Shown here in pieces: positions 1-56,675 of a DNA stretch of 56,675 nt (position 1 is its first letter; the number at the start of each line of letters is the position of its first letter). The stretch spans positions 1-56,675 of the forward strand of contig CAJYIP010000028.1 of the NCBI GenBank assembly GCA_913775275.1. The letters are read 5' to 3'. The stretch is from Patescibacteria group bacterium. GTDB lineage: Bacteria > Patescibacteriota > Saccharimonadia > Saccharimonadales > Saccharimonadaceae. The position numbers and the translations under genes were made by a program. Under the pieces are notes generated by a model. The model did not search any database, was not told where the DNA came from, and saw only the letters and a program-made list of their open reading frames with translations.

Positions 1-1043
1 GTCGTGTTGAGAATGTAGCTACCAGCAGTCAATTTACCGCTATAAACACGGACGAAGATCAAACGACCAACGAATGGGTCAGTTGCGATCTTGAAAGCGA
101 GCGCAGACAGTGGCTCTGTGTCAGCTGGCTTGCGTTCGATAACGTCACCAGTTTTTGGATTGACACCTTGGATAGCATCGACATCAAGTGGTGATGGTAA
201 GTAGTCGTTCACGAGGTCAAGAACTTTTTCAACGATAACGCCACGGCCGTCTCCACCAGTTACGAGGAAGAAGTCGCCGGCGAGAACACGTGTACGGAGA
301 GCACGCTTGAGTTCTACTTCTGTAATTGATTCTTCGCCTTGTTCGAGGAAACGTTCGAACAGTTCGTCTTCAGCTTCAACAGCCGCTTCAACCAAGAGGC
401 TGCGAGCGTGCTTAGCTTTTTCGAGCATGTCAGCTGGAATTTCGCCTTGAACAAGAGCTTTATCAGTGTAGTCACCGTAAGTGTATGACTTCATGTCGAT
501 GAGGTCGATAAGACCATTGATTTCTTTTTCAAAACCAATTGGCAAGTGCACCGGAAGAGCATGCTTTGAGAGACGGTTGTGAATAGTATCGAGAGATTTG
601 TAGAAGTCACCACCAATTTGGTTGATCTTGTTGATGAAACAGATACGAGGCACACCGTACTTGTTTGCCTGACGCCAGACAGTTTCGGTCTGTGCTTCCA
701 CGCCCATCTTGCCGTCAAAGACAGTCACCGCACCGTCAAGGACACGAAGTGAACGCTCGACTTCGGCCGTAAAGTCAATGTGACCAGGCGTGTCAATGAT
801 ATTGATCTTATGCTCTTTCCAGAACGCCGTGACAGCTGCAGAGGTAATAGTAATACCGCGCTCTTTCTCTTGAGCCATCCAGTCGGTCGTTGCGCCGTCA
901 CCGTCGCCACGGACTTCACCGATCTTGTGGTTGATACCGGTACGGTACAGAATACCTTCGGTGGTTGTGGTTTTACCGGCGTCGATGTGCGCGATAATAC
1001 CGATGTTACGATAATTCTGCAGTGGGACAGCTTTTTGAGCCAT
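1..1043 (-). CDS. fusA: Elongation factor G, N-terminal part (runs off window start)
   Basis: Manual translation from ATG at 1043: [29 protein letters not shown]...[10 protein letters not shown]...[24 protein letters not shown]...NKID; downstream of rpsL-rpsG. Confidence 0.97.
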
Positions 1044-1134
1044 TATCTCTCGTCTCTTTTCTATATTCTAGTGATATTTTTTGCCATAAAAAATAGGGCT
1101 TTAAGTATATTTTAACAGAATTCATCAATTATAT

Positions 1135-2076
1135 CTAGGAGTAATACGCATCTCTTATTGAGTACAGGGCATCAACACTTTCAAGCGGGACGAGTAAATT
1201 CAAGTTGACGTATCGCCTATCCTTATTGATGACTGAAGCATCAACATATAACTGGACGCCGTCTAGTGACGAACCTTCTGCTTTGACGATATGTATGATG
1301 ACGTCATGAATGTCGATGAGTACCGTGTCGTTAAACTTCGCAGCAGCGTATTCTTTATCATCGTCCGTTGCTATAACATCTCCATTAATCTTGCATGAGT
1401 ATGGCACATCGTCATCGATTTGTAGCTTACTCTTTAAATATATACCTATACAGCGCTTTGCCATTTCTGTATCTTCGCGGTCTATGATATCGCTAAAGTC
1501 AAACCCCTTTAGAGCAATCAATGCGTCTGCTTCTGTACCATCTGCGTTCAAAAACGCCATATCAAGATTACTAAAGAGTTCTGGATATATCATTTCAAGC
1601 CACGCTTCCGCTCTTTTCACGTCCACCTGTTTAAAATCAAGGACAACCTCATCCAAGTTTGCCGTTGCAGCTATATGGGTCTTATCGTCTTCGGCATCCA
1701 GCTTTTGCTCGTCTGTCATTGGAACATGAATGAGATATCGTAATTGGTATCCAGATTCTGTCGTATCAGTTTCAACAACAATATACCCACCGAACGAAAC
1801 GTTATCATCGTCTATAAACGCTGCGCTCCTGATTCCCGGAGTGATCATTATATCTATGCGCCCACATACTTCGACCCTCTGACCAATAAGGTGGCGCACT
1901 TCCTTATCTAAACCGGCGACTATCTCATTTAGCTCATCAACATTTGATACACGGACACTGCTAATAATTTCTGCAAACATTTTTGCTTGCTCATTTATAT
2001 GAAGCAAGGACGGATCGGATAAAGCCGTCTCATAGTTCTGAAATTGTTGCTCAAGTGAAGTAGGTAGCTGTTCCAT
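1135..2076 (-). CDS. Hypothetical acidic protein, probable paralog of 3047..4141 and 4192..5214
   Basis: Long ORF; likely start MEQLPTS at 2076; shares LIGxxVxV / FxG / LxY / VP motif order with neighbours. Confidence 0.7.
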   Translation of the reverse strand: MEQLPTSLEQQFQNYETALSDPSLLHINEQAKMFAEIISSVRVSNVDELNEIVAGLDKEVRHLIGQRVEVCGRIDIMITPGIRSAAFIDDDNVSFGGYIVVETDTTESGYQLRYLIHVPMTDEQKLDAEDDKTHIAATANLDEVVLDFKQVDVKRAEAWLEMIYPELFSNLDMAFLNADGTEADALIALKGFDFSDIIDREDTEMAKRCIGIYLKSKLQIDDDVPYSCKINGDVIATDDDKEYAAAKFNDTVLIDIHDVIIHIVKAEGSSLDGVQLYVDASVINKDRRYVNLNLLVPLESVDALYSIRDAYYS

Positions 2077-2129
2077 TTTTGCAGTATTGCATAAAACATA
2101 AATATATAGCAAACATTATCGGCTTCGCG

Positions 2130-2999
2130 CTATGCGACGCAATGACGTTCATGCACATCCATGTCCGATTGGGTGAAACGATAATGATGAGCTGCTACTG
2201 CCTCAGATAGATAATTGAGGAAACGCGATTCTTCTTTGCTCACTCCCAAACCATGTGATTCTGCAATAATAAGCGATAATAAATAATTTACCTTTTTTGA
2301 CAATGAATCGACGGACGCAATATTGTGGGCCCGTAATGCTTTGTCAACAATTGGTTGTAAATATAGTACGGTAATAAACTCGTCGTATGCTTTTTGGGTT
2401 GGAAGCAGCTTTTGTTGAAGCGGTATTTTTCCTGCCTGTTCATAAAAGTAGCTATCGTGATTTATTGCTTGTACGTCTGAGTGTTCTTCGCGAGGCGAGG
2501 TGGGATATAAGAGCAACCACGGCTGCCTCGTCCGTGCGGCGAGCGCCAGTACACCGATTTCGGCCATTCTCCACTGAGGTGGCTCATCAACATCTAGAGG
2601 ACGTAAGTACGCCATTGCCGCTCCGAGGCTCTTATACACATCTTCACAATCACTTTCGATTATGGCTTCATTCAGTGCTCTTTTTCTAAATAAAGGTATA
2701 AAGGTAGAAAGCGTTAGGGCGCCAAGTTTGATGTCTTGATGTGCTTCTTTCCGTCGAAGTACCCACGCAACAAGCATCTGGCTTGTCCCAAAATATTCGT
2801 CCATAGCGCCACCATCTTCAGCACCTCGTATCATGCCGTACTCGACATGGCTCCAAGCAGATTGTAAGTGGCCCGCTGGCTCGGTTCGTGTTTCATATAA
2901 ACGTACTGCAGCCGAAGCTAACTCCGGCCGCATATGCTCTGCAAGTGGCTCAATTCGGCGACGAGCAACCTCGTGTACGCGTGTTTGTGCTTCTCTCAT
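2130..2999 (-). CDS. Hypothetical protein, possible PD-(D/E)XK nuclease-like fold
   Basis: ~290-aa ORF; motif order E(IGV)...NHDSYF...IPLQQK resembles a D...(Q/E)xK nuclease core. Confidence 0.6.
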   Translation of the reverse strand: MREAQTRVHEVARRRIEPLAEHMRPELASAAVRLYETRTEPAGHLQSAWSHVEYGMIRGAEDGGAMDEYFGTSQMLVAWVLRRKEAHQDIKLGALTLSTFIPLFRKRALNEAIIESDCEDVYKSLGAAMAYLRPLDVDEPPQWRMAEIGVLALAARTRQPWLLLYPTSPREEHSDVQAINHDSYFYEQAGKIPLQQKLLPTQKAYDEFITVLYLQPIVDKALRAHNIASVDSLSKKVNYLLSLIIAESHGLGVSKEESRFLNYLSEAVAAHHYRFTQSDMDVHERHCVA

Positions 3000-3046
3000 T
3001 TGCTTATGGTTATACAGTATTTTAAGCACTATGAAAATGTTTAATG

Positions 3047-4141
3047 CTATTTTAAATGACGCGCATCGTATTCATGCGAAAGTTCACCGCATGTCTTGGA
3101 GTTCTTGCCGGCAAATCTTCTCGACCCAAGCGACTGTATGGGGCGTGCTTCGTAGCGGATGGCAGCATCCTCGTCAATTTCATCAATACGCGCAAAATAC
3201 CTAAACGGTATAGCGATTTCTTGACGAGCCGTCTCATCGAGAAATACGTAGACGGGTTGAGTGTCCGCGTACAGTTTTGCCGATACGTCTTTACCATCAA
3301 TGCCCTGCACTTCAAAATAAGAACCGTACTGTACCTCGATAGGCTTTACGACTCGGGCGACATTCATATGTTCAAGCGTAACAACTGTATTCCCTTCTTG
3401 GTCGAGATGTTCACTCATATCAATACCACTTACTTCATATAAACGATCACTGTCCAAGCTGCATGTCAGGATAAGTTGTAACGCATTGTTATAGGCATTT
3501 CCTGGAACGACATGATAGTCAGACGATAAGAGCGCAATAGAATGGATAGCGATTGTTTTCATATATGCAGTAAGGTCCTGATCGGTATCCCAAAATGCTT
3601 CCCGAAGTTGCCTCACCGATTGGTTGTAGTCACCATCGTCAATAGATTCAAGCATATCAAATGCCGCTTCTATCTCTTCTTGCCAATTGTCTATTTCCGG
3701 ATAGTGAAGGTGGACATTGCTTCCATCGACAGCAGCCTGTAGGCGTATACCGCCTCTTCGTTCTGATACTTCAACATCGTAAAAAAGTAGTGTCATGGCC
3801 GGGTCATTAATCTGTCTCGCGCGACATCCTTTGAAAATACCGTAATATTCCTTTTGTTGCATCAGATCTTTTTCAAAAACAATCTGTTCATCGACACCCT
3901 GATCGGTAATAGACGTGCCAATAAATATAGGTATTTCCGTTGAAACCGTAACGGGTATACCGATTAATCCTTCGTTTACTAGCCTTCTATTCAATTCTCC
4001 GACCGTCTCATTAGCAGACTCGATGTCCAGATATTCAATTTTTGTAGCAGTTTGCTCGAGCCACCGTCGAACGTATGCATCAAATTGATCGCCTATTTCT
4101 CTGTTTTCAGAATTATTGTGCAAATGGTCAGGCTGACTCAT
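3047..4141 (-). CDS. Hypothetical acidic protein (paralog family)
   Basis: 364-aa ORF, no recognised family. Confidence 0.7.
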   Translation of the reverse strand: MSQPDHLHNNSENREIGDQFDAYVRRWLEQTATKIEYLDIESANETVGELNRRLVNEGLIGIPVTVSTEIPIFIGTSITDQGVDEQIVFEKDLMQQKEYYGIFKGCRARQINDPAMTLLFYDVEVSERRGGIRLQAAVDGSNVHLHYPEIDNWQEEIEAAFDMLESIDDGDYNQSVRQLREAFWDTDQDLTAYMKTIAIHSIALLSSDYHVVPGNAYNNALQLILTCSLDSDRLYEVSGIDMSEHLDQEGNTVVTLEHMNVARVVKPIEVQYGSYFEVQGIDGKDVSAKLYADTQPVYVFLDETARQEIAIPFRYFARIDEIDEDAAIRYEARPIQSLGSRRFAGKNSKTCGELSHEYDARHLK

Positions 4142-4191
4142 AGATTACATACCTTTCGTGTCCGTTTACGTTATCGAATGCCGGCTTGATA

Positions 4192-5214
4192 TTAGCTGTT
4201 TGAATACTCTTGAAGTTCATGAATGGGAACATACGCTATAAAATCGTCTTCTTTTTGAATGAACACTAAATACATTGCTCGCTCACCAAAAGAACGTGTT
4301 CCTCTTTCGGTAAGTTCATATTTCTCTAAAAACATAACACTATCGACATGCTGCTTAAATACCTTAGGTGCCGAATGGACGAGTCTATAGTTTCGGACAC
4401 CAGAGTCACTCATTTTCTCGGGAATCACATAGACAGCCGTCTTTAATGTCGACGTTTGATTCTTTTTGACATATAACGCTACGATATCCGCTAGCATATC
4501 TTCAACTGATTTTCGGATATCGTCATCAACTTCGTTCACAATCTCTTTTGACTTCCACGCCGCATAGCTAAGTACTTTAGCATCCATTGGAGTATGCTCT
4601 AACGATGAAGCGAGATGATATATCTTTTCTCTCAAAAATGGAGCTGTCATAGCCAGGTCTTTGACTATCTCGTCACGTGCATCCATAAAAGTATCTTTAT
4701 CAAATTGGAGTGATGTGATACCGACATCTCCACTAGCAAAACCTTCAACTGTCGCTTGCGGGCTAACTTTTTTACCGACATCTACTTTATATGTTAGTAC
4801 TGGCGTATACACATCAGCTTCGAGAGTCGGTTCGAATCGGACACCAAAGCCCTTGAATCTTCCTCTAGTTAATTGTTCTTCTAATGAGTGTCCGAGAGAT
4901 CCATCATCGAGTGTGCTAGGCTCGACCATTCTAATGGTTGTCGTATTGGACAGTATCGTATGAGTAACTTCAGGAATAAGAATACCCTTACCTATTAACG
5001 CAACCTGTTCAGTTATCAACGCTTCGCTATCTACGCAATGATTTAATAATTTGATATCCTGATTATCCTTCCAAAAATTTGCCGCTTCTTCTGCCGTTAC
5101 TGTCGTGTGAGCATATTTTTCCTGTACCTGCATAGCCTCAAAGAACAACGGATTAAAACCAAGTTTTACCTCGATGTTTGTCGTCGCTATACGTTCAGGA
5201 TTATTTTCTGCCAT
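4192..5214 (-). CDS. Hypothetical protein (paralog family)
   Basis: 340-aa ORF with TGgTATTAT extended -10-like sequence just upstream of ATG. Confidence 0.7.
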   Translation of the reverse strand: MAENNPERIATTNIEVKLGFNPLFFEAMQVQEKYAHTTVTAEEAANFWKDNQDIKLLNHCVDSEALITEQVALIGKGILIPEVTHTILSNTTTIRMVEPSTLDDGSLGHSLEEQLTRGRFKGFGVRFEPTLEADVYTPVLTYKVDVGKKVSPQATVEGFASGDVGITSLQFDKDTFMDARDEIVKDLAMTAPFLREKIYHLASSLEHTPMDAKVLSYAAWKSKEIVNEVDDDIRKSVEDMLADIVALYVKKNQTSTLKTAVYVIPEKMSDSGVRNYRLVHSAPKVFKQHVDSVMFLEKYELTERGTRSFGERAMYLVFIQKEDDFIAYVPIHELQEYSNS

Positions 5215-5264
5215 AGTTTGCGAATAATACCATTAGCACACGTGCTCGTGCAAGCTTAACGGAA

Positions 5265-5298
5265 ATAATAAAACTCCCACGAAAGGGAGTTTTATTAT
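5265..5298 (-). terminator. Intrinsic terminator after rpsG
   Basis: ATAATAAAACTCCC-ACGAAA-GGGAGTTTTATTAT perfect inverted repeat. Confidence 0.85.
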
Positions 5299-5312
5299 AT
5301 GCGCTGGGCAAA

Positions 5313-5792
5313 CTAGCCGCGGGCAAAATGCGCAAATGCGCGGTTGGCTTCGGCCATCTTGTGGGTGTCCTCTTTCTTTTTGAAAGCGGCACCAGTTTCG
5401 TTGAACGCGTCAACGATTTCAAGAGCAAGGCGTTGGCTGTAAGGAATACCTTTACGAGCACGTGCGGCTTGAACGAGCCATGTGAATGCGTAGTGGTGCT
5501 GACGGTGGCCAGCAACTGGGAATGGAATCTGGTAGTTCGCACCACCGACTCGGCGAGATTTCACTTCAAAGTTAGGTGAAACGTTCTTGAGTGCTTTTTC
5601 GAATACTTCGAGTGGGTTCTCACTATCAAGTTTCTTCGCAGCGACTTCGAGTGCGGTGTAGACAGCACGCTCTGCAAGCAGTTTTTTACCATCGAGCATT
5701 GATTTGTTAATCAAACGCTGAACGAGGCCACTTTGGTACATGCGGTCAGGACGTGGAATACGTTGTAGGCTGACAGTTTTCTTACGTGGCAT
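5313..5792 (-). CDS. rpsG: 30S ribosomal protein S7
   Basis: EVKSRRVGGANYQIP, KKKEDTHKMAEANRAFAHF. Confidence 0.98.
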   Translation of the reverse strand: MPRKKTVSLQRIPRPDRMYQSGLVQRLINKSMLDGKKLLAERAVYTALEVAAKKLDSENPLEVFEKALKNVSPNFEVKSRRVGGANYQIPFPVAGHRQHHYAFTWLVQAARARKGIPYSQRLALEIVDAFNETGAAFKKKEDTHKMAEANRAFAHFARG

Positions 5793-5794
5793 GA

Positions 5795-6208
5795 CTACTT
5801 GTCTCCCTTCTTCGCACCGTACTTTGAACGGCCCTTCTTACGGTTATTAACGCCTTGGAGGTCAAGTGCCCCACGAACGATGTGGTAACGAACACCCGGA
5901 AGGTCTGGCACACGTCCACCACGAACAAGCACAACGGCGTGTTCTTGGAGGTTGTGACCTTCACCACCGATGTAGGCCCAGACTTCTTGATTATTCGTCA
6001 AACGAACACGCGCAACCTTACGGAGGGCTGAGTTAGGCTTCTTTGGTGTTTTAGTTGTTACTTTGATACAAACACCACGCTTGAGTGGAGCTTCTTGATC
6101 ATAGTAACGAACTTTCAATGCATTGTGGATACGTCCAAGCGCCGGAGATTTACTTTTCTTATTAGCAATCTGACGAGGCTTACGAACCAATTGGTTGATT
6201 GTAGGCAT
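5795..6208 (-). CDS. rpsL: 30S ribosomal protein S12
   Basis: [43 protein letters not shown]. Confidence 0.98.
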
Positions 6209-6396
6209 GTAAAAACAAACTTCCTCTTAAAACTTATTGATGCGACGAGAGTGTCGCGGGTGCATAGCCTTAGCAGCAAACTGTACTATGCAGGGTCTGT
6301 CCATCCAAATGTCTTGTACACGTTTCATTTGGTTAACAGACGGAAACTCGCTTTTGATAATAGCATGTTTTCTTGACAATGGCAATCTACTCAATA

Positions 6397-6912
6397 TTAT
6401 GATGCAGTAACCCACCGCCACGAGCCATTATTGTAAAACCATGATGCGCCCGGGTTTGTCATGCCGTTCGCTTCGCACGTCGGTATAAAACTACCAAGTG
6501 ACCCAGCTGCAGCTTGGACTGAACCGTTCTTGAACGCAAATGTCTTGCCTGATTTACTTCCCGCGATAAACATAAATTCGCTCGGTACGGCTGCACGGTA
6601 GCAAAAAAGCATGTTATAGCCATTTGACCCTGATGGCACGTAATGTGTTCCATACGCACTACCGCTCACTCTAAAATCGAGTTTCAACATATCAGCATCA
6701 CTCCCTACCGGTAAGACAGAGTTGAATTCGGCAACGTATGCAGCCGTCTTTTGTCCCATCGCCCGTAGATCCGATTGGATCGCACTATCGTATGCACGTG
6801 CTTGTATACCGTTATACGCAACAATAGTTATCGCCGCTAAAATTGCTATGACAACAATTACTATCAGTAATTCGACAATCGTAAACCCTTTTTGTTTTGC
6901 CCACACGTTCAT
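6397..6912 (-). CDS. Type IV pilin-like protein
   Basis: Class III signal KQKG|FTIVELLIVIVVIAILAAI; start moved to MNVW at 6912 (TGaTAAACT 7 nt upstream); two C-terminal Cys. Confidence 0.9.
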   Translation of the reverse strand: MNVWAKQKGFTIVELLIVIVVIAILAAITIVAYNGIQARAYDSAIQSDLRAMGQKTAAYVAEFNSVLPVGSDADMLKLDFRVSGSAYGTHYVPSGSNGYNMLFCYRAAVPSEFMFIAGSKSGKTFAFKNGSVQAAAGSLGSFIPTCEANGMTNPGASWFYNNGSWRWVTAS

Positions 6913-7120
6913 TGTTCCTAGTTTATCATAAGCGCTATAACTCTTCGAACATTGCGATAACGACCCTTTCATCCTTTTGGAATCATCAGCATAAATACGC
7001 ATTTATGTAGGGTTGAGCGGCATCTGCTCAACATTTTGACTAATGGAGCTGATGCCTATTGAATGGTGAAGACGCCGTTGTCGACACCGTATTCAATTAT
7101 ATGAGTGAGTAGTGATTGAA

Positions 7121-8578
7121 TTATGCCGCTTGTGCGACGGGAGCCGGTGTCGAACTGAGCTCGACTTCGACTTTCTGCCTCGTTCCCCAGCCTGTCTTCC
7201 AACAGGTGGCGATAGCGTAAAGACGCAGCGAACGCAGAACGAATGCCGTCCAGGCCAACATGACCGGAGACAATGCGAACGATAGCACCTGTGAGGGCAC
7301 CGACTGGTCTGACCGTCTGATGGTCAGATAGCGCAACGAGGTCATGTACGCGACCGCAACTGCGAACCCTGCCATCAAAGGCAGGATCAGGATGTTGCCA
7401 ACCGTGAAGGGTGCGAGCAACACCAACCACACGAACACCATCGTCACCAACACGAAGTTGAGCCACGACGCGAAGTGCTCCCAGTAGGCAATGCTCCTAA
7501 CGGGCAGGTAACGGAAACGCCACATCGACCGGATGGTCGAGCCTCGCATCCACCTGAGTTGCTGTCGGAGATGATGAGACACCCGCTCCGGCAGGACCGT
7601 GAACGCGAACGACGTCGGCTGCTGAACTGTTCTGCCCCTTAGGTACGAGAACAGGGTCAGCAACGAGTCATCGGAGAACTCAACCTTGTGACCCATGAAA
7701 TACTCCGACTCATAGGAATGGATCGCCTCCTTAAGGATCGAGGTCCTGTAGAGAGCGAAGTTCCCAGAATTCACGAGCACGCAGCCCATACGACTCATTG
7801 CCGCTCGGACGGCCAGCTGGAAACTGAGCAGCCAAGCATCCGTAAGACGCACCAACTTTGCATCGTTGTTGTAGGCCAAGATGATCGAGGAAACCGATGC
7901 GATACGAGCATCGGCAAATGGCTTGAGCCCTTCTTCGACCGCTCGTCTGTCTGCGACGGTATCCGAATCCATCGTGATCGTGATGTCAGCAGTTGTCTGC
8001 CTGAAGTGAACGAGTTGAGCGCCACGCTTACCAGGGTCAGGGATGTAGTCCCAGATTAGCTGGATTCCACGCTTCGCCTGAATGGCGATTTGGCGATCGA
8101 ACCATTCGCGAACGCTACGCATGCTGTCATCGTCACCCCTGTCACCATTTTCGACGACATGAATGACATTCGGTTTGCGCGTCTGTCGAAACAGCGATCT
8201 GACGGCTCGTTCGAACGCTTCAGGATCTTCACGATGAACAGGGACGACCACACCGACGGTCAGCTTGTTCAGGGCACGTCTTTGGGAGGTGGTTACCTCG
8301 TATCGCTTTTCAGTCCAACTCAGGATGAGATGGAAGATGAGCGAGCCAAATACAAATGCCCATAGCAAACTAAAGTCATTGGCGTCAGTTAATCCCAGCA
8401 CCTTTGCCATGTGCAGTGCAAACCAAAGCACCCCACCGAACAAAATCGGAATACCGATCAGTCCGTAGATGAATCCCGAAACGCGCCATGCGGTCGGAAA
8501 TTCGTCGTCTTTGGCCGGTGGCGGTTTTTCAAACCACCGCAGCGCTGAAACGAACGGATACATTACTAACGTTTTCAC
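7121..8578 (-). CDS. Processive family 2 glycosyltransferase, hyaluronan synthase/NodC-like
   Basis: GKR, DSDT, SGNFALYR, SDD, QQLRW motifs; N- and C-terminal transmembrane segments. Confidence 0.9.
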   Translation of the reverse strand: MKTLVMYPFVSALRWFEKPPPAKDDEFPTAWRVSGFIYGLIGIPILFGGVLWFALHMAKVLGLTDANDFSLLWAFVFGSLIFHLILSWTEKRYEVTTSQRRALNKLTVGVVVPVHREDPEAFERAVRSLFRQTRKPNVIHVVENGDRGDDDSMRSVREWFDRQIAIQAKRGIQLIWDYIPDPGKRGAQLVHFRQTTADITITMDSDTVADRRAVEEGLKPFADARIASVSSIILAYNNDAKLVRLTDAWLLSFQLAVRAAMSRMGCVLVNSGNFALYRTSILKEAIHSYESEYFMGHKVEFSDDSLLTLFSYLRGRTVQQPTSFAFTVLPERVSHHLRQQLRWMRGSTIRSMWRFRYLPVRSIAYWEHFASWLNFVLVTMVFVWLVLLAPFTVGNILILPLMAGFAVAVAYMTSLRYLTIRRSDQSVPSQVLSFALSPVMLAWTAFVLRSLRLYAIATCWKTGWGTRQKVEVELSSTPAPVAQAA

Positions 8579-8599
8579 TGGTTGCCCCCTTATCGAATC

Positions 8600-8830
8600 T
8601 TACGGTCCGTCGGTCTTATTCGACGACGCACTCGACTCGTCGGGCATCGGGTCGATCGCGTTCACGTGAGGACGAAACCGCCGCCGAATAATGATCGCCA
8701 ATGTTCCGACGACCAAGAAAGCGATTGCAAGGAAAAACGATCCTTGCGTTCCGAGAAGGAAAATTCCTCCTGCGCCACCCGTGACGGCGAGGTGCCCAGC
8801 ACCATCTCCATAGTTCATGGATTTATCCAA
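8600..8830 (-). CDS. Small membrane protein consisting mostly of an LAxTG sorting-signal-like segment
   Basis: HLAVTG + Gly-rich linker + hydrophobic helix + RRRFR tail; same strand, 21 bp upstream of the GT2. Confidence 0.65.
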   Translation of the reverse strand: MDKSMNYGDGAGHLAVTGGAGGIFLLGTQGSFFLAIAFLVVGTLAIIIRRRFRPHVNAIDPMPDESSASSNKTDGP

Positions 8831-8919
8831 TCATGTCAATACATACAAGCTAAAAACGATTTCTAGCCTCACCAACCATACCATGAAAGATGACTGAGCG
8901 ATACTATCAATCTTAATAA

Positions 8920-8953
8920 ATAAAATACACCCCGTAACAGGGGTGTATTTTAT
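8920..8953 (-). terminator. Intrinsic terminator after rpoC
   Basis: ATAAAATACACCCC-GTAACA-GGGGTGTATTTTAT. Confidence 0.85.
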
Positions 8954-8966
8954 CGTGATAGACTGC

Positions 8967-11900
8967 TTATGCAGCGAGCTCAACGTCCTCTTCGATGTCT
9001 ACGACATCACTCTCGAGCGTATCAAGTGCTGTCGCGCTTTGGACACCGGTTCCAACAGGAATCTTGCGTCCGATGATAACGTTCTCTTTGAGTCCATGCA
9101 GTGAGTCAATGCGACCACTAACTGCGGCGTTGATCAGGACACGAGTCGTGTCTTGGAACGATGCAGCAGACAGGAAGCTGTCAGACCAGATTGAGACCTT
9201 CGTGATACCGAGCAGGAGTTGCGTGAAGGCAACGAGTTCTTTGCCCTCTTTGGCAAGTTCTTCGTTTGCTTCGACAACAGATGCCTTTGATACGATGTCA
9301 CCGGTGACAAATGCACTGTCACCTGGATCTTCGACTTGGACACGGCTAAACATCTGTCGAACGATGATCTCGAGGTGCTTGTCGGCAACGTCTTGACCCT
9401 GTGCAGCGTAAATACGGAGCACTTCGTTGATGATGTAGCGTTGTGTCGCTTCGATACCTTTGAGACGCATCAGGTCGTGCAGGTTAAGTGATCCACCAGT
9501 GAGGCGGTCACCTGCTTCGACGATGTCTCCAGACGCGACAGTCAGCTGGTAGTTACCAGGGACTTCGTAGCGGACTGGCGAGCTGGCGTTTGCAACAAGC
9601 ACAAGATGTTCGTCAGTGACTTCAACAACGCCATCGAATGGTGCAACAAGCGGCTTCGATTCACTCTCACCAGAGGCAAGAACATCGCCAACTTTTACGT
9701 TAGAACCAGATTTGATACCAGCGACGCGGCCTTCGAGCGCGATTGTCTCGGTGTGACCTGCCTCAGGAGTAACCTGAACGATATATTTCTTGCCATCTTC
9801 CCATTGCTCTACGACACCGGCAGTTTCAGTAATGAACGCTTGACCCTTTGGTGAACGAGCTTCAAACAACTCTTCGACACGAGGAAGACCCTGGGTAATG
9901 TCACTCTCCTGGACTCCACCGGAGTGGAAGGTACGGAGTGTGAGCTGTGTACCAGGCTCACCGACTGACTGAGCCGCGATGACACCAACTGGTTGTGCGT
10001 TTGCAACAAGCTTGTTGGTCGACATGTCGATACCATAGCTGGTTTGCGGCACACCACGAAGGTTCTTGGTTGAAAGGACTGAACGAATCTTTACTTCAGT
10101 GAGGTCGCTATCAGCTTCAATAGCGTTCGCGATTTCACGGGTGATTAACTCTCCTGCTTTGACATGGCCATCGATGTTTTCGGCAGCGTATCGTCCGTAC
10201 AAACGGTTACCAAAGTCGATCATAGTTAGTTCAGATTCGCTTCGGTAGATAGTAAATCCTTCGTCATCACCAGCTTCATCAGCAACTGTAAAGACGTCTT
10301 GTGACACGTCAACCAGACGACGAGTCAGGTATCCCGAGTCGGCTGTCTTAAGGGCGGTGTCAATCAGACCCTTACGTGAACCACGGGTTGCAACGAATTG
10401 CTCAAGGCTCGAAAGACCCTTCTTGTAACTTGAACGGATCGGAAGCTCAATCTCGCGGTTAGTTGCGTCGACCATGATACCGATCATAGCGCTGGCAAGC
10501 ATAACGTTTGAGATATCACCACGAGCACCTGAGTTGACCATGACTGAGACACTAGTGTCCATGTCTTTCAACTTGTCCTTCAAGAAGGTTTCAAGTTTAC
10601 GAGTCACACCACGCCAGTTAGCAACGGTCAGGTTGTAGCGCTCGTCATCTGTAATCAGACCCTGGCTGTATTGTTCACTAATCAGGGTCGCTTTCGCGTC
10701 ACCTTCAGCGATGAATTCGTCAGTTTCTTCAAAAATGATGTAGTCATCTTTACCGGTTGATACAGCTGCGATGGTTGCAAATCGGAAAGCAAGGCCTTTC
10801 ATACGGTCAGCAGTCTGAGCGGTGACTTCCGCACCATAGCTAAGGAAGATGTTGTTAAGAACTTTCTTGAGCTGCTTCTTCGTCTGAACGTTGTCGTCGA
10901 ACGGATACTCTGCTGGCAGAATTTCGTTGAAGAACACGCGACCAAGCGTCGTTTCTCGTGCTTCGCCCTTCGCCCAGACACGGATTGGTGTTTGGAGCTG
11001 GATGACACCGTTGTCGTAGGCCATTTCAGCTTCGTAGACAGAGCTGTAGGCTTTGACTGATCCAGTTTGAGCACTTGGTTTGTTGTATGTCAGGTAGTAA
11101 TTACCGAGAACGATGTCCTGTGCGATCGAAAGCACTGGTGCACCATCAGCTGGCTTCAGGAGGTTGGCTGTTGCGCTCATGAGCGTTCGAGCTTCTTCTT
11201 GCGCCTGGCGGCTCAACGGGAGGTGGACAGCCATCTGATCACCGTCGTAGTCGGCGTTGAAACCGTTAGCCACGAGTGGGTGGAGCTGGATTGCTTTACC
11301 TTCAACAAGTCGCGGCTGGAAAGCCTGAATAGACAAACGGTGAAGTGACGGTGCACGGTTTAGCAGAACGTAGCGTCCTTCGATGACGGCGTCGAGGGCA
11401 TCCCAGACAACCGCTTCACCAGCTTCGATCAAACGAGTTGCGGAACGGATGTTGTGCGCATGTTCACCACGGATAAGCCAACTAATAACGAATGGCTTGA
11501 ATAGCTCGAGGGCCATTTGCTTTGGCAAACCACATTCGTGAATTTTAAGCTTTGGACCTACGACGATTACTGAACGTCCAGAGTAGTCGACACGCTTACC
11601 GAGAAGGTTCTGACGGAAACGTCCTTGCTTACCCTTCAACATGTCAGAGATTGACTTGAGGCGACGACGGCCGCCAGTCGCGTTGACCGCACGACCACCA
11701 CGAGCCGCTGAGTTGTCGATCAATGCGTCAACTGCTTCTTGCAGCATACGCATTTCGTTACGACGGATGACCTCTGGCGCATTCAATTCGATCAACTTCT
11801 TGAGACGGTTGTTACGGTTAATCACGCGGCGGTACAAGTCGTTCAGGTCTGATGTTGCAAAGCGGCCACCAGTCAATTGAACCATCGGACGAAGGTCTGG

Positions 11901-12806
11901 AGGAATAACAGGGAGAACTGTCATTGTCAGGCTGTTTGGCTTGATGCCAGCAGACTGCATACCCTCGAGCATCTTGAGACGCTTTAGAAGTTTCTTTTCA
12001 CGCTGGCCCTTGGCACCTTCAACTTCTTCGTTGAGCTCAGCAATAAGGGTATCAAGGTTGATGTCATCGAGCAGGGCTTTTAGTGCAAGACCACCCATAC
12101 CGACCTCGATGAGATCTTGGTATTCTTCGGGAAGGTTACGGTAGTCAACTTCACTAAGGAGCGCACCCTTTGAAAGACTTTCAAGCTGGGTTTTCTTAAC
12201 TGTGTAGCCTTCTGTCAACTCTTCGAGTTCTTTGGTTTGTTGTTCAGCAAGCGTTTTGACGTCAGCGCCTTCAGCTTCCGCTTCTTTTTCGTAGCGAATC
12301 TTGATGGCAGCGCGGCCAGCTTCAGTTTCAGCTTCAAGGTCAGCCAAGAATTTGTCGCGCGTTTCTTCGTCAGACTTTAGGATGACGTAGGTTGCGAAAT
12401 ACGCAATACGCTCAAGATTACGAACAGTGATACCAAGCAGTAATGACATTGCTGATGGTGTTCCACGCATAAACCAGATGTGCGCAACTGGTGACGCAAG
12501 GTTGATGTGACCCATACGTTCACGTCGAACAATAGACTTGGTGACGAGGTCGCCATTCTTGTCGACCGCAGCTTCGCGAGATCGAACACCCTTGAGCTTG
12601 TTGTCGTGAGGGTTGATGTCTTTGACTGGACCGAAAATACGCTCACAGAATAGGCCATCACGCTCAGGTTTCTGAGTACGATAGTTAATAGTTTCCGGCT
12701 TGGTTACTTCACCGTAGCTCCACTTTTGGACGTCTTCGGCACTGGCAACGCTCAAGCGGATCGCGTCAAAATCGGCAATACCGTTGTTGGTGACAACTCG
12801 TGACAT
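8967..12806 (-). CDS. rpoC: RNA polymerase beta' subunit
   Basis: KPETINYRT, GKQGRFRQNLLGKRVDYSGRSV, NADYDGD catalytic loop, GEPGTQLTLRTFH, LSAASFQ. Confidence 0.99.
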   Translation of the reverse strand: MSRVVTNNGIADFDAIRLSVASAEDVQKWSYGEVTKPETINYRTQKPERDGLFCERIFGPVKDINPHDNKLKGVRSREAAVDKNGDLVTKSIVRRERMGHINLASPVAHIWFMRGTPSAMSLLLGITVRNLERIAYFATYVILKSDEETRDKFLADLEAETEAGRAAIKIRYEKEAEAEGADVKTLAEQQTKELEELTEGYTVKKTQLESLSKGALLSEVDYRNLPEEYQDLIEVGMGGLALKALLDDINLDTLIAELNEEVEGAKGQREKKLLKRLKMLEGMQSAGIKPNSLTMTVLPVIPPDLRPMVQLTGGRFATSDLNDLYRRVINRNNRLKKLIELNAPEVIRRNEMRMLQEAVDALIDNSAARGGRAVNATGGRRRLKSISDMLKGKQGRFRQNLLGKRVDYSGRSVIVVGPKLKIHECGLPKQMALELFKPFVISWLIRGEHAHNIRSATRLIEAGEAVVWDALDAVIEGRYVLLNRAPSLHRLSIQAFQPRLVEGKAIQLHPLVANGFNADYDGDQMAVHLPLSRQAQEEARTLMSATANLLKPADGAPVLSIAQDIVLGNYYLTYNKPSAQTGSVKAYSSVYEAEMAYDNGVIQLQTPIRVWAKGEARETTLGRVFFNEILPAEYPFDDNVQTKKQLKKVLNNIFLSYGAEVTAQTADRMKGLAFRFATIAAVSTGKDDYIIFEETDEFIAEGDAKATLISEQYSQGLITDDERYNLTVANWRGVTRKLETFLKDKLKDMDTSVSVMVNSGARGDISNVMLASAMIGIMVDATNREIELPIRSSYKKGLSSLEQFVATRGSRKGLIDTALKTADSGYLTRRLVDVSQDVFTVADEAGDDEGFTIYRSESELTMIDFGNRLYGRYAAENIDGHVKAGELITREIANAIEADSDLTEVKIRSVLSTKNLRGVPQTSYGIDMSTNKLVANAQPVGVIAAQSVGEPGTQLTLRTFHSGGVQESDITQGLPRVEELFEARSPKGQAFITETAGVVEQWEDGKKYIVQVTPEAGHTETIALEGRVAGIKSGSNVKVGDVLASGESESKPLVAPFDGVVEVTDEHLVLVANASSPVRYEVPGNYQLTVASGDIVEAGDRLTGGSLNLHDLMRLKGIEATQRYIINEVLRIYAAQGQDVADKHLEIIVRQMFSRVQVEDPGDSAFVTGDIVSKASVVEANEELAKEGKELVAFTQLLLGITKVSIWSDSFLSAASFQDTTRVLINAAVSGRIDSLHGLKENVIIGRKIPVGTGVQSATALDTLESDVVDIEEDVELAA

Positions 12807-12808
12807 GT

Positions 12809-15800
12809 TTACGCCTCCTCCTTAATTTGTTCAATTTCATCAATGTCTTGGATACTGACACCGTCTTCGAGGTCGCCGAGCTCGTCAGCTTCATCCAATA
12901 CTGTTTCTATTTCTTCATCATCACCGAGAACACTGCTAGCAGCGATCGGCTGTCCATTAATAACACTTCCGATCACCTGTTCAGCATCAACGATTTCATC
13001 TTCGCTCTGGTCAAGCAAGTCAACACGCAGACCAAGTCCTTGCAGTTCTTTCACGAGAACGTTGAAGCTCTCTGGAAGTTTCGGACCGACAATCGCTTCG
13101 TCCTTGATAATCGACTCATACGCCTTGGCACGTCCGTAGACGTCGTCAGACTTGATAGTAAGCATTTCCTGAAGGGTTGCAGCAGCACCGTATGCTTCAA
13201 GTGCCCACACCTCCATCTCACCGAATCGCTGACCACCGTTTTGTGCTTTACCACCAAGTGGCTGCTGGGTAACCATGGTGTATGGACCAGTTGAACGGGC
13301 GTGAATCTTGTCGCTCACCATGTGGTGAAGCTTCAGCATGTGCATGACACCGACTGTTGTTCGCTCTTCGAACGCGTCACCGGTGCGGCCATCGTAAAGT
13401 TGGCTCTTTCCATCGCGGGCATAACCAGCTTTTTCAAGTTCGTCTGAAATGACTTCGTCTGAAATACCGTTAAATGGTGGCGTTGCGACTTTGTACCCGA
13501 GGGCACGTGCAGCGAGACCAAGGTGCGTTTCAAACAACTGACCAATATTCATACGGCTTGGGACACCGAGTGGGTTCAAGACGACATCAACAGGTGTTCC
13601 GTCTTCCATGAATGGCATGTCTTCGATCGGAAGGATCCGTGCAACAACACCCTTGTTTCCGTGACGACCAGCCAGCTTGTCACCGACAGTAATCTTACGG
13701 AACTGAGCAACGAAGATCTGGATCTGCATCAAGACACCAGCCTTGAGTTCGTGACCGTTTTCGCGTGAGAAGATCTTGACGCCGACAACCTTACCACCAC
13801 CTGCATTGTTCATACGCTGTGATGTGTCGCGGACATCTTTCGCTTTTTCACCGAAGATAGCGCGCAGGAGTCGTTCCTCAGAAGAAAGTTCCTGCTCACC
13901 CTTTGGTGTAATTTTACCAACCAATACGTCACCGGCTTTTACTTCAGAACCGAGCTGAACGATACCGCTCTCGTCGAGGTGACGGAGTGATTCTTCAGAG
14001 ACGTTAGGAATGTCTCGGGTAACGATTTCTGGACCAAGCTTCGTTTCACGAACTTCAACGGTGTAATCTTTGATATTGATGCTTGTCAATGTGTCGTCTT
14101 GGACAAGGCGACGCGATAGAACGATTGCGTCGTCCATGTTGTAGCCAGACCATGGCATGAAGGCCACCGTCAGGTCTTTACCAAGAGCGATTTCACCGTT
14201 AGAGACAGATGCACCTTCGATGAGGATGTCGCCTTGCTTGACCTTTTGTCCGCGATCGACAACAACCTTCTGGTTGATTGAACGGTCGTCGTTCGACTTT
14301 GTAAAGTGCTTGAGTTCGTACTTCTTGATACCGTCTTTGTATTTGACATGGACTTCAGCACCGTCAGCACGAACAACTTCACCGTCAGCTTCAGCTTCGA
14401 CAACTTGGCTGGTGTTACGAGCGATTGTCTCTTCAATTCCAGTACCGACAGTTGGCGCTTCGGTTCGGAGCAATGGCACAGCTTGCTTCTGCATGCTTGC
14501 GGCCATCAATGAACGGTCAACACGGTTTTTCTCAACGAATGGAACCAATGCGGCAGTTGAACCGAGGATCTGCTTGTGTGCAGCGTCGGCAAACGTGACT
14601 TCAGCGGCGTCAACTTGCTCAGGCAAGAGGCCGTTACGTGCACTGACACGCTCATCGATGAATGAACCATCTTCGTTCACTTCAACACCAGCATCAGCAA
14701 TGACTTCGACTGCTTCCTGTGAGGCGTCGAGGTAGACAACTTCGTCGGTAATCTTACCATCAACGACACGGAGGTATGGTGTTTCAATAAAGCCGTACTC
14801 GTTAACCTTTGCGTACGTACCGAGGTTCAATACCAGACCGATGTTCGCACCTTCCGGTGTCTCAACGGCACAAAGGCGACCATAGTGAGTTGGGTGGGCG
14901 TCACGGACGTCAAAGCCAGCACGTTCGCGGCTCAGACCACCAGGACCCATTGATGACAAACGACGTTTGTGAGCAAGCTCTGCAAGCGGGTTCGTATCAT
15001 CCATCAACTGTGATAATTGTGAGCTCGCAAAGAATTCACGAACCGCAGCAACAACCGGTCGAGCGTTGATGAGTTGGTTAGGAGAGACGTTTTCGATGTC
15101 AGACATCGACATGCGGTCCATTGCGTTACGTTGCATACGGAGCATACCGACACGGAACTGACGAGCGACGAGCTCACCAACCAATTTCACGCGACGGTTT
15201 GAAAGTGCGTCAATGTCGTCAGGCGCGTCCTGTGTGTTGTTGAGGCGAATGATTTCGCGAACAATCGCGAGTAAATCTGATACTTGGAAGACACGATTTT
15301 CAGTTGTGTTCGCAACATCGAGCTCAAGTCGTTGGTTCAATTTGTAACGGCCGACACGGCTATAGTCAAATCGCTTGAAGTCAAAGAACATACGTTCGAT
15401 CATTGAACGAGCGTTGTCGACAGTTGCGAGGTCGCCTGGACGAAGTCGGCGGTAGACTTCGATCAATGCTTCGTTTGTTCCACGAGCCGGGTCTTTATCG
15501 AGTGTGGCTTCGACGTATTTGACATCACCGGTATCAATGTCTTCAAACAACGATTTGATTTCGCTGGTCTTGTTGTATCCAAGAGCACGGAAAAGAGTCG
15601 TCACAGGAAGTTTACGACGACGGTCGATCTTGACGTAGATCGCACCGTTTGAGGCGGTTTCGAATTCCAGCCATGCACCGCGGCCTGGGATAAGCTTCGC
15701 ACCGTAGAAATTACGAGTAGCAGCACGGTCGGCCGTAAAGAAAACACCAGCAGAACGAATCAGCTGAGAAACGACGACACGCTCCGTACCATTGATGATG

Positions 15801-16168
15801 AACGTACCGCGATCAGTCATCCACGGGTAGTCACCAAGGTAGATTTCCTGTTCTTTGACTTCGCCAGTTACTTTGTTCGTCAACTCAACCATTGCGTGCA
15901 GTGGTGCATCGAAAGTAAGGTTGTTCTCTTTGGCGTCTTGCTCAGAGTTCTTTGGATCATGGAACTCGTACTTGCCGAAACGCAGCGCAAGCTTTTGACC
16001 AGTATAGTCATCGATCGGGTTCAATTCGGCGAAGATTTCACCGAGTCCAGTTTCGACAAAGTCGCGCCAGCTATCGCGCTGGTGTTGAATAAGGTTTGGT
16101 ATCGGGAGAGCGGTGTCGTCTTTCGTAAAGAAGACACGCTTCGTGTTTGCACGATCGTTGCTTGCCAT
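12809..16168 (-). CDS. rpoB: RNA polymerase beta subunit
   Basis: [55 protein letters not shown]. Confidence 0.99.
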
Positions 16169-16440
16169 ATGGGCTCTGTTCCTCGCATTGGATTAAATGG
16201 TAGATATTGCTCACTCTTCGAGTGAAGGGGGTTCTTTGGCGCCGAAGATTCCCTTAACCGCGTTCGACGAAATACAAGGTTGCCACACCAATTTCCGACA
16301 TAGTGAACGACGGCTACACTACTTCTTAGTACTTATTATGCGCTCAAATTAAGAAATAATCAAGATAATTCTGTTAAATATATCACATTTAATGGATAAT
16401 ATTTTTTAAGAAATTGTATAAGGTATGATATCGTGCTCAT

Positions 16441-17190
16441 ATGACTATTGAAACGAGCAAGACACCCCTTACAAACACTGATCTTCTTGCTCTTACTGCC
16501 CAGCAACAATATAACGGCGCTCAGCGCTTTGTTTCCATAGGCTCTATCGCTCGCGGCGTACGGCTCGGCTACGACAGCGACGCCCTCACTGATCCCCGTC
16601 GACGTCGTTTTCAGGACGTCGATGTTATAGATCGACAATGTGTCCTTACCGGTAAGTACTCTGTAAACGGTGGCCATCTCGATGGACTTCACACCCGCAC
16701 ACTCCGACCCGTCGAAGCTGATGATACTCTTTGGGGCTTTTACGACACATACAACCCGAGCGACCTAGAACCACTCGCGACGTTTCCCGAAGCATGCCTC
16801 GGACTGTCTGCGATCCATTTCAGCGCATCGTATCCCGATCGAACGATACAAGTGCCGGATGCAGCGACACTTGTTGCGCTATCTAACCTCTATAGCCACA
16901 GTGGCTTACTTCCAAAGCATCAAGATCAAATCCAAGAACTCGAAAACATATCAAACGGATTACACCCTGTATTTTCAGATGCCCTCGATACGTACAAACA
17001 AAGTATTGAAGAGAGATATCCGCTTTCAGCCTACATGAAAGTACGGCGAAAGATATTCAACTCTCACCCGGCATTCGCATTATCCGTACAGGACGGTACC
17101 TTAAGTTCTATTGGCAAGCTCATCAGAGCGTATCGGCAATCTACTCCAATCCCGCCAGAAGAAATCAGCTTTGACGATTGCAACAACTAG
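16441..17190 (+). CDS. Hypothetical protein with Pol-beta-type nucleotidyltransferase motif
   Basis: hGS motif (VSIGSIA), then DxD (FQDVDV) and a later Asp (HLDG). Confidence 0.6.
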
Positions 17191-17783
17191 GCTTTTTCGA
17201 TAACTTCGTCGATTAAGCCGTATGCTTTCGCCTCTTCGGCGCTCATCCAGTAGTCGCGATCAGCATCTTTCTCGACTTTAGCGAGTTTTTGACCGGTATT
17301 TTTGGCAAGAATTTCGTTCAGCATTTTTTTCAGGAAGAGACCTTCGCGGAGCGTAATTTCTTGATCTGATATCTTGCCCTGCGTGCCACTTGATGGCTGG
17401 TGGATCATAATACGACTACTAGGCAAAGCGTAGCGCTTGCCTTTTGTTCCGCTTGAAAGCAGGAATGCACCCATGCTTGCCTGCAAGCCTATACCAATTG
17501 TCTGTACGTCCGGCTTAATATGCTGAATCGTGTCATAAATCGCGAGACCATCATAGACACTCCCACCGGGGCTGTTGATGTACAGCTTAATGTCCTTGTC
17601 TGGATCTTCGTACGCGAGGAAAAGTAATTGTGCGACAACGATATTTGCTGTGTGTTCGTTCACATCTTCACCGAGGAAGATAATACGCTCATTTAATAAT
17701 CGTGAGTAGATATCAAAAGCCCGCTCACCGTCGTACGACTTTTGAATCACTGTTGGTACTAAGTAATCTGATGGCTTGTTCAT
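17187..17783 (-). CDS. clpP: ATP-dependent Clp protease proteolytic subunit
   Basis: [35 protein letters not shown]; start MNKP at 17783. Confidence 0.97.
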
Positions 17784-17789
17784 AGGTCT

Positions 17790-17830
17790 ATTGTACAAAA
17801 AAATTAGCACTCTGGTCAAGGGAGTGCTAA
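17790..17830 (-). promoter_or_regulatory. CIRCE (HrcA operator) overlapping the sigma70-type clpP promoter
   Basis: TTAGCACTC-N9-GAGTGCTAA at 17804-17830; minus strand TTGACC inside the spacer, TACAAT 6 nt before ATG. Confidence 0.92.
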
Positions 17831-17864
17831 TTAGATTGATAGATGAATCTACCTCAAAAGCTCA

Positions 17865-19148
17865 CTATGCGTTCAATTCAACTAAGCGATCAATCGTCTT
17901 GTCTGTTATGACACGATTTGCTATATCGTCACGAGCCTCTTCAGTGCCGAGCTGCTCGGCCATCTGAGGGTTGTTTGCGTATTGTTGCTTGAACTGTGCA
18001 ACTTGCTCGTCAACCTCAAGATCAGTCAGCTCAATGTTTTCCGCTTTGGTGACTTCTGATAGGACAAGTCCGGCCTGCACACGACGAGTCGCTGCTTCCT
18101 TAACTTCTTTTTCGCGCCATGCGTCGATGTCTTTATATCCTTGCGACTGAATGTACGCGTCAAGGCTAAGGCCACGGTACATCAAATTCTGTTGAAAGTC
18201 CTGTTCGATAGATTGCATTTGGTCGGCGACCAATGCTTCGGGTGCAGATACTTTGCTCTTTTCAATGAGCTCAGTGATTAGGGCATCCTTGTACTTGTCT
18301 TCAACTTCTTTTTCTTTTTGAGCAGTCAGCTCGCGCTTAATGTCTTCTTTGAGGTCTTTGATCGTTTCAAATGGACCAGCTTTTTTGGCGAAATCATCGT
18401 CGAGTGCAGGTTTGACTGGTTCAAGTACTTTTTTCAGCACAACGCTAAAGACAACTTTTTGTCCGGCGAGATCGCTCGAATGGTATTCTTTTGGAAATTC
18501 AAGGTCGAGGTCGAATGAGTCGTTGGCTTTGTGACCGATAACGCCATCTTCGAAACCTGGAATGAACTGGCCTGCGCCAAGACTTAATGTGTAGTCGGTA
18601 GCGGTACCACCATCAAAAGCAACGCCATCTTTTTTACCAGTAAAGTCGATGACAACTTCATCACCATCTTTAGCTGCTCGTTCAACTTCTTTTTTCTCAG
18701 CGAAGCCGTTTTTCATGCGCTCGAGAACGTCAGTGACATCCTTTGCTGCAATCTTGACGTCATCTTTTTTGGCAGAGAGTTTTTTGTAATCGCCAAGTTT
18801 GACTTCAGGAATAACTTCTACTTCAGCAGTAAACTCGAGCTCTTCGCTCGGCACGAATTTTTTGACTTCGACAGATGGTCGGTCAATTGCTCGAATAGAT
18901 TGTTCGGTAAACGAGACAGCAACGGCTTTGCTGATGGCGTCGTCAAGCGCTTGCTCTTGAAGTGCCTGAGGGCTGACGTGCTTTGCAGCGACGCTGGCTG
19001 GGACTTTACCTGAACGGAAGCCAGGAACTTTTACGGTTTTGCTCAATTTTGTCAAAGCGACCTGTTCTGCATCGGCAAGTTCATTTGCGCCAAGAACAAT
19101 AGTCACCTGTACTTTGGTGTCGGATAGTTGTTTCACTGTAGTCTGCAT
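17865..19148 (-). CDS. tig: Trigger factor
   Basis: VPGFRSGKVP ribosome-binding motif, FKBP domain (FIPGFEDG); tig-clpP synteny. Confidence 0.96.
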   Translation of the reverse strand: MQTTVKQLSDTKVQVTIVLGANELADAEQVALTKLSKTVKVPGFRSGKVPASVAAKHVSPQALQEQALDDAISKAVAVSFTEQSIRAIDRPSVEVKKFVPSEELEFTAEVEVIPEVKLGDYKKLSAKKDDVKIAAKDVTDVLERMKNGFAEKKEVERAAKDGDEVVIDFTGKKDGVAFDGGTATDYTLSLGAGQFIPGFEDGVIGHKANDSFDLDLEFPKEYHSSDLAGQKVVFSVVLKKVLEPVKPALDDDFAKKAGPFETIKDLKEDIKRELTAQKEKEVEDKYKDALITELIEKSKVSAPEALVADQMQSIEQDFQQNLMYRGLSLDAYIQSQGYKDIDAWREKEVKEAATRRVQAGLVLSEVTKAENIELTDLEVDEQVAQFKQQYANNPQMAEQLGTEEARDDIANRVITDKTIDRLVELNA

Positions 19149-19173
19149 TTAACTAACTATAACAGAGGTAAAA

Positions 19174-20454
19174 TTAGGACGCAAGGTGACGGACAATGTC
19201 ATCGGCTGTTAAACGCTGCTCCGTTTCGGTCTCGAGGTTTTTCAGGACGTAGTCCGTATCATCCTGAGCGCCGACGAACATTGCGTAGCCTATTCGCTTC
19301 TTGAGAGCCGTCTTCATTTGTTTATCGAGCTTTCGGGCCGATAATTCAATTTCTACATTGACACCAGCTCGTCGCAGTTCGGTAGCGACAGATGCTGCCT
19401 TTTCATAAGCATCACCAATCACGACGACATATACGTCAGTCGTCGAGCGATACAGCGGCAACAAGTCGTGCACAGCCAAAAAGTTTTCGATCATTGTGTT
19501 ACCTGGCGCCATGCCGACAGCCGAAATCGGCTCTGCGCCGAAAAGTCCAACAAGGCCATCATATCGACCACCACCAAATAGTGAGCGATTATTTTCAGGG
19601 TGAGTGTCGAATGCTTCAAAGACTGAACCGGTGTAGTAATCAAAACCGCGCATAAGGGTTGGATCAAACACAACTGCCGTCACTCCTTGCGCGGCGAGCA
19701 GACTAAAAAGCTTTTTTAACTCATCGAGCGCATCACTAAGCTGCAGCGCTTCAGGCAGTTGATCAATTGTCTGAGCATTCAATAGTGCTTCGAGGCTTTC
19801 GATCCGGGAATCATCACCAAAAATGAGGATAGCTTGCTCACGGAAGGCTTCATTGCTCACTTTAGCTCGTCGATCGAGGAGTTTAATCATTTGCAGAGAT
19901 TGTACTTCATCAAGACCAAGGTACTGTGTCATCGTGTAGTGTATAAAATGACGGTTGTTAACTTTGATAACGTAGTCGCCATCGCTCGCGCCAAATTCTT
20001 TGAGAATAGCGTCAGCGATTGAGATAATTTCCGCATCAGCGGTAATTGCATCGACACCGAACAGATCGACGTTTAATTGCCAAAATTCTCGTTCGCGACC
20101 ACGCTGCGGGCGTTCATAACGCATAAAATTCGCAATTGAATACAGGCGTGCAGGATAGGCTAACTCTTGTCGACGAGCTGCCACCATACGGCTAATCGTT
20201 GGTGTCATTTCTGGGCGGATCGCTACGTTACGGCCGCCACGATCAGTAAAGGTATATGTCTGCTCGTTGACGAGCTCTTGGCCACTTTTGGCCGCATACA
20301 TATCAAGCGGCTCGAGTGTCGGAGCACCATACTCTTGATAGCCAAACCGCTCAACAACTTTACGCCATACGTTGAAGATATGGTTCTGAACGAATTTATC
20401 TTCAGGGTAGTAATCGCGCGTGCCTTTGTAGGGTTGAGTTGAAAGTGGGTTCAT
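19174..20454 (-). CDS. hisS: Histidyl-tRNA synthetase
   Basis: KGTRDYYP, RPEMT, RYERPQRGREREFWQ, RGFDYYTG, GGGRYD. Confidence 0.97.
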   Translation of the reverse strand: MNPLSTQPYKGTRDYYPEDKFVQNHIFNVWRKVVERFGYQEYGAPTLEPLDMYAAKSGQELVNEQTYTFTDRGGRNVAIRPEMTPTISRMVAARRQELAYPARLYSIANFMRYERPQRGREREFWQLNVDLFGVDAITADAEIISIADAILKEFGASDGDYVIKVNNRHFIHYTMTQYLGLDEVQSLQMIKLLDRRAKVSNEAFREQAILIFGDDSRIESLEALLNAQTIDQLPEALQLSDALDELKKLFSLLAAQGVTAVVFDPTLMRGFDYYTGSVFEAFDTHPENNRSLFGGGRYDGLVGLFGAEPISAVGMAPGNTMIENFLAVHDLLPLYRSTTDVYVVVIGDAYEKAASVATELRRAGVNVEIELSARKLDKQMKTALKKRIGYAMFVGAQDDTDYVLKNLETETEQRLTADDIVRHLAS

Positions 20455-20474
20455 AACTCTGCTATTGTCGCACG

Positions 20475-21020
20475 TTACTCTCGAGGTCGCAAGGCAAGAA
20501 CATGCTGCTGCATCCAGGTGTACATAGCGATACCTGCTGCAACGCCAACGTTGATCGAACGGGTTGAACCGAATTGTTCGATTTGCAAAACTTCGTCACT
20601 TGCTTTTAGTAGTTCATCCGAAATTCCTGCGCCTTCAGAACCAAACACCATGACGCTCGTTTTCGGCAGGGGCTGCGTAGAGAGATCTTTGGCACCGTCG
20701 ACGATATCCATAGCGATGACAGTTCTTTGCTCGGCTTTCATTGTCGCTATAAACTCCTCGACCGAAACGTGGTAAACGATATTCATATACACGTCGGTCA
20801 CCATCGCTCCCCGTTTGTTCCATTGACGCCGTCCGATGATATGGATAGTGTGAACATTAAAAGCGTTCGCCGTTCGGACAATTGTACCCATATTGAAATC
20901 ACGTTCCAAGTTTTCGATGGCAATATGTAGCTCAACGCGTGTTTTATCAAGCTCGGCCTTGATCGCGTCGACTGATTGGTTGCGATATGTATCGAGGACG
21001 TTACGAGTGTCTTCTGTCAT
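20475..21020 (-). CDS. TrmH/SpoU-family RNA methyltransferase
   Basis: NMGTIVRTA, FGSEGAG, SINVGVAAGI; start MTED at 21020. Confidence 0.9.
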   Translation of the reverse strand: MTEDTRNVLDTYRNQSVDAIKAELDKTRVELHIAIENLERDFNMGTIVRTANAFNVHTIHIIGRRQWNKRGAMVTDVYMNIVYHVSVEEFIATMKAEQRTVIAMDIVDGAKDLSTQPLPKTSVMVFGSEGAGISDELLKASDEVLQIEQFGSTRSINVGVAAGIAMYTWMQQHVLALRPRE

Positions 21021-21039
21021 GGTTGCTAGTATAGCGTAC

Positions 21040-23134
<2,095 letters not shown>

Positions 23135-23138
23135 TTTC

Positions 23139-23170
23139 AGTATAACATTGTTAAGTTACGTTATCGAATC
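23139..23170 (-). promoter_or_regulatory. Promoter of R-M leader with a GANTC site at the -35 position
   Basis: Minus strand TGtTATACT at 23147-23139; GAATC at 23166-23170. Confidence 0.6.
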
Positions 23171-23200
23171 AAAAAAACGACCCTTAAAGGATCGTCTTTT
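23171..23200 (-). terminator. Terminator after tRNA-Leu(CAG)
   Basis: ACGATCCTT/AAGGGTCGT imperfect hairpin followed by T-run on minus strand. Confidence 0.65.
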
Positions 23201-23202
23201 CT

Positions 23203-23289
23203 TGGTGCGGATGAGAGGACTTGAACCTCCACGTCATTGCTGACACTAGCACCTGAAGCTAGCGCGTCTACCAATTCCGCCACATCCGC
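23203..23289 (-). tRNA. tRNA-Leu (anticodon CAG)
   Basis: GCGGATGTGGCGGAATTGGTAGACGCGCTAGCTTCAGGTGCTAG...GGTTCAAGTCCTCTCATCCGCACCA; long variable arm, encoded CCA. Confidence 0.97.
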
Positions 23290-23352
23290 ATATCGTACGT
23301 TGTCGCTCAGCGCGTTACGCATATGTACGTTTTACGCAGCTGCCACATCCGT
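23290..23352 (-). repeat. Degenerate copy of tRNA-Leu(CAG) 5' half upstream of the gene
   Basis: CGGATGTGGCAG...GTAACGCGCT versus tRNA CGGATGTGGCGG...GTAGACGCGCT, offset 63 nt. Confidence 0.65.
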
Positions 23353-23395
23353 TATTGATGGTACTTGAAAAGTATATCAGATGCAGGGTGTGCTG

Positions 23396-24997
23396 TTAAG
23401 ACATTGCATCGGTCGTGTCGTAAGATGTCCTGAGGTGCGAAACGAGGCTTCGTACATCCGTCTTTTGTTTGACGCCGGGGTTGAGCGTTTTGAATGGGTC
23501 GAAAATATCACGGATATTTTGGTATAGCTCCACCTCTTCGTCGTCGAGCGTCGACCATCCCGACTGGGATTTGACACGCCCTTCAGCACCATCAACGACA
23601 ACCGCTCCATTACATCGAGCTATACCTGTCGCAAATTCGTTCATTAAACGGAATATTTTCTGCTTGTCACTGACAGTATGGAGTTTAACATCAGGATAAT
23701 ATGAAACGATACCGGTCACAAGATTTGTGATAGCTGGTAATGATACGTGCTGCTTCTCTGATAATTCAGCAATAATACCGGCGAACTCTTCGCAACGTTC
23801 ACGAGGGACAAATGCGCCATCTAATATCGGCAGAGTAACGCCATCATCTTCCGCCGTTCGAGTGAGCACGTTTTCAATGTCGAATAGTTGCTTGAATTCA
23901 TTATCGTTATGGTCAGTCGAATCGATCAGCGGTAGATTCATTTTTTCAATCAGTTTACGTACTTTTTTGAGCTTGTGTTGCTGAGCACGATCATTAAGGT
24001 CGTTAAACGATATGAGAATAATCGTGCCACCAAGTTGCTGATCTCCAATTAACGGAAGTACCTTACCATATAGCGACACTCGGTTTAATAATTCGCCATC
24101 TATCGCGATAAGTCTTGAAGGTTCCAGCTCTCTTAAACGATCACCGAGATCTCTGGCCATTTCTGATGTTTCAGCAACGATTAACCCGTATGTCTGATTG
24201 GCACTATAAAAACTCGTCTTTAACACAGCTTCACTAATGATCCCCAATGTCCCCTGGCTGCCTATGAAAAGTGGCGTTAAATCGATCGAGCCATCTTTTT
24301 GCCTGATTGACCCAATTGATTTGTAGCCAAGAGAATCAATCGTGTCATCGACGGCTAAACGATCTACTAGTGCTTCATGATCTTCGATCAGCCCTGATAG
24401 CTTACGGTAGATTTCCCCTTCGAATGTTTGAAGGCCCAATTTTTTGTTGACTTCACGTCGATCAATGCGGCCTGTTTCAATAATATCGCCGTTCGCGAGC
24501 ACCACCTCCATCTTGTCGATCGCAGCTGCAAGCGGACCAATTGAACCTACCACGTGTGCACTAATGGCGCCACCAACTGTCATGTGAGTATCACGAGGCA
24601 CAGAAGGGAGGGTCAGGCCTTGCCAGCGAAGCGCTTCAAGAATCTTTTCATACGAAGCACCGGCTTGAACATGGACAAGTCGTTCCTTCGACGCGACAGT
24701 CACGACATCATTCAAATATGCCGTCATATCAATCGCGATTCCCTTGCCGATCGCTCCACCTGATGTATCATTTCCAAAGCCGCGAGGAGTCATACTGAGA
24801 ACATGACCTTTCTCGGCCAACTGCCATGTAAATCGGGCGACTTTACGAATATCACTCGTCACCCTTGGAAAGACGACGATCTCTGGAGTAATTGTTAGAA
24901 TACTGCCATCGCGACTATATCGTTTTCGGACACTTTTTGCACTCGATGCTTCGCCCAATAAATGCTGATTCAGATAGGTCGCAATTTTATTCATCAT
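23396..24997 (-). CDS. FAD-binding oxidoreductase, GlcD/D-lactate dehydrogenase-like
   Basis: PEIVVFP, PRGFGNDTSGGA, TVGGAI, FIGSQGTLGIISE, FDPFKTLNPG. Confidence 0.88.
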   Translation of the reverse strand: MMNKIATYLNQHLLGEASSAKSVRKRYSRDGSILTITPEIVVFPRVTSDIRKVARFTWQLAEKGHVLSMTPRGFGNDTSGGAIGKGIAIDMTAYLNDVVTVASKERLVHVQAGASYEKILEALRWQGLTLPSVPRDTHMTVGGAISAHVVGSIGPLAAAIDKMEVVLANGDIIETGRIDRREVNKKLGLQTFEGEIYRKLSGLIEDHEALVDRLAVDDTIDSLGYKSIGSIRQKDGSIDLTPLFIGSQGTLGIISEAVLKTSFYSANQTYGLIVAETSEMARDLGDRLRELEPSRLIAIDGELLNRVSLYGKVLPLIGDQQLGGTIILISFNDLNDRAQQHKLKKVRKLIEKMNLPLIDSTDHNDNEFKQLFDIENVLTRTAEDDGVTLPILDGAFVPRERCEEFAGIIAELSEKQHVSLPAITNLVTGIVSYYPDVKLHTVSDKQKIFRLMNEFATGIARCNGAVVVDGAEGRVKSQSGWSTLDDEEVELYQNIRDIFDPFKTLNPGVKQKTDVRSLVSHLRTSYDTTDAMS

Positions 24998-25117
24998 ATC
25001 CCCGTAATTTCTAGAGCTTTACCTCTATCATAGCACAAGCATTTATCGATCAACCGTCTCTTTTCACGGTCAGCTAAATTTGCTACAATGCATGAGTACC
25101 AAACAGTTCAGCCTCAT

Positions 25118-25177
25118 GCGGATGTGATGGCTACGTGAACGAAAATCGTTCGTAGACACGCTCGTGTGACACATTAT
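25118..25177 (+). repeat. Degenerate copy of tRNA-Leu(TAG) 5' half with a hairpin in place of the D-loop
   Basis: GCGGATGTGATGG-[CTACGTGAACGAAAATCGTTC]-GTAGACACGC versus tRNA GCGGATGTGGTGG-AATTG-GTAGACACGC, offset 60 nt. Confidence 0.75.
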
Positions 25178-25262
25178 GCGGATGTGGTGGAATTGGTAGA
25201 CACGCATGCCTTAGGAGCATGTGCCGTGAGGCGTGAAGGTTCAAGTCCTTTCATCCGCACCA
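25178..25262 (+). tRNA. tRNA-Leu (anticodon TAG)
   Basis: GCGGATGTGGTGGAATTGGTAGACACGCATGCCTTAGGAGCATG...GGTTCAAGTCCTTTCATCCGCACCA. Confidence 0.97.
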
Positions 25263-25301
25263 AGCGATAACGATTACCGTTATCAAGAACTGATCTAACA
25301 G

Positions 25302-25337
25302 AGGTCGCCATGTACCGATGGCGGCCTTTCGCTTTAT
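25302..25337 (+). terminator. Terminator-like hairpin after tRNA-Leu(TAG)
   Basis: AGGTCGCCAT-GTACCG-ATGGCGGCCT followed by TTCGCTTTATT. Confidence 0.65.
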
Positions 25338-25524
25338 TCAAACATCCCGGTCGAGATGAGCAGTTTGCACACTCGACCACTGTTAACGGCTTTCAAGTCT
25401 CTTGAGGTATTTGTGTATCGGTACACGATTTCAATATCTCTGCCTTCAGGGTTGAAGCGTACCGATTTTCTAATTCTGCATCGCCTTGACTCCCAAAAGA
25501 CTAGTGTCATAATAGCAATATACG

Positions 25525-27075
25525 ATGAGAAATTTTTATCTGAAAGAGTTACATTTCGGAGGCTATCGAAAGTTCAAGTTCGAGCCACAAATTTTCAAGC
25601 CCTCAACACCTGATTATATAACGCCAGGAAGCGGACTCAATATCATTGTTGGCTCCATCGGCTCAGGAAAGACATCCCTTATGGAGATCATTGGACTCGT
25701 ACATGGTCAAGGAATGTTCGACCGTGACCGACTAGCGATTAACGACTCGGAGGCCGGGAGACTCCCTACTGTTAAGGCCGTTCACGTATCGCCAGGGCAC
25801 GAGGACACACCCGAAGTTCAATACGAACAGCGCATAGAGTTCAACTGGAATGGGCGAAAGGTGCAAGAATCCTACGCCAATGATTTTGCACACCTAAGTC
25901 AAGAGGATCAGCCTAGCGGATCGTCCATGAAGTACATCCGAGCAAATCGCAGTTTCACAGGCCAATCATCCGACTCTTATAGCAATACAATCTTAGAAGC
26001 CATTGACATTGAATCACGAACCGAGACTATCAATTTAGCAGCCGTCGCACAGGCCATCGTCAACGGGTCCGGGCCGGGAGGGCCAAGTATCGACGCCTTC
26101 CGCAACAAGCTTCAGTCATTTAGTCACATCGGATTAGAAATCGAAGACGTGCGTATTACCGAGCCCCACAGAAGTGGACAGCCTATTAGAGACTTCGAAG
26201 CAAAGGTAGTTAATGGAGAATGGCACAACGTCCAGGATCTTTCTGATGGCACAAAGGAACTTCTCTGCTGGATATACGAACTTAACTTTGGCGAATTATC
26301 CAATTGCCGAACAGTCTGCATTGACGAAATCGAGAGATCACTCCATCCGCAGATACAAGTGGCGCTCATGGAGGTGATTCGAGATCGATCTACCCACCAA
26401 CAGTTCTTCATAACGACACACTCACTGCATGTTGCAGACCCTCATACCGCCGCAAGTATACATCGCATTACCAGCGATGGTCAGTTATGTAGCGTTCCGT
26501 CAGAGGATTTTCCTCCTCTTTCAATCTTCTCCATTGATCATCGTCGAGCATTTTTTACCGATGAGGTTCTTTTCGTCGAAGGGGTAGACGACCAAAGTTT
26601 TTATATTGAGAAGCTCGTTGATTATGGATACAAGGATCTTGTTACCAAGGTATTCACTCTTGGAGGCAAGGGAAATACCGAACGGTTTGAAAAAATTATG
26701 CGTGATCTAAACATAAAGTTCAGCGCCATTGTCGATGATGACTTCTCCGACAGAATAGGGAGACTTAACAGTGATAAACGCAGATTCCTTGAAAAAACCC
26801 TCAAAGAACTAGATAACCTAGGCAAATTAAGTGGCCAAGTCGATATTGAAGGACTGGATGCCAATCTGGCTTCTCCTAACACTGTTCCACGAGCACGCAA
26901 CGCTTCAAACGTATCTGGAAGACATTTTCGAAAGGTCGTAGACAAGAACATATATCCACTCAAGTTTGGCCGACTCGAAGAGTACAAGAGTGGAATAGAT
27001 CGCCTAGGGCAAGATGTGCGTACGGAGCAGGAAGCTGAGTTGCGGGATATTTTTGCCGCAATCAAGGATGCGTAA
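25525..27075 (+). CDS. OLD-family ATP-dependent nuclease (ABC ATPase + TOPRIM)
   Basis: Walker A GSIGSGKTS, signature LSDG, Walker B CIDEIERSLHP, ITTHS, TOPRIM FVEGVDD, GGK, IVDDD. Confidence 0.85.
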   Translation: MRNFYLKELHFGGYRKFKFEPQIFKPSTPDYITPGSGLNIIVGSIGSGKTSLMEIIGLVHGQGMFDRDRLAINDSEAGRLPTVKAVHVSPGHEDTPEVQYEQRIEFNWNGRKVQESYANDFAHLSQEDQPSGSSMKYIRANRSFTGQSSDSYSNTILEAIDIESRTETINLAAVAQAIVNGSGPGGPSIDAFRNKLQSFSHIGLEIEDVRITEPHRSGQPIRDFEAKVVNGEWHNVQDLSDGTKELLCWIYELNFGELSNCRTVCIDEIERSLHPQIQVALMEVIRDRSTHQQFFITTHSLHVADPHTAASIHRITSDGQLCSVPSEDFPPLSIFSIDHRRAFFTDEVLFVEGVDDQSFYIEKLVDYGYKDLVTKVFTLGGKGNTERFEKIMRDLNIKFSAIVDDDFSDRIGRLNSDKRRFLEKTLKELDNLGKLSGQVDIEGLDANLASPNTVPRARNASNVSGRHFRKVVDKNIYPLKFGRLEEYKSGIDRLGQDVRTEQEAELRDIFAAIKDA

Positions 27076-27129
27076 GTATTTGGCATCTCTTGACCCAATT
27101 TACTGAATGCCTCATAGTGAACCGTCCCC

Positions 27130-27556
27130 ATGGCGAGACTGACGGACATCACCTACCTGGCGACACATCAAGAGCTTCGTTCCGTGTGGCTCGAGGATCC
27201 GGCTCGATTCGCCATCTTGAGTGCCGGCGAGCAATGGGCACTTCACGGCTACTTCGCTCCGGGAGCACAACCTCTCTGACGACCAACTCCTCACCTATCG
27301 CCGCGAGGTCTCGAAAGTGGATCGATCGCTCCCAAAGCGCGCCGGCAAAGCGCTGACGAAGTGGCGCATGAAGGAAGCGCCCTTAACCGCGTATCGGGAA
27401 CGCTCGCTCGGTCCCGCACTTGGCACGAAGCGCAGCAGAGACTACGCCGTAACAGTATTCTCGCTCGTGCACCCGGAGATTGATCCACGGAAGATCACGC
27501 GCGCCGCGATGGCCGCGTTCGAAGACTATAGAGCAGCCCACCAACGAAAACGTTGA
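27130..27556 (+). pseudogene. Frameshifted GC-rich hypothetical gene, actinobacteria-like
   Basis: ATG 27130 MARLTDITYL...WALHGYFAP stops at 27279; the 27221..27556 frame continues EHNLSDDQLL...SLPKRAGKA; shift near 27260. Confidence 0.6.
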
Positions 27557-27558
27557 GG

Positions 27559-27798
27559 CTAATGACGAAAGAATACGTGGCCAAGAAGGCCGATAATCCA
27601 GCCTTTAAGCCGCCAAACCATCACCAGGCTGCCCGCAAGCATTAGGCCGCCAACAATCCAGTTGCCGCTCGTAAAGATATGGAACGAGCTACCTACGTTC
27701 GACAAGACCGCTGAAGCAAAGGCATCCTTAAGAGACCCCAGCACATCAAAGAAGCCTGGTACAGCATTGAGAATGTCTTTAATCGTAAACAACTCCAT
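27559..27798 (-). CDS. Small hydrophobic membrane protein
   Basis: 79 aa, ATG start, hydrophobic C-terminal half. Confidence 0.55.
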   Translation of the reverse strand: MELFTIKDILNAVPGFFDVLGSLKDAFASAVLSNVGSSFHIFTSGNWIVGGLMLAGSLVMVWRLKGWIIGLLGHVFFRH

Positions 27799-27860
27799 AT
27801 TGCATCTATTATATCGCTATTGCCTTTTATTCAGCAAAAGTTCATAATTCGCGACAAGAT

Positions 27861-28454
27861 ATGGCGAAGAAGTGGAATGACTACACCCGGCGAGAGAAAG
27901 CAATCGGCATCCTAGGTGCTGTCTTTGGGGTGTTCGTTATCGGTAGCATTGCTAATGGTATGAGCAACCCATCGCCTACCACTTCAACACCCGCAACTGA
28001 GCAAATGAAATCGCAGCCTGTCACAACCTACAAGGATGTAGCCGAGACAGCTGCTATACCTTTCGAGAAGACAACCGCAGAAAGTAGCCTCTATGACAAG
28101 GGTACGACGCAGGTCACTACGCCTGGTGTCGACGGAGAGAAGACACTCACATACAAGGTCACCTACGTTGATGGTGTCGAGACGGCTCGAGAGCTTCTTA
28201 AAGAAGAGATTTCTAAGGCGCCCGTTTCCGAAGTGACAAGCGTCGGCACTTACGTTAAGCCTGTCGCTCCTAAGAAGCAGGTCTCATCTAACTGTGATCC
28301 AAACTACTCTGGTGCCTGCGTGCCGATCGCTAGTGACGTCGACTGCGCAGGTGGTAGCGGGAATGGCCCAGCTTACGTCAGTGGTCCTGTTAGGGTGATC
28401 GGAATCGACATCTACGACCTTGATCGTGATGGCAACGGCCTTGGCTGCGAATAG
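27861..28454 (+). CDS. Membrane-anchored G5-domain protein with C-terminal Cys-rich Excalibur-like Ca-binding motif (copy 1)
   Basis: N-terminal TM; G5 (IPFEK...GVDGEK...VGT); CDPNYSGACVP...DLDRDGNGLGCE. Confidence 0.85.
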   Translation: MAKKWNDYTRREKAIGILGAVFGVFVIGSIANGMSNPSPTTSTPATEQMKSQPVTTYKDVAETAAIPFEKTTAESSLYDKGTTQVTTPGVDGEKTLTYKVTYVDGVETARELLKEEISKAPVSEVTSVGTYVKPVAPKKQVSSNCDPNYSGACVPIASDVDCAGGSGNGPAYVSGPVRVIGIDIYDLDRDGNGLGCE

Positions 28455-28457
28455 CCT

Positions 28458-28874
28458 CTATTGGGCGATACCCCGAGCGCGAAGCTCGGCAGTAATGGTC
28501 CGGGCGTCGTAGCCAACAGCGATCGCGATCTTTCGGAACGATACGCCTTCGGCATACAGCTTCGCCGCACGAGCCAACGCATGTTCGCTCAGTCCTTTTG
28601 GTCTCGTCGGCACCCCCGCCCGCTTCCGTACATTCTGAATCGTCCACTCCGTTACACCGAAGTCTCGAGCGATGTCGACAGGACGATCGCCAGCTTGGTA
28701 GCGGCGAAGGATCTCGTCGCACTGGGCGGGATTGAGTTTGGTGAACGACGTGCGAGCCGTCCGGCCATCAACAGTGGTGCGCTCGACTCGCTCGGAAGCC
28801 GCTCGCTGACAGAGGTCGCGGATTCGCTCTACCTCTGTTCGAGAATTCAAGTAGCGTCCTAGCAGGCGCACCAA
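28458..28874 (-). CDS. Tandem helix-turn-helix protein at island boundary
   Basis: RYQAGDRPVDIARDFGVTEWTI and LYAEGVSFRKIAIAVGYDARTI; GC-rich; start lies inside the tRNA-like end. Confidence 0.75.
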   Translation of the reverse strand: MVRLLGRYLNSRTEVERIRDLCQRAASERVERTTVDGRTARTSFTKLNPAQCDEILRRYQAGDRPVDIARDFGVTEWTIQNVRKRAGVPTRPKGLSEHALARAAKLYAEGVSFRKIAIAVGYDARTITAELRARGIAQ

Positions 28875-28881
28875 AATTATG

Positions 28882-28917
28882 AAATTGCCATCTCACGATG
28901 GTAATTTTTATTTTTTT
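28882..28917 (+). terminator. Intrinsic terminator, probably the displaced original tRNA-Leu terminator
   Basis: AAATTGCCATC-TCAC-GATGGTAATTT then long T-run, 7 nt after CGCACCAA, no plus-strand gene ending there. Confidence 0.7.
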
Positions 28918-28980
28918 CACTATGCTCAAAACATCCTATTGCCATTACCTCATGGCGAGTCCATAATTCATCTAAACGAT

Positions 28981-29565
28981 ATGGCAAAGAAATGGAATGA
29001 TTACACTCGGCGTGAAAAAATGATCGGTGTATTTGGTGCTATCTTTGGCGTATTTGTCATCAGCAGTATGGCAAACGGCGCAAACGTCCCAGCGCCTTCA
29101 CAAACGAAGCCTGCAACAGTTCAGACCCAACCTCAAACGTCGACAAAAGAAGTTTCAGAGTCTGTGACAATTCCCTTTGATACATCGACCGTTGAAAGTA
29201 GTCAATACGACAAGGGTTCGTTAAAAGTAACGACGATGGGCATCAACGGAGAGAAAATCGTTACCTACAAAGTGACGTTCAATAACGGGGTTGAGTCATC
29301 TCGTGAAACCATCAAAGAAGAGGTCACAAAAGCTCCTGTTTCAGAAATAACTACTCTTGGTACTTACGTAAAACCTACCGCACCAGAGAAACAAGCTTCT
29401 ACCTGTGACCCTAATTATTCAAACGCATGCGTCCCTATTGCAAGTGATGTGGACTGTGCCGGTGGCAAAGGCAACGGTCCAGCCTACGTTCGAGGCCCTG
29501 TTTACGTTATCGGAAAAGATATATACGGACTTGATGGTAATAGCGATGGTGTTGGCTGCGAATAG
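28981..29565 (+). CDS. G5/Excalibur-like surface protein (copy 2)
   Basis: Start MAKKWNDYTRREK at 28981 identical to copy 1; same domain order. Confidence 0.85.
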   Translation: MAKKWNDYTRREKMIGVFGAIFGVFVISSMANGANVPAPSQTKPATVQTQPQTSTKEVSESVTIPFDTSTVESSQYDKGSLKVTTMGINGEKIVTYKVTFNNGVESSRETIKEEVTKAPVSEITTLGTYVKPTAPEKQASTCDPNYSNACVPIASDVDCAGGKGNGPAYVRGPVYVIGKDIYGLDGNSDGVGCE

Positions 29566-29713
29566 CGCTCACGCTTGCATAAAATATCCTTGTCCTTCAT
29601 AACTGAATTATTCACCCTATTATACAGGGTGCGGTGATGCCCGCTCGCTTTATGAGCCGGCCTCCCTGCACCGTGCAGGCAGCGAGGTATTTTACACGCT
29701 GATAAAAGAGGGA

Positions 29714-30265
29714 GTGAAGCACATGCCATTCAGTCTTGTACCTGTCGAGGCGTATCGAGTCGACATCTCCGGCGTGGAAGATGTTCAGCGCGAACGTCTG
29801 AGCGTGACGTTCGAGGACGGAACTGTTCTGCTGTTCGGTCTGATGACGAGGGGTCCAATCGGAGAGTATTCTCCGCGGCTGGTGCTTGACTATGCAGCCA
29901 ACCGCGCCGGAAAAGAGCTCCAGAAGAAGTTGGTGCGACGTTTCTACGACGAATACGTCAAGCCGACACTCGGACTGCTGTCGTGGCTCCGTGGCGAGAA
30001 GTCTCCTTACCGTGGCTGGTCTTGGGAGAAACTACACGACCGCGTCGAAGTGACGTTCAAGATGGGTCGCGATGGCGGCGGTGGCCCGTGGTATGCCGGT
30101 CACCTTCAAGTCGGTCAGGCTCTCGAACTGCAATTCGGTACCAGGACAAGCGATAAATTGCGACACGACCTGTACAACCTTGGAGTCGTCAAAGAAATTG
30201 GCACCTTTGTGATTCCGCCCGAACCTGTGCGTTCACCACACAAACTCGTGGCATCCACCTCGTAG
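29714..30265 (+). CDS. Hypothetical protein, GC-richer than backbone
   Basis: 183-aa ORF, AGAGGGAG RBS-like upstream, long hairpin downstream. Confidence 0.6.
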   Translation: MKHMPFSLVPVEAYRVDISGVEDVQRERLSVTFEDGTVLLFGLMTRGPIGEYSPRLVLDYAANRAGKELQKKLVRRFYDEYVKPTLGLLSWLRGEKSPYRGWSWEKLHDRVEVTFKMGRDGGGGPWYAGHLQVGQALELQFGTRTSDKLRHDLYNLGVVKEIGTFVIPPEPVRSPHKLVASTS

Positions 30266-30266
30266 C

Positions 30267-30331
30267 CCGCAGTCGCAAACGGAGTGAGTTCTTCGAGAAC
30301 TCCTCCGCTTGCGATCTGCGGACTCTTTTTT
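30267..30331 (+). terminator. Long imperfect hairpin / terminator between convergent genes
   Basis: CCGCAG TCGCAA ACGGAG TGAGTTCT-TCG-AGAACTC CTCCG CTTGCGA TCTGCGG then TCTTTTTT. Confidence 0.65.
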
Positions 30332-32315
30332 AATTCAAGCCTAAGGCAGTCAAATTACGAACTGTTACCTGTGCAATCTTTGCGCTAACCGCTCGTCCAG
30401 ACAACGAGAATTCAACATCAAGAAATGTCGTTCCTGTAGGGACAATCCCTTCTGACGACCATACCGCCCAACCGCCTGGTAAATTTGTCGTTGGTGTATC
30501 ACAGCTGATCGTAAAGGCTGTAACATTTTGTGAACCGGTCGAATTTCGGGCCTTCACCGAAGCCGAGAACCTTCCACCGTCAATCGCATCCAATCCAGAA
30601 GTTTTAACTTTAAAAGCGAAAAATATTTTGTCACCAACAGAGAAACCGGAACTTACGGAATTTCCAGAATAAACAGCGCCATAAACATCACCACGATTCA
30701 AGGTGTAGACATTTCCGGCTACTGTCGCATCAACGTCAAGGCTATTAGTTGCAGAAGCAATATCCCCATAGTATGACCAGCCAGCTGGCCGAGCACCTGC
30801 ACCGCCCCCTATTAAAGTGGTATTTGATAAAAGCAGCCCTCCGGTAGTTGAAGCATTTTGAGAACCCCCGCTTACCGGTGGGAATAGGTTAGTCGCATCG
30901 AATGGGTCTGTCACCAACTCTGAATCCAACAAAGGTAAAGTTGGAGCTAGTCGTGACGCGACATTGATACCCATAGCCCGTTGCGCTTTGAATGTCGGAT
31001 GCGTCCCATCTGACGCATAGTTTGCCTTGTATCGACCTTGCGCCGTCCAGTCAGTCAGGATCGCGTACTGATCAATAATAGGGACACCGTACGTTCGCTG
31101 AAGAACGCGCTTGACTGCATTTACTTGAGAGACTTTTGTTCGTACTGCTGCCGTTGGGGCTGGGCTTGCAGATGTATCACCTGATGGAAGCGTACCCGTA
31201 GGTGATGCCGTACCAAGATCGATGAACTGGTTTTGAAAAACAGGCTGGCCTGTATTAGGACCATTAATAAAAATATTACCTTTTCCGCTTCCAGATGTGC
31301 GTCCGTAGACAATATAGCCACTCGCACCATCTTGCGGGGTCCAATCAATGCGTATCGCACCAGTCGCCGACAACGTCACGGTTTGTTCAGTCGACGCAGA
31401 CGTCCCCGACCCCAGTGGAGTACGGCATGAAACTTGATAATAATACGTTCCGGCCGCGAGAGTCCCGCCGCTATATCCAGGAAGGGCCGTCAACGTAACT
31501 CCCGTTGGCGCGCCTACCGCCTGTGTACCTGAGGGAGGTATCGTCGCTAATGCCACCCTTGCACCCCGCCCAAGCTCTCGTTTGATCATTTTTTCGTTAT
31601 TATCGCGCGTTGTCGTCAATGGCGACGTATCATTTGTTCCGTCGGCAACAACCAGAAGATCATAGCTAAGGTTGGCACCGATAACTTCTGTTTCATATAA
31701 ACCATAAACGTCCGTCGTATTCCATCCTCCTTTTGCGCACGTATAGATATGGCTAAGGCGGCCACCTGAAGCGAGGACGGCAAACACCGGCCAGTTATTA
31801 CTAAATAAATTATTAGAACGAGACGAGCTTACTTCCGTGATTGAATCGCCAATCGCTACCATCCTACCACGATATACTTTTGCATCTTGAAGAAATGTAT
31901 TTGTAAGACTTGCCGTATCCACTTTATTAGATAATGCAGATTGCACGGCGGTAGATATCGGTTTTGCTACATCACTCGTGTTGTCGACGTTACTTAATCC
32001 AACATCACTTTTTTGCAAAACGACATCACCGGTCTTGCTCGCAACACTCGTCACAGGAACTGTAGGCGCCGCGTTTAGCTTAGCCTGGACAGCAGAAGAT
32101 AGTTTTACCTCGTCAATGGCATTGTCGGCGACCTTGGCTGACGTCACAGCCCCAGCAGCGATTGAGGCGCTTGCGACGGCATTCGTCTTGAGCTGAGCAG
32201 CACCAACCGTATCCGTCTTGAGCGTCCCGTCAGATGAATGAGCGGTAGATAGATAGTCGTTGAGAATATCACCCCAATTACCGGCATCGGCCCCTGGTTG
32301 CGGTAAACGTGGCAT
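30330..32315 (-). CDS. Tail-fibre-like protein with SGNH/GDSL hydrolase and probable C-terminal carbohydrate-binding domain
   Basis: N-term RLPQPGADAGNWGDILNDYL; fibre repeat VGLSNVDNTSDVAKPIST; SGNH blocks GDSITE, GG, GTND, DGTHP; beta-rich tail. Confidence 0.8.
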   Translation of the reverse strand: MPRLPQPGADAGNWGDILNDYLSTAHSSDGTLKTDTVGAAQLKTNAVASASIAAGAVTSAKVADNAIDEVKLSSAVQAKLNAAPTVPVTSVASKTGDVVLQKSDVGLSNVDNTSDVAKPISTAVQSALSNKVDTASLTNTFLQDAKVYRGRMVAIGDSITEVSSSRSNNLFSNNWPVFAVLASGGRLSHIYTCAKGGWNTTDVYGLYETEVIGANLSYDLLVVADGTNDTSPLTTTRDNNEKMIKRELGRGARVALATIPPSGTQAVGAPTGVTLTALPGYSGGTLAAGTYYYQVSCRTPLGSGTSASTEQTVTLSATGAIRIDWTPQDGASGYIVYGRTSGSGKGNIFINGPNTGQPVFQNQFIDLGTASPTGTLPSGDTSASPAPTAAVRTKVSQVNAVKRVLQRTYGVPIIDQYAILTDWTAQGRYKANYASDGTHPTFKAQRAMGINVASRLAPTLPLLDSELVTDPFDATNLFPPVSGGSQNASTTGGLLLSNTTLIGGGAGARPAGWSYYGDIASATNSLDVDATVAGNVYTLNRGDVYGAVYSGNSVSSGFSVGDKIFFAFKVKTSGLDAIDGGRFSASVKARNSTGSQNVTAFTISCDTPTTNLPGGWAVWSSEGIVPTGTTFLDVEFSLSGRAVSAKIAQVTVRNLTALGLN

Positions 32316-32431
32316 AATATGACTACTCCTTATCTTCTATTAATCATAACTATAGTATAAGCGGAATAAGAGAGTCAATCGTTACTACGTTTACGCTTTG
32401 ACAAGCTCATCCACTCGACTATACTGTCGCC

Positions 32432-33304
32432 ATGAATGCCCTCCATCCACGCTTTGATGTTTTTGATGATTCAGGACGATTTGAACGGCTGAACAAAGTC
32501 CGTCAACGCCTAGGCTTGTCGGCGATCGACGCTCAGTCAGCCCACTCAGACCTTCCGAGTATCGGTATTGAGATTGAAATGACATGGGATCAAGCTATCC
32601 CCGACCTTCGAGAGACGTGGTATAAAAATCCCGTACGTCCGACATCATTGGATAAGCGATCACCGGAATACAAAACATTTTCTCGACTCTACCGCCTTGG
32701 CAACAGAGCTGTCCAATCGAAACTTCGTCAGGTACGCGGCATCATCCCGCAGGTTAGCCCGGATTCATACCAGGAATTCTCTTTTTACCCCACTCGAAAT
32801 GCTCACTTCATCGCTGCAGAGGCCCAGACCTTATATGACATAGATATACTGTCGGATACGATAGAATATCCACTGCACCTGACGATTTCTGACGTCCCCA
32901 GCCATCATGATGCCATGGCGTTGTTGTGTCAGCTTGAGCTATCAGGCGGAACGACGCCGGATCGCATCACTGCACCGCTACACAAACGAAGTGGCAGTTG
33001 GGCACAGAAAGGAACCGGAGGTGTCCTTAAACGAACTAATCATGAACTAATCGGCAATTCACAAAACGCATACGAACTTCGAACGCTTGCCGCGACCAGC
33101 CCAGATCAAATCCATTCCATTCTCGACACGGCTCAAGCGACCGTTGTCATGCAAAACCATGATACTCTGTCGTGGCATTCCGTACGGCAGATGATCAGAC
33201 GCCGTTTCGAAGCGCAAGATCTTCCCTGGACACCCTGGGAGGATGCTCGTGAACATCCGGAAGTATGGGATGCATACCGTCAGCGACTCATCGAACAATC
33301 ATAG
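32432..33304 (+). CDS. Hypothetical protein, COOH-NH2 ligase (amidoligase)-like motifs
   Basis: IGIEIE, YQEFS, LHLTI, YELRT in canonical order. Confidence 0.6.
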   Translation: MNALHPRFDVFDDSGRFERLNKVRQRLGLSAIDAQSAHSDLPSIGIEIEMTWDQAIPDLRETWYKNPVRPTSLDKRSPEYKTFSRLYRLGNRAVQSKLRQVRGIIPQVSPDSYQEFSFYPTRNAHFIAAEAQTLYDIDILSDTIEYPLHLTISDVPSHHDAMALLCQLELSGGTTPDRITAPLHKRSGSWAQKGTGGVLKRTNHELIGNSQNAYELRTLAATSPDQIHSILDTAQATVVMQNHDTLSWHSVRQMIRRRFEAQDLPWTPWEDAREHPEVWDAYRQRLIEQS

Positions 33305-33352
33305 TATTTCCATAAGCAGAGAGACATATGATATGCTTATGGTAACAAAATC

Positions 33353-34066
33353 ATGCAACACAAACATCACAATCAATCGTCACGTTTCGGCTTTACACTT
33401 GTTGAAGTAACGTTCGTCATCGTTATCGTTGCTATCATCGCGACACTTATTGCCGTTGGCTATCCAGCAGCGCTCAAGAATGCACGTTCAGTCAAAATGC
33501 ACGCGACGGCAGTCGAATACAGGGATGCGTTGGAAATCTATTTCAGTAAATATGGTAAATATCCAAAAAGCTATCGTGATGCAGACTCGACCAATCAATA
33601 TGGTAGTGGTCACTATTTCGCCTGTTTAGGCGATGGCTACCAGAAACGTAGTGGTACTCCCGCGTCACTGCCAGCATGCGTATGGAGTGTTGGCCACAAT
33701 GCGTATAGCGAGTCCACTTTTAATACCCGCCTCGCACGCGCTTCGCCCGTCAAAGCTAATATTTCTGAATATGACCCTGTTTGTGGAAAGCGCTCAGATG
33801 GCAATATTCAGTGTTCACAAGGCATAGTATTTCAATCTATCGAGCCGAACGTCGGCATACCGGCAGCGGCGTTCCTCGATGGCAAACCGATCGTTAATTA
33901 TATCTATTACACTCTCCCCTACGACAACGGATGCATTGAAACACTCAAATCAAGTGATAGTATAAATTACACGAGGGATTCGAACGCCAAAGAAGATGGC
34001 AATAATTTCAAAGACGGTATCTCAAGCTGCATGATGATACTCGCTAATCAAGATCCAGTCGACTAG
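33353..34066 (+). CDS. Type IV pilin-like protein, Cys-rich
   Basis: RFG|FTLVEVTFVIVIVAIIA class III signal; six Cys in globular domain. Confidence 0.85.
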   Translation: MQHKHHNQSSRFGFTLVEVTFVIVIVAIIATLIAVGYPAALKNARSVKMHATAVEYRDALEIYFSKYGKYPKSYRDADSTNQYGSGHYFACLGDGYQKRSGTPASLPACVWSVGHNAYSESTFNTRLARASPVKANISEYDPVCGKRSDGNIQCSQGIVFQSIEPNVGIPAAAFLDGKPIVNYIYYTLPYDNGCIETLKSSDSINYTRDSNAKEDGNNFKDGISSCMMILANQDPVD

Positions 34067-34088
34067 AATCAATAGAAAAAAGAACGCC

Positions 34089-34631
34089 CTATTGAGCGTT
34101 CTTTTTTCGGTAAAATGCGAGCGCCGCATTACCATACTTACGATCGTCCACCACAACAACCTCTAAGCCGGTTGGCGCCTCACCCTTACCTGGGTACGAT
34201 AGTATCATAAGCCCACCTGGTTTTAATAGTCTGAATAATGTCACAACTGTGGAAAACTGAGGATCATGGTACGGCGGGTCTGCAAAAATAACATCGAATT
34301 GCTGATCCATCGCGTTTACTACGGATGAAACTGGTCCTTTTATTATTTTTACGGTATCTATATTCAGGGCTTCAACATTTTGATGGATAATTTTGGCAGC
34401 GATGCGATCCTTTTCAATGAATGTCACGTGACTAGCGCCACGACTTAGCGCTTCGATACCGAGTGCGCCACTGCCGGCAAATGCATCCAAAATGACCGCC
34501 CCTTGGAGTTCATCGGCAATTTTATTAAAGAGAGCCCCGCGAATACGTTCACCCATTGGGTGCGTTCTCATCGTCCCTGATCCGTCAATGACGCGTCCAC
34601 CGTAACGCCCAGCAATAACTCTTATTCTCAT
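34089..34631 (-). CDS. rsmD: 16S rRNA m2G966 methyltransferase
   Basis: RVIAGRYGGR, LDAFAGSGALGIEALSRGA, FADPPY. Confidence 0.92.
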   Translation of the reverse strand: MRIRVIAGRYGGRVIDGSGTMRTHPMGERIRGALFNKIADELQGAVILDAFAGSGALGIEALSRGASHVTFIEKDRIAAKIIHQNVEALNIDTVKIIKGPVSSVVNAMDQQFDVIFADPPYHDPQFSTVVTLFRLLKPGGLMILSYPGKGEAPTGLEVVVVDDRKYGNAALAFYRKKNAQ

Positions 34632-35437
34632 GACAGTTTACCGCTCTTTTGAAGTGCCGCGTACCACGCCAACGTCACGGCGCGGTGTATCTCTGGCATC
34701 AGTTCGCGGTGAACGATTTGAGCGACGCGCCAGTTCCATCCACTTTTTCGAAACAGGTCGTACACGTTCAAGCTGAACACATACTGCAGGCTGTCGTAAA
34801 ACATTGCTTCGTATCCGCGCAATGCCACGTCCGCTCGGTCTTGTTCAGTGACGGTCGATCGATACCTTTTACCAACCATTGTTGCCGCGACACCCCATTC
34901 GAACATGAAGTGAGATGAAAAAATTCCCCGACTCCCCCAGTACTCCCAATTTTTTGATAGAGTGTCACGACGGTTGATGCCTTTGATAATATTTTTGTCC
35001 CGAAAACCGTCACGTTCGTGATGTGGTTTACCAAATAACTCTTCGATCTTGTCCGCCAGCGGAAAGTGATGAGCTGGCGTTAGTCCATCCACAACGGCAT
35101 GCGACAACCATGCTGCTTCAAAGGCAGCCCTTTCACGATTATCATCCCTCAGCGCAGCCGATAAGTTTTCGATATGATTCATAATCATTGTCACAATCGA
35201 AACATCACCGTCCTTCGACGGGTCGATAAAATGCCATGGCTCGTCAATTGATGGGCTTTTACGTTTTACACCGTCAGGACCGTTATTACCTTCGAAATAC
35301 AAGATCTCTTTTATTGACGGAAAGTAGGTGGTCTCAGGAATCATCACTACGAGATGTTTGCGGGCAATACGATCAATACGCTGGTGGGCACCAACGATAT
35401 TGCCTGATTGGCCATTCATAGTTGTTCCTGCGTACAT
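34628..35437 (-). CDS. Hypothetical protein, Zn-dependent phospholipase C/P1 nuclease-like
   Basis: AHQRI, GPD, WHFID, WLSHAVVDGLTPAH, HFMFE. Confidence 0.65.
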   Translation of the reverse strand: MYAGTTMNGQSGNIVGAHQRIDRIARKHLVVMIPETTYFPSIKEILYFEGNNGPDGVKRKSPSIDEPWHFIDPSKDGDVSIVTMIMNHIENLSAALRDDNRERAAFEAAWLSHAVVDGLTPAHHFPLADKIEELFGKPHHERDGFRDKNIIKGINRRDTLSKNWEYWGSRGIFSSHFMFEWGVAATMVGKRYRSTVTEQDRADVALRGYEAMFYDSLQYVFSLNVYDLFRKSGWNWRVAQIVHRELMPEIHRAVTLAWYAALQKSGKLS

Positions 35438-35455
35438 TATTGTTTTCTCAATTGT

Positions 35456-37486
35456 TTAATTTAGTGTTGTCAGGCGTTGGTACGTCTCGACTTCTTTCGC
35501 TAACTGAGTATATTGTAACAGATCAGTACGCGACTTAAGAAAGCGTTGCACCGCTTGCTGAGCACGTTTAATCATCTTGGTATCAGCAAGGTTTGCGACC
35601 TGCAAATTGAGTTCACCATGCTGAGCCCGTCCGTATATCTCTCCCGGGCCACGGAGTTCGAGATCGACTTCTGCTAAATAAAAGCCGTCGTTACTTTTCT
35701 CAACTTCTTTCAAGCGACGACTGGGTGCCTTTGAACTACTGACCATAAGATAACAATAACTTTGATGCGAACTTCGACCAACACGACCGCGTAATTGATG
35801 GAGCTGGGCAAGCCCGAACCGGTCAGCATCTTCGATCAAGATAACCGTGGCGTTCGGAACGTCGACACCGACTTCAACAACCGTCGTACTTACCAAAATG
35901 TCGAGATCACCGTTCGAAAATTGGCGCATGACTGCTTCTTTTTCGTCGGGCTTTAGTTTTCCATGAAGCAGGCCTATGCGGCGATGCTTGAAATCTCCAA
36001 CACGAAGTTTTTTATATTCCGCTTCGACACTCTTGCGTTCATTGTCCGGATTATCATCAATGAGATTACATATGACATAGGCTTGTCGTCCAAGTTTTAA
36101 TTGTTCTTCGATCAAACCATATAATTGAGACCGACTATTCGGTGACCAAATTTTCGTTTCAATATCTTTACGATCTTTCGGACGCTCGTTCAAAAGTGAA
36201 ATATCCAGTTCACCATAGACAGTTAAGGCGAGGCTACGCGGTATTGGCGTCGCTGTCATTGCGAGCAAGTGTGGCATCTTGTCTGACTTCGACAATAGTG
36301 CTTGACGTTGCGCGACACCGAAGCGATGCTGCTCATCAATCACAACAAACCCCAAACGATGAAACACAACGCTTGATTGAATCAGGGCGTGAGTACCAAC
36401 GACAACTTGAACCGTTCCATCAGCAATAGCAGTGTACAGCTGTTCACGGGCTTTGCCTTTGACGCTTCCTGTCAGTAGCCCAACCGCAACACCGAATGGT
36501 GACAGGAGCTTATCAAGCGTGGCGGCATGTTGGGTTGCCAATATCTCGGTCGGCGCCATAATCGCCGTCTGATAGCCGCGATAGGCAACTTGTCGTGCAA
36601 CCAATCCAGCAACGACCGTCTTGCCAGACCCGACATCACCTTGCAGCAATCGATTCATGGGTGAGCTCTTCTCTAGATCTTGCAATATCTCCCATGCTGC
36701 TAACCGCTGCGCCCCCGTCAATTCAAATGGTAACGCAGCAACAAATTGTTTCACAATCGCTTGATCGAACGGCAAGCCGTATCCCTCAAGTTTTGACATC
36801 TCTTCTTTGTTAAGTTGGCTCGCTAAAAGCAGCGCGAATAACTCTTCAAATGCTAAGCGTTCTTTAGCTCGTGCTAGTTGATCAGGAGAATCTGGAAAAT
36901 GCATTGCCGCGACCGCTTCACCTCGCGGTAGTAACCGCTCGTCACGGATAACTTCCACGGGAAGGGTCTCCCCAAGTCGCGTCATCAATGGCTTTACTTC
37001 AGTCAGTAATTTGCGAAGAAACGGTACTTTGAGGCCTTGGATCATTCGATACACCGGTAACAATTGGTGTGATGCGACCGGTAGGTCGGCCGTCTTTTCG
37101 GCGCTCGGATTCGTTAATTGATAGCGATTATAGCTAAATTCAAATGTTCCGCTAAAAACAAACTCTTCACCTGTTTTTAACTGTTTTTCCCGATACGGTT
37201 GATTGAACCAGACTGCTTGTATTTTGCCTGACTGATCGTAAAGCGTCGCGGTCGTGATTCGCATTCCCCGTCGAACCGGACGGGTAGCAACAGTTTCACA
37301 CCTAGCACGTATAGTCACATTGCCAGGTTGGATATCACTGATGTTTGATACTGTCGAAAAGTCTTCATAAGCCCTGGGCAAGAAGTTGATCAAATCATAA
37401 ATTGTTGATATACCGCCTTGGCGCAGTTGTTCAGCAGTAACGTCACCGACGCCCTTGATCGCATCAATTGAGGCGCCAGGGTTCAT
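35456..37486 (-). CDS. recG: ATP-dependent DNA helicase RecG
   Basis: RLLQGDVGSGKT, IDEQHRFG, MTATPIPR, QLHQLRGRVGR, DLELRGPG. Confidence 0.97.
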   Translation of the reverse strand: MNPGASIDAIKGVGDVTAEQLRQGGISTIYDLINFLPRAYEDFSTVSNISDIQPGNVTIRARCETVATRPVRRGMRITTATLYDQSGKIQAVWFNQPYREKQLKTGEEFVFSGTFEFSYNRYQLTNPSAEKTADLPVASHQLLPVYRMIQGLKVPFLRKLLTEVKPLMTRLGETLPVEVIRDERLLPRGEAVAAMHFPDSPDQLARAKERLAFEELFALLLASQLNKEEMSKLEGYGLPFDQAIVKQFVAALPFELTGAQRLAAWEILQDLEKSSPMNRLLQGDVGSGKTVVAGLVARQVAYRGYQTAIMAPTEILATQHAATLDKLLSPFGVAVGLLTGSVKGKAREQLYTAIADGTVQVVVGTHALIQSSVVFHRLGFVVIDEQHRFGVAQRQALLSKSDKMPHLLAMTATPIPRSLALTVYGELDISLLNERPKDRKDIETKIWSPNSRSQLYGLIEEQLKLGRQAYVICNLIDDNPDNERKSVEAEYKKLRVGDFKHRRIGLLHGKLKPDEKEAVMRQFSNGDLDILVSTTVVEVGVDVPNATVILIEDADRFGLAQLHQLRGRVGRSSHQSYCYLMVSSSKAPSRRLKEVEKSNDGFYLAEVDLELRGPGEIYGRAQHGELNLQVANLADTKMIKRAQQAVQRFLKSRTDLLQYTQLAKEVETYQRLTTLN

Positions 37487-37488
37487 CG

Positions 37489-38715
37489 TTATCGAACCAA
37501 GATAAAGGTGTTCTTACCTTTTTTTATGAGGCTACGCGATGAAATGTCGAGGTCGCTGCCAACTTTTTCACCATTCACCATTACACCGCCACCATCAATC
37601 AAACGTCGAGCTTCGCCATTACTCACGACCGTTCCACTCTTCACTAGTGTCTCAACTAAAGAAGATCCGACAGGTTGTGTTGGGATTTCGGCCGCCAATA
37701 GATCAAGGTCGTCATCACTGAGTTCAGCAATAGATTCACCGCCAAAGAGGACTGCGGTGACTCGTTCGGCACTTTCCGCACGATCCTGTCCATGAACGAT
37801 CGACGTCACAGTTTTCGCGAGTGTCTTTTGTGCCAGGCGCGCACCTGGGTTTTCGCGGACATGACGCTCCATCTCTGCGATCTCGTCCCTGGTCATAAAA
37901 GTGTAGATCTTGGCATATTCAGGCGCACCCTCATCATCGACATTCAGCCAGAATTGATAGAAACGAAAGACACTGGTTTTCTTTTCGTCCAGCCAGATCG
38001 CTCCATCTTCGGATTTACCGAACTTTTTACCGGTTGCCTTATTAATCACGAGTGGCGTCGAGAAAACGTGCGCTTCCTTGCCGTCCAGCCGTCGTATCAA
38101 ATCGACTCCAGCGATCGAGTTACCCCACTGGTCAGCTCCACACAATTGAAGTGATACATTATGAGCACGGCTCAGGTGAACAAAGTCGTAACCCTGGATA
38201 AGCGAATAGCTAAACTCGGCGTAGCTGATACCAGAGCCGCCATCGCCAAGACGCGATTGGACAAAGTCTCGACCAAGCATTGAACTAAGTGGTACATTTT
38301 TTCCAACTGTCCGAAGGAAGTCGAGGTAGTTAATTTCCTTGAACCAATCGTAGTTATCAACAATCTCGAAGTCTTTACCGGCAAAGATACGACGGTATTG
38401 CTCGGCAATAGCCTGCTTGTTATGAGCAATTGCCTCTAGAGTTTGAAGGTTTCGCTCATCTTTCTTGCCATCAGGATCACCAATCATCCCGGTCGCACCA
38501 CCGACGAGAAGGTAGGCTTTGTGGCCGGCATCAATAAAATGACGCACCATCATCGCCGCCGCAAAGTTACCAATTTGCATACTATCTGCGCTTGGATCAA
38601 CCCCCCAATAGAATGAGATCGGCTCTTTATCAAGGTCGGTAATGTCGGCGAATGTCGATTGATTGACAAAGCCTCTCCATAGGAGTTCGTCTGAAAGGGC
38701 TGTCGAAAGAGCCAT
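37489..38715 (-). CDS. tyrS: Tyrosyl-tRNA synthetase
   Basis: GVDPSADSMQIGN, GGATGMIGDP, QGYDF, DQWGN, KFGKS, C-terminal S4 domain. Confidence 0.97.
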   Translation of the reverse strand: MALSTALSDELLWRGFVNQSTFADITDLDKEPISFYWGVDPSADSMQIGNFAAAMMVRHFIDAGHKAYLLVGGATGMIGDPDGKKDERNLQTLEAIAHNKQAIAEQYRRIFAGKDFEIVDNYDWFKEINYLDFLRTVGKNVPLSSMLGRDFVQSRLGDGGSGISYAEFSYSLIQGYDFVHLSRAHNVSLQLCGADQWGNSIAGVDLIRRLDGKEAHVFSTPLVINKATGKKFGKSEDGAIWLDEKKTSVFRFYQFWLNVDDEGAPEYAKIYTFMTRDEIAEMERHVRENPGARLAQKTLAKTVTSIVHGQDRAESAERVTAVLFGGESIAELSDDDLDLLAAEIPTQPVGSSLVETLVKSGTVVSNGEARRLIDGGGVMVNGEKVGSDLDISSRSLIKKGKNTFILVR

Positions 38716-38827
38716 AGTCTTTTCCTTCTCTATTAAATACTCCTCAGAGTATACCAAATATTGGGACTTTACGCATACCAAACAGTGCTATAATAAATCG
38801 TGATACAGCTTATGAAAATGAGGAACC

Positions 38828-41455
38828 GTGGCTAAAAAACCAACTTCACGCAAATTGAGCGTTTATTCTAATTTATCGAAAAAATTAAAGGTAAAAAAAG
38901 ACGCTGAATCTCGACGACGCGCCGAGTACCTCGCGACGCTACCGAAGCATCCCGTCAAGCGATTTTTCCATCGCCTTCATCCGAAACGTGTCTGGGCCTA
39001 CTGGTTCAGCAAGCGAGGTGTCATTATGGCCCTTAAAATTGCCGGTATTACACTTCTGGTTCTGGCAATTACTGCCGGTGCATTGTTTGCCTACTTCCGC
39101 AAAGACCTCGATCAGATCCGTCCAGGTGAAATCGACAAACGTGTCCAATCAACAGTCACGAAGTACTATGACCGTAACGATCAGCTGCTGTGGGAAGATA
39201 CCGGTGGCGGCAATTATAAGTTAGTCGTAAATAGCAGTGAACTCAGCGATAACCTCAAAAAAGCGACTGTCGCTATCGAAGACCGTGACTTCTATAAACA
39301 CAGTGGTGTCAGTGTATCTGGAACGCTCCGCGCAACAATCAATAACTTTACCGGTGGATCGGTTCAAGGTGGATCAACACTTACCCAACAGCTCGTGAAG
39401 CAAGTGTTCTTTGCCGATGAAGCCGGCGAACGTGGCATTGGTGGTATCCCACGTAAAATTAAAGAGCTTATCTTATCCGTCGAGATTGAGCGCATGTACA
39501 ACAAAGATCAAATTCTTACTCTTTACTTGAACGAATCGCCATATGGTGGTCCTCGTAATGGTGCTGAATCGGCTGCACAAGCCTATTTTGGGAAGCCAGC
39601 TAAAGACCTGACTCTTGCCGAAGCATCACTCCTCGCGGCAATTCCACAGAATCCTTCAGCCTTTAACCCATACGTCGTGTCTGGTCACGAACGTTTGATC
39701 AACCGACAGCATGAAGTTCTGAACGCTATGCGTGAGATCGGCTACATCACTCAAGCTCAAGCCGATGAAGCCAAGCAAGTACCGATCATCGACACGCTTC
39801 GCAAGCCGAGTACATTGATGGAAAACATTAAAGCACCTCACTTCGTTCAGATGGTCCGTGCGCAGCTTGAAAAAGAACTCGGTGTCGCAACCGTTGGCCG
39901 TGGTGGATTGACAGTGAAAACAACACTTGACCTTCGTGTTCAAGAAAAAGCTGAGGAAGCGATGCGTGAAATGTTCGCGTCGGCCACCCCACGTATTGCT
40001 GGATTTGAAAATGGTGCCGCGACCGTCGCAGATACGAAAACAGGACAAATTATCGCCATGGTTGGTAGCCGTGACTTCCAGTACGAAGGATTTGGACAAG
40101 ATAATGCCGCTACGGCCTACATCCAACCAGGGTCATCGGTCAAATCATTCGTTTATGCTGAACTATTTGAACAAAAGCCTCAAGGCTCTCAAAACTACGG
40201 AAGCGGAACGAACCTCAGAGATGAACCGATCGATCAGATCTATGGCGCAAAGTTACAAAACGCAGACCGACGCTACATCGGTGATGCAACTATCCGTACG
40301 AGCCTCGCAACATCCCGTAACGTTCCCGCTGTTAAGGCTATGGCCATTAATGAACGGGCCAAGCAAGGCTCAACTCTTGAAAAGATCCGCGCAATGGGCG
40401 CAAAGAGCTACTGTACAGTCGGCGCAGACCGTACAGCCGGACTCGCACTTGCTATTGGTGGGTGTGGCGTCACACAGGCCGATATGGTCAACGCCTATAC
40501 GTCACTGGCACGTGGTGGTGTCTATAAACCACAGTCATCTGTCCTCGAAGTAAAAAACAGTTCCGGTGAAGTACTAAAGAAATGGTCCGATGTTGCCGGT
40601 GACCGAATCATCAGTGAACAGTCTGCATACATTGTCAGTGACATTCTCAGTGACACCAACGCAAGTAGCCCACTAGGTAACTTTGCTGCCAAAAATATTC
40701 CAGGGGTAAAAACGGCCATCAAAACAGGTACATCTGACAAGGGTGGTAATCCGAAAGACCTTTGGATGTTTGGTTACACACCAGCTTTGACTATGGGTGT
40801 ATGGCTCGGTAATCCAGATACAACGGTTCTAAAGCAGGGAACATCATCTCTCGGTAGTCCAATCATTGCCAAGGTCATGGAGTTCGCACACAAGCAAGTG
40901 TATACCCCTGAAGGCAAGTACAAGGCCAATGATTGGTATACCGCCCCAGCTGGCATCCAGCGTGAAGGGAAGGAACTCTACCCTTCATGGTGGAGCAAGA
41001 CCCAGGGTCGCGCGAATGCAAAATTAACCTTTGATAAAGTATCGAAAAAGAAAGCAACCGACTGTACACCAGCCGGAGCCCGTATCGAGCTCGATGTCAC
41101 CAAGACTAATGATCCAATAACTGGAAAAGAGTCATTCGTGAATATACCAGACGGCTATAATGCCAATGAGAGTGACGACGCACATAAATGTGGTGAAGCC
41201 GGCCCGAGCCTCGGTTCAGGCCAAATCGAGAATACCGGCGGTAACTCGTGGAGGATTACAATACAAGCAACGCAAGGAGCGTTTGCCATCGATAGTAATA
41301 GCCTAACGATGACCGTCAACGGCTCTGCTGTTTCTGTCACAAAACAAGGAAACGCATTTGTCGGTACATACAGTGGATCATCACAAAGCCCAGCAGGAAA
41401 CGTGTCAGTAACAATCACTGATACCGGCTACTATACGGCGTCTAAAACATACTGA
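38828..41455 (+). CDS. Class A penicillin-binding protein (transglycosylase/transpeptidase)
   Basis: EDRDF, GGSTLTQQ, RKIKE; SSVK, SRN, KTG motifs. Confidence 0.95.
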   Translation: MAKKPTSRKLSVYSNLSKKLKVKKDAESRRRAEYLATLPKHPVKRFFHRLHPKRVWAYWFSKRGVIMALKIAGITLLVLAITAGALFAYFRKDLDQIRPGEIDKRVQSTVTKYYDRNDQLLWEDTGGGNYKLVVNSSELSDNLKKATVAIEDRDFYKHSGVSVSGTLRATINNFTGGSVQGGSTLTQQLVKQVFFADEAGERGIGGIPRKIKELILSVEIERMYNKDQILTLYLNESPYGGPRNGAESAAQAYFGKPAKDLTLAEASLLAAIPQNPSAFNPYVVSGHERLINRQHEVLNAMREIGYITQAQADEAKQVPIIDTLRKPSTLMENIKAPHFVQMVRAQLEKELGVATVGRGGLTVKTTLDLRVQEKAEEAMREMFASATPRIAGFENGAATVADTKTGQIIAMVGSRDFQYEGFGQDNAATAYIQPGSSVKSFVYAELFEQKPQGSQNYGSGTNLRDEPIDQIYGAKLQNADRRYIGDATIRTSLATSRNVPAVKAMAINERAKQGSTLEKIRAMGAKSYCTVGADRTAGLALAIGGCGVTQADMVNAYTSLARGGVYKPQSSVLEVKNSSGEVLKKWSDVAGDRIISEQSAYIVSDILSDTNASSPLGNFAAKNIPGVKTAIKTGTSDKGGNPKDLWMFGYTPALTMGVWLGNPDTTVLKQGTSSLGSPIIAKVMEFAHKQVYTPEGKYKANDWYTAPAGIQREGKELYPSWWSKTQGRANAKLTFDKVSKKKATDCTPAGARIELDVTKTNDPITGKESFVNIPDGYNANESDDAHKCGEAGPSLGSGQIENTGGNSWRITIQATQGAFAIDSNSLTMTVNGSAVSVTKQGNAFVGTYSGSSQSPAGNVSVTITDTGYYTASKTY

Positions 41456-41466
41456 CCCTGACAGTT

Positions 41467-41500
41467 AATAAAAAATGCTCCTTTCGGAGCATTTTTTATT
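41467..41500. terminator. Bidirectional intrinsic terminator
   Basis: AATAAAAAATGCTCC-TTTC-GGAGCATTTTTTATT between convergent genes. Confidence 0.85.
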
Positions 41501-42413
41501 TATTTGCTAGTTCGACTAATCGATCTTCGTTCGTTTTTGGACGACGACGTTGCGACTTTGGCTGAGTGTTATATTGTTTTGCTTGAGCCGAGGCCTCAGC
41601 CGTCTTAGGTGCTTCTATCACCTGAGTGGCCTTCGTTTCAGGGGCTGATATTTTCTCATTCTTGAGTTGCGGCTTACGACCCTTTTCGGTCTGCTTTTTC
41701 TTTAGTTCAGCCTTTGGTGCAGTTTTACCAACAATCTTTGCAAACATCATTTTGCCAGCTGCAGTCTGAAGGCTTCGAATGAATTCAATTTCCATCTTTT
41801 TTCCAACATATTGACTGGCGTGTTCGACAACAACCATCGTTCCGTCAGCCAAATGACCGATTGCTTGATGTTGATCGTTACCTTTTTGTGTTAACTCTAA
41901 AAGTAACTTTTCACCTGGCAAATAAGCCATACGTAGGCTCATTGCAAGGTCGTTCACATTGATCACCTCAATCTTTTCGACCTGGGCGACCTTATTCAGA
42001 TTGTAGTCTATCGTACACACCGCTCCGCGATATTTTTTCGCAAGTGACAAAAGACGATTATCAACACCCTCAGGGGCCGAATCACCATCCTGATGAAGAA
42101 CAACGGTGATATTCTTGAGCGACTGAAGATGCTTCACGACATCAAGCCCATGACGAGCGCGACTTCGCTTTTCGTTATCCCCGCCATCAGCAAGAAGTTG
42201 TAATTCACCAACAACACTTCTTGGAATGTGAAGTGGTCGTGACAAAAAACCTGACTGAGCGACCGAAATAATCCGGCCATCAATTAATACTGAGGTATCA
42301 ACGAAAATAGGGCGTTGTTTGTTTGTCCAACCTTTTTTGTTTTTAATTGTTATGAGTAATTGTGACAATGTTATCGCGAAAATTGTCAGTAAAAGTATGA
42401 TGGATGGTTCCAT
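41496..42413 (-). CDS. PIN/TRAM domain protein (YacL-like)
   Basis: VDTSVLIDGRI, DYNLNKVA, DGTMVVVE, LQTAAGKMMFA; follows radA. Confidence 0.9.
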   Translation of the reverse strand: MEPSIILLLTIFAITLSQLLITIKNKKGWTNKQRPIFVDTSVLIDGRIISVAQSGFLSRPLHIPRSVVGELQLLADGGDNEKRSRARHGLDVVKHLQSLKNITVVLHQDGDSAPEGVDNRLLSLAKKYRGAVCTIDYNLNKVAQVEKIEVINVNDLAMSLRMAYLPGEKLLLELTQKGNDQHQAIGHLADGTMVVVEHASQYVGKKMEIEFIRSLQTAAGKMMFAKIVGKTAPKAELKKKQTEKGRKPQLKNEKISAPETKATQVIEAPKTAEASAQAKQYNTQPKSQRRRPKTNEDRLVELANK

Positions 42414-42421
42414 GGTATTCC

Positions 42422-43768
42422 TTATTGTAAATAGTCGATGAGTGCAGTGCGCAGTTCTCGAACACTCGTCATAAATGTTTTATTTGTTGATGATGGACCG
42501 ATAGCCCGTTTGAAGCCGAGCTTTTTGGCTTCAGCAATACGCTTGTCAACACCAGGGACGGATCGAACCTCTCCTCCCAGCCCTACTTCTCCAAAAACGA
42601 CCGTATCGTCATCGAGTCGTTTGCCGGCCGCAGCGCTCGCCACAGCCATACATACCGCCAAGTCGGCTGCTTGGTCGTTAAGCTTTAGTCCGCCGACAAC
42701 GTTGATATAGATGTCTTTATCTGATAAGTTTAATTTCGTTCGTCGTTCAATGACGGCAATCAAGACATTTAATCGGTTGAGGTCAAATCCGCTAGCGGTA
42801 CGCTTAGGATACCCGAATGCCGTCGGATTGACAAGTGCCTGTATCTCAACCAATAGAGGTCGCGTTCCCTCCATCGTTGCCAGAACGACCGATCCATCAG
42901 CCGGATGGCGTTCCGACAGCAAGGCAGCTGACGGATTTTCGACTGGACGTAATCCTTCTTCGAACATTTCAAAAATAGCCGCTTCGTTCGTCGAGCCGAA
43001 CCGGTTTTTAATTGCTCGTACGATCTTGAATCCACCGTAGCGGTCACCTTCAAACTGCAAAACGACATCGACTAAGTGCTCAAGGACTTTTGGACCCGCA
43101 ATGCTTCCTTCTTTCGTCACGTGACCGACGAGGACAATTGCCGTACCCGATTCCTTCGCTGCTCGTATCAGGACGTTGCTGCTATTTGTAATCTGACTGA
43201 CCGTTCCTGGCGCGCTGGTAATTTCGTCGAGTGCAAGCGTTTGAATCGAGTCGATAATAACCGCTTTATATTGCCCGCTTCTAATGGTCGCGGCAATGTT
43301 ATTGGCATTCGTACTAGCAGCAAAATCTAGCGTCTCGGACTTTTGCGCGCCTAGCCGTTCTGCGCGTAGCTTCACTTGACTCGCCGACTCCTCGCCACTG
43401 ACATACAGTATTGCTTCGTGTTTTGCCAAATGTGCCGTCACCTGCAGTAGCAGTGTACTTTTGCCGATACCTGGCTGGCCAGCAAGTAACACGACAGCGC
43501 CCGAGAGAATACCGCCACCAAGTACTGTGTCGAGATCGGTCACGCCTGTTTTTAAACGCGACGCCGTGGACTCTGCAGCGACATCTTTGATCGACTGAAC
43601 GACGAGAGGAGTACCGGTACTTGATGCTTTGGCAACCGATGACTGGCCAGTATCACGGACTTGTTCAACCAACGTGTTCCATTCACCGCAGTTATCGCAA
43701 CGTCCCGACCACTTCGAATGAGTGGTTCCGCAGTGCTGACAAACGTATTGAGTCTTTAGTTTTGCCAT
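42422..43768 (-). CDS. radA: DNA repair protein RadA/Sms
   Basis: C4 zinc finger, GQPGIGKSTL, KNRFG, Lon-like C-terminus. Confidence 0.97.
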   Translation of the reverse strand: MAKLKTQYVCQHCGTTHSKWSGRCDNCGEWNTLVEQVRDTGQSSVAKASSTGTPLVVQSIKDVAAESTASRLKTGVTDLDTVLGGGILSGAVVLLAGQPGIGKSTLLLQVTAHLAKHEAILYVSGEESASQVKLRAERLGAQKSETLDFAASTNANNIAATIRSGQYKAVIIDSIQTLALDEITSAPGTVSQITNSSNVLIRAAKESGTAIVLVGHVTKEGSIAGPKVLEHLVDVVLQFEGDRYGGFKIVRAIKNRFGSTNEAAIFEMFEEGLRPVENPSAALLSERHPADGSVVLATMEGTRPLLVEIQALVNPTAFGYPKRTASGFDLNRLNVLIAVIERRTKLNLSDKDIYINVVGGLKLNDQAADLAVCMAVASAAAGKRLDDDTVVFGEVGLGGEVRSVPGVDKRIAEAKKLGFKRAIGPSSTNKTFMTSVRELRTALIDYLQ

Positions 43769-43776
43769 GTCTTCTC

Positions 43777-44784
43777 CTATAAGGTCGGTGCTTGCTCAAG
43801 GCTTTTGATACTATCAATGCTTTTATTGAGACCTTCTAATTCAGCACCAAGTGCTTCATATTTCAACTGTTTTTGAGAGTAGAGATCAATTTTTGCATTA
43901 ATTGATTGCCTTTCAGACTCAATCGCATTCGATCGAGCGATCAAGCGCGATCGTTCAGCTGAGAACGCAGATTGGCTCGAAAAGCCTCCGTTGTTTGCTC
44001 GTTGATTGAAAGTGTCAATATCACGAGAAAGTTCGGTGGAACGTTGCATATATACAGCGCTATCGTTAGCAATCTCTTGATTCAAGTTAGTCAGTTCTTT
44101 AAATAATTCGTCCGATTGGTTAATAATACTGTCATATACACTGCTGTATTTGTCGTGTAATGCGACGACGGACGAACGATCGGTGAAGTATTGTTTGTAG
44201 TACGTCTCTAGTTCCGGGCTCAAGTCCTTTACCTCGGTCGCGAGAATTGAATGAAGTTCGTTGACAAGCTCACCGGGCTCGTTCCGCTCGTAATACGACA
44301 TGCGCTCTTTGAAGGCAGGTGAAACACCTCGTTCATAGACATCAGTTAGAAGAGACGTTAACCTATCACGTTCAGCCTGACTATGTCGTTGCCAAACGGC
44401 ATGAAGCATCTCATGAGCCGCCGTCACCTCTTCGATCCCATCGAGCCGTGGATCTGACACGCTAAATACATAGATCCTGTCATTGGTATAACAACCGAGT
44501 ATTGGGCTGCTTGTTTCTTTTCGTGGACAATCTTTGTTGAACGTTTCGGCATTAGCAATTTCAGGCTTGGTTGCATAGAAGATAAATCGAGACTTCTCGG
44601 TCATCTTTGAGCGATCAGCTACAGACACGATGTCGGCTCCAGGTTGGTACGACCAAACCGATGCTGTGTCGACGACATACTGACGATTGATAAAAAGCCA
44701 CCCGGCTGCTGCGATTATCGCGACACTAAAGATAACGGCCGCAATACGACCGAAGATACCTCGGCTAGGATTCGTGCTGGACAT
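43777..44784 (-). CDS. Membrane-anchored zincin-like protein with C-terminal coiled coil
   Basis: N-terminal TM, AAHEMLH, NELHS, heptad-rich tail. Confidence 0.75.
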   Translation of the reverse strand: MSSTNPSRGIFGRIAAVIFSVAIIAAAGWLFINRQYVVDTASVWSYQPGADIVSVADRSKMTEKSRFIFYATKPEIANAETFNKDCPRKETSSPILGCYTNDRIYVFSVSDPRLDGIEEVTAAHEMLHAVWQRHSQAERDRLTSLLTDVYERGVSPAFKERMSYYERNEPGELVNELHSILATEVKDLSPELETYYKQYFTDRSSVVALHDKYSSVYDSIINQSDELFKELTNLNQEIANDSAVYMQRSTELSRDIDTFNQRANNGGFSSQSAFSAERSRLIARSNAIESERQSINAKIDLYSQKQLKYEALGAELEGLNKSIDSIKSLEQAPTL

Positions 44785-47239
44785 CCAAAACTACCTTACC
44801 CTTTTGAGCCTTTGCGACAAGCACTGTACCTTTTTCATACTCTCCCGATAATAGACCATCAGCGATATCATGTTCAAGCATTTCTTGCATGGCACGTCGT
44901 AATGGTCGGGCGCCGAATTTTTCGTCATGACCTTCATGGATAATCAAACGCTTCGCAGATGACTGAACGACCAGGTGCACTCCCTGTCGATTAAGGCGAT
45001 CTTGAAGCTCTGACAATAACGTATCAAAAATCTTGCTCACTTCCTTCTTTGTTAATGCACGGAACGTCACGATTGAGTCAAAACGGTTAATGAGCTCTGG
45101 ACGCATGATCCGTCCGAGTGCTTCTTCGGCTTTTTGGGCGTTTTGAATATGCACTTCGTCGAGGCGCTTTGCACCTTCTCGTGATTTGGCGCTAAAGCCA
45201 AGCGTTGATTCTTTCATCATAGACTCTGAACCTAAATTACTGGTTAGAATGATGATAGCGTTGGAAAAATCAACCGCACGACCTTTCGCATCAGTGACCG
45301 TTCCATCTTCTAATAATTGCAGAAGGATATTAAATACTTCTGAATTCGCTTTCTCGATTTCATCGAATAAAACGACGCTATACGGTTGACGTCGAATTTT
45401 ATCCGTCAATTGACCACCGTCTTCATAGCCGACATATCCAGCTGGTGCTCCCAGTAAACGACTGGTATTATGGCGTTCACTAAACTCGCTCATATCAATC
45501 TTGATAAGCGCGTCTTCGCTTCCAAATACTTCTCGAGCGAGAACTTTTGCCAGCTGAGTTTTACCGACACCAGTCGGGCCCATGAATACGAACGATCCGA
45601 TAGGTCGCTTCGTGCTTGCTACGCCACTTCGGCTACGACGAATCGCACGGGCCACCTTCTCAACCGCCTCATCTTGTCCGATAATAAATTTTCCGAGATG
45701 TTTCTCGAGTGTGCGTAGCAACTTCGCTTCTGACTTTTGAACTCGCGCCACTGGAATACCAGTCATCAAAGAAATCGCATGTGCAATATCATCATCTGTG
45801 AGACTAATCGGTGTTTTCTTTTCGTATTCTTCGCGTGCTTCCTCAAGTTTCTGATTCAGCTGGCTGATTCTTGTCTTGTACAGTGCTGCGCGTTCGTAGT
45901 CTTCAGCAACGACCGCTTCTTCCATCTTGTCGTTCAGGTTTTTCAACTGCTTCATGTAATCACGTAATTTACTAGGCTTGTGGCCAGATTTGACTCGAAT
46001 GCGAGCTGCCGCTTCATCAATAACATCAATTGCTTTGTCGGGCATAAAACGCTCGCTAATGTAGCGATCAGCCATGTATACAGCATCTTCGATCACTTCA
46101 TCGGTAATCGCCACACCATGGTGTTTTTCGTAATACGGCTTGAGACCCTTGAGGATCGCGACCGTGTCTTTCAATTTCGGCTCCGGCACAACGATAGTCT
46201 GGAGACGGCGTTCCAGTGCCGTATCTTTCTCAATATGCTTGCGGTATTCTTCGAGCGTCGTTGCACCGATCAAACGGATCTCACCTCGTGCTAACGCAGG
46301 TTTTAATATGTTAGCCGCATCGAGCGCACCCTCGGCGGCACCGGCACCAACCAACAAGTGAAGTTCATCGATAAAAACAACGACATTTTTCTGTTCTTGC
46401 AATTCGGAAATGACCTTTTTGAGCCGTTCTTCGAACTCGCCTCGATATTTTGTTCCCGCAATCATACCTGCAAGGTCAAGTTGAATAATTTTCTTGTCGA
46501 GCAAATGCTCAGGAACATTCTCGCTTGCGATCCTTTGAGCTAATCCTTCAACAATAGCTGTTTTTCCGACGCCGGGCTCTCCGATGAGTACTGGATTGTT
46601 TTTCGTACGACGGCTAAGGATAGTGACGAGGCGCTCTTCCTGCTCACCACGGCCAATAACAGGGTCAAGCTGACCCGCTTTTGCGCGTGCCGTTAAATCG
46701 GTTCCGAACGTCCCGAGAGCACCCTTACGAACCGGCTGTTTCTTCGGCTTCACCTCTTCGTCGGTCGACGTGTATCGATCACCGTTCCGATCAAGGTATT
46801 CCTCCAATTCAGATACGATTTCTGGAATGTTCGCATCCATGTCACGTAGCAACACAGTTGCACGAGCGTTTTTCTGACTCAAAATACTATAAAGAATATG
46901 TTCCGTTCCAAGGAAGTCTTGGTTGAATTCTTGGGCGATATCCCAGCTCATTTTCAATGTCAGCTTGGCTGTTTCACTCAAACTTTTGGTTGTAATACCA
47001 CCGACGATTGCCGAAACCGGTGCTGCATCCAACGCTGTTTGAGCACGATCAAGTGTGATACCTGCGTCAGCTAATATTTTTGCCCCCACTGACGCGCCCT
47101 GCGCCATCACACCGAGCAAAAGGTGCTCGGTACCTATATAGTGACTACCGTAGCCTTGAGCGATTAATGTTGCATGGTGCAAGCTGGTCCGAGCGTTCTC
47201 GGTAAGATGTGAAATAAATTCAGTGAAATCATCGGACAT
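44765..47239 (-). CDS. clpC: ATP-dependent Clp protease ATPase ClpC
   Basis: Clp N repeats (GTEHLL), GEPGVGKT and [11 protein letters not shown] modules, UVR M-domain (EDYERAA); start could be 47254. Confidence 0.95.
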
Positions 47240-47305
47240 ATAACTATTATCCATCCTCCTGTTAGTCAAGTGCAAGCACTTTATGCGCATTACTTACTAA
47301 AGTAA

Positions 47306-47344
47306 TTATAATAAAAATTAGCACTCGGGTCAAGCGAGTGCTAA
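47306..47344 (-). promoter_or_regulatory. CIRCE (HrcA operator) overlapping the clpC operon promoter
   Basis: TTAGCACTC-N9-GAGTGCTAA at 47318-47344; minus strand TTGACC-17 nt-TATAAT. Confidence 0.92.
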
Positions 47345-47361
47345 TTCTTTACTATGACATG

Positions 47362-48483
47362 TTATTTGTCAGTATTTTCTTCTAACGCGTCAAGCAAGCT
47401 ATCTTCAATATTCTTGCGTGGACCTTTGTCGGCTGCCTGAGCGACCGCCTGTTCGATATCAAGTTCATAGCCAGTTAAACGGCTTGCGAGACGAACATTT
47501 TGTCCGCCGCGACCGATAGCAATTGACTGCTGGTCTTCGTTGACGTAGACAGTTGCACGCTTGTCGGCTTCTTTGATTTCAACTTTTTGCACCTCAGCTG
47601 GACTAAGGGCGTTTTTAATAAATTGTTCGAGGTTTTCGTCATATGTGACGATGTCGATTTTTTCCTGATCACCAACTTCATTCATGACCGCCTGGACGCG
47701 GGTTCCGTGACCACCAACGAAGGTACCTACCGGATCAACACCCGGGACGGTGCTTGCAACAGCTAATTTCGTACGACGGCCAGCTTCGCGGGCAATTGCT
47801 TTGATCTCGACTGCACCAGTTTCAAGCTCAGGAACTTCTTGGCTAAAGAGATATTCGATGAATGACTCACTTCCGCGACTAAGGATAAGCTGCGGGCCAC
47901 GGTTTTCACGTTCGATGTCTTTGATCAGTACTTTGATGCGGCTACCGACGCTGTAGAATTCACCCTGGATTTGTTCGCTCTGAGGAATGATTCCACTTGC
48001 CTTACCGACTTCGACACGAACGACACGAGGTTCGACACGTTGCACGGTGCCGTTGACAACTGTGCCGATTTTATCTTCGTATTCACCGAGAACAACTTCG
48101 CGCTCTGCTTCACGGAGGCGTTGCAAGACGACTTGTTTTGCGGTTTGCGCTGCAACACGACCAAAGCTAGAAACTTCGTATGAATCTTCGATGATATCAC
48201 CAAGCTCGGCGTCCGCCTTTTCTTTACGTGCGTCTTCCAGGCTAATTTCGTGTGCGTCGCTTCCGACGACTTCTACAACTTCACGGCCAACGAAGACTTT
48301 TGCAGTACCGTCTTTGACATTTAGTTCACTGCGGACCTCTTGATCGCGCTCACCGTTGTCACGGCGCCATGCAGCAGCAATTGCTTGTTCGATGACAGAC
48401 ATGACAACATCTTCCGGCAAGTTCTTTTCGTCGGCAATTGTACGGACAGCTAACGTGAGCTGCTTTAAGTTTAATTCATCCAT
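47362..48483 (-). CDS. nusA: Transcription termination factor NusA
   Basis: FGRVAAQTAKQV, S1 and KH domains, AIGRGGQNVRLASRLTG. Confidence 0.97.
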   Translation of the reverse strand: MDELNLKQLTLAVRTIADEKNLPEDVVMSVIEQAIAAAWRRDNGERDQEVRSELNVKDGTAKVFVGREVVEVVGSDAHEISLEDARKEKADAELGDIIEDSYEVSSFGRVAAQTAKQVVLQRLREAEREVVLGEYEDKIGTVVNGTVQRVEPRVVRVEVGKASGIIPQSEQIQGEFYSVGSRIKVLIKDIERENRGPQLILSRGSESFIEYLFSQEVPELETGAVEIKAIAREAGRRTKLAVASTVPGVDPVGTFVGGHGTRVQAVMNEVGDQEKIDIVTYDENLEQFIKNALSPAEVQKVEIKEADKRATVYVNEDQQSIAIGRGGQNVRLASRLTGYELDIEQAVAQAADKGPRKNIEDSLLDALEENTDK

Positions 48484-48560
48484 AATATTTCAATCCTTTC
48501 TGATTAAAAAATCCGACCTGCCGGCCGGAATGTACTGTTTTAAGTATACCTACGTATGGT

Positions 48561-49229
48561 CTATTGCACAAGTGGAAAATCAGGGCAGCGACCAAGCACC
48601 GTCTTCATCGCATCTTTCTCGGGCTGCGTGACCCAAAGCGAATACTTCTTTTTGATTGCAATCTGTCGCGATACGTACTCACAGCGAAATGATTGAGCAG
48701 GTGGCAACCACGACGCCGCATCACTGTCGCTTTTTTCTTGATTCGCCGCACCATCAACCGCTAAAAGCTCGAGTGGATCATTGGCTAGTTGTTCACGCTG
48801 TTCTTTCGTTAGAAGCTGTGCACCTTTTTGCCACGCATCAGACAACGCGACGACATGGTCGATCTGCACTTTGTCACTCGCACTTCTTGAAAAAGAAATG
48901 AGCTGACCTGTATACGGATCTTGAAGCATGCCCGATTGCACCTTACAGTCATCCGACAGAACAATATCTTTCATATCCCTGTTGAGAATTATTTGACGGG
49001 TATCGCAGCCGCGCATTACCTTCCATCCGTCACCAAACTCGGAGCGAGCATAACCAGTTTTTGGGGCTCTTCCTTTTACTGGTAGTTCCTCAAGCATCAA
49101 AGCAGCAACTCCCGTCGGCGCTGTCGACTCTGAAACAGTCGTGAATTGATCGGCTGGAATGTTCGTGAGCAATAAATAAGCAACCGAAAGAACGGCAACT
49201 ATGACAACTGGTATTCGGCGGCGGGTCAT
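48561..49229 (-). CDS. Secreted/membrane-anchored HNH endonuclease (DUF1524-like)
   Basis: N-terminal TM; GYARSEFG, DPYTG, QIDHVVAL, ANDPLELLAVDGAANQEK, WLP. Confidence 0.85.
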   Translation of the reverse strand: MTRRRIPVVIVAVLSVAYLLLTNIPADQFTTVSESTAPTGVAALMLEELPVKGRAPKTGYARSEFGDGWKVMRGCDTRQIILNRDMKDIVLSDDCKVQSGMLQDPYTGQLISFSRSASDKVQIDHVVALSDAWQKGAQLLTKEQREQLANDPLELLAVDGAANQEKSDSDAASWLPPAQSFRCEYVSRQIAIKKKYSLWVTQPEKDAMKTVLGRCPDFPLVQ

Positions 49230-49341
49230 TCTTTTCACTCTCTTTAGCCTACGCTACTCATACTATCTCCAGCAAGAACATGTCTCGTCGGGTAAAGAAT
49301 TAATTCATGACGGCGTCCATCTTCTCACGTATACTAAGAAT

Positions 49342-51864
49342 ATGAATACGATCGATCGCCTCATTACTTTATTTACACCAGAGCATTACGAATTGTCATT
49401 AACTCTCAATCGAATCGAACGCCGCTTTCACGGCATGGTAACAATTAATGGATCGCTTGCCTCAGGAGCAGCAGCTATAAAGCTCCATGCGAAAGACCTA
49501 GACATTACATCAGCTGTTATTGATGGCAAACATGCTTCATGGAGCATACAAGACGACGAACTGTACCTCACTCTTGATACGCTCATTGAAGGTGAACATA
49601 CTGTGACAATCACGTTCGAAGGCATCATTACCGATCCGATGCACGGCCTCTACCCTTGTTACTATAGTCACGATGGGGTTAATAAAGAACTACTTGCTAC
49701 TCAGTTTGAAAGTCATCATGCGCGTGAGGTATTTCCTTGTATTGACGAACCAGAGGCCAAGGCAACGTTTGATGTCACCCTTACTACCGAAGAAGGTGTG
49801 ACTGCTCTGAGCAATATGCCTATAAAGCAGCAAGATCACCATGAAGGTCGTCTCGTCACAAGCTTTGATCGGACCCCTCGGATGAGTACGTATCTGCTTG
49901 CCTGGGTTGTTGGTGAACTTCATAAAAAAACAGCCCACACCACATCAGGAACGGAAGTCTCCGTCTGGGCAACACCAGCTCAACCGGCTGAGAGTCTAGA
50001 TTTTGCGCTTGATATCGCTTGCCGGACAATCGACTTCTTTAACGATTACTTTGATACGCCGTATCCGCTACCAAAGTCAGATCATGTTGCCTTGCCAGAT
50101 TTTTCGTCAGGAGCGATGGAAAACTGGGGTCTAATTACCTACCGAGAAATTGCACTGCTTGCCGATCCCACAACAACAAGTATCTCTAGCAAGCAATATG
50201 TCGCAACCGTGGTAGCGCACGAGTTAGCCCACCAGTGGTTTGGCAACCTCGTGACGATGCGATGGTGGAATAACTTGTGGCTCAATGAGAGTTTTGCAAA
50301 TATGATGGAGTACGTCGCAATCAATGCACTTCATCCCGAATGGAACGTCTGGCTTGAACAAGCGAGTAACGAGAACGTTATTGCGCTGCGACGAGATGCA
50401 ATCGATGGCGTTCAATCTGTGCAAACCGATGTTAGTCATCCTGATGAAATCAGTACACTCTTTGACGGCGCAATCGTATACGCCAAAGGTGGCCGGCTCC
50501 TCCGTATGCTGCAGCAATACGTAGGTGAAGATGCTTTTAGAAAAGGTCTATCTCACTATTTCAAACAGTTTGCATATGATAATACCGAAGGTGATGATTT
50601 GTGGCGTGCGATTGCCGATGCGAGTGGAAAAGATATTGTCCGACTCATGAACACATGGATTTCACAACCAGGCTATCCAGTTGTCCATATCGAGCAACAC
50701 GACCAAACAGTTACGTTACAGCAAAACCAATTCTTTGTAGGCGCCCATGAACCTTCGGAAAAAACCTGGCCAATACCACTTTTTTCGACTTGCTCCGAAA
50801 TGCCTGAATTACTCGATGAAAAAAAAGTCTTAGTTGAACGACATCATGACAGCCTTCTGCTATTCAACAATGAGGCCCTCGCCCACTATCTACCCCACTA
50901 TGATGAAGTACTACGCGGCAACATATTACGATCGATTACCGAAGGTACACTATCAGAAATCAATCGTCTCTCGTTCCTAAACGACGCTATTCTCCTTGCC
51001 AGAGGTGGTATTTTAGAGAGCGTCGATCTTCTTCCTATCCTTGATGCTTACAAAAACGAAACAAGTGAACCGGTGTGGGGCTTAATGGCGATGACCCTCT
51101 CGGAAATGAGGAAGTTCGTAGAAAACGATGCCGACGCCGAATTAGCATTGAAAAAGCTATCATACAATCTTGCAAAAAAACAGTACGAACGACTTGGGTG
51201 GGAGCATAGTGATGGCGAATCAGATGAAGACAGTAAACTTCGAGCACTTGTTATTAGCCTCGTGCTCTACTCTGACAATGACGAAGCAATCAAAAAAGCA
51301 AAGCATCTTTACGACACACATACTATAGAAAATCTTGACCCAGAACTTCGAAGTGTCATCCTCTCGAGCGTCATTCGCCACGATCAAAGTGGCGGTGAAA
51401 CAGATGTACTCTACGAACAATACGTGAAAACAACCCACGCAGATATATCCCAAGATCTCTGCGCAGCCTTAACTTCGTCGCGATCCTTAGACAAGATAAA
51501 AGAAATGCTTGAAAAGACAAAAGATTCTCGCCTTGTTCGCCCGCAAGATGTTGGGTACTGGTTTGTGTATTTCATCCGTAGCCGTCATGCGCGTGATGAA
51601 ACGTGGTTATGGTTACAGCGAAACTGGGATTGGGTGGAAGAAACTTTTGCCGGTGACAAAAGTTACGATACATTTCCACGCTATGCTGCCTCGGGCCTCG
51701 TCACACCGCAGCAACGAGATGAGTATAAAACCTTCTTTATGCCGAAGCGTTCAATTACTGCCCTAACAAGGGTCATCGACCTAGGAGTTAGCGAGATTGA
51801 TGCCAGAGTAACATTGATTGCGAAGGATGGGCCAGCTGTCGCGAATTACCTCAAGCATCAGTAA
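49342..51864 (+). CDS. pepN: M1 family aminopeptidase N
   Basis: ATQFE, GAMENWG, HELAH-x18-E (WLNE); start MNTID at 49342. Confidence 0.95.
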   Translation: MNTIDRLITLFTPEHYELSLTLNRIERRFHGMVTINGSLASGAAAIKLHAKDLDITSAVIDGKHASWSIQDDELYLTLDTLIEGEHTVTITFEGIITDPMHGLYPCYYSHDGVNKELLATQFESHHAREVFPCIDEPEAKATFDVTLTTEEGVTALSNMPIKQQDHHEGRLVTSFDRTPRMSTYLLAWVVGELHKKTAHTTSGTEVSVWATPAQPAESLDFALDIACRTIDFFNDYFDTPYPLPKSDHVALPDFSSGAMENWGLITYREIALLADPTTTSISSKQYVATVVAHELAHQWFGNLVTMRWWNNLWLNESFANMMEYVAINALHPEWNVWLEQASNENVIALRRDAIDGVQSVQTDVSHPDEISTLFDGAIVYAKGGRLLRMLQQYVGEDAFRKGLSHYFKQFAYDNTEGDDLWRAIADASGKDIVRLMNTWISQPGYPVVHIEQHDQTVTLQQNQFFVGAHEPSEKTWPIPLFSTCSEMPELLDEKKVLVERHHDSLLLFNNEALAHYLPHYDEVLRGNILRSITEGTLSEINRLSFLNDAILLARGGILESVDLLPILDAYKNETSEPVWGLMAMTLSEMRKFVENDADAELALKKLSYNLAKKQYERLGWEHSDGESDEDSKLRALVISLVLYSDNDEAIKKAKHLYDTHTIENLDPELRSVILSSVIRHDQSGGETDVLYEQYVKTTHADISQDLCAALTSSRSLDKIKEMLEKTKDSRLVRPQDVGYWFVYFIRSRHARDETWLWLQRNWDWVEETFAGDKSYDTFPRYAASGLVTPQQRDEYKTFFMPKRSITALTRVIDLGVSEIDARVTLIAKDGPAVANYLKHQ

Positions 51865-52781
51865 TCTATTGATTGCCAGATAATATCGGTCGTGCCATCA
51901 ACCCCTGCCCACGCGAGACGTGGTTCAGCTTGGATATTTTGAGCTGCAATGTAGCAAGAAGCAGCAAAAATCATTTGCCTGATTTTTGTATCTGTTAATG
52001 CATCCATCGGACTACCATATTGCCTATTTTTTCTATACTTTACTTCTGTAAAATAATAGACGCTATCTTTGGTAGAAATGATATCAATTTCGCAGCGTCT
52101 TGTTTTCCAATTACGCTCAACAATCACGTGTCCATTCGCCTCTAAGTACCGTGCCGTCACGTCTTCGGCGATAGCGCCACTATTTTTCACCGTTGAGACC
52201 GCGCTTATCACCGAGTCTTTATAGGCCGCAAGTGGTGCAAAGCTAAGTCGATGTAATGGCGTGACGCCAAGCTGCTCAATAGCACTTCGATGGGCAGCGG
52301 TTCCATATCCAGCATGAGATGCGAAGTTATAGCCAGGGAACGTTTGATCTTGATGAGACATGAAAGTATCCCGGGCGACTTTCGCAATAACTGATGCAGC
52401 CGAAACGGCCGGTATGAGCAGATCGGCTTTTGGAAGTGTCGTGACGAACTCTCCTTTGCGTGTGCCATGTAAAAAGTTTATCGTCCCATCGATAATAATT
52501 TCGTGATATGGTATCGTTATCTGCTCAATGGCACGGCGTGTTGCTAGTCTTAGCGATTCAGAAAGTCCGATTTCGTCCAATTCATCAGCGTGGACCCATC
52601 CCAATCCGTAGCCTAGTGCAGTTTCTCGTATAAGTGGATCGAGTGCTTCACGGCGCTTCTTTGTCAATTTCTTGCTGTCTGTCAAACCGTCAATCGTGCA
52701 GTTGTCGGGAAGAATGACAGCGGCAACAACCAACGGTCCCGCCCATGGCCCACGGCCAACTTCATCAATTCCGACTATCAT
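51858..52781 (-). CDS. rnhB: Ribonuclease HII fused to a C-terminal YraN (UPF0102) domain
   Basis: GIDEVGRG, DSKK, AASVIAKV; then AEDVTARYL...ERNWK...EIDII...FTEVKYR. Confidence 0.93.
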   Translation of the reverse strand: MIVGIDEVGRGPWAGPLVVAAVILPDNCTIDGLTDSKKLTKKRREALDPLIRETALGYGLGWVHADELDEIGLSESLRLATRRAIEQITIPYHEIIIDGTINFLHGTRKGEFVTTLPKADLLIPAVSAASVIAKVARDTFMSHQDQTFPGYNFASHAGYGTAAHRSAIEQLGVTPLHRLSFAPLAAYKDSVISAVSTVKNSGAIAEDVTARYLEANGHVIVERNWKTRRCEIDIISTKDSVYYFTEVKYRKNRQYGSPMDALTDTKIRQMIFAASCYIAAQNIQAEPRLAWAGVDGTTDIIWQSIDY

Positions 52782-52816
52782 ATCGTTCTTAGTATACCTG
52801 TACAAAATTAATTATA

Positions 52817-52853
52817 AATAAAAAGCCCTTGGCGTTACCAAGGGCTTTTTATT
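52817..52853 (-). terminator. Intrinsic terminator after rplS
   Basis: AATAAAAAGCCCTTGG-CGTTA-CCAAGGGCTTTTTATT. Confidence 0.85.
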
Positions 52854-52863
52854 GAAAACTCAT

Positions 52864-53385
52864 TTACTTCTCAGCGTGTCGCGCTTCAACCTCAGCCTGC
52901 TTTGCAGCAAGTTCAGCGTCTTCAGCGGCCTTGTCGGCAGCTTTTGCGTCTGCAGCAGCTTTCGCTTCTTCTTTCAAGCGAGCAGCTTCCTCTTCGGCGT
53001 GCAGATCCCGAATATCGTTAACGGCCTCACGGTCAAAGTTAACTGCTTTAAGGCGAGCACTCTTACCACTTCGATTACGAAGGAATGAAAGGTAGTTGCG
53101 GCGAACTTTTGAACGACGAACAATTTCTACCTTTTCGACGAGTGGGCTGTGGAGCAAGAAGCTCTTTTCGACACCAACACCACTGGCAATCTTACGTACT
53201 GTGATACGTGCAGTGTGCGACGACGAACGGTCGACACGAATAACAACACCTTCAAAGATCTGAATACGCTCTTTGTTACCTTCTTTAATTTTTTGGTGCA
53301 CACGGACAGTGTCACCGCTTTTGGCGTCGACGACAGCTGGCTTGAGCTGCTCGGCGTTTACTTTCTGAATAAGTGCAAAACTCAT
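52864..53385 (-). CDS. rplS: 50S ribosomal protein L19 with Ala/Glu/Lys-rich C-terminal extension
   Basis: GDTVRVH, KEGNKERIQIFEG, TVRKIASGVGVE, KVRR. Confidence 0.96.
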   Translation of the reverse strand: MSFALIQKVNAEQLKPAVVDAKSGDTVRVHQKIKEGNKERIQIFEGVVIRVDRSSSHTARITVRKIASGVGVEKSFLLHSPLVEKVEIVRRSKVRRNYLSFLRNRSGKSARLKAVNFDREAVNDIRDLHAEEEAARLKEEAKAAADAKAADKAAEDAELAAKQAEVEARHAEK

Positions 53386-53536
53386 AGGATTTAATCTCGT
53401 TTGTACCAGTTCTGCGATGAGGTTAGCCACATAGTTGTATTGCTACGGCTCCAACCTTACAGTATCCGGTGGTTTATATATACAATCAGTGGTTGATTAT
53501 ACCAGTTATACGTTAATTTGGAAAGTATCTTCTCTG

Positions 53537-55159
53537 TTAAATAACGCGATTGACTTCTTCTAGCGTCGTTTCTCCGCGCAAGGCCGCGAGAACACCGTGT
53601 TGCTGCAACGTCACCATACCCTGCTGACGAGCGGTCTTTTCAATTGATTCAGCGTGCACGTCCTGAATATCACCACGTAGGTATTTCTGAATTTCATCAT
53701 TTACGACCATTTGTTCCATGATGACAATGCGACCAGAGTAGCCGAACGGAGATGTCTCGCTGCTCACCGGACGCCATAACTGGCATGAGTCAATATCGGG
53801 TGTATCAACGTGACTTGGAAGATCAGCCAGAATATCGCGCATCCATTGCTTCGTTGATTCATCAGGAGTATAGGCTTCCTTCGAAGCATCATCAAGGCGG
53901 CGGACTAAGCGCTGCGCAATCACCAGTCTTATAGCCGAGCTAAAGATCGGGTTGACACCGATTAGATCGATCATACGACTGAAGGCAGCTGATGTCGAAT
54001 TAGCATGGAACGTTGACAGGACAAGGTGTCCGGTGATGGATGCCTGGATAGCCGTTCGTGCAGTATCACTATCTCGGATCTCTCCAACCATGACAACATC
54101 TGGGTCGAGGCGAAGAACGGACCGTAGGTGATCAGCAAAACTCTGTCCACCAGTCGTATCGACCGGTATCTGTGAAATGCCACTGACACTATATTCAACC
54201 GGATCTTCCAGCGTAATAAGTTTTCGGTCAGGCGTATTAAGCGCACTGAGCATACTGTATAGCGTCGTTGACTTACCGCTTCCGGTCGGACCGACCATCA
54301 GTACCATACCGCGAGGATGACTAATTACTTCGTCTATTTGATGTCGCTCGGTTTCTTCGATACCAAGTCGGTCAAGATTGAGCATTGATTCGTCATAGTT
54401 AAACAATCGTATGACAGCATCCTGACCATACAGTGTTGGTACCATTTCGATACGCATGTTCAACGTGTGGGAACCTTCCGAATCAGCAATTTCTTTTTGC
54501 AAATGACCGGACTGCGGCTCATTCGCAGCGGTTGATAGATTAGCACGAGAAGCAAGCGCCCCGAGGATAACGCGATATCGATCTGAAGCTAGTTCGGCAA
54601 CAGCATGAAGTGCACCATCGACACGCAATCGAATACGTATACCGTTTCGTTGATTTTCAATATGAATATCACTCGCGCCTAGCTTGTCGGCCTGCTCAAT
54701 TAGGTAATCGAATACTTTATCACTCGAGACGGAGTTGAGCGTTTCACTGACTTTTTCCAACGTGACACTGTCGCCGGCTTTAGCAATTTCGATATCATCA
54801 TAGTGAACAACGACCGGCGGATCGTATCGATTCATCAGTATATTGTAGCCACTAGTGCTAATTAGAGAGAAAGCGACATTTTGGGCACGAGCCGCGTATT
54901 CGCTGCTCAACTCCTTCAAAAATGACTGCGGCGTTTGTGTCGTGACACCAAATTGCCATGTTTGTGAATCACCTCCGATGCGAAGAGGGACGATTCGCCT
55001 TCCATGCATCGTCTCGACGGAAACAACATCTTCGACAAGGTCAATCGTTTCATCAATCCCACGAGTATCAAGATATGGGAGTCCAAGGATAGCTGCGCGT
55101 TGCCTCGTTGACGCTTCGTCTTGTTCGCGAAATCGCGCTTGTACATTATCCTCGTTCAT
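53537..55159 (-). CDS. PilB/GspE-family type IV pilus assembly ATPase
   Basis: ASDIHIE, GPTGSGKSTTLY, EDPVE, LRLDPDVVMVGEIRD, TGHLVLSTFH. Confidence 0.93.
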   Translation of the reverse strand: MNEDNVQARFREQDEASTRQRAAILGLPYLDTRGIDETIDLVEDVVSVETMHGRRIVPLRIGGDSQTWQFGVTTQTPQSFLKELSSEYAARAQNVAFSLISTSGYNILMNRYDPPVVVHYDDIEIAKAGDSVTLEKVSETLNSVSSDKVFDYLIEQADKLGASDIHIENQRNGIRIRLRVDGALHAVAELASDRYRVILGALASRANLSTAANEPQSGHLQKEIADSEGSHTLNMRIEMVPTLYGQDAVIRLFNYDESMLNLDRLGIEETERHQIDEVISHPRGMVLMVGPTGSGKSTTLYSMLSALNTPDRKLITLEDPVEYSVSGISQIPVDTTGGQSFADHLRSVLRLDPDVVMVGEIRDSDTARTAIQASITGHLVLSTFHANSTSAAFSRMIDLIGVNPIFSSAIRLVIAQRLVRRLDDASKEAYTPDESTKQWMRDILADLPSHVDTPDIDSCQLWRPVSSETSPFGYSGRIVIMEQMVVNDEIQKYLRGDIQDVHAESIEKTARQQGMVTLQQHGVLAALRGETTLEEVNRVI

Positions 55160-55212
55160 TGCTTTCATCGTATCAGAAAACACAAGCATTTTATAGTGGT
55201 ATAATGCCAATG

Positions 55213-55701
55213 ATGCCTGAAATTATCGTTATCGCCCATAACATTCGATCGACCCATAATGTCGGTGCTCTCTTCCGTACGGCCGAGGGGTTTGGTGTGA
55301 GGAAGGTTCTCCTTAGCGGCTATACACCCTATCCAAGACAGGATAACGATACGCGCCTCCCACATATTTATGAAAAGATAACAAATCAGATACACAAGAC
55401 CGCTCTCGGTGCTGAAACGATGGTGCCGTTCGAATATACCGAAACGCTCGATCTTGAGACCTTAAAAAAAGACGGCTATCGGATTGTGGCACTTGAACAA
55501 GATGATCAATCGATACCAATAAAGACGTATAGCTTCGATGGCAAACTTGCGCTGCTACTTGGCGAAGAGGTAGAGGGCATTAGCCAAGACCTCATCAACC
55601 AATGTGATGACATCATTGAAATTCCAATGGTTGGTCGTAAGGAATCCTTCAACGTCAGTGTTGCGGCCGGTATCGCCCTATATTCGTTGAGCGATTTATA
55701 G
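55213..55701 (+). CDS. TrmH/SpoU-family RNA methyltransferase
   Basis: HNVGALFRTA, LGEEVEGI, IPMVGRKESFNVSVA. Confidence 0.9.
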   Translation: MPEIIVIAHNIRSTHNVGALFRTAEGFGVRKVLLSGYTPYPRQDNDTRLPHIYEKITNQIHKTALGAETMVPFEYTETLDLETLKKDGYRIVALEQDDQSIPIKTYSFDGKLALLLGEEVEGISQDLINQCDDIIEIPMVGRKESFNVSVAAGIALYSLSDL

Positions 55702-55707
55702 GCAACA

Positions 55708-56675
55708 CTATTTCAAAACGACTGCGTCTTCACCAACAATCTTGACAAGCTTCCCTATCAATACATCGTCTGAATCTACCCGAAACGGCATCTTGATTGC
55801 TGATTTTTTATCATGACCAAGAACAAGAATGATGTCACTCGCACCTGGATGGTTACTACAGGCTTGCTTGAGGGCCACAAGGAGTGTTTGATCATCTGGG
55901 TTTTTCACATGAACATAGACTTTCTTGATCGGCACTGCTTCTGCGACCGTATATGTAACGGAGGCTTCCTTCTTTTGAGAAACCGGTTCAGCAACGGTTT
56001 TCTTTTTATGTGCAGGCAAACGACGACCGGCCTTTGGAGCGGCCATTTTTTGGCCGTGTGATTCATAGCTACGGAGCTCTTCGTCGTCAATAATTTGGAT
56101 TTCATCTGATATCATTTTGACATCTGAAGTAACATTGCCCTCTTTGTCTCGAGCACTCACCTTCCCAGAGACGCGAATGACTGCATCCTGCACCAGGTGT
56201 ACACCAGTTTGTTCAAATAGATTTGGGAATACAATGACTTCTGCTTCAGACGATTTGTCTTCGAGCTTCACGAATGCCATTTTTGTACCACTTTTCGTAA
56301 TAATTGTCCGGACTGCCGTGATAATCCCACCAATCGTCAGTTTCTTTCCGTCTAGTCCAGCGGTCATTTCGGCAATAGGAATCGTCTGCTCACTAAAGTA
56401 GGTTTCATAGTTATCGAGTGGATGAGCGCTAATATAGAGCCCGAGCAACTCTCGTTCCCACGTCAATCGCTCCTTATCAGTATGTTTCACCGGAGCCTCC
56501 TGTAGCTGAACGGTCGGCTGAGCAATGGCTGCATCCATCATGCCGCCAAACAAATCAGTTTGCCCGCTCAGAGCCTCCTTTTGCAACTTTGACGCAAAGG
56601 CCTGAAGCATCTCAAGATTGAACAAGAGGTCCGATCGATCCGCCATTGCGTCAAACGCGCCTGTCTTGATCAATG
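55708..56675 (-). CDS. dnaE: DNA polymerase III alpha subunit, C-terminal part (runs off window end)
   Basis: GAFD, ERELLGLYISAHPL, OB fold TKSGTKMAFVKLED. Confidence 0.95.
   Translation of the reverse strand, partial: LIKTGAFDAMADRSDLLFNLEMLQAFASKLQKEALSGQTDLFGGMMDAAIAQPTVQLQEAPVKHTDKERLTWERELLGLYISAHPLDNYETYFSEQTIPIAEMTAGLDGKKLTIGGIITAVRTIITKSGTKMAFVKLEDKSSEAEVIVFPNLFEQTGVHLVQDAVIRVSGKVSARDKEGNVTSDVKMISDEIQIIDDEELRSYESHGQKMAAPKAGRRLPAHKKKTVAEPVSQKKEASVTYTVAEAVPIKKVYVHVKNPDDQTLLVALKQACSNHPGASDIILVLGHDKKSAIKMPFRVDSDDVLIGKLVKIVGEDAVVLK

What the first reader, a model, noticed from the sequence alone, without database searches (positions are those of the whole stretch)
25096..25177. Same shadow half-tRNA leader on tRNA-Leu(TAG): a shared precursor architecture
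Seen: GCGGATGTGATGG-[21 nt]-GTAGACACGC exactly 60 nt upstream of the tRNA, the insert forming a hairpin (GAACGA-AAA-TCGTTC closed by CTAC/GTAG). Both Leu leaders also carry AGTACCA just after an extended -10. Inference: the copy could compete for the tRNA's 3' acceptor strand, acting as a folding/processing switch, an RNase P or LeuRS decoy, a decoy against tRNA-targeting toxins, or the scar of an element that targets the D-loop. Two parallel cases with equal insert length suggest selection or one specific mechanism.
Basis: partly seen in the sequence, partly recalled or inferred. Interest (0 to 1): 0.75.

Follow-up and report, generated by a model that had tools for sequence, protein, structure and literature searches.

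The report
Hairpin-split half-copy ahead of tRNA-Leu
A broken copy of the start of a leucine tRNA gene, split by a short hairpin, sits just ahead of the intact gene; such copies come and go among related ultra-small bacteria and are likely the tolerated, gene-less footprint of a tiny selfish DNA element that invades tRNA genes, not a regulatory switch.

Summary
Observation confirmed: tRNA positions 1-13, a 21-nt hairpin insert and positions 19-28 lie 60 nt ahead of tRNA-Leu(TAG). Six of 35 tRNAs in this genome carry such a copy. In the genus it is common but patchy (strict script: TAG 10 of 38 genes, CAG 13 of 26, TAA 5 of 21), with 0, 1 or 2 copies. A close strain lacks exactly these 60 nt. 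Flanks follow the local tRNA, while inserts are shared between Leu loci of one genome. In the same family and order, the same layout encloses a roughly 90-aa GIY-YIG nuclease gene. Best reading (0.6): a gene-less member of a hairpin element that invades tRNA D-arms, tolerated because the copy is predicted to fold on itself. Against this: no nuclease in 40 of 40 genus genomes, and the Leu-type insert is not dispersed. A functional leader stays possible (0.2); no RNA data were available. Not found in print in 10 searches. This scan reported the nuclease-bearing form before on other DNA; what is new here is the gene-less Leu form and its turnover.

The parts
25061..25089 (+). Predicted sigma-70 promoter: -35-like hexamer 25061-25066, extended -10 at 25081-25089
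   Evidence: consensus match only, 9 of 12; 2 found vs 0.8 expected in shuffles
25095..25101 (+). AGTACCA at the predicted transcription start; not specific to the module
25118..25130 (+). Copy of tRNA-Leu(TAG) positions 1-13 (12 of 13); position 25127 matches the tRNA in strains X4, X5, X8
25131..25151 (+). 21-nt hairpin insert standing in place of D-loop positions 14-18; drifted member of an insert family found at Leu tRNAs in several families of the order
25152..25161 (+). Copy of tRNA positions 19-28 (10 of 10)
25162..25177 (+). Short inverted-repeat tail (25162-25167) and A/T-rich linker; predicted to pair back on the copy
25178..25262 (+). Intact tRNA-Leu(TAG) with encoded CCA
25300..25329 (+). 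Terminator-like hairpin
23290..23352 (-). Sister module ahead of tRNA-Leu(CAG): positions 1-13 (11 of 13), 21-nt insert 23339-23319, degenerate 19-28, tail and linker
23203..23289 (-). Intact tRNA-Leu(CAG)

Best explanation
The 60-nt stretch is a partial tandem copy of the tRNA's 5' end, split in the D-loop by a short hairpin, and is likely the gene-less footprint of a selfish hairpin element that invades tRNA D-arms while leaving an intact gene downstream. Shown: the layout; its recurrence on 6 of 35 tRNAs here and in several phyla; the same break points (after position 13, resuming at 18-19) in cassettes that enclose a small GIY-YIG nuclease gene in the same family; 0/1/2-copy polymorphism. 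Inferred: (1) the hairpin lands in the D-loop, which would inactivate that copy, and only chromosomes that also duplicate the 5' part and keep a whole gene survive; (2) the copy would be transcribed as a 5' leader, fold back on itself through the insert and the inverted tail, spare the 3' acceptor strand and be removed by RNase P; (3) the 11-13-nt direct repeat drives loss and doubling by slippage or unequal recombination; (4) the insert moves between Leu genes within a lineage, by a mobiliser acting in trans or by ectopic recombination. The mobiliser of this Leu-type insert is not identified.
For: Polymorphism: a contig of run X6 (another study; 14 differences in 393 nt upstream) skips exactly 25116-25175 with 11 nt of microhomology. 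Two copies in G002, G012, G014, G026 and collapsed remnants in G001, G012, G191; sister genomes on a flanking-gene tree differ. Inserts are more alike across Leu loci of one genome (0.49, 10 pairs) than at one locus across genomes (0.00, 133 pairs; 0 of 2000 permutations), while flanks match the local tRNA (position 11: 30 of 31; acceptor 6.6 of 7 vs 5.1 for the same isoacceptor of other genomes). GTDB scan: 73 loci, 70 with an insert of 10 nt or more. The Bacteroidota insert is a dispersed palindrome (5-19 sites per genome vs 0-2 control in 5 genomes) that also sits in terminator-like loops, and in L117 forms 374-nt units of half-tRNA + hairpin + 99-aa GIY-YIG ahead of an intact tRNA-Arg. In the order, 54 of 151 genomes have small GIY-YIG ORFs; 13 of 30 loci lie within 300 nt of a tRNA and 9 of 30 have a hairpin-split 5' copy ahead of the ORF; 3 of 15 in the family (L422, L424, L433). 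No whole tRNA-Leu with a D-loop hairpin among 124 metagenome matches (46 of 64 parts scanned). Folding: mean native acceptor-stem probability 0.64 with real leaders vs 0.30 with tail and linker shuffled, 0.33 with the native D-loop in place of the insert, 0.95 without leader (27 precursors); for this locus 1.00 vs 0.64 and 0.67. RNase P RNA and protein genes are present.
Against: The small-GIY-YIG model finds nothing in 40 of 40 genus genomes though it rings in 13 of 90 other family genomes. The Leu-type insert was never seen with a nuclease ORF (GIY-YIG hits only in 5 distinct Bacteroidota loci among 245 loci) and is not dispersed: no second copy in G000, 4 matches in 151 order genomes, 3 of them in Leu copies and 1 at a contig end. 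The long insert is conserved across families of the order and insert and tail are structured (better than shuffles in 49 of 51 each), which also fits a function. In 9 of 27 precursors the copy is predicted to out-compete the native acceptor stem. The permutation test treats kin as independent; the match at position 24 (31 of 31) is partly built into the search.
Confidence: 0.6

Rival explanations
1. A domesticated 5' leader with a function: the copy would act as a co-transcriptional folding aid, processing switch or protein-binding module that tunes the output of Leu (and Phe, Arg) tRNA genes.
For: Common in the genus without any small GIY-YIG gene; insert conserved across families and found almost only at Leu tRNAs; flanks and tail track the local tRNA and keep pairing; competition for the acceptor strand predicted in 9 of 27 precursors.
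Against: Precisely absent in a close strain and from most genus genes examined; copy number, insert length (10-24 nt) and fold vary; unrelated dispersed palindromes fill the same site in other phyla; no Rfam match.
Confidence: 0.2
2. A displaced 5' end left by an integrative element or by horizontal replacement of the tRNA gene (att-type scar), later hit by a hairpin that stabilised it by interrupting the repeat.
For: Insert-free exact 5' copies exist (L013, L065); some copies keep another acceptor variant than the adjacent tRNA (G001, L013); close strains diverge right after the tRNA 3' end, so the locus is an island boundary.
Against: No cargo or integrase lies between copy and gene (spacing 48-78 nt in the 73 pattern-limited loci); break points recur across tRNA types and phyla; 70 of 73 carry an insert; 0 matches in viral contigs for the Leu pattern.
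Confidence: 0.12
3. A released small RNA that would serve as a decoy for tRNA-cutting toxins or for LeuRS.
For: Only the resemblance to a tRNA 5' half (direct from the sequence).
Against: The copy lacks the anticodon loop, variable arm, T-arm and discriminator, and its D-loop is replaced; predicted fold is one long irregular hairpin. That these parts are the usual recognition elements is recalled knowledge.
Confidence: 0.05
4. Chance resemblance or assembly artefact.
For: One genus assembly shows a duplicated tRNA start across an N gap (L126).
Against: Score far above null; present in contigs of independent studies and in dozens of genomes.
Confidence: 0.01

Closest known systems
Ssn nucleases with NTS/SRM hairpin repeats (SsnA of Neisseria meningitidis; PMC11893778; seen: abstract, passages, sections 8 and 12)
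   Same: Single-domain GIY-YIG protein of about 94 aa tied to 20-50-nt hairpin repeats that also occur without the gene; authors propose a mobile-element origin.
   Different: The SRM motif is absent from this leader and from 85 of 85 genus Leu leaders, and present near 2 of 45 small GIY-YIG loci; 'tRNA' does not occur in that paper's main text; no target duplication in the parts read; the cassette proteins here match UPF0213 and SLX1 structures best.
tRNA-gene-targeting integrative elements leaving partial tRNA duplicates (PMC9897764, passages seen; integrase site preferences recalled)
   Same: Partial tRNA copy next to an intact gene.
   Different: Here the 5' part is duplicated upstream, split in the D-loop, with no integrase or cargo; 'D-loop', 'hairpin' and 'upstream' do not occur in that paper's main text.
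Free-standing GIY-YIG homing endonuclease SegB of phage T4 (PMC2988022, passages seen)
   Same: GIY-YIG gene lodged among tRNA genes, with an upstream RNA hairpin.
   Different: Phage-borne, intergenic, spreads by double-strand-break repair; no split tRNA copy in the passages read; this locus has no gene.
REP/RAYT and IS200/IS605 hairpin systems (recalled; mentioned in PMC11893778 discussion)
   Same: Gene-less short hairpins thought to be moved in trans by a single-strand nuclease.
   Different: No Y1_Tnp gene in G000; insert not dispersed.
This scan's earlier unpublished reports of hairpin + GIY-YIG cassettes in tRNA genes (e1-4952772, e1-1354048, e1-884228, e1-811617)
   Same: 5' half-copy with a D-arm hairpin ahead of an intact tRNA.
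   Different: Here the insert family is A/T-richer, Leu-specific, never seen with the gene, and persists in a genus where the gene was not found.

Membership tests
Ssn/SRM system | SRM degenerate hairpin motif | tested here: not met
   0 in the window leader, 0 of 85 genus Leu leaders, 1 in G000 vs 5 in the reversed genome
Ssn/SRM system | Single-domain cd10448 GIY-YIG gene in the genome | tested here: not met
   No small GIY-YIG in G000; only 490- and 525-aa ORFs. CDD assignment itself was not available.
Ssn/SRM system | Site-specific ssDNA cleavage next to the hairpin | not testable with these tools
   needs purified enzyme
Hairpin + small GIY-YIG cassettes in tRNA genes (unpublished, this scan) | 5' tRNA copy split by a hairpin in the D-arm, intact gene downstream | tested here: met
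   same break points as L422 and L424
Hairpin + small GIY-YIG cassettes in tRNA genes (unpublished, this scan) | GIY-YIG ORF between copy and gene, or at least in the genome | tested here: not met
   0 of 40 genus genomes; positive in 13 of 90 family genomes
Hairpin + small GIY-YIG cassettes in tRNA genes (unpublished, this scan) | Same hairpin sequence found with and without the ORF | tested here: inconclusive
   Met for the Bacteroidota palindrome (L117 vs L042, L053) and, with one difference, for the palindrome of L406 vs L100; not found for the Leu-type insert
Integrase att-site duplicates | Integrase or cargo between the duplicated parts | tested here: not met
   16 nt between copy and gene
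REP/RAYT, IS200/IS605 | Y1 transposase in the genome and dispersed hairpin copies | tested here: not met
   (genome 94% complete)
Known structured RNA families (Rfam 15) | Match at gathering score | tested here: not met
   only tRNA in the window region and in 20 related loci
Intron-containing or split tRNA | A whole tRNA that carries the insert, or a separate 3' half | tested here: not met
   Intact gene directly downstream; no whole Leu tRNA with a D-loop hairpin in 124 metagenome matches

The most novel reading that the evidence does not exclude
A selfish tRNA-invading hairpin has been domesticated in Saccharibacteria into a new class of tRNA 5' leader: rebuilt from each resident tRNA gene, fitted with a lineage-specific hairpin, and used as a copy-number-tunable (0, 1, 2) folding or processing switch that sets Leu, Phe and Arg tRNA supply.
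Probability: 0.15. Interest if true: 0.85.

Novelty: new variant of a known kind. Interest (0 to 1): 0.48.

Why it matters
It shows that tRNA D-loops are a recurrent landing site for short hairpin elements in several phyla, and that streamlined genomes of about 0.8 Mb keep such footprints on up to half of some tRNA genes without a detectable mobiliser. The inserts appear to move between isoacceptor genes while flanks are taken from the resident gene, which points to an undescribed route of small-element spread. Natural 0-, 1- and 2-copy alleles make the neutral-versus-functional question directly testable. Such copies can also mislead att-site and tRNA-fragment annotation.

Tried and rejected
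AGTACCA as part of the module: rejected. Equal insert length as independent convergence: rejected, one insert family. Dispersed copies of the inserts in G000: none. Excess of GNA-triloop DNA hairpins in G000: none against other loops. Y1 transposase: none. Duplicated unit starting at the transcription start (RNA-templated copy): fits L071 only, not general. The 456-495-aa GIY-YIG protein as mobiliser: by eye no association with copies across the genus (not tested statistically). SRM motif: not met. Viral contigs: 0 matches for one Leu pattern. Transcription: no RNA run holds this locus; one 160-nt contig of RNA run X15 carries a related copy but includes the -10 element, so it is probably DNA and is not counted. 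A recalled name for such repeats (SPIDR) proved to be an old name for CRISPR. The careful tree did not finish; the quick single-gene tree (33 of 37 genomes; 4 lacked the gene in the fetched stretch) is used only for sister pairs and two clades.

Full report
1. Observation. The sequence is as described. Window 25118-25130 copies tRNA-Leu(TAG) positions 1-13 (12 of 13), 25131-25151 is a 21-nt insert, 25152-25161 copies positions 19-28, and the intact tRNA starts at 25178. A two-block score gives 22 against a maximum of 16 in 150 random stretches. A promoter-like site ends at 25089 and a terminator-like hairpin lies at 25300-25329, so the copy would lie in the 5' leader (inferred). Contigs of other studies carry it. 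Rfam finds only the tRNAs. The genome is 758 kb; named records with the same leader type are Saccharibacteria, so I place it in Saccharimonadales (inferred).

2. Same genome. Six of 35 ARAGORN tRNAs have an upstream copy above the null: Phe(GAA), Leu(TAA), Leu(CAG), Leu(TAG), Arg(CCT) and, weakly, Glu(TTC). The inserts have no further copies in the genome. There is no Y1 transposase. RNase P RNA and protein genes are present.

3. Genus. A strict script finds copies at 10 of 38 TAG genes, 13 of 26 CAG genes and 5 of 21 TAA genes; by eye 12 of 37 genomes for TAG and 14 of 26 for CAG. Phe has 6 full copies and 1 partial in 29 loci, one more locus being unreadable across an N gap. Two tandem copies occur in G002, G012, G014 and G026, collapsed remnants in G001, G012 and G191, and sister genomes on a quick tree of the flanking FAD-oxidase gene differ. 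A contig of run X6, about 96% identical upstream, skips exactly the 60 nt at an 11-nt microhomology; X4, X5, X8 and X9 keep the copy. The Phe count and the 40-genome tallies include the unpublished genome G029 as a negative; no positive claim rests on it.

4. What follows the locus and what follows the lineage. Flanks match the adjacent tRNA: position 11 in 30 of 31 copies, position 24 in 31 of 31 (partly built into the search), acceptor strand 6.6 of 7 against 5.1 for the same isoacceptor of other genomes. Inserts are alike across Leu loci of one genome (0.49, 10 pairs) and not at one locus across genomes (0.00, 133 pairs); none of 2000 permutations reached this, though kin are not independent. 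The tail behind the copy is an inverted repeat of positions 19-32 (longest match 5.3 vs 3.3 nt in shuffles, 51 copies). The two 21-nt inserts of this window align to one family that recurs in several families of the order; of 11 matches in 221 genomes, 8 lie 58-206 nt ahead of a Leu tRNA, 1 is a copy at a contig end and 2 look like chance. AGTACCA is unrelated to the module.

5. Other phyla. One pattern scan of GTDB gave 73 loci: 32 titled Saccharibacteria or Saccharimonad-, 4 unnamed or Patescibacteria with the same insert type, 28 Bacteroidota, 9 others. Seventy have an insert of 10 nt or more. In five of them (L041, L055, L067, L096, L097) the downstream tRNA is itself cut at the anticodon loop. 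The Bacteroidota insert is a palindrome with 5-19 sites per genome against 0-2 for the control in 5 genomes; it also sits in terminator-like loops and in D-arms of Arg and Gly copies. L100 and L052 show a clean 20-nt palindrome insertion in the D-loop. A metagenome scan for whole Leu tRNAs with a lengthened D-loop gave 124 matches; none was a whole tRNA with a hairpin insert, one was nearly whole but cut in the T-loop (46 of 64 parts scanned). Viral contigs gave none.

6. Link to a nuclease. L117 holds 374-nt units of upstream flank, hairpin-split tRNA-Arg start and a 99-aa GIY-YIG ORF ahead of an intact tRNA. Such ORFs occur in 54 of 151 order genomes. Of 30 loci, 13 lie within 300 nt of a tRNA and 9 have a hairpin-split 5' copy in front of the ORF, 7 split in the D-arm region and 2 in the anticodon loop. 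In the family, 3 of 15 loci do; L422 and L424 (tRNA-Asn) break after position 13 and resume at 18-19, as here. The proteins keep invariant Tyr, His and Glu and a nearly invariant Arg and match UPF0213 and SLX1 structures. Against a direct link: the model finds nothing in 40 of 40 genus genomes and the Leu-type insert was never seen with an ORF.

7. Folding. Most copies are predicted to form one long irregular hairpin. Real inserts and tails beat their shuffles in 49 of 51 copies each. In 27 modelled precursors the native acceptor stem has mean probability 0.64, against 0.30 with tail and linker shuffled, 0.33 with the native D-loop restored and 0.95 without leader; for this locus 1.00 against 0.64 and 0.67. 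But the copy is still predicted to win in 9 of 27, the 82-nt leader as a whole folds no better than shuffles (z = -0.39), and these models ignore tertiary structure and modifications.

8. Mechanism. I commit to a gene-less footprint of a tRNA-invading hairpin element (0.6). Shown: layout, recurrence, shared break points with nuclease cassettes, polymorphism. Inferred: inactivation of the invaded copy, survival through partial duplication, self-folding and RNase P removal, loss and doubling through the direct repeat, movement of the insert between Leu genes. Unknown: the mobiliser. Rivals: functional leader (0.2), att-type scar later hit by a hairpin (0.12), decoy RNA (0.05).

9. Comparison with what is known. 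It works like hairpin repeats tied to small GIY-YIG nucleases, but it is not a member of the Ssn/SRM system (motif and gene not met; PMC11893778 abstract, passages and sections 8 and 12 read). It differs from integrase duplicates (PMC9897764, passages) and from T4 SegB (PMC2988022, passages). Ten full-text searches found no description; other papers were seen as listings only, no supplements were read, and subscription papers are not covered. The scan's earlier notes describe nuclease-bearing cassettes and T-loop mirror cases on other DNA; they are unchecked notes, not support.

10. Verdict. Real, recurrent, not found in print, probably a tolerated passenger. New variant of a known kind; interest 0.48.

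Noticed in passing
G000 C17:13362-13401, C23:2233-2271, C26:7255-7294, C48:18153-18195, C59:8751-8789: Five copies of a roughly 40-nt two-hairpin element nested in the loops of long hairpins, four of them next to tRNA genes; a strict pattern found it only in G000 among 40 genus genomes.
   Followed up: partly
G000 C48, 77 nt upstream of tRNA-Arg(CCT) at 18304: Leader holds a 19-nt direct copy of the tRNA start and a 15-nt reverse complement of the D-arm; predicted to refold the precursor.
   Followed up: partly
G000 C36, upstream of tRNA-Gln(CTG) at 20143: Leader hairpin resembles a Leu(TAG)-type copy with its middle missing, although it sits on a Gln gene; may be chance.
   Followed up: no
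window 25525-27075 (+) and 21911-22972 (-): OLD-family-like ATPase/TOPRIM gene downstream of Leu(TAG) and a DNA methylase with RAMA domain downstream of Leu(CAG); close strains diverge right after 25263, so the tRNA 3' end borders a variable island.
   Followed up: no
L119, L121, L122, L442 (spacers of the longer, about 100-nt units): A second conserved motif (small hairpin followed by an A-rich block) recurs in the spacers of longer Leu units from three families of the order.
   Followed up: no
L004:1490-1770 and L406: Nearly whole tRNA-Leu copies interrupted at the T-loop by another insert, ahead of an intact gene.
   Followed up: no
L415: Three 84-nt tandem units of a tRNA-Gly 5' part with a hairpin in the anticodon arm, with a small GIY-YIG gene behind the intact tRNA.
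   Followed up: no
window 17799-17832 and 47313-47346: Two near-identical inverted repeats of CIRCE type (HrcA operator; name recalled).
   Followed up: no
L058: Record titled as an alphaproteobacterium carries a Bacteroidota-type tRNA-Leu and insert; probably a binning error.
   Followed up: no
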